A stretch of DNA of 19,164 nt from Candidatus Undinarchaeota archaeon (GTDB taxonomy: Archaea; SpSt-1190; JASMDC01): NCBI GenBank assembly GCA_964519305.1, contig CAZFHY010000031.1, positions 1 to 19,164 on the forward strand. Direction: 5' to 3'. The translations under genes and the position numbers were made by a program. Below are positions 1-19,164 of the stretch, in pieces. How positions within the stretch are numbered: position 1 is the stretch's first letter; each line of letters opens with the position of its first letter. A model generated the notes under the pieces. It did no database searches. It was not told where the DNA came from and was given only the letters and a program-made list of their open reading frames with translations.

Positions 1-3000
1 AAGAAGCGTATGGATGGCGGTGAGTACGTAGCCATCTACTATGCTGGTCCGATCCGTAGCGCTGGTGGTACTGCTAACGCGCTATCCGTGCTTATCACTG
101 ATTTCCTGCGTTCGAAGTTCGGTTACCAGTCGTACGATCCACTTGATAATGAAGTGGAGCGGTTCGTCACAGAGCTCGAGGACTATGACTCAAAGATCAC
201 GAACCTCCAGTTCAGGGTGTCGGCCAAAGACATCCGGACAATGGTACGTCACATCCCTGTCGAAGTGAGCGGTGATGCCACTGAGAAACTGGAGGTCCTT
301 TCCTACAAGGACCTCGAACGTGTCGAGACCAATAATATCCGGTCGGGCGTATGTCTAACACTATCCTGTATCTACGGTAAAGCATTCAAGCTCCTAAAGC
401 GTGTCAAAGGGAACCTTTCCGGTTTCGAACTCGACCACTGGACGTTCCTTGAACAGATGATGTCAAAGGGAAAGAAAGAGGAGAAGACGTCCGGTCCGAA
501 AGGAGTCGAACCCTCCTTCAAGTACATGGGTGAGCTCCCTGGAGGGCGCCCGGTCTTCTCGTACCCGTCCCGGGCAGGCGGATTCCGTCTCAGGTACGGC
601 CGTAGCAGGAACACGGGTTTCGCTGCTTGTGGCATCCATCCTGCCACGATGGTCGTTACGGACGAGTTCATCTCTGTTGGTACACAGCTCAAGGTAGAGT
701 ATCCAGGAAAAGCGACCGTCGCCATGCCAGTGGACGGCATCGAGGGACCGATCATCAAGACCAAGAACGGTTCCGTGGTACGTGTAACGTCGATAGAGCA
801 GGCACGCGAACTAAAGGGGAATATCGAAAAGATACTCTTCATGGGGGACCTCTTGGTCGGTTTTGGTGAGTTCGCAACGAACGGAAAGAAGCTCCTGCCC
901 GCCGGCTGGTGCGAGGAGTGGTGGGAGGGGCTCGTGAGGGAGAGAAACGAAGAACCTAGCACACCTGGTACGTTCTCCGAAGCACTCTCGATCTCACAGC
1001 GGTTAGATATCCCTCTCCACCCGCGATGCACACACTTCTACTCTGACCTGTCACGGGACCAGCTGTCCGAACTGGTACGATGGCTAGGGACAGGTTCCCT
1101 CGAGCGTGTTCCCCGTGATGATACAGATGAGGGTACTTTCCTCTACCTCAGGCTCAAACATGATGATGCTGGCAAGGATGCTCTCGAGATCGCGTGCATA
1201 CCGCACTCGGTGACCGACAGTGAAGTGGTCATTGAGGGGGAAGCAGAAGAGGTCCTCGTCACTCTAGGCATATTGGATGGCGACAAACTCGATCCCTCGC
1301 GACTGTTGGGGGTCCTGGACGAACTACAGGACTCATCTGCTCTAGAGGCAATCAATGCTGTTTCACCGGTCATGATCAAACCTTTCGCGCCATCCTACAT
1401 CGGTACGAGGATGGGTCGTCCAGAAAAAGCGGAGAGACGCATCATGAAGGGATCGCCCAACCTTCTTTTCCCTGTTGGGCGTGATGATGCAGGGGAGAAG
1501 AAGCAGCGCTCGCTCATCAAAGCAGCTCAACACAAGAGCGTGCGTGTAGAGCTTGGAAAACGCTTCTGCCCTGAATGCAAGGAATTCACCTTTTTAGCGA
1601 ACTGTCCTACCTGTGGGAGTATCACCGAACAACGAAGAGTATGTGCGCGGTGCGGCCAGGTTACGAACCTAGATATGCACTGTGAAATACCTACTAAGAG
1701 ATCGGACAACTACTTCCTATCGTTCAAGCAGCTCATCGAGGCAGCAGCAGGTAACGTGGGTGAACGGGTGCCGGCCGAACTGAAGGGGGTTGTCGGTATG
1801 AGCTCACGCTCCAAGATACCAGAGCGTATCGAGAAAGGGATACTTCGTGCCAAGCATCGTGTGCTGGTGAACAAGGATGGAACGATAAGGTTCGACGGTA
1901 CGGATACTCCGATTACGCATTTCACCCCCAAGGAAATCGGTACATCGGTGGAGCGTCTAAGAGAGCTCGGATACGTCGAGGACGTACATGGGAAGGTGCT
2001 CGAACAAGAAGATCAAGTTGTCGAACTCCTCCCTCAAGATATCCTTGTATCTGATTTCAGGGATTCTGACGGTAAGATCGCTTCGGGAGCTGACTACTGT
2101 ACTCAGATCTGCAACTTCGTCGATGACCTCCTTGAGAAGTACTATGGAATGCCACGATTCTACAACGTTTCATGTCGTGAGGACCTCGTAGGACATCTTG
2201 TGATCACGCTTGCACCACATACATCAGCAGCTATCATGGGAAGGATCATCGGATTCACACCCGCCAGAGTATACTATACCCATCCTCTGCTCATTGCTGC
2301 ACGGAGACGGAATGCGGATGGTGATGAAGATTCGATATCGATGGCTCTCGATGCTCTCCTCAACTTCTCACGATCGTTCCTTCCTGATACACAGGGTGCC
2401 CGGACCATGGACGCCCCTCTCGTGCTCACGCTTATACTGAACCCGTCCGAGATAGATGACGAGGTTTGGGACATGGACACAAGTCAAAGCTATACTCCTG
2501 CGTTCTACGAGATGACGTATGATTACCCTGATCCAAAGGATGCAAAAAAAGCGCATAATGTAGAGCAGTATGCAGATCGGATTGGTAAGAATTCCCAGTA
2601 TGAGGGTCTTGGATTCAACATAGGAACGAGCGATGTTAGTGCTGGACCTACTATTACTGCGTACAAGTTCTTAGGAAGTATGCTCGAGAAAGTGGACGCG
2701 CAACTTGAACTTGGACGTAAGATTCGTGCGGTGAACGAAGACGGCGTTGCTGGTCTCGTTCTAGGAACACACTTTCTTAGTGACATAAAAGGGAATATCC
2801 GCACTTTCACCAGACAGAAGATCCGATGCATCACATGTAACTCAAAGTATCGTCGAATCCCTCTTACAGGCGTATGTACAAAATGTGGTGGTAAGTTAAT
2901 CCTTACAGTCGCTCCAGGAAGTGTTTCAAAGTACATCGAACCTTCAACAAAGATCGCTGAGAACTTTGAGATAACGCCGTATCTTAATCAGCAACTGGAA

Positions 3001-3078
3001 GTAGCGTCACGACGTCTTCTGTCCATGTTCGGAAAAGAAAAGCACCAGCAAGTAGGTCTGGATGCTTTTCTTTCATGA
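1..3078 (+). CDS. polC: DNA polymerase II (PolD) large subunit DP2, 5'-truncated by the window edge
   Basis: DP2 motifs YYAGPIRSAGGTA, GGFRLRYGRSRNTG, RMGRPEK, KDGTIRFD, LAPHTSA, catalytic RRRNADGDED, MDAPLVL. Zn-binding CxxC pairs (CPEC/CPTC, CITC/CTKC) and a C-terminal PIP-like QVGLDAFL. The frame is open from base 1, so ATG 10 is probably internal. No intein-sized insertion seen. Confidence 0.98.
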   Translation, partial: KKRMDGGEYVAIYYAGPIRSAGGTANALSVLITDFLRSKFGYQSYDPLDNEVERFVTELEDYDSKITNLQFRVSAKDIRTMVRHIPVEVSGDATEKLEVLSYKDLERVETNNIRSGVCLTLSCIYGKAFKLLKRVKGNLSGFELDHWTFLEQMMSKGKKEEKTSGPKGVEPSFKYMGELPGGRPVFSYPSRAGGFRLRYGRSRNTGFAACGIHPATMVVTDEFISVGTQLKVEYPGKATVAMPVDGIEGPIIKTKNGSVVRVTSIEQARELKGNIEKILFMGDLLVGFGEFATNGKKLLPAGWCEEWWEGLVRERNEEPSTPGTFSEALSISQRLDIPLHPRCTHFYSDLSRDQLSELVRWLGTGSLERVPRDDTDEGTFLYLRLKHDDAGKDALEIACIPHSVTDSEVVIEGEAEEVLVTLGILDGDKLDPSRLLGVLDELQDSSALEAINAVSPVMIKPFAPSYIGTRMGRPEKAERRIMKGSPNLLFPVGRDDAGEKKQRSLIKAAQHKSVRVELGKRFCPECKEFTFLANCPTCGSITEQRRVCARCGQVTNLDMHCEIPTKRSDNYFLSFKQLIEAAAGNVGERVPAELKGVVGMSSRSKIPERIEKGILRAKHRVLVNKDGTIRFDGTDTPITHFTPKEIGTSVERLRELGYVEDVHGKVLEQEDQVVELLPQDILVSDFRDSDGKIASGADYCTQICNFVDDLLEKYYGMPRFYNVSCREDLVGHLVITLAPHTSAAIMGRIIGFTPARVYYTHPLLIAARRRNADGDEDSISMALDALLNFSRSFLPDTQGARTMDAPLVLTLILNPSEIDDEVWDMDTSQSYTPAFYEMTYDYPDPKDAKKAHNVEQYADRIGKNSQYEGLGFNIGTSDVSAGPTITAYKFLGSMLEKVDAQLELGRKIRAVNEDGVAGLVLGTHFLSDIKGNIRTFTRQKIRCITCNSKYRRIPLTGVCTKCGGKLILTVAPGSVSKYIEPSTKIAENFEITPYLNQQLEVASRRLLSMFGKEKHQQVGLDAFLS

Positions 3079-3117
3079 AAAAATTCTGAAAATATTAGTG
3101 GAAAAAATCCAATTCTA

Positions 3118-3230
3118 TTGACCTTATAATCTACTGATAGAATTAAAGATAATCTACTATAATGACATTATAATATACTGTTATAGTTACTATACTATAC
3201 TACTATATGACCATCTAATTTACTGGTAAT
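3118..3230 (+). repeat. AT-rich array of degenerate direct repeats (consensus TGACNTTATAATNTACTG), about 22 bp period
   Basis: Full copies TGACCTTATAATCTACTG (3119), TGACATTATAATATACTG (3163), TGACCATCTAATTTACTG (3208). Partial cores GATAATCTACT (3148) and TATACTATACT (3191) lie between them. Confidence 0.85.
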
Positions 3231-3231
3231 A

Positions 3232-3239
3232 TTTATCAA
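3232..3239 (+). promoter_or_regulatory. Possible archaeal TATA box for the InsA-like gene
   Basis: TTTATCAA ends 26 bp upstream of ATG 3265, directly after the last repeat. The region is very AT-rich, so specificity is low. Confidence 0.4.
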
Positions 3240-3264
3240 TCTAAACAACCATATTCTTTTCATT

Positions 3265-3717
3265 ATGATCAAGAAGAAACGCAGCAATAAATTCTCTGAT
3301 ATATCCTGTACAAACAAATCATGCAGAAATTTTGATGTGCCTGGACTTGGCAACATAATCAGCAATGGTACTTATCATATTCAGGATGGTATAGTAAGGA
3401 AATTCTTCTGTAGAACATGCAAGAAATCTTTTTGTGATCGAACAAGGACAGCTTTCTATGATCTCAGAACAAAGGAAAAGCTGTTCTTTGATGCTCTGAC
3501 ACTCATTATCAAAGGCAAGAGCATAAGGTCCGTTGCGCGTGATCTTGATACTACTCTTGATACTGTGCGTTCTTGGCTTGCTCGAGCAGCATCACATCCG
3601 GATGATGTGAATCCTACTTTGTCAAATCGTACTGGATTCGATGTCAATAGGCTTAATGAACTATGGTCATCAGTGCGTGCCAAACGTTTTTCTGAATGGA
3701 AGAATCGATACAAATGA
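3265..3717 (+). CDS. IS1-family InsA-like protein (Zn ribbon + HTH) without a DDE domain
   Basis: CTNKSC...NGT...FFCRTCKKSF zinc ribbon, then HTH KGKSIRSVARDLDTTLDTVRSWL. Ends shortly after RLNELWSSV, which resembles the IS1 ExDELWxFV motif. Intact 150 aa ORF; no InsB follows. Confidence 0.85.
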   Translation: MIKKKRSNKFSDISCTNKSCRNFDVPGLGNIISNGTYHIQDGIVRKFFCRTCKKSFCDRTRTAFYDLRTKEKLFFDALTLIIKGKSIRSVARDLDTTLDTVRSWLARAASHPDDVNPTLSNRTGFDVNRLNELWSSVRAKRFSEWKNRYK

Positions 3718-3725
3718 GTTATTGA

Positions 3726-4676
3726 CTACTTACCCTTCTTAATCGCGAAGGCAAGTCCTAGCATTAGCTTTGAGAACAAACCCATCCTCTCCTCTCCTTC
3801 AGATATGCTCGGTTTCTCGGGTATTCTGACATCGCTCACATGATCGTATAGATCCCGTATCCTATCGTCAATATTCTGATTACCTGTAGTATCGTTCTCG
3901 ATATTATCAAGATGACCTCTATCGATTATTTGATCCTTCTTGAAGAAATGAAGAAATTGTCTCTCTTCACTGATTGAGTAATCGATAGTAGCAGGTGATT
4001 GCGAGGAGGGATCACATTCGATATCCATTCTTTCTGTTATCTTTCCATCTTCACGATATTGATGAATAATCATATCGATATGTGGACGATCGCCTTCCCA
4101 CCTAATATTGTGGAACTCGTACACGAGCGCATCATCAGTCGTGTAAGAAGTGACCTTCATTGGAACGGCACTCGTGAGCAGTAGACCGTTCGTCACTTTG
4201 TTTCCAATCTCATCACCGCTCTCTCTGAGGAACGCCTCTACATCATCTAGTGCAAGATGCTCCCAATTTGAGATGAAACATGGTCTATCGTCCTTATTTC
4301 GGAAGCTGATCTCATATCCATGAACTTCTCCCTTATCGTCCGTGAATGCTGGAAGATAATGGCGGTATCCGTTCGCACCAAGGAACGTTTCCTCGACGAG
4401 ATATGGATCCTTGATACCAGCGGCTTTTGCCATTGATAACCATACAAGAGACTGCTCCAGACAATTGCCTTCACCGGACTTCAGCGCTTCTTTAGTGGTC
4501 CTGATCCCATAAGGAGCATCGCCCCTAAGGAGTTCTTCGTATCCATAATCGACGTTATCGACAACCCAATCGTAGATCAAACCAGCCTTCTCAATATCTT
4601 TCATGTCATCGTTTACGATAGTACCAACTATTTCGCTTACAGCTTCCTGGTCGATATACGATATTGGCACTGTCAC
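3726..4676 (-). CDS. Transglutaminase-like (papain-fold Cys) domain protein
   Basis: IYDWVVDNVDY...ALKSGEGNCLEQSLVWLSMAKAAGI...RHY matches the transglutaminase-like core with catalytic Cys and His. The GTG start is supported by a TATA-like box just upstream. Confidence 0.85.
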   Translation of the reverse strand: MTVPISYIDQEAVSEIVGTIVNDDMKDIEKAGLIYDWVVDNVDYGYEELLRGDAPYGIRTTKEALKSGEGNCLEQSLVWLSMAKAAGIKDPYLVEETFLGANGYRHYLPAFTDDKGEVHGYEISFRNKDDRPCFISNWEHLALDDVEAFLRESGDEIGNKVTNGLLLTSAVPMKVTSYTTDDALVYEFHNIRWEGDRPHIDMIIHQYREDGKITERMDIECDPSSQSPATIDYSISEERQFLHFFKKDQIIDRGHLDNIENDTTGNQNIDDRIRDLYDHVSDVRIPEKPSISEGEERMGLFSKLMLGLAFAIKKGK

Positions 4677-4695
4677 TAAATAGCACGATAGTCTC

Positions 4696-4703
4696 GATAT
4701 AAA
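4696..4703 (-). promoter_or_regulatory. Probable TATA box (TTTATATC) for a leaderless transglutaminase-like transcript
   Basis: Minus strand reads GGGAACG-TTTATATC; the box lies 20-27 bp upstream of GTG 4676. Confidence 0.55.
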
Positions 4704-4736
4704 CGTTCCCTTGGTAGTATAGTTGAAATAATGTAG

Positions 4737-4830
4737 TATAGTAGTATAGTATATAGTAATACCAGTAAATTATAATGTCAATATTATCAGTAGATTATAA
4801 GGTCAAATAATCCAGTAACTAATAATTAAA
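4737..4830 (-). repeat. Second array of the same repeat, inverted relative to 3118-3230
   Basis: Plus strand CAGTAAATTATAATGTCA (4763-4780), CAGTAGATTATAAGGTCA (4788-4805) and degenerate CAGTAACTAATAATTAAA (4813-4830), 25 bp apart. TATAGTAGTATAGTATA (4737-4753) is the exact reverse complement of 3191-3207. Confidence 0.85.
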
Positions 4831-4855
4831 TGTACTTCATTACCACGAAAACTAC

Positions 4856-5743
4856 CTATAATGCTAAAACTCTGCCAGCTCTCATCGAACTTAATCCTTC
4901 AGCTTCGTTCTCCAACTCTTCTACTGTTGTTTTCTCACCGTCATTAGTATGAGCGAACAGGTTCTCCAGGTCGAGCTGGAATCTGTACTGACCTAAAGAG
5001 AGGTTGAAACGGACGCCGTTCTTCTCCATGTATTTCTCAGCGAAGTACGGTTTGCTGTGATATCGGCTCGTCTCTTCGATCTCAGTCTTGCGTGAGCCCC
5101 ACCACACTTTCTTGAACTCGCCTTCCTTAATCTTAACATCGACATAGGAGAGTATAAGTCCATCGGTTAGGTGGATATCATCCCGCATATAATTCGCTAT
5201 CTTTACCTCCGACCACCCTTCGCCTTTCCTCAGCTTCATTGCCAAAGCGTCGATTGTCTGCTCGATCTTTCGCTCGTGGATGACCTTTCCGATACCTGAA
5301 CGTTCTCCTTCATCGAGCATACCGTACGCAACGTCCAGAGCGACCAACTCCTCCATCCACTCCGATCCATCATGGAGGGCTGCATGAGTTGCTTCATGAG
5401 CCAGAATATAGTCAACGATTGCAGCGTTCCCGGCATGTTTAGTGTTCACATATATCTCAGTTTCGCTCGGTCCGAGCAATCCAGGTAGCCGGGTAAGCCC
5501 TCCGATCCCGTCATCGAGTTCAGCGTACCAGAGGTTGTCGGTCGAATAGGTGTAATTGGCATCGAAATGCCGATTGACCTTACCGAATATCCAATCACCC
5601 TCGCGTCTCAGATCATATGTCGAATTGATCGTGTCAGCACACTCTGGTGCATTGACGTACTCCCTGATATGGTATTTGAGGTCCTTGACGATCTCCTCAG
5701 TATCGATGAAGTCAACACCGATGGAGTCGATGAGCTCGTCCAT
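4856..5743 (-). CDS. Putative zinc metallopeptidase (HExxH), family unresolved
   Basis: IYVNT...YILAHEATHAALHDGSEWMEE: HExxH preceded by a beta strand, with downstream Glu candidates for the third ligand. 295 aa, acidic, no obvious signal peptide. Confidence 0.7.
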   Translation of the reverse strand: MDELIDSIGVDFIDTEEIVKDLKYHIREYVNAPECADTINSTYDLRREGDWIFGKVNRHFDANYTYSTDNLWYAELDDGIGGLTRLPGLLGPSETEIYVNTKHAGNAAIVDYILAHEATHAALHDGSEWMEELVALDVAYGMLDEGERSGIGKVIHERKIEQTIDALAMKLRKGEGWSEVKIANYMRDDIHLTDGLILSYVDVKIKEGEFKKVWWGSRKTEIEETSRYHSKPYFAEKYMEKNGVRFNLSLGQYRFQLDLENLFAHTNDGEKTTVEELENEAEGLSSMRAGRVLAL

Positions 5744-5778
5744 ACCCTACAACCGAGAACCCCAAGCGGGACCCTCTT

Positions 5779-5786
5779 TTTATAAA
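5779..5786 (-). promoter_or_regulatory. TATA box TTTATAAA upstream of the metallopeptidase gene
   Basis: Consensus archaeal TATA box in an otherwise GC-balanced 96 bp spacer, about 36-43 bp upstream of ATG 5743. Confidence 0.6.
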
Positions 5787-5839
5787 CCTATTGGACAGGC
5801 TTCCCGTCCTCCCATTCGTCACTTACGATAGAACGATTA

Positions 5840-6997
5840 TCATCTGTCACGCGAACGAATGCAATTTGCCACGAGCTCGACGATATCAGCAGCTTGCGCA
5901 TCGGATCCGGACCTTACGAGCCCTTGTGAAATCGCTCCAAGGCATGTTTGACAAACCGTTGCCACGGTTGTCGCTCCCGTTTCGAGCAGTTCACGAACCC
6001 GCTCGTCAGAAATGGCTTCAGATACTTCATTGCGTGTGACCCTCATCCCACCACCTGATCCACAGCACGTGGCGTCGATCCCATGACGGTGCGGTTCCAC
6101 CAGTTGATGTGCCAGTTCTTTAATGACGTTCCTTGGGGCCTCGAATATACCTGCGCCCCGACCGATCTCACACGGATCATGATAGGTTACGATATCATAC
6201 GTGCGGTCGAGCGCGATTCGCTCCTCCTCGATAAGCGTAGCGATGTACTGGGAATGGTGGATAACCTCGACATCGCCCCCAAGACGGCCCTTCAGCACAT
6301 GATAGCAGGAAGGGCACGTGCAAACGACAAGCTCTGCACCGGTAGCGTTGATAGCAGAGATGTTATGTTCTAAGGCCGCTTCTGCCTCATCATCCAGGCC
6401 CAGCATCGATAATGGGGCCCCGCAGCACCATTCTTTCTCACCCAATAGCACAAAACGCTCGCCTGCAGCGTTCATGACCCTTACCATGGACTCGGCCACT
6501 GTTGCATACTGTCCTGAGAAAGATGTCTGACAACCAAGGAAGTACACAACATCCCCCGTCACTCCCACGTGGGGAGATACAATATCTTCTATCATCATTG
6601 ACCAGAGAAGACGTTCGCGCTGTAACATCCCATAGATGTTTCCGTGCTCAGATATCGCATTGGAAAGCTGTGAGACCGTGTCCGGCATTTCCTTACAGGC
6701 ACATACCTTTCCACGAAGGTCCTGGACGACACGGGGAGTATCGACACGTCCTGGACAGACCTCGAGACACCGCCGACAGTAGGTGCAAAGGTAAGTGAGG
6801 TTGCTGAACTGGGAGAGGTTATGAGTTGCCCGCGACAATTGTTGGCTGAACTGGGCGGGACCAAGATACTCTCTGCTCCTTAACGATTCTGAAAGGGGAC
6901 AGACCGTTGTACACGTTCCGCACATGATACATCTGTCGCGTTCGCTCCGTATCCCCGTGACCTTGTTCATGGGCTCAGGTCCCTCTTTTGAGGTCAT
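5840..6997 (-). CDS. glpC: GlpC/HdrD-like Fe-S oxidoreductase (two 4Fe-4S motifs + two CCG domains), likely G3P dehydrogenase subunit C
   Basis: CIMCGTCTTVCP, CTYCRRCLEVCP, WCCGAP, CPSC, YHDPC, CCGSGGG, CQTC. The start overlaps the glpB stop (ATGA). The gene symbol rests on context. Confidence 0.82.
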   Translation of the reverse strand: MTSKEGPEPMNKVTGIRSERDRCIMCGTCTTVCPLSESLRSREYLGPAQFSQQLSRATHNLSQFSNLTYLCTYCRRCLEVCPGRVDTPRVVQDLRGKVCACKEMPDTVSQLSNAISEHGNIYGMLQRERLLWSMMIEDIVSPHVGVTGDVVYFLGCQTSFSGQYATVAESMVRVMNAAGERFVLLGEKEWCCGAPLSMLGLDDEAEAALEHNISAINATGAELVVCTCPSCYHVLKGRLGGDVEVIHHSQYIATLIEEERIALDRTYDIVTYHDPCEIGRGAGIFEAPRNVIKELAHQLVEPHRHGIDATCCGSGGGMRVTRNEVSEAISDERVRELLETGATTVATVCQTCLGAISQGLVRSGSDAQAADIVELVANCIRSRDR

Positions 6998-8067
6998 TGC
7001 GCATCTCCCTCCGAACCGGCCTCGATACCGGTCATCAGCGCATGGCCAAGATCCTTCCTTCCAGGTGTGCGGACCAGTGATCCTGCTGCACGAAGGTTCG
7101 TGAAACCTTCCACATTACAGGAAGCATCAGTATCGAGCCCGGACCGCTGTATCGAGTCAGGATCAAAGGGCTCATGTAGCAGACCGGCCCTAATACCTGT
7201 GATGGGTTCGATGAGCGCTTGCTTGGAAACCACGAGACCTCTTGGGATGAGCCCGCCCGTGGCGAGCACGAAACGATCGCCTTTCAATGTTATCCTGCCC
7301 TCAGGTCCTGCTACACATATCGATGATACCCTCCCCCCATCGTGATCGATTGAGACGGCCATACCTGGTACAACGGACGTCCGCTCCCGAACCGCTCTGA
7401 GCAGACCCAGAGCGAGCCTTGCCCCAGTTACAGAGGGAGGGGGACAGGGTAGTTCGAATACCAAGGGAAGGTCGGCCTTCTCGATACAGTTCCTGACCTG
7501 ACCATGTCCCTCGATCCCGAGCAATGCAGGTATGCAGAGCGGATCATCCGATCCCTCAGCAGCATCCGAGAGGGTGCTGACCAGCAGACCGGGATCGCGT
7601 TCTACTTGCTTTGCGGCCTCATAACAAGTCATTCCGTTATAGACCGGGAGCACACGCATCTCGATCGAGATGTTCTTGCTCGAAAGCGACCATGTCGAGA
7701 GTCCCATGTCTATGTCAGTGATCCCCAGGTCGACCACAGTAACACGATTGAGGTTGGCGATGTCGCCGGCAGCCAAGGATGTCGGTGCGATGTCAGCACT
7801 GAGAGTGGATCCCAATGGGGACAGTAGTTTATGTCGTCGACGACCACCTTCAACGTACCCCAGTTCAGGGAGCTCTTTCGTAAGGAGGGCGAGCGCTCGT
7901 TCCTGCTTGCTACGGTCGATGCCGGAAGGATATGATATGAGCCCCGACGACATGAATGTCTCGCCCAGAGCCCCTCGCACTATTGCGATTCGTTCCTCTC
8001 GTGCAGAAAGGGCGGCCGCACATCCCGCCATACCTGATCCAACGACAACAAGGTCGTACGTTGTCAT
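6994..8067 (-). CDS. glpB: Anaerobic glycerol-3-phosphate dehydrogenase subunit B
   Basis: Flavin-binding VVVGSGMAG, GlpB-type FELPCPPPSVTGARL, FVLATGG, NLRAAGS. Lies between glpA and glpC-like. Confidence 0.88.
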   Translation of the reverse strand: MTTYDLVVVGSGMAGCAAALSAREERIAIVRGALGETFMSSGLISYPSGIDRSKQERALALLTKELPELGYVEGGRRRHKLLSPLGSTLSADIAPTSLAAGDIANLNRVTVVDLGITDIDMGLSTWSLSSKNISIEMRVLPVYNGMTCYEAAKQVERDPGLLVSTLSDAAEGSDDPLCIPALLGIEGHGQVRNCIEKADLPLVFELPCPPPSVTGARLALGLLRAVRERTSVVPGMAVSIDHDGGRVSSICVAGPEGRITLKGDRFVLATGGLIPRGLVVSKQALIEPITGIRAGLLHEPFDPDSIQRSGLDTDASCNVEGFTNLRAAGSLVRTPGRKDLGHALMTGIEAGSEGDAQ

Positions 8068-9698
8068 TGGCGAGCACCTTCCGTATCATCTCTGTTCTTC
8101 TCGGAAGCTTCTTGCCCGCCCTCATCTGTCCGCAGTGCTTGAAGAGTGAGCGGGATCCCTCCGGTCAGAGTGTATGTCTTGTAGAGGAGCATGAGCTGGC
8201 GCATCTGGTTCTCGTTGTGCGTGAGTGATCCACCACGTAGCCGAGAGGCCAAGAAGATACTCAGGTCTTCTACAGGATCGTAGAACGAACCCTTGATCCC
8301 ACACTCACTACCCTGGAGCTCTTGAAGGAGCACCGCAACAGCACATGACGCGCACCGAGTACCCTGGCAGCTCCCGTTACCGAGACGTGTGCGTCGTCGG
8401 AGGTCGTCGAGGGAGCGCACCCAACCCGTCCGGACCATGAGTGCCACCTCCGATGTCCTGATCCCTTCGCATGGACAGATGATCGGGCCTTCACTACTTG
8501 TGGCCAAGCTACCGCCGTGTCGGGAACGGACCCGCTCGTCCACGAACGCAGCGGCCGACCAGAGGCCAGGATACGTCTCACCCGGTTCAATGATAGGTTC
8601 GGTTGCGGTTGTACAACGGGCACGTACACCTAGTTTACGGCACACGAGGTCCGCGGCCTCTTCAGCGATTAGTCGGAAGGTCGTGAGCTTTCCACCTGCC
8701 ACGAGGACGAGGTTACCGAGGTCGCGTACTAAGTGAGCCCGTGCCATCTGTCGCCCGGGCTCTGGTGATGATATTCCAGTGATCAGCGACCGCACTCCTG
8801 AGTACGAACGAATAATCCGCATCGAGCCGCTCGTCGGGCATAGATCGGCAGCTTCTCGCACTAGTAGTTCGATCTCTTTGATACTCGGAGACGGCCGACG
8901 GAATCCATCGTCGTCGACGGGGACCGAGGTGGTACCGAAGATGGTTGCCGTTTGGTTGGGGACGAATATATCGCCGTCGGACGGTGGACGGAGCCGATGG
9001 ACCACACCATCGAAGATTCGCTCAGAGAACACGAGCATGGTGCCCCGAGTGTGCGCGAGTTGTACATGAGCTTCGCCCGGGGATGAGGTCTTTCCGATCC
9101 ATGGTCCGGTTGCATCGACGCATATATCAAAACCGACACGTTCGATGCTGCCATCCCGATGCCGTATCTTTGCCTCTCCTTCCTTGAGCTCTATGACCTC
9201 TGCATGGTTGATGATATGCGCACCTCTCTCATCAGCGCTACGAGCGAGGTGGTACACGAGGGCGAAAGGATCGATGGCGGCATCATCAGTCATGAAACCC
9301 GCCACGACCTTATTTGAGATGAGCGGCGATCGCTCAATAATATCTCGAGTATCGAGCATCTCTGTGCGGACACCGGTGTCCCTTGCGCAAACAGCGAACT
9401 GTTCACGATACTCCTCTGGATCGCTCTCCAGGGCGACAAAGAGCCCTTGATACTCTTCGACGAGGGGGCCAGCGGTTCTCCTTAAGATGCGGTTCTCCTC
9501 GGCACATGCTCGAGCTGTAGTGGGGTCAGAGACAGCGTAACGACCACCTCCATGGAGAAGTCCATGACATCGCCCGGTCGTACCTGCGCACAGGTCGTCG
9601 CGCTCCACGAGCACACATCCGATCCCTCTGAGCGTCAGGTCCCAAGCGATACCAAGACCGATGACACCACCACCAATGATGAGCACATGCTCCCGCAT
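8064..9698 (-). CDS. glpA: Anaerobic glycerol-3-phosphate dehydrogenase subunit A
   Basis: IIGGGVIG, TTGRCHGLLHGGGRYAVSD, RPPSDGDI, GGKLTTFRL, and a C-terminal BFD-like 2Fe-2S region ICPCE...RRRTRLGNGSCQGTRC. Confidence 0.93.
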   Translation of the reverse strand: MREHVLIIGGGVIGLGIAWDLTLRGIGCVLVERDDLCAGTTGRCHGLLHGGGRYAVSDPTTARACAEENRILRRTAGPLVEEYQGLFVALESDPEEYREQFAVCARDTGVRTEMLDTRDIIERSPLISNKVVAGFMTDDAAIDPFALVYHLARSADERGAHIINHAEVIELKEGEAKIRHRDGSIERVGFDICVDATGPWIGKTSSPGEAHVQLAHTRGTMLVFSERIFDGVVHRLRPPSDGDIFVPNQTATIFGTTSVPVDDDGFRRPSPSIKEIELLVREAADLCPTSGSMRIIRSYSGVRSLITGISSPEPGRQMARAHLVRDLGNLVLVAGGKLTTFRLIAEEAADLVCRKLGVRARCTTATEPIIEPGETYPGLWSAAAFVDERVRSRHGGSLATSSEGPIICPCEGIRTSEVALMVRTGWVRSLDDLRRRTRLGNGSCQGTRCASCAVAVLLQELQGSECGIKGSFYDPVEDLSIFLASRLRGGSLTHNENQMRQLMLLYKTYTLTGGIPLTLQALRTDEGGQEASEKNRDDTEGARQ

Positions 9699-10639
9699 CA
9701 GTGCACCTCTTTATACCGGAATAGCAGAACACCCAGTCCAAGGAGGGAGATCGCCAGCAGTCCACTGGTGGCGAACGAGCGTGCAGGACTGACCAGATCG
9801 TTCCTCGGGAGAGATGAGAACATGAGACCTTGGTCCGGGTCCATGAACGGTTTGGTGACGTCGTACGCACCTGTGAAAGTTCCCAAGAACATCTGGATCT
9901 CTGGCGGGATGCGTATCCCCGCACCTCCTTCGACAAGTGAGACGAACATGTTACCGAAGTGATAACCAGCATCTACGTAATGGAGAGAGTAGTCCTCATA
10001 GAGGCCGGATGCCATGGTGAAAGCCCGTACCTGTATGAACCCTAGGAAGGTCACCATTGCGAAGAATCCCAATCCCATTATGATGAACGCCGTTCGTTTC
10101 GTGATAGCCGAAAGAGCGATGGATACAGCCCCCCAGACGAGGACCACGAAGAGCGAGTACACGACCAGCATAGGCACCATACCGAGTAGGAGGCGCAGTA
10201 CATCGTACTCGAGTTCCATGGTAAGGAACCACATGTAGGGTACCGCTATCAGTGCAGCGGTCTGTACCAGCATCATATAGGTGACGAATCCTATAAAGCG
10301 CCCCAGAACGATATCGTGGCGCTCTATAGGTTTGGATACCAACAACAGGAGCGTTCCACCGTTCTCCTCGCCAGAGATGAATCCAGCACAGCTGGATATT
10401 GTGTGCATGATTAGCGGGACGCCAGCGACCCATATGAACAGGAGGACTGAAAGGTAACCTGCAAGGATTGTGCCTTGGGTTCCCAATGGAAGGCTTTCAG
10501 TGTCCACGAGGTGGTTTTCCTTTGCTGCACCTGCGAAAATGAAAGGGACGAACAAAACGACAGCGATGTAGAGGAACGTACGTCTGAAAGTGGCCATGTC
10601 CGTGAACGTGCGCTTGGCGATGACCGATATACCACTCAT
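9698..10639 (-). CDS. ABC-2 type transporter permease
   Basis: About six hydrophobic segments and the motif ISGEENGGTLLLLVSKPIERHDIVLGRF. Start placed at ATG 10639 (MSGISV), which forms an ATGA overlap with the ATPase stop, rather than 10702. Confidence 0.9.
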   Translation of the reverse strand: MSGISVIAKRTFTDMATFRRTFLYIAVVLFVPFIFAGAAKENHLVDTESLPLGTQGTILAGYLSVLLFIWVAGVPLIMHTISSCAGFISGEENGGTLLLLVSKPIERHDIVLGRFIGFVTYMMLVQTAALIAVPYMWFLTMELEYDVLRLLLGMVPMLVVYSLFVVLVWGAVSIALSAITKRTAFIIMGLGFFAMVTFLGFIQVRAFTMASGLYEDYSLHYVDAGYHFGNMFVSLVEGGAGIRIPPEIQMFLGTFTGAYDVTKPFMDPDQGLMFSSLPRNDLVSPARSFATSGLLAISLLGLGVLLFRYKEVH

Positions 10640-11664
10640 CGTTGATACCCTCCGATACGCGAGTAGTAGTCCGTGACCGATCCGCTGAGCGATTCCTGCC
10701 ACTCACCACTCATCTCTTCCTTGTGCTTCTCTTCCCATCCTTCCCCTATGACGGTCATGAAGATGCTCTCGAGACTGAACTCCTTGGCGGTAAAGGCATT
10801 GAGCGAGAGCCCGTTGTCGGCAAGGAGTTTGGGTAACGCGAAGCGCAGCCTTTCGGTGTCCGCCGCCGTGATGTTCACTTTGTGCTCCTTGTCCAGCCAC
10901 ACCTTGTCAGCCGAAGCTTCTTGAGATAGAAGGCTGAATGCTTGCTGGTTGTCCGATGCATCGAGGATGAAATGGTTACCTGCGAACTCCTGCTTCAGTC
11001 CATCGATCGAGTTCTCGACTACAGTACGACCGCGATTGATGATGGTAACCTCATCGGACACCTTCTCGATCTCGGAGAGGATGTGCGATGATATGAGCAC
11101 GGTCAGCTCCCTCTCGGTCACAAGTTCTCGCAGCTTCTTGAGCAGTCCGTACCGGGCTACAGGATCGAGGTTGGATGTAGGCTCGTCAAGGATGAGTATA
11201 TCGGGCTCGTGGATGAGCGCCTGTACAAGGGAGAGCTTCTGGCTCATGCCCGCTGAGAAACCTTGGACGCTCCGGTCCTTGGCGTGCTCCAGGTCAAAGG
11301 TCTCCAACAGTTCTTCACCTCTTGAGCGCGCAAGAGCGCCGTCACCCCCACAGATTCGCCCCATCAGTTCGAGGTAATCAAGGGCGTTCATGTCATAGAA
11401 CCGGGGGTGCTCTGGAGAATATCCGATGAGCGAGCGGGCCCTCACACTACCGGCAGGTTCGCCCATGACGGACGCGGAACCCTGAGTGGGACGTATCGCA
11501 CCGATGAGCATCTTGATCGTGGTTGTCTTCCCTGCACCGTTGAGCCCGAGGAATCCATGGACCGTGCCCTTCTCTACCCGGAGGTTCAGCCCGTCCACGG
11601 CCCTGAAGCGACGCTTCCAGAAACCGAAATCCTTAGTGAGCCCATCGGTCTCGATGGCATACAT
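10636..11664 (-). CDS. ABC transporter ATP-binding protein (exporter type)
   Basis: Walker A GLNGAGKTT, signature FSAGMSQK, Walker B LILDEPT, H-loop SSHIL. Confidence 0.96.
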   Translation of the reverse strand: MYAIETDGLTKDFGFWKRRFRAVDGLNLRVEKGTVHGFLGLNGAGKTTTIKMLIGAIRPTQGSASVMGEPAGSVRARSLIGYSPEHPRFYDMNALDYLELMGRICGGDGALARSRGEELLETFDLEHAKDRSVQGFSAGMSQKLSLVQALIHEPDILILDEPTSNLDPVARYGLLKKLRELVTERELTVLISSHILSEIEKVSDEVTIINRGRTVVENSIDGLKQEFAGNHFILDASDNQQAFSLLSQEASADKVWLDKEHKVNITAADTERLRFALPKLLADNGLSLNAFTAKEFSLESIFMTVIGEGWEEKHKEEMSGEWQESLSGSVTDYYSRIGGYQR

Positions 11665-14600
11665 CAGGGACCACCCCTTACGTACAGGTATGTCCGTCGC
11701 CCCAAGTAGCCAACGAGGGAGAGCAGAATTATACCGTTGATGATCCAGTGTGCCAGGACCTTGCGCTTCACAGTGACCGATACGTGGGAGTAGGTGCTCC
11801 CGCCAAAACCATCGGTGGTCCTGAGGCTCACCTGATGGGTACCGGAAGGAAGGTCCAGGTATGTATTGGAAGAGCTGGTCCGGGCCACTACATTACCGTC
11901 CACCAGCACAGAGGTGATGACGTTGGACTGTTGTTGCCAGGTCATCTCGAATCCCGCATTCACCTCGTCCCCGTCAGATGGAGAGGTTATCGGAACGTCC
12001 CAGTCCGCTCCTACGACGTATACGTCACCAGCCGTCGATGTGACGATGATGTCCCGTACATCACCAAGATTGAACACGCCCGAACCGCGGATACCCAGTT
12101 CACGCACGATACGCCCCGTGGCGACGTCGAGAACAAAGAGTGTCGGGGATGGTCGCCCCCCCTCGCGCCCAACAAGAGCTGTGAAGGCAAGCTCACGACG
12201 CCCGTCCCCAGTGATGTCGTTGACCGTCGACACCGCGACCGCGGGCTGGAACTGGTCGATATCCATCCGTCCCTTGAAGAGATGTACTCTATCTATCTCC
12301 TTACCGGAGACTAGGCTGTAGAACGTTACCGTGATATCCCTCTGCCACATTGCGGTGGCCACGACGGCCAGATCGTTCACGCCGTCGCCGTCCTGGTCTT
12401 TGACCACAGTAGCGGGTTCGACGTTCTCGATGCGTAGGGTATCGAGCATCCACGTCTCCAGGGGTCGCGGGTATCGCCACTCACCCATGTTGGAACCGGA
12501 CTGTTTCACTACCAGTTCGGGCCCCTGTGGGCCCCACCGCTTGAACTGTAGAAGGTCGTCAGACCCATCTCCATCAATGTCAGGGATCCAGCGTCCACCT
12601 CCTGAACCGTCACCGTCTATTGTGAGAACTACATTCCCGAACCGACTGTCAAGGACAACGACCTGCTCGGGCATATCCCGGCGGTGCACACGAACCTCGA
12701 TGTCCTGACGACCGTCCCCCGTGGCGTCATCCACCAGACGGATGCTCTCTTTGTTGAAGTTAGCGTCTTCGGGGCTCCATCGCCACAAAGGCCGCCAGCC
12801 CCCAGAGCGCTCGCTCTTAAGCACTTGAACCTCCTTCCAGGTTGCCAGAAGGAGCTCGTCAATACCATCATTGTTGAAATCGCCCACGGAAAGTACGACG
12901 TTCCGGTCATTCTCGAGGAACGACCATTCGAGTTCTTTCACGCGGTCTTCCTCCTCCTTACCGTCCTTGAAGGGATCCTTGAAGGACCATGTCTGCCCGG
13001 TCCTGGTAAGGAAGGATTTGCCGGTAAGCCCGTCGAGGATGTAAACCTCACGCCAGCCGCTCACGAGCACGTCGTCCACACCGTCCCCGCTAAGGTCCGA
13101 CAGGGTATCGATCGCCACGACACGCTTGCGGATGCGCAAATCCTGCTCGCGCTCCTTGATTTCCTGGTGCATGCTCCGGGCCCGTTCCTCAGCGTTCCTG
13201 AGCTGATTGCGCTCCTCCTCTTCCTCAGGAGTGCGTTCTCGCTTCCATTCGAGACGCTTCAGTCGATCCGCATCGACACCCAATCTCTGCTCGATGATCG
13301 ACGGGTCCTTGAAGATATCGTTCCAGGTACCATAATGTGTCCCTTCCGCCACCGGGGTGCGCCAGATGTCGGTGCCCGTGGCTCCGGAGATTAGCACGAT
13401 ACGTGTCCGCTCACCGTACTGGTCCCCCCAATCCCAGTCGCCAGGTGCTTGGACGAACGCGAGGATATCGTGTTTACCGTCCCCGTCCATGTCTGCGGTC
13501 AGTCGTACCTGCTGTAGTGCTAACCCAGAGAGCATGTCCTTGATAGGTACACGATACTCCCACACCTGCTCATGTGTCGCGCCGTCCATGACGAAAAGAA
13601 GACGGGAGGTGCCCTGATCATTATAGTCCTGGGGATTCGTACGCTCAGATGAGAGCGCCAAAAGGTCCGGATTCCCGTCACCTACGAGGTCCGCGGTGAG
13701 GTAGGTAAGCCCTGCATAGCGAGGATAGCTCCACTGTACCCTTCCGCGCATATCGAGCATCACCAGGTCGGTGCGGTCGGATGCTAGTATCACTCCGTCG
13801 CCGAAGGGCAGCAGCCACATCGATGACTTGTCAAAGGCGAGCGTCATGTTCGGTTTATAGGGTGCTAGCTCGGTCATGTTGGCGGCCCACAGACGGCTCA
13901 TACCTGACGTGGTAGGCATCAGAAGTGTCTCGCCAATGACAGGTATGCGCTCGACCTTCTGGAGCCCAGCATCATGCCTGCTCCAAATAATGTCCCCCAT
14001 ACGGGAGGAGAGGGCAACTAATAGCCGCTTCTTCCCCATGTAACCCCGGCCTTGCTGCTGCTGATCGCCTCCGCCGGGCCAGGTGGCCGCCACGATGTCC
14101 TCCTGCCCATCCCCATCGACATCGGGGATAATGGAAATATGGATGTTGAAGTAGTTGTCCATATCCGGGGTGGTAGGGGATAGAGAGGGCCCACGTTGCC
14201 CCTCCTGATAATACCTTGAGAGCATAAGATTATCGTACTCTAGCACAGTAGTGTTCCATACAACGCGTCCAGCTCGCCCATTGATGAGAACCACGTTACC
14301 ATCCTCGGTAGATACTACGAGGGAGTCACCGAGCGGGATGATGTCCCACACGCTACGAGTGACCGTTCCCATCTCGCGGTCCGATCGTGGATCACGGAGC
14401 ACTAGGGGTTCAGCGGCACGGATCGACCAGAGTTCCTTTCCCGAACGTGCATCGATAAGATGAAGGTGTCCATCCTGACTTCCCGCCGCTATGTCCGGCC
14501 AACCATCACCCGAGAGGTCGTGCGTGGCGAGGACCCGGAACACGTCGTTTGCCGCATCGAACCGCCAGGACAGTTCGCCTGTGATCCCGTTCAACAGGAG

Positions 14601-15104
14601 CACGGTGGACCCTGAGGCCGCCACCAGGTCCAGAGCACCATCACCGGTAACATCGCCGATGGTGGCAAGGTCCCACGTGATGGTCTCAGCATCGGTCCAT
14701 CGGAGCTGGGGGTCGTAGGCTTCCACAGTGGGCGTGTAGCTCCAGTGGATCGCACCTAGTCCGTCAAGCGCTACGATGTTCGGGAACACCTGGTCTCGTG
14801 TCGAAAAATAGAACAGGTCGCCTGCCCGCGCGATGTCCGTTACGGCCGAAGATGCCGCTAGGAACGCGACACGCCTCCCCGATGCGTCGATGATATGGAC
14901 ACCACTGTCTGTCCCGATTGCGATCCGGTCGTCCCAAGTTTGAAGGGAGGTAATACTTCCCGATAGACCGCTTGAGATGTGAGCAATGATGTCCTCACCC
15001 GCGGTCACGATGGGGGCGGTGAGCATGATGGCTATGAGTGCGATAGTCGCCCAACGGGGCCTGTGCGCCCAGCTCTCGCTCACGTAACGTGCGTACCGCC
15101 GCAC
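11664..15104 (-). CDS. Large membrane-anchored beta-propeller surface protein with FG-GAP/VCBS-type Ca-binding and PQQ-like repeats
   Basis: N-terminal signal-like segment (RPRWATIALIAIMLTAPIVTA). Eleven DxxGDG-type loops (e.g. DVTGDGALD, DVDGDGQED, DMDGDGKHD, DFNNDGIDE, DQDGDGVND) and repeated DxxxGxxxW blades. Ig-like ITSPSDG...VDG...GTHQV domain and a C-terminal TM helix followed by RR. Start is GTG 15104 or GTG 15083. Confidence 0.9.
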   Translation of the reverse strand: MRRYARYVSESWAHRPRWATIALIAIMLTAPIVTAGEDIIAHISSGLSGSITSLQTWDDRIAIGTDSGVHIIDASGRRVAFLAASSAVTDIARAGDLFYFSTRDQVFPNIVALDGLGAIHWSYTPTVEAYDPQLRWTDAETITWDLATIGDVTGDGALDLVAASGSTVLLLNGITGELSWRFDAANDVFRVLATHDLSGDGWPDIAAGSQDGHLHLIDARSGKELWSIRAAEPLVLRDPRSDREMGTVTRSVWDIIPLGDSLVVSTEDGNVVLINGRAGRVVWNTTVLEYDNLMLSRYYQEGQRGPSLSPTTPDMDNYFNIHISIIPDVDGDGQEDIVAATWPGGGDQQQQGRGYMGKKRLLVALSSRMGDIIWSRHDAGLQKVERIPVIGETLLMPTTSGMSRLWAANMTELAPYKPNMTLAFDKSSMWLLPFGDGVILASDRTDLVMLDMRGRVQWSYPRYAGLTYLTADLVGDGNPDLLALSSERTNPQDYNDQGTSRLLFVMDGATHEQVWEYRVPIKDMLSGLALQQVRLTADMDGDGKHDILAFVQAPGDWDWGDQYGERTRIVLISGATGTDIWRTPVAEGTHYGTWNDIFKDPSIIEQRLGVDADRLKRLEWKRERTPEEEEERNQLRNAEERARSMHQEIKEREQDLRIRKRVVAIDTLSDLSGDGVDDVLVSGWREVYILDGLTGKSFLTRTGQTWSFKDPFKDGKEEEDRVKELEWSFLENDRNVVLSVGDFNNDGIDELLLATWKEVQVLKSERSGGWRPLWRWSPEDANFNKESIRLVDDATGDGRQDIEVRVHRRDMPEQVVVLDSRFGNVVLTIDGDGSGGGRWIPDIDGDGSDDLLQFKRWGPQGPELVVKQSGSNMGEWRYPRPLETWMLDTLRIENVEPATVVKDQDGDGVNDLAVVATAMWQRDITVTFYSLVSGKEIDRVHLFKGRMDIDQFQPAVAVSTVNDITGDGRRELAFTALVGREGGRPSPTLFVLDVATGRIVRELGIRGSGVFNLGDVRDIIVTSTAGDVYVVGADWDVPITSPSDGDEVNAGFEMTWQQQSNVITSVLVDGNVVARTSSSNTYLDLPSGTHQVSLRTTDGFGGSTYSHVSVTVKRKVLAHWIINGIILLSLVGYLGRRTYLYVRGGP

Positions 15105-15145
15105 TTTTAAAAAGCCTCACACACGCGCCCGCGGCCCTTTTAAAA
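15105..15145. promoter_or_regulatory. Two palindromic TTTTAAAA TATA-like boxes in the divergent spacer
   Basis: TTTTAAAA at 15105-15112 and 15138-15145, separated by GC-rich DNA. Either could serve the minus-strand operon. Confidence 0.55.
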
Positions 15146-15190
15146 CACCCGGCGTCAGTAATAGTGTTGGAGCATCACCTCTGACAGCGC

Positions 15191-15210
15191 TCCAGTGGAA
15201 ATGAGGGGGT
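15191..15210 (+). promoter_or_regulatory. Origin recognition box (ORB)-like Orc1/Cdc6 binding site
   Basis: TCCAGTGGAAATGAGGGGGT has the TCCA-G-TGGAAA dyad core followed by a G-string, as in described archaeal ORBs. It is intergenic. Confidence 0.7.
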
Positions 15211-15270
15211 GTGTCTCAGGTGCTCAAGGTATGCCAACCAATTTAACAGAGCACCGTCTTCCTCTTTTCG

Positions 15271-16446
15271 ATGCATGCTGAACGACGGGTCCTGACTCGC
15301 CCACGCTTCTCTTTTCCAGCAGGGGAGCCCGTCACGGCCTCCGCAGCGCTGGGCTTGACGGGCAAACATCCGTCCGGAGCGCACCATACACAACGCTTGG
15401 CCGCGACAATGCTCATTGGAGGACGGTACCGTAAAGTGCTCGTTACACTATCGCCACACGCTCTCGTCATTGAGCGGTGCGACCGACAGGTCCGTCTCGT
15501 TGCGTGCGCCCCCCATGCGATCGAGCAGGGTGGTGATGACACCCTTGATCATGATATCTGGACCGGAGATGAGGCTATTGAGCTTATCCGGTCCGGTGCC
15601 GTGGACCGTTGTGTGATATCGCTCCATAACCGTGGTCTGCTCGACTTCAATCGTTTTCCATCACAACCGTTTGTCCAGTATGGCCGCACAGTTAGGAACC
15701 CACCCTACAGCCAGCCCAATCCATACCACGGTTCACTTGACGCGAACGTGGTGCTCGACCTTCACGGATTCAGGTCAGGGAGCCGCAGCCGAGGTATAAT
15801 CCTGGGGATCGGGAGGGTCGACGAGCTGACAATGAGGGATAGTAGGTTCGTGGCCGCAGTCCGGGGCGGCGCGTCCTTTGGATCCCGCCTCCTTGTGAAA
15901 ATCGCTCGTGAGGCGCTCCGGCGTGTCCCCGGCAAGACACTAGAACTACATGCATCCCTTGACATGGCACGGCTCTCCCGAATTGCAGGCAACACGCCTC
16001 GACTCGTTCTCAGTGATGAACGCTTGACAGGAATGGGATTCGAGAGTGGAGAGCGTGTCGCCCTCGGGCTCATTCATGATCGTAGCGGCCGGGTTGCAGG
16101 GGTGGAGGCGTGCCGTGAGGCCGCGGACACCGACGGTGAGCTCATCGTCGAGTCCGGCGACCGTGAAAGGGTGGAACTCCCGCCGTCATTCAAGACAACG
16201 GAACGGCTCGACCTGAGCGGCCGAAACGTATTCACGTTCACCGGACGAGGATTCCGTCTTCGCAAGGGGAGCGTATTCCGTCGCTATCTCCCCGGATTGC
16301 GTAACTACACTTTCCGCTATCTTGCACAGAAAGGTGTCGCTTGTGTCCAGGTCGAACAGACCAAGGAAGTACGAAAGACCTTCGCGCAACAGCTCACCGC
16401 GTCAGGGTGCGTCTTTCGCGTTCCAGAAGATCAACGTTGGATGTAG
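15271..16446 (+). CDS. N-formylglutamate amidohydrolase-like Zn-dependent hydrolase
   Basis: Motifs in the expected order: APHA, DIWTG, RGLLDFNR, PYH, VLDLHG, IILG, VQVE. True start may be ATG 15409. The 3' end overlaps the convergent gene by 16 bp. Confidence 0.65.
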   Translation: MHAERRVLTRPRFSFPAGEPVTASAALGLTGKHPSGAHHTQRLAATMLIGGRYRKVLVTLSPHALVIERCDRQVRLVACAPHAIEQGGDDTLDHDIWTGDEAIELIRSGAVDRCVISLHNRGLLDFNRFPSQPFVQYGRTVRNPPYSQPNPYHGSLDANVVLDLHGFRSGSRSRGIILGIGRVDELTMRDSRFVAAVRGGASFGSRLLVKIAREALRRVPGKTLELHASLDMARLSRIAGNTPRLVLSDERLTGMGFESGERVALGLIHDRSGRVAGVEACREAADTDGELIVESGDRERVELPPSFKTTERLDLSGRNVFTFTGRGFRLRKGSVFRRYLPGLRNYTFRYLAQKGVACVQVEQTKEVRKTFAQQLTASGCVFRVPEDQRWM

Positions 16447-19164
16447 GCATCATAGTTGTAGTACTGGCGTGCGCCGTAATAGCTGCTGTATTCAGAGTAC
16501 GTTGGCGTTACGGCCGCGGCCTGTGCCTGCGCGAGCGCTGCCGCCTCTTCCTCTTGCTTCCGCTTTCGGTATACGATTAGCACGAATGTTAGCCCTATCA
16601 GGACGACAATGGCGACGATTGCACCTACCGACGATAGGAAGGACGACGTATCCTCGTCCCCGCCCCCGCCGGTCACGACCTCGTCATCCCCGTCATCGTC
16701 ACCCCCATCAGAGCTTGCCCGTGGTGTCGCGGTGGCAGTGGTTCCCGATGAGCTTCCGCCGCCACCACCGTCATCATTGCCCTTGTCAGTACGATGGTCT
16801 TTGGTGTAGTCGAGCACGGTGCTATCGGACCCGCTCCCCCCGGTATCGGTTTCTGCCCCTGTTCCGGACCCTGTGTCGGGTGGCGGTGTGGGCGACGGGC
16901 CATCATCGTCCCCGTCATCCTCCTCAGCAAATACGTCGATCACCTTGCGGTCGTACCCCTTCAGTTCCATGTACTTGAGCAGGTCGTACCCGGCCGCCTT
17001 CTGCGCCCCTTTATCCTGGTCCAGGAGATAGTCGGCCCTCTTGCGTCCCATGCATCCCCCCAGACAGGCAGTGAGGTTAGCGGGCACCGACAGGCATTGG
17101 TGGCAACGACCACAAACACCCCGGTCCTCCGCCTCTGTGTACAGCTTCGCGCACACGTCCCCCAGGAGCGCGTTCCCCACACACTTCGCGACACACGTGT
17201 CCTGCCCCAGTGTCGTCACACGACCTGCACAGGAGGAGCACTGCATACAAGCGCCCATACACCCGTCGAGTTCAGGATGATTTCCACAGAACCGGTTACA
17301 GATTGCAGCGAGCAGTCGTGAGCGGTCGACGCACCGTTCCACAAGACATCGCCAAATCTCCGCCGGGCTCTTCCCAGTATCGCACAGTCGACATTCACGA
17401 CAGGATCCGTCAGTGATGTTGTACTGTTGTGCCAGAGCGTTGCACAACCGCATCCGTTCCATGAACGAACGGAGCATATCCCGGATATGGCCGTAGCATT
17501 CCTGCCCCCGCATGGTAGCAATCGCCTTGAGAGCGTACTTTATGGCCCGAACGTACTGCTCTCGCTCGAACTCTTTCTTTGCCTTCTCGATGTACTCGCG
17601 CACCTCGGACGCCTTGGAGTGATCGCAGATGATGTCCTCGGTCCCCTCACGTCCGCTGTAGGACAGCTCGTAGAGCTCCTCGGCCTCCCTGATGCGTTCG
17701 ATGGCCTCCTTGCGCAGAGCGTCAGGATCGGTGTTCCGGGTCGGGGTTATGTACTCGCTGTGTTTGCTATCTTGATATAGCGCAGCGTTCTTGAGCAGCT
17801 CGATTGCGCGGTCGGCGTACCTGATGGCCTCGCGATACTCGGCCATGTCGTACTCCTCCTCAGCTTTCTCGATGAGCTCCCAGGCGACTATCTTGACCTC
17901 CTCGTTAGTGCTCTTGGCATGGAGCGCCTTTGCGGTCTCGATCCGCTGTCTTGCGAGCATCGCCAGTTCGTTCTGCTCCTCACCTTCCAGACCGGACACA
18001 AGGTTCTCCAGATACTCCTGTAGCTCGGGATCGCTATCCCGGGCCGCTTCCAAGGGGTCCACCATCTTGTAGCAGCCGTCCCGTGTGGCCGGATTGGGGA
18101 TGAGGTCACATATGGTCCTCACCCTGTCATAGGCTTCGTTGCACATGTCGATGACATCGATGAGCGGATTCCCTTCCAGTCCGACGTTCTTGGCCTTCTT
18201 CCCTTTGTTGCATATCTTAGCAACGGTGTTGAATGGAAGGTCCGTCTCTCGTTTGATGGCCTTCAGTTCCCGTTTCTTCGCTTTCTTGGCAGCATTGAGC
18301 AGGCAGCCGGAAAGGCTTTCATCTTCGATAATCGAAAGGCAGATGGGCACTGACTCATATGGTGCCTTGGACATCTTCAGCTGGGCGATACCGGAGAAGC
18401 ACGAGTCACGGATTTCTCGGACATCATCAGGGGAATGGGGAATACGCTCGCACGCCTCGATGGCTCGGGGGAATCCGCCAAGGTCGTCGCGGAATGCGAC
18501 GTTAGTAGCAACCTGTGTGTAGCAGTTGCCGCGCTCCATCCCCGAGGCGATCCATGTGCCGCACACGTCCTCGGCCCTCAACGGGGGACGGTTGGTGACC
18601 ACGACATTGAGCACGTCATGATAGCACCGGTCCCGTACATGGCTTCCGCGGTTCGTCGTAAGGATGGTGTTGATGCAATCGCCGTTGCCACAGTTGTCTG
18701 TAATGCATGTGCCTGAATAGTGCCAGCAGTTCTTCCCCCATTCGCCGCACTCCTTATCCTTGTGCACGCATCTGGAGCGGAAGCATCCTTCGTCGATGCA
18801 GGGGATGTAACGCGCAGCATGCTCGTTGTCGTACATGGACGAGTCCCATTCCTCGTCCTTGGCCTTCACCCGAGAGTTGATCTTGTGACAGATGGTCAGG
18901 GCCTTGGTGGTGTCAGCGTATCGCAGGGAGTAGGCAGTTGAGCGGTAACATTCGTTGCGGTCGGCCCATAGTGCTTCAAGACAATCAGTATGGCAGTCGT
19001 TACGGTGGCTTGCAGCGATGGCGTTCTTGTCGCACGGGTCCTCGGTAGGGCATGTCACGTGTTTGGGATCACCTTTCTCATCGCACTTCCACGGATCTGC
19101 CGCGCACGTCGTACCGAAGTCAATGATCCGCGAGTCGTAGGGGGAGCACCCGCCCACGACGACG
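16431..19164 (-). CDS. Large cysteine-rich single-pass membrane/surface protein, 5'-truncated by the window edge
   Basis: Frame stays open to the window end. Contains C..I....RDxCY repeats, a duplicated helical unit, three CxxCxxC...CxxxC repeats, a G/D/T/S-rich linker, TM helix VGAIVAIVVLIGLTFVLIVY followed by RKRK, and a Tyr-rich tail. Confidence 0.88.
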   Translation of the reverse strand, partial: VVVGGCSPYDSRIIDFGTTCAADPWKCDEKGDPKHVTCPTEDPCDKNAIAASHRNDCHTDCLEALWADRNECYRSTAYSLRYADTTKALTICHKINSRVKAKDEEWDSSMYDNEHAARYIPCIDEGCFRSRCVHKDKECGEWGKNCWHYSGTCITDNCGNGDCINTILTTNRGSHVRDRCYHDVLNVVVTNRPPLRAEDVCGTWIASGMERGNCYTQVATNVAFRDDLGGFPRAIEACERIPHSPDDVREIRDSCFSGIAQLKMSKAPYESVPICLSIIEDESLSGCLLNAAKKAKKRELKAIKRETDLPFNTVAKICNKGKKAKNVGLEGNPLIDVIDMCNEAYDRVRTICDLIPNPATRDGCYKMVDPLEAARDSDPELQEYLENLVSGLEGEEQNELAMLARQRIETAKALHAKSTNEEVKIVAWELIEKAEEEYDMAEYREAIRYADRAIELLKNAALYQDSKHSEYITPTRNTDPDALRKEAIERIREAEELYELSYSGREGTEDIICDHSKASEVREYIEKAKKEFEREQYVRAIKYALKAIATMRGQECYGHIRDMLRSFMERMRLCNALAQQYNITDGSCRECRLCDTGKSPAEIWRCLVERCVDRSRLLAAICNRFCGNHPELDGCMGACMQCSSCAGRVTTLGQDTCVAKCVGNALLGDVCAKLYTEAEDRGVCGRCHQCLSVPANLTACLGGCMGRKRADYLLDQDKGAQKAAGYDLLKYMELKGYDRKVIDVFAEEDDGDDDGPSPTPPPDTGSGTGAETDTGGSGSDSTVLDYTKDHRTDKGNDDGGGGGSSSGTTATATPRASSDGGDDDGDDEVVTGGGGDEDTSSFLSSVGAIVAIVVLIGLTFVLIVYRKRKQEEEAAALAQAQAAAVTPTYSEYSSYYGARQYYNYDAYIQR

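Follow-up and report, generated by a model that had tools for sequence, protein, structure and literature searches.

A former IS1-family transposon protein and its putative operators: a probable gene regulator in a Candidatus Undinarchaeota archaeon

What is the function of a two-gene cassette that is bracketed by inverted arrays of one repeat and that encodes an apparent relative of a transposase DNA-binding protein? This question is raised by a window of 19,164 nucleotides (the whole stretch of DNA that was analysed) from the genome of a Candidatus Undinarchaeota archaeon (G000), an uncultured marine archaeon of a lineage without genetics. The InsA protein of IS1 is described as requiring both its zinc finger and its HTH for specific binding of the terminal inverted repeats (IRs), as repressing the promoter that overlaps the left repeat (IRL) and as occupying both IRs (PMC12428005). 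A sequence-only reading of the locus had proposed either a domesticated DNA-binding protein co-regulating itself and a transglutaminase-like gene, or a non-autonomous or invertible element, or a nucleoprotein site that loops the two arrays. In our opinion the cassette is best explained, with a probability of about 0.6, as the immobilised remnant of an IS1-family element whose InsA-like protein would autoregulate and also control a small host regulon via operators derived from the inverted repeats.

The comparative sample is one genus, consisting of G000, the genome of a sister species (G001) and a third lineage (L043) which is known from a 1.2-kb metagenome contig. In addition, 39 other archaeal genomes were searched, which are too distant for an empty-site or flipped-site test at the junction next to the polC gene. 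That one of the arrays is an assembly artefact, a danger named in the sequence-only reading, is unlikely because positions 2800-5200 lie identical and unbroken within a single contig, with no differences and no alternative joints, in four of four runs (from two studies, which may include the source sample). A look-up of RNA runs covering these positions found none.

Both spacers contain one asymmetric site of about 24 bp, TGACC-N3-TAAT-N-TACTG-rTAT, which is present three times before the gene of the 150-aa InsA-like protein and twice before the convergent transglutaminase-like gene (Table 1). The pattern TGACNNTNTAATNTACTG gave five matches in the window at up to two mismatches, compared with 0.08 expected, and none of 200 shuffles reached five. 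The inverted matches reported from the letters were all recovered: the identity of 3118-3139 and 4785-4806 forms the first 22 nt of 27-nt arms which are 93% complementary (3118-3144 / 4780-4806), the match of 3163-3183 to 4760-4780 at 19 of 21 positions sits inside 26-nt arms at 88% (3159-3184 / 4759-4784), and that of 3191-3207 to 4737-4753 is exact over 17 nt (100%). The order of the blocks, also as reported, is the same upstream of both genes, namely outer site, inner site, TACTATAC block, TATA-like box and start codon. The TACTATAC-repeat block is restricted to the cassette, where all four genome matches of ACTATACTAC are found. Spacing of the sites is unequal, with 44 and 45 nt on the left and 25 nt on the right; this, the third left copy (3208-3231) and the eight copies elsewhere in the genome had been overlooked before. 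Neither Rfam (gathering thresholds) nor ARAGORN gave a match in the window, so the repeats are not a known RNA.

Table 1. Features of the cassette and their positions in the window
Feature	Position	Strand	Remarks
Left outer site TGACCTTATAATCTACTGATAG..	3119..3142	+	within 27-nt inverted repeat 3118-3144 / 4780-4806; 38.4 bits in site matrix
Left middle site	3163..3186	+	44 nt past first copy; conserved in three lineages
Left TACTATAC-repeat block	3188..3207	+	3191-3207 exactly inverted at 4737-4753; conserved in lineage alignment
Left promoter-proximal site	3208..3231	+	3' end merges into TATA-like box; TATA-like 8-mers begin 23 nt after site start
TATA-like box of 150-aa gene	3229..3238	+	27-34 nt before ATG at 3265; invariant in three lineages; putative promoter element
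150-aa InsA-like protein	3265..3717	+	Cys4 zinc ribbon, HTH (about 71-110), first residues of former DDE domain
316-aa transglutaminase-core-like protein	3726..4676	-	Pfam Transglut_core E 2.6e-8; hydrophobic C-terminal tail
Right-hand TATA-like box	4696..4704	-	27-28 nt before GTG at 4676; ACGTTTATATC invariant in three lineages
Right TACTATAC-repeat block	4714..4756	-	inverted-repeat match; lineage alignment
Right inner site	4757..4780	-	41.2 bits; with adjoining block the longest invariant stretch across three lineages
Right outer site	4782..4805	-	41.9 bits; 25 nt from inner site

Judged by its homologies, the 150-aa protein is the zinc-ribbon/HTH N-terminus of IS1-family transposases. A phmmer search found 699 relatives at E<=1e-3, and the homology to the IS1 family is clear because DDE_Tnp_IS1 is carried by three of the ten relatives that were scanned against Pfam (P0022, P0063 and P0088). 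The ORF itself matches the NCBIfam model NF033558 'IS1 family transposase' with an E-value of 7.7e-9 and 35.8 bits, the curated cut-off being 100, and a Pfam scan at E<=0.01 found no InsA model. All four cysteines of the zinc motif (C15, C20, C49 and C52) are present, of which C49 is invariant among 48 sequences and the others are found in at least 90%. Sub-threshold matches to Pfam HTH models cover residues 77-108 (E 4e-4 to 8e-3), and in the structure model (pLDDT 89.2) a beta-ribbon (31-57) precedes three helices (71-82, 87-93 and 98-110). Foldseek yielded no PDB match at E<=0.001, the partial HTH or zinc-ribbon look-alikes LiaR, DosR and NrdR appearing at E 0.2-1. The earlier assignment of the enclosed gene to the InsA-like Zn-ribbon/HTH proteins agrees with the Cys4 motif, the HTH and, below its cut-off, the NF033558 match.

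The transposase parts of the element have been lost. The conserved LDELW motif, with which the DDE_Tnp_IS1 match of Pfam begins in P0022, has Asn131 instead of its Asp, and all three orthologues read LNELW. Codons for KKK read RAK in the 150-aa gene, leaving no slippery A-run, and no insB or DDE frame is found downstream, the stop codon lying 8 nt from that of the convergent gene. The IS1-type DDE family PF03400 was found in neither G000 nor G001, both of them drafts that may miss IS copies, and the controls E. coli and M. acetivorans were positive. The remaining 150-aa gene, which is single-copy in G000, is under purifying selection with a dN/dS of 0.11. Further orthologues were found at 81-86% identity, as well as a paralogue, P0006, at 52%.

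A second paralogue, 53% identical, is present in G001. It is followed by an A8 run and a second frame that can be aligned with P0063, an IS1-family transposase of 383 aa, over residues 145-247 of the latter (39%, E 2e-19), and both tips of this unit are inverted variants of the motif, each extended outward by GGTGC. The unit is an IS1-family element in truncated form whose tips carry the site motif, and it links the 24-bp site directly to the ends of an insertion sequence. Its flanks show no target duplication, and a search of G000 for the corresponding empty site (L019 5000-9800) found no homologous region. Like the ends of IS1A, the tips begin with GGTG-N-TG and have TACTGA 17-19 nt further in, a weak likeness, and the best ungapped match between the IS1A ends and the site consensus covers 11 of 18 specified positions, which is suggestive only.

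Searching the repeat across the genome and its relatives, as had been proposed, returned 13 sites with at most one mismatch in G000, eight of which are outside the cassette, and seven solo sites at orthologous places in G001; the reversed pattern gave none in G000. In a position-weight scan of G000 the 13 sites score between 30.9 and 43.3 bits and the next best match scores 15.4. Decayed copies do not trail behind these sites, as only five further matches reach 14 bits compared with six in the reversed-sequence control. Likewise, every TAATNTACTG decamer in the genome (12 of 12) has TGAC in register ahead of it.

For ten of the 13 sites a start codon follows on the same strand at a distance of 57-146 nt, and five of the eight non-cassette sites face the TATA-like box and start codon of a host gene. 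An AT-rich TATA-like 8-mer lies 27-34 nt before each of these five host starts and before both cassette starts. At least five host genes carry single or head-to-head paired sites 47-81 nt before the TATA-like box, a variable distance without fixed phase. Their products are an M20 peptidase, a LarC-N nickel-insertion protein, a GDPD phosphodiesterase, a 109-aa acidic protein and an ATP-grasp enzyme, and no common function is obvious among these putative targets. The three sites without an evident same-strand target are C2:154739, which sits between two convergent gene ends, C11:3446, which points at a HAD-like gene from its 3' side, and C4:116401, which has no counterpart among the G001 matches. 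What emerges is a discrete, conserved motif in consistent orientation before several promoters, including that of the candidate regulator.

Since the sites precede at least five host promoters, the protein would regulate a small host regulon. The evidence favours the earlier option of a domesticated DNA-binding protein with joint control over its own gene and the transglutaminase-like one, except for its two-gene scope: with eight sites outside the cassette, seven of them conserved in G001, the unit would be a small regulon and not a two-gene cassette.

Conservation of the sites is much stricter than that of their surroundings. In the seven orthologous pairs of solo sites from G000 and G001, the 14 constant positions are identical in 98 of 98 cases, compared with 61% for the four free positions, 64% for the 40 nt upstream and 54% for the 36 nt downstream, at a synonymous divergence of 0.86 for the adjacent gene. 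Similarly, the arrays and TATA-like boxes of the cassette are conserved across the three lineages and the intervening spacers diverge; the InsA-like protein has 150 aa in all three. At one solo-site locus G000 and G001 cease to be homologous precisely where the site ends on its inner side, a picture that suits a junction from recombination or insertion better than an operator.

In G000 there are 12 exact copies of the motif and in G001 there are 13. Among the 39 other archaeal genomes it has one copy in one genome and none in 38, and none of them has an orthologue of the 150-aa protein; this co-occurrence is weak support because G000 and G001 represent one genus. The sites might also be operators of some other regulator, with the InsA-like gene as merely the most heavily regulated member, as the tie between protein and sites rests on sequence and AT-rich promoter sites would suit many archaeal regulators. 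We regard this as quite improbable, given that five of the 13 sites cluster around the InsA-like gene, that the IS1-family remnant in G001 carries the motif at its tips, where InsA of this family binds, and that motif and orthologue are found together in both genomes of the genus, the single match elsewhere being at chance level.

The cassette lies between polC, the gene of the DNA polymerase II large subunit DP2, and a 295-aa gene in both G000 and G001. L043 shares its right-hand flank, and the 44 nt of left flank available there do not align to the 3' flank of polC. The proposed inspection of the polC junction for an empty or flipped site found the cassette in G001, the sole other genome of the genus, in the same orientation, and relative to the 295-aa gene the orientation is the same in three lineages. 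This speaks against a segment that inverts, or a nucleoprotein switch formed by looping, between the inverted arrays, which enclose 1.6 kb in G000 and 0.8 kb in G001 and could on that account suit either device. Moreover, four of four assemblies have one orientation and no joints, although contigs hide rare variants, no recombinase family was found among the 12 window ORFs scanned (two of them without any family), and two convergent promoters sharing operators are a simpler account of the arrays. An invertible or looped switch is therefore very unlikely in our opinion, although the results speak neither for nor against looping between the arrays as such.

The position of an AT-rich island with inverted arrays next to polC could also recall a replication origin with arrays of an initiator-binding repeat, all the more as the single orc1/cdc6 gene showed no AT-rich repeat region up to a distance of 1.5 kb. 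However, orc1/cdc6 is on another contig (C2), the cumulative GC skew has no inflection at the cassette on the 154-kb G001 contig, and the neighbouring genes converge on the cassette instead of diverging from it. Furthermore, a gene under purifying selection occupies the space between the arrays, and five host promoters have a single copy of the site in front of them, eight of the 13 sites lying outside the cassette. An origin, which neither the location of orc1/cdc6 nor nearby repeats and composition nor the skew supported, was rejected as the least probable of the readings considered.

In G000 alone the right-hand promoter has the transglutaminase-like gene as its cargo. The place of this gene is taken by a 19-codon ORF in G001, and in L043 the gene is absent. 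It is dispensable for the architecture of the cassette, because the right-hand array and TATA-like box persist where the gene is reduced or absent. Its earlier designation as co-regulated partner could accordingly apply to G000, where an array precedes it, but not to G001 and L043. Orthologues of the transglutaminase were found at 83% and 74% identity.

This variable cargo would suit a non-autonomous IS1-derived mobile element, consisting of InsA with or without cargo and still mobilisable in trans, with the solo sites as scars of insertion, excision or one-ended events. The outer copies do form a 27-nt, 93% terminal inverted repeat, G001 harbours the truncated element with the same ends, and one solo site coincides with an exact synteny break. 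In addition, the cassette is a low-GC island, with 22-27% GC in the spacers and 39% in the 150-aa gene compared with 59.6% in the genome, which fits a foreign origin and not obviously a long residence. Still, the cassette is single-copy in G000, occupies the same place in G000 and G001 and has one orientation in three lineages at a dS of about 0.86, and the flanks of 3118 and 4806 have no direct repeat in common, in agreement with the earlier statement that no target duplication is visible. The absence of PF03400 from the two genomes, though draft assemblies can miss IS copies, and the Asn in LDELW together with the missing slippery run point in the same direction. Finally, the sites are discrete without decayed copies, and neutral scars would not keep their constant positions as the solo sites do. 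Single copy, fixed orientation, lack of a target duplication and lack of an IS1-type DDE leave the earlier option of a non-autonomous or invertible element poorly supported, and we consider continued mobility unlikely.

The reading as an immobilised remnant would work as follows. Only two parts of an IS1-family element would have survived, the InsA-like DNA-binding module (zinc ribbon and HTH) and its multiplied end sequence, and the 150-aa protein would bind the asymmetric two-block 24-bp site as InsA of IS1 binds IRL and IRR. This binding we infer from the arrangement of the sites and from the paralogue in G001. At the protein's own promoter, with three direct copies of which the last abuts the TATA-like box, occupancy would silence the gene and so produce an autorepression like that known from the promoter of IS1. 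The convergent right-hand promoter is preceded by two copies, which keep the same relative order; it would drive the transglutaminase-like gene in G000, and in G001 and L043 its antisense transcript would enter the InsA-like gene from the 3' end. Single or head-to-head sites at host promoters would let the protein regulate its small regulon. A position upstream of the TATA box is usual for archaeal activators. The former transposon protein is thus probably a gene regulator now. A fuller version would derive both halves of the circuit from one insertion sequence, the InsA-like protein having become a host transcription factor and the IS ends operators, with the conserved inward right-hand promoter braking the regulator by antisense or convergent transcription, and with the cargo gene captured in one lineage; we give this version slightly less than an even chance.

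Transposase-derived transcription factors that use old element ends as their sites are a textbook theme in eukaryotes. To our knowledge, such regulators are hardly documented in prokaryotes. A 2022 review of mobile-element recruitment deals with phage- and antitoxin-derived regulators, and neither 'IS1' nor 'InsA' occurs in it (PMC8987985). Among the titles and abstracts covered, which lay outside the subscription journals, we found none on an InsA-type regulon. If the 150-aa protein binds the 13 sites, the autorepressor circuit of an insertion sequence would have been turned to the control of host genes, which would be an archaeal counterpart of the transposon-seeded gene networks known from eukaryotes. 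The truncated element with the same ends in G001 would then be an evolutionary intermediate that is still visible, and the lineage would offer a compact, testable pair of protein and site.

As in IS1 of E. coli, the gene of a small zinc-finger and HTH protein directly follows an end repeat which coincides in part with the promoter of that gene, and the repeat sequence is inverted at the far side, so that by analogy autorepression and occupation of both ends would be expected. Unlike IS1, the cassette has no insB/DDE frame and no slippery A-run, has Asn at the Asp of LDELW, and carries arrays of three and two sites instead of one repeat of roughly 30 bp per end. It also differs in having no target duplication, a single copy, a fixed location and eight further sites at host loci, and its protein has 150 aa instead of 91 with a family-model match below the cut-off. 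To the IS1-family transposases P0063 (383 aa), P0088 (365 aa) and P0022 the protein is 29-37% identical from the zinc ribbon to LDELW; unlike these, which have a catalytic domain, it ends about 19 residues past the motif and has lost the Asp. We take the ISfinder subgroup of such transposases to be ISMhu11.

In primates, the host-fixed transposase-derived protein SETMAR recognises dispersed terminal repeats of Hsmar1 and is described as affecting nearby genes (PMC8327481). The likeness lies in a fixed transposase-derived DNA-binding protein that would recognise dispersed sites from the ends of the element. In contrast to the eukaryotic SETMAR with its SET fusion and thousands of MITE-derived sites, the present case comprises 13 sites and no fusion in an archaeal host. 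Prokaryotic examples of mobile-element proteins that were turned into host transcription factors are the TnpB-derived, RNA-guided TldR repressors from IS200/IS605 (bioRxiv 10.1101/2023.11.30.569447) and the phage protein Ner, co-opted as SfsB (PMC8987985). TldR is however RNA-guided and Ner/SfsB phage-derived, and neither is known to have cis sites descended from the ends of the element.

The InsA-like module itself is found in further regulator-like proteins, namely fused to a MarR/TrmB-type winged helix in a 300-aa ORF of another archaeal genome, G038 (L020 4393-5295), and in P0040 and P0044, and behind an HTH_3 domain in P0016, P0017 and P0049; the G038 genome has no copies of the 24-bp motif. 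These proteins share with the 150-aa protein the zinc-ribbon/HTH module and the lack of a DDE domain, but differ from it in being fusions and are 33-40% identical (G038 36%). As such regulator-like fusions without DDE exist, the recruitment of the InsA-like module may be recurrent.

The cassette lies in the window, which is the entire contig C31 (19,164 bp) of a 3.63-Mb archaeal assembly (59.6% GC), referred to as G000. The sequence-only reading had described inverted arrays bracketing a two-gene cassette, and all three inverted matches given there hold. They break down into repeats of a single asymmetric unit, TGACC-N3-TAAT-N-TACTG-rTAT(ta). This pattern matches five times in the window against an expectation of 0.08, and none of 200 shuffles reached five. 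Both sides have the same layout: the sites come first, followed by a TACTATAC-repeat block and an AT-rich TATA-like box that lies 27-34 nt upstream of the start codon. The "inverted arrays" are therefore a pair of promoters of similar design, each serving one of the two convergent genes. In the left array the third site extends into the TATA-like box that precedes the 150-aa ORF, and the repeat block is confined to the cassette, where all four genome hits of ACTATACTAC are located. That the arrays form an invertible or looping switch appears very improbable; the region 2800-5200 is found in one piece in all four public assemblies (from two studies, some of which may represent the source sample), and no difference or alternative joint was seen over it in these contigs, which hide rare variants.

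Features of the cassette, the related element in the sister genome and the putative targets
Feature	Location	Strand	Remarks
polC (DNA polymerase II large subunit), 3' end			left neighbour of cassette; DP2 domains, E 1e-51 to 1e-115
Left array	3119, 3163, 3208	+	three direct copies of site; spacing 44 and 45 nt
150-aa ORF	3265-3717	+	InsA-like; convergent with 316-aa ORF
316-aa ORF	3726-4676	-	transglutaminase core, E 2.6e-8
Right array	4805, 4780	opposite to left array	two copies of site; spacing 25 nt
295-aa ORF			right neighbour of cassette; HEATH motif; no family match
Truncated IS1-family element	L019 ~7594-8449 (G001 C29)		153-aa InsA-like ORF, A8 run, second frame
M20 peptidase gene			putative target of solo site
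LarC-N nickel-insertion protein gene			putative target of solo site
GDPD (glycerophosphodiester phosphodiesterase) gene			putative target of solo site
109-aa acidic protein gene			divergent from GDPD gene; putative target of solo site
ATP-grasp enzyme gene			putative target of solo site

The cassette is a low-GC island (spacers 22% and 27%, 150-aa gene 39%, 316-aa gene 44%). This composition is retained in three lineages (window 2800-5200; L018 7800-8750 in the sister-species genome G001; the 1.2-kb metagenome contig L043) despite a dS of ~0.86, and the 3' ends of polC and of the 295-aa gene are likewise GC-poor. A replication origin at this place is hardly credible, since orc1/cdc6 is located elsewhere, GC skew along a 154-kb contig has no inflection, and the neighbouring genes run towards the cassette from both sides.

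Further to the right, three genes at 5840-9698 (-) resemble the anaerobic glycerol-3-phosphate dehydrogenase GlpC/GlpB/GlpA (CCG and 4Fe-4S; FAD-binding; DAO and BFD domains, respectively) and are placed between the 295-aa gene and an ABC-2 permease gene. They are missing at the corresponding position of G001 (L018 8736-10971), which has a 173-aa ORF only. One motif-bearing promoter elsewhere precedes the glycerophosphodiester phosphodiesterase gene. The ORFs at 15271-16446 (+, 391 aa) and 16431-19157 (-, 908 aa) match no Pfam family at E<=1e-4. Both genomes measure 3.6-3.8 Mb, compared with 0.6-1.2 Mb in 15 'same class' genomes, an unusual size for the label under which G001 is public, Candidatus Undinarchaeales.

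Throughout G000, 13 sites were found at up to one mismatch, compared with none for the reversed control, and all 12 genomic TAATNTACTG decamers carry TGAC in register. With a weight matrix derived from the 13 sites, their own scores range from 30.9 to 43.3 bits and the next best place reaches 15.4; the scan gave five further hits of at least 14 bits versus six in the reversed sequence, and it revealed no halo of decayed copies. Eight sites lie outside the cassette, in GC-rich spacers. Five of these are oriented towards a start codon that follows after 77-112 nt, each host start having a TATA-like 8-mer 27-34 nt upstream, with the site beginning 47-81 nt upstream of that box; between the GDPD and 109-aa genes two sites stand head-to-head, their starts 28 nt apart. 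No evident target gene was found for the remaining three (C2:154739, C11:3446 and C4:116401), the first of which is located between convergent gene ends.

G001 was the one further genome of this genus in the comparison. It contains 13 exact sites, among them arrays of the same 3+2 make-up, and seven solo sites occupy orthologous places in both genomes. Their constant positions (14 each) are identical in 98 of 98 cases; in the same pairs the four free positions are 61% and the flanks 54-64% identical. Among 39 other archaeal genomes the exact motif occurs as one copy in a single genome and is absent from the other 38, and the reversed-motif control likewise gave one hit in one genome.

G001 C51:50926-50971, the counterpart of G000 C11:3446, has a head-to-head site pair; in G000 a deletion of ~40 nt (by eye) has removed all of the partner site beyond its TGACC block and left the TATA-like box downstream of it in place. 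A copy with one mismatch (TGCC for TGAC), which may be due to chance, lies in an AT-rich spacer of G001 (L040 ~1501-1518; C62:105444), ~125 nt upstream of an ORF resembling an Lrp/AsnC-type regulator (by eye). At the ATP-grasp locus (G000 C5:70194-70211 and G001 C84:131766-131783; L003, L032) the two genomes share 89% homology over 1518 nt, and this breaks off precisely with the final base of the 18-nt site core, at its inner end; beyond it lies the ATP-grasp gene in G000 versus unrelated 143-aa and membrane-protein ORFs in G001. This break hints that such sites were, or are, recombination-prone. A non-autonomous element that is still mobilisable is nevertheless an unlikely explanation of the cassette; the 150-aa gene is single-copy in G000, and PF03400 was detected in neither genome of the genus, the control being detected in E. 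coli and Methanosarcina.

The 150-aa protein matches the NCBIfam model 'IS1 family transposase' over residues 45-145 (E 7.7e-9; 35.8 bits, where the cut-off is 100), and in Pfam weak generic HTH models only. An exhaustive phmmer search yielded 699 relatives at E<=1e-3, 104 at E<=1e-10 and three at E<=1e-30; close relatives of similar length amount to six proteins at E<=1e-3 in a collection of 5.8 billion. Ten relatives were scanned against Pfam: three carry DDE_Tnp_IS1 (P0022, P0063, P0088), two a MarR-type domain behind the module and three an HTH_3 domain before it, the other two being an HTH repeat protein and a stand-alone InsA-like ORF. Fusions to a MarR/TrmB-type winged helix measure ~290-300 aa (L020 4393-5295 in genome G038, P0040, P0044), and in proteins of ~500-850 aa starting with HTH_3 the module is C-terminal (P0016, P0017, P0049); both are possibly independent recruitments of the module as regulators. 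Across 48 sequences, cysteines 15, 20, 49 and 52 are either invariant or conserved to at least 90%. The AlphaFold model (pLDDT 89.2) predicts a beta-ribbon (31-57) followed by six helices, and no similar solved structure was found at E<=0.001.

In those relatives that are transposases, the segment following the HTH terminates in LDELW(T/S)FV-KKK, and in P0022 LDELW (residues 126-130) marks the start of the DDE_Tnp_IS1 match (124-214). We take the Asp of this motif to be the first catalytic residue of DDE transposases. All three orthologues of the 150-aa protein read LNELW (Asn131) for LDELW and RAK for KKK, the protein ends 19 residues past the motif, and no DDE frame follows the gene. The gene has kept its length of 150 aa, with no indels, in the three lineages, with a dN/dS of 0.11 and a synonymous divergence of 0.86 between G000 and G001.

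G001 contains a second copy, 53% identical, whose ORF ends just past an A8 run, where another frame continues. This second frame aligns to residues 145-247 of P0063, a 383-aa IS1-family transposase (39%, E 2e-19). It is homologous to the catalytic part of a complete transposase and is truncated at the right end repeat: the alignment stops at the start of an inverted motif variant. A matching variant lies 83 nt before the listed start of the ORF, and both are extended outward by GGTGC. The paralogue is a truncated IS1-family element with the motif at its tips, TGACC outermost. Immediately outside its left tip there is a degenerate partner site in inverted orientation, comparable to the head-to-head pairs at host loci. 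That the sites are operators of some other factor is rather improbable, given that the motif recurs at the tips of an element encoding an InsA-like protein.

The transglutaminase-like gene is cargo of the cassette and not its core. G001 is homologous to the window up to 3785 and again from 4679, with ~23 nt in place of the gene. Behind the conserved right-hand promoter, G001 has a 19-codon ORF (L018 8468-8527, -; MGVFSKLMLGLAFAKKKGK) that equals the G000 protein's hydrophobic C-terminal tail, where a Met occupies the equivalent position; it may be a micro-protein or a remnant left by deletion, and L043 lacks even this ORF. No other non-coding stretch is as well conserved across the three lineages as that of the right inner site, repeat block and TATA-like box; in G001 and L043 transcription from this promoter would enter the 150-aa gene in antisense. 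The transglutaminase-like protein has orthologues of 83% and 74% identity in other metagenomes, and a paralogue (39%) on contig C10.

We favour, at a probability of about 0.6, an IS1-family element that would have lost its catalytic part and then become fixed, with selection maintaining its InsA-like protein as a sequence-specific regulator. The IR-derived sites would serve as operators at its own promoter, with autorepression through the copy abutting the TATA-like box, and also at the convergent promoter and some five host promoters. This would be the most economical account of comparative evidence from one genus. It leaves unexplained, or has against it, the three sites without targets, the variable spacing between site and TATA-like box, the putative targets having no common function, and the end of G000/G001 homology at the ATP-grasp site.

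The ends of IS1A (E. coli K-12) resemble the G001 element tips in starting with GGTG-N-TG and in having a TACTGA block 17-19 nt further in. This resemblance is suggestive only, the IS1A ends agreeing with the site consensus, in the best ungapped match, at 11 of 18 specified positions. IS1 InsA is described (PMC12428005) as requiring both zinc finger and HTH to bind the IRs specifically, as repressing the IRL-overlapping promoter and as competing with the transposase at both ends. By analogy, the cassette would work like this InsA/IR circuit. It lacks two defining IS features, a DDE frame and mobility, and is for this reason classed as a derivative of an IS1-type element and not a member. No description of an InsA-derived regulon was found in the titles and abstracts searched, a literature outside of which most subscription journals fall. 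There is a conceptual likeness to SETMAR with its Hsmar1 repeats and, in prokaryotes, to the TnpB-derived TldR repressors (bioRxiv 10.1101/2023.11.30.569447) and the co-option of phage Ner as SfsB (PMC8987985), from the last two of which the cassette would differ in that protein and cis sites both derive from one IS.
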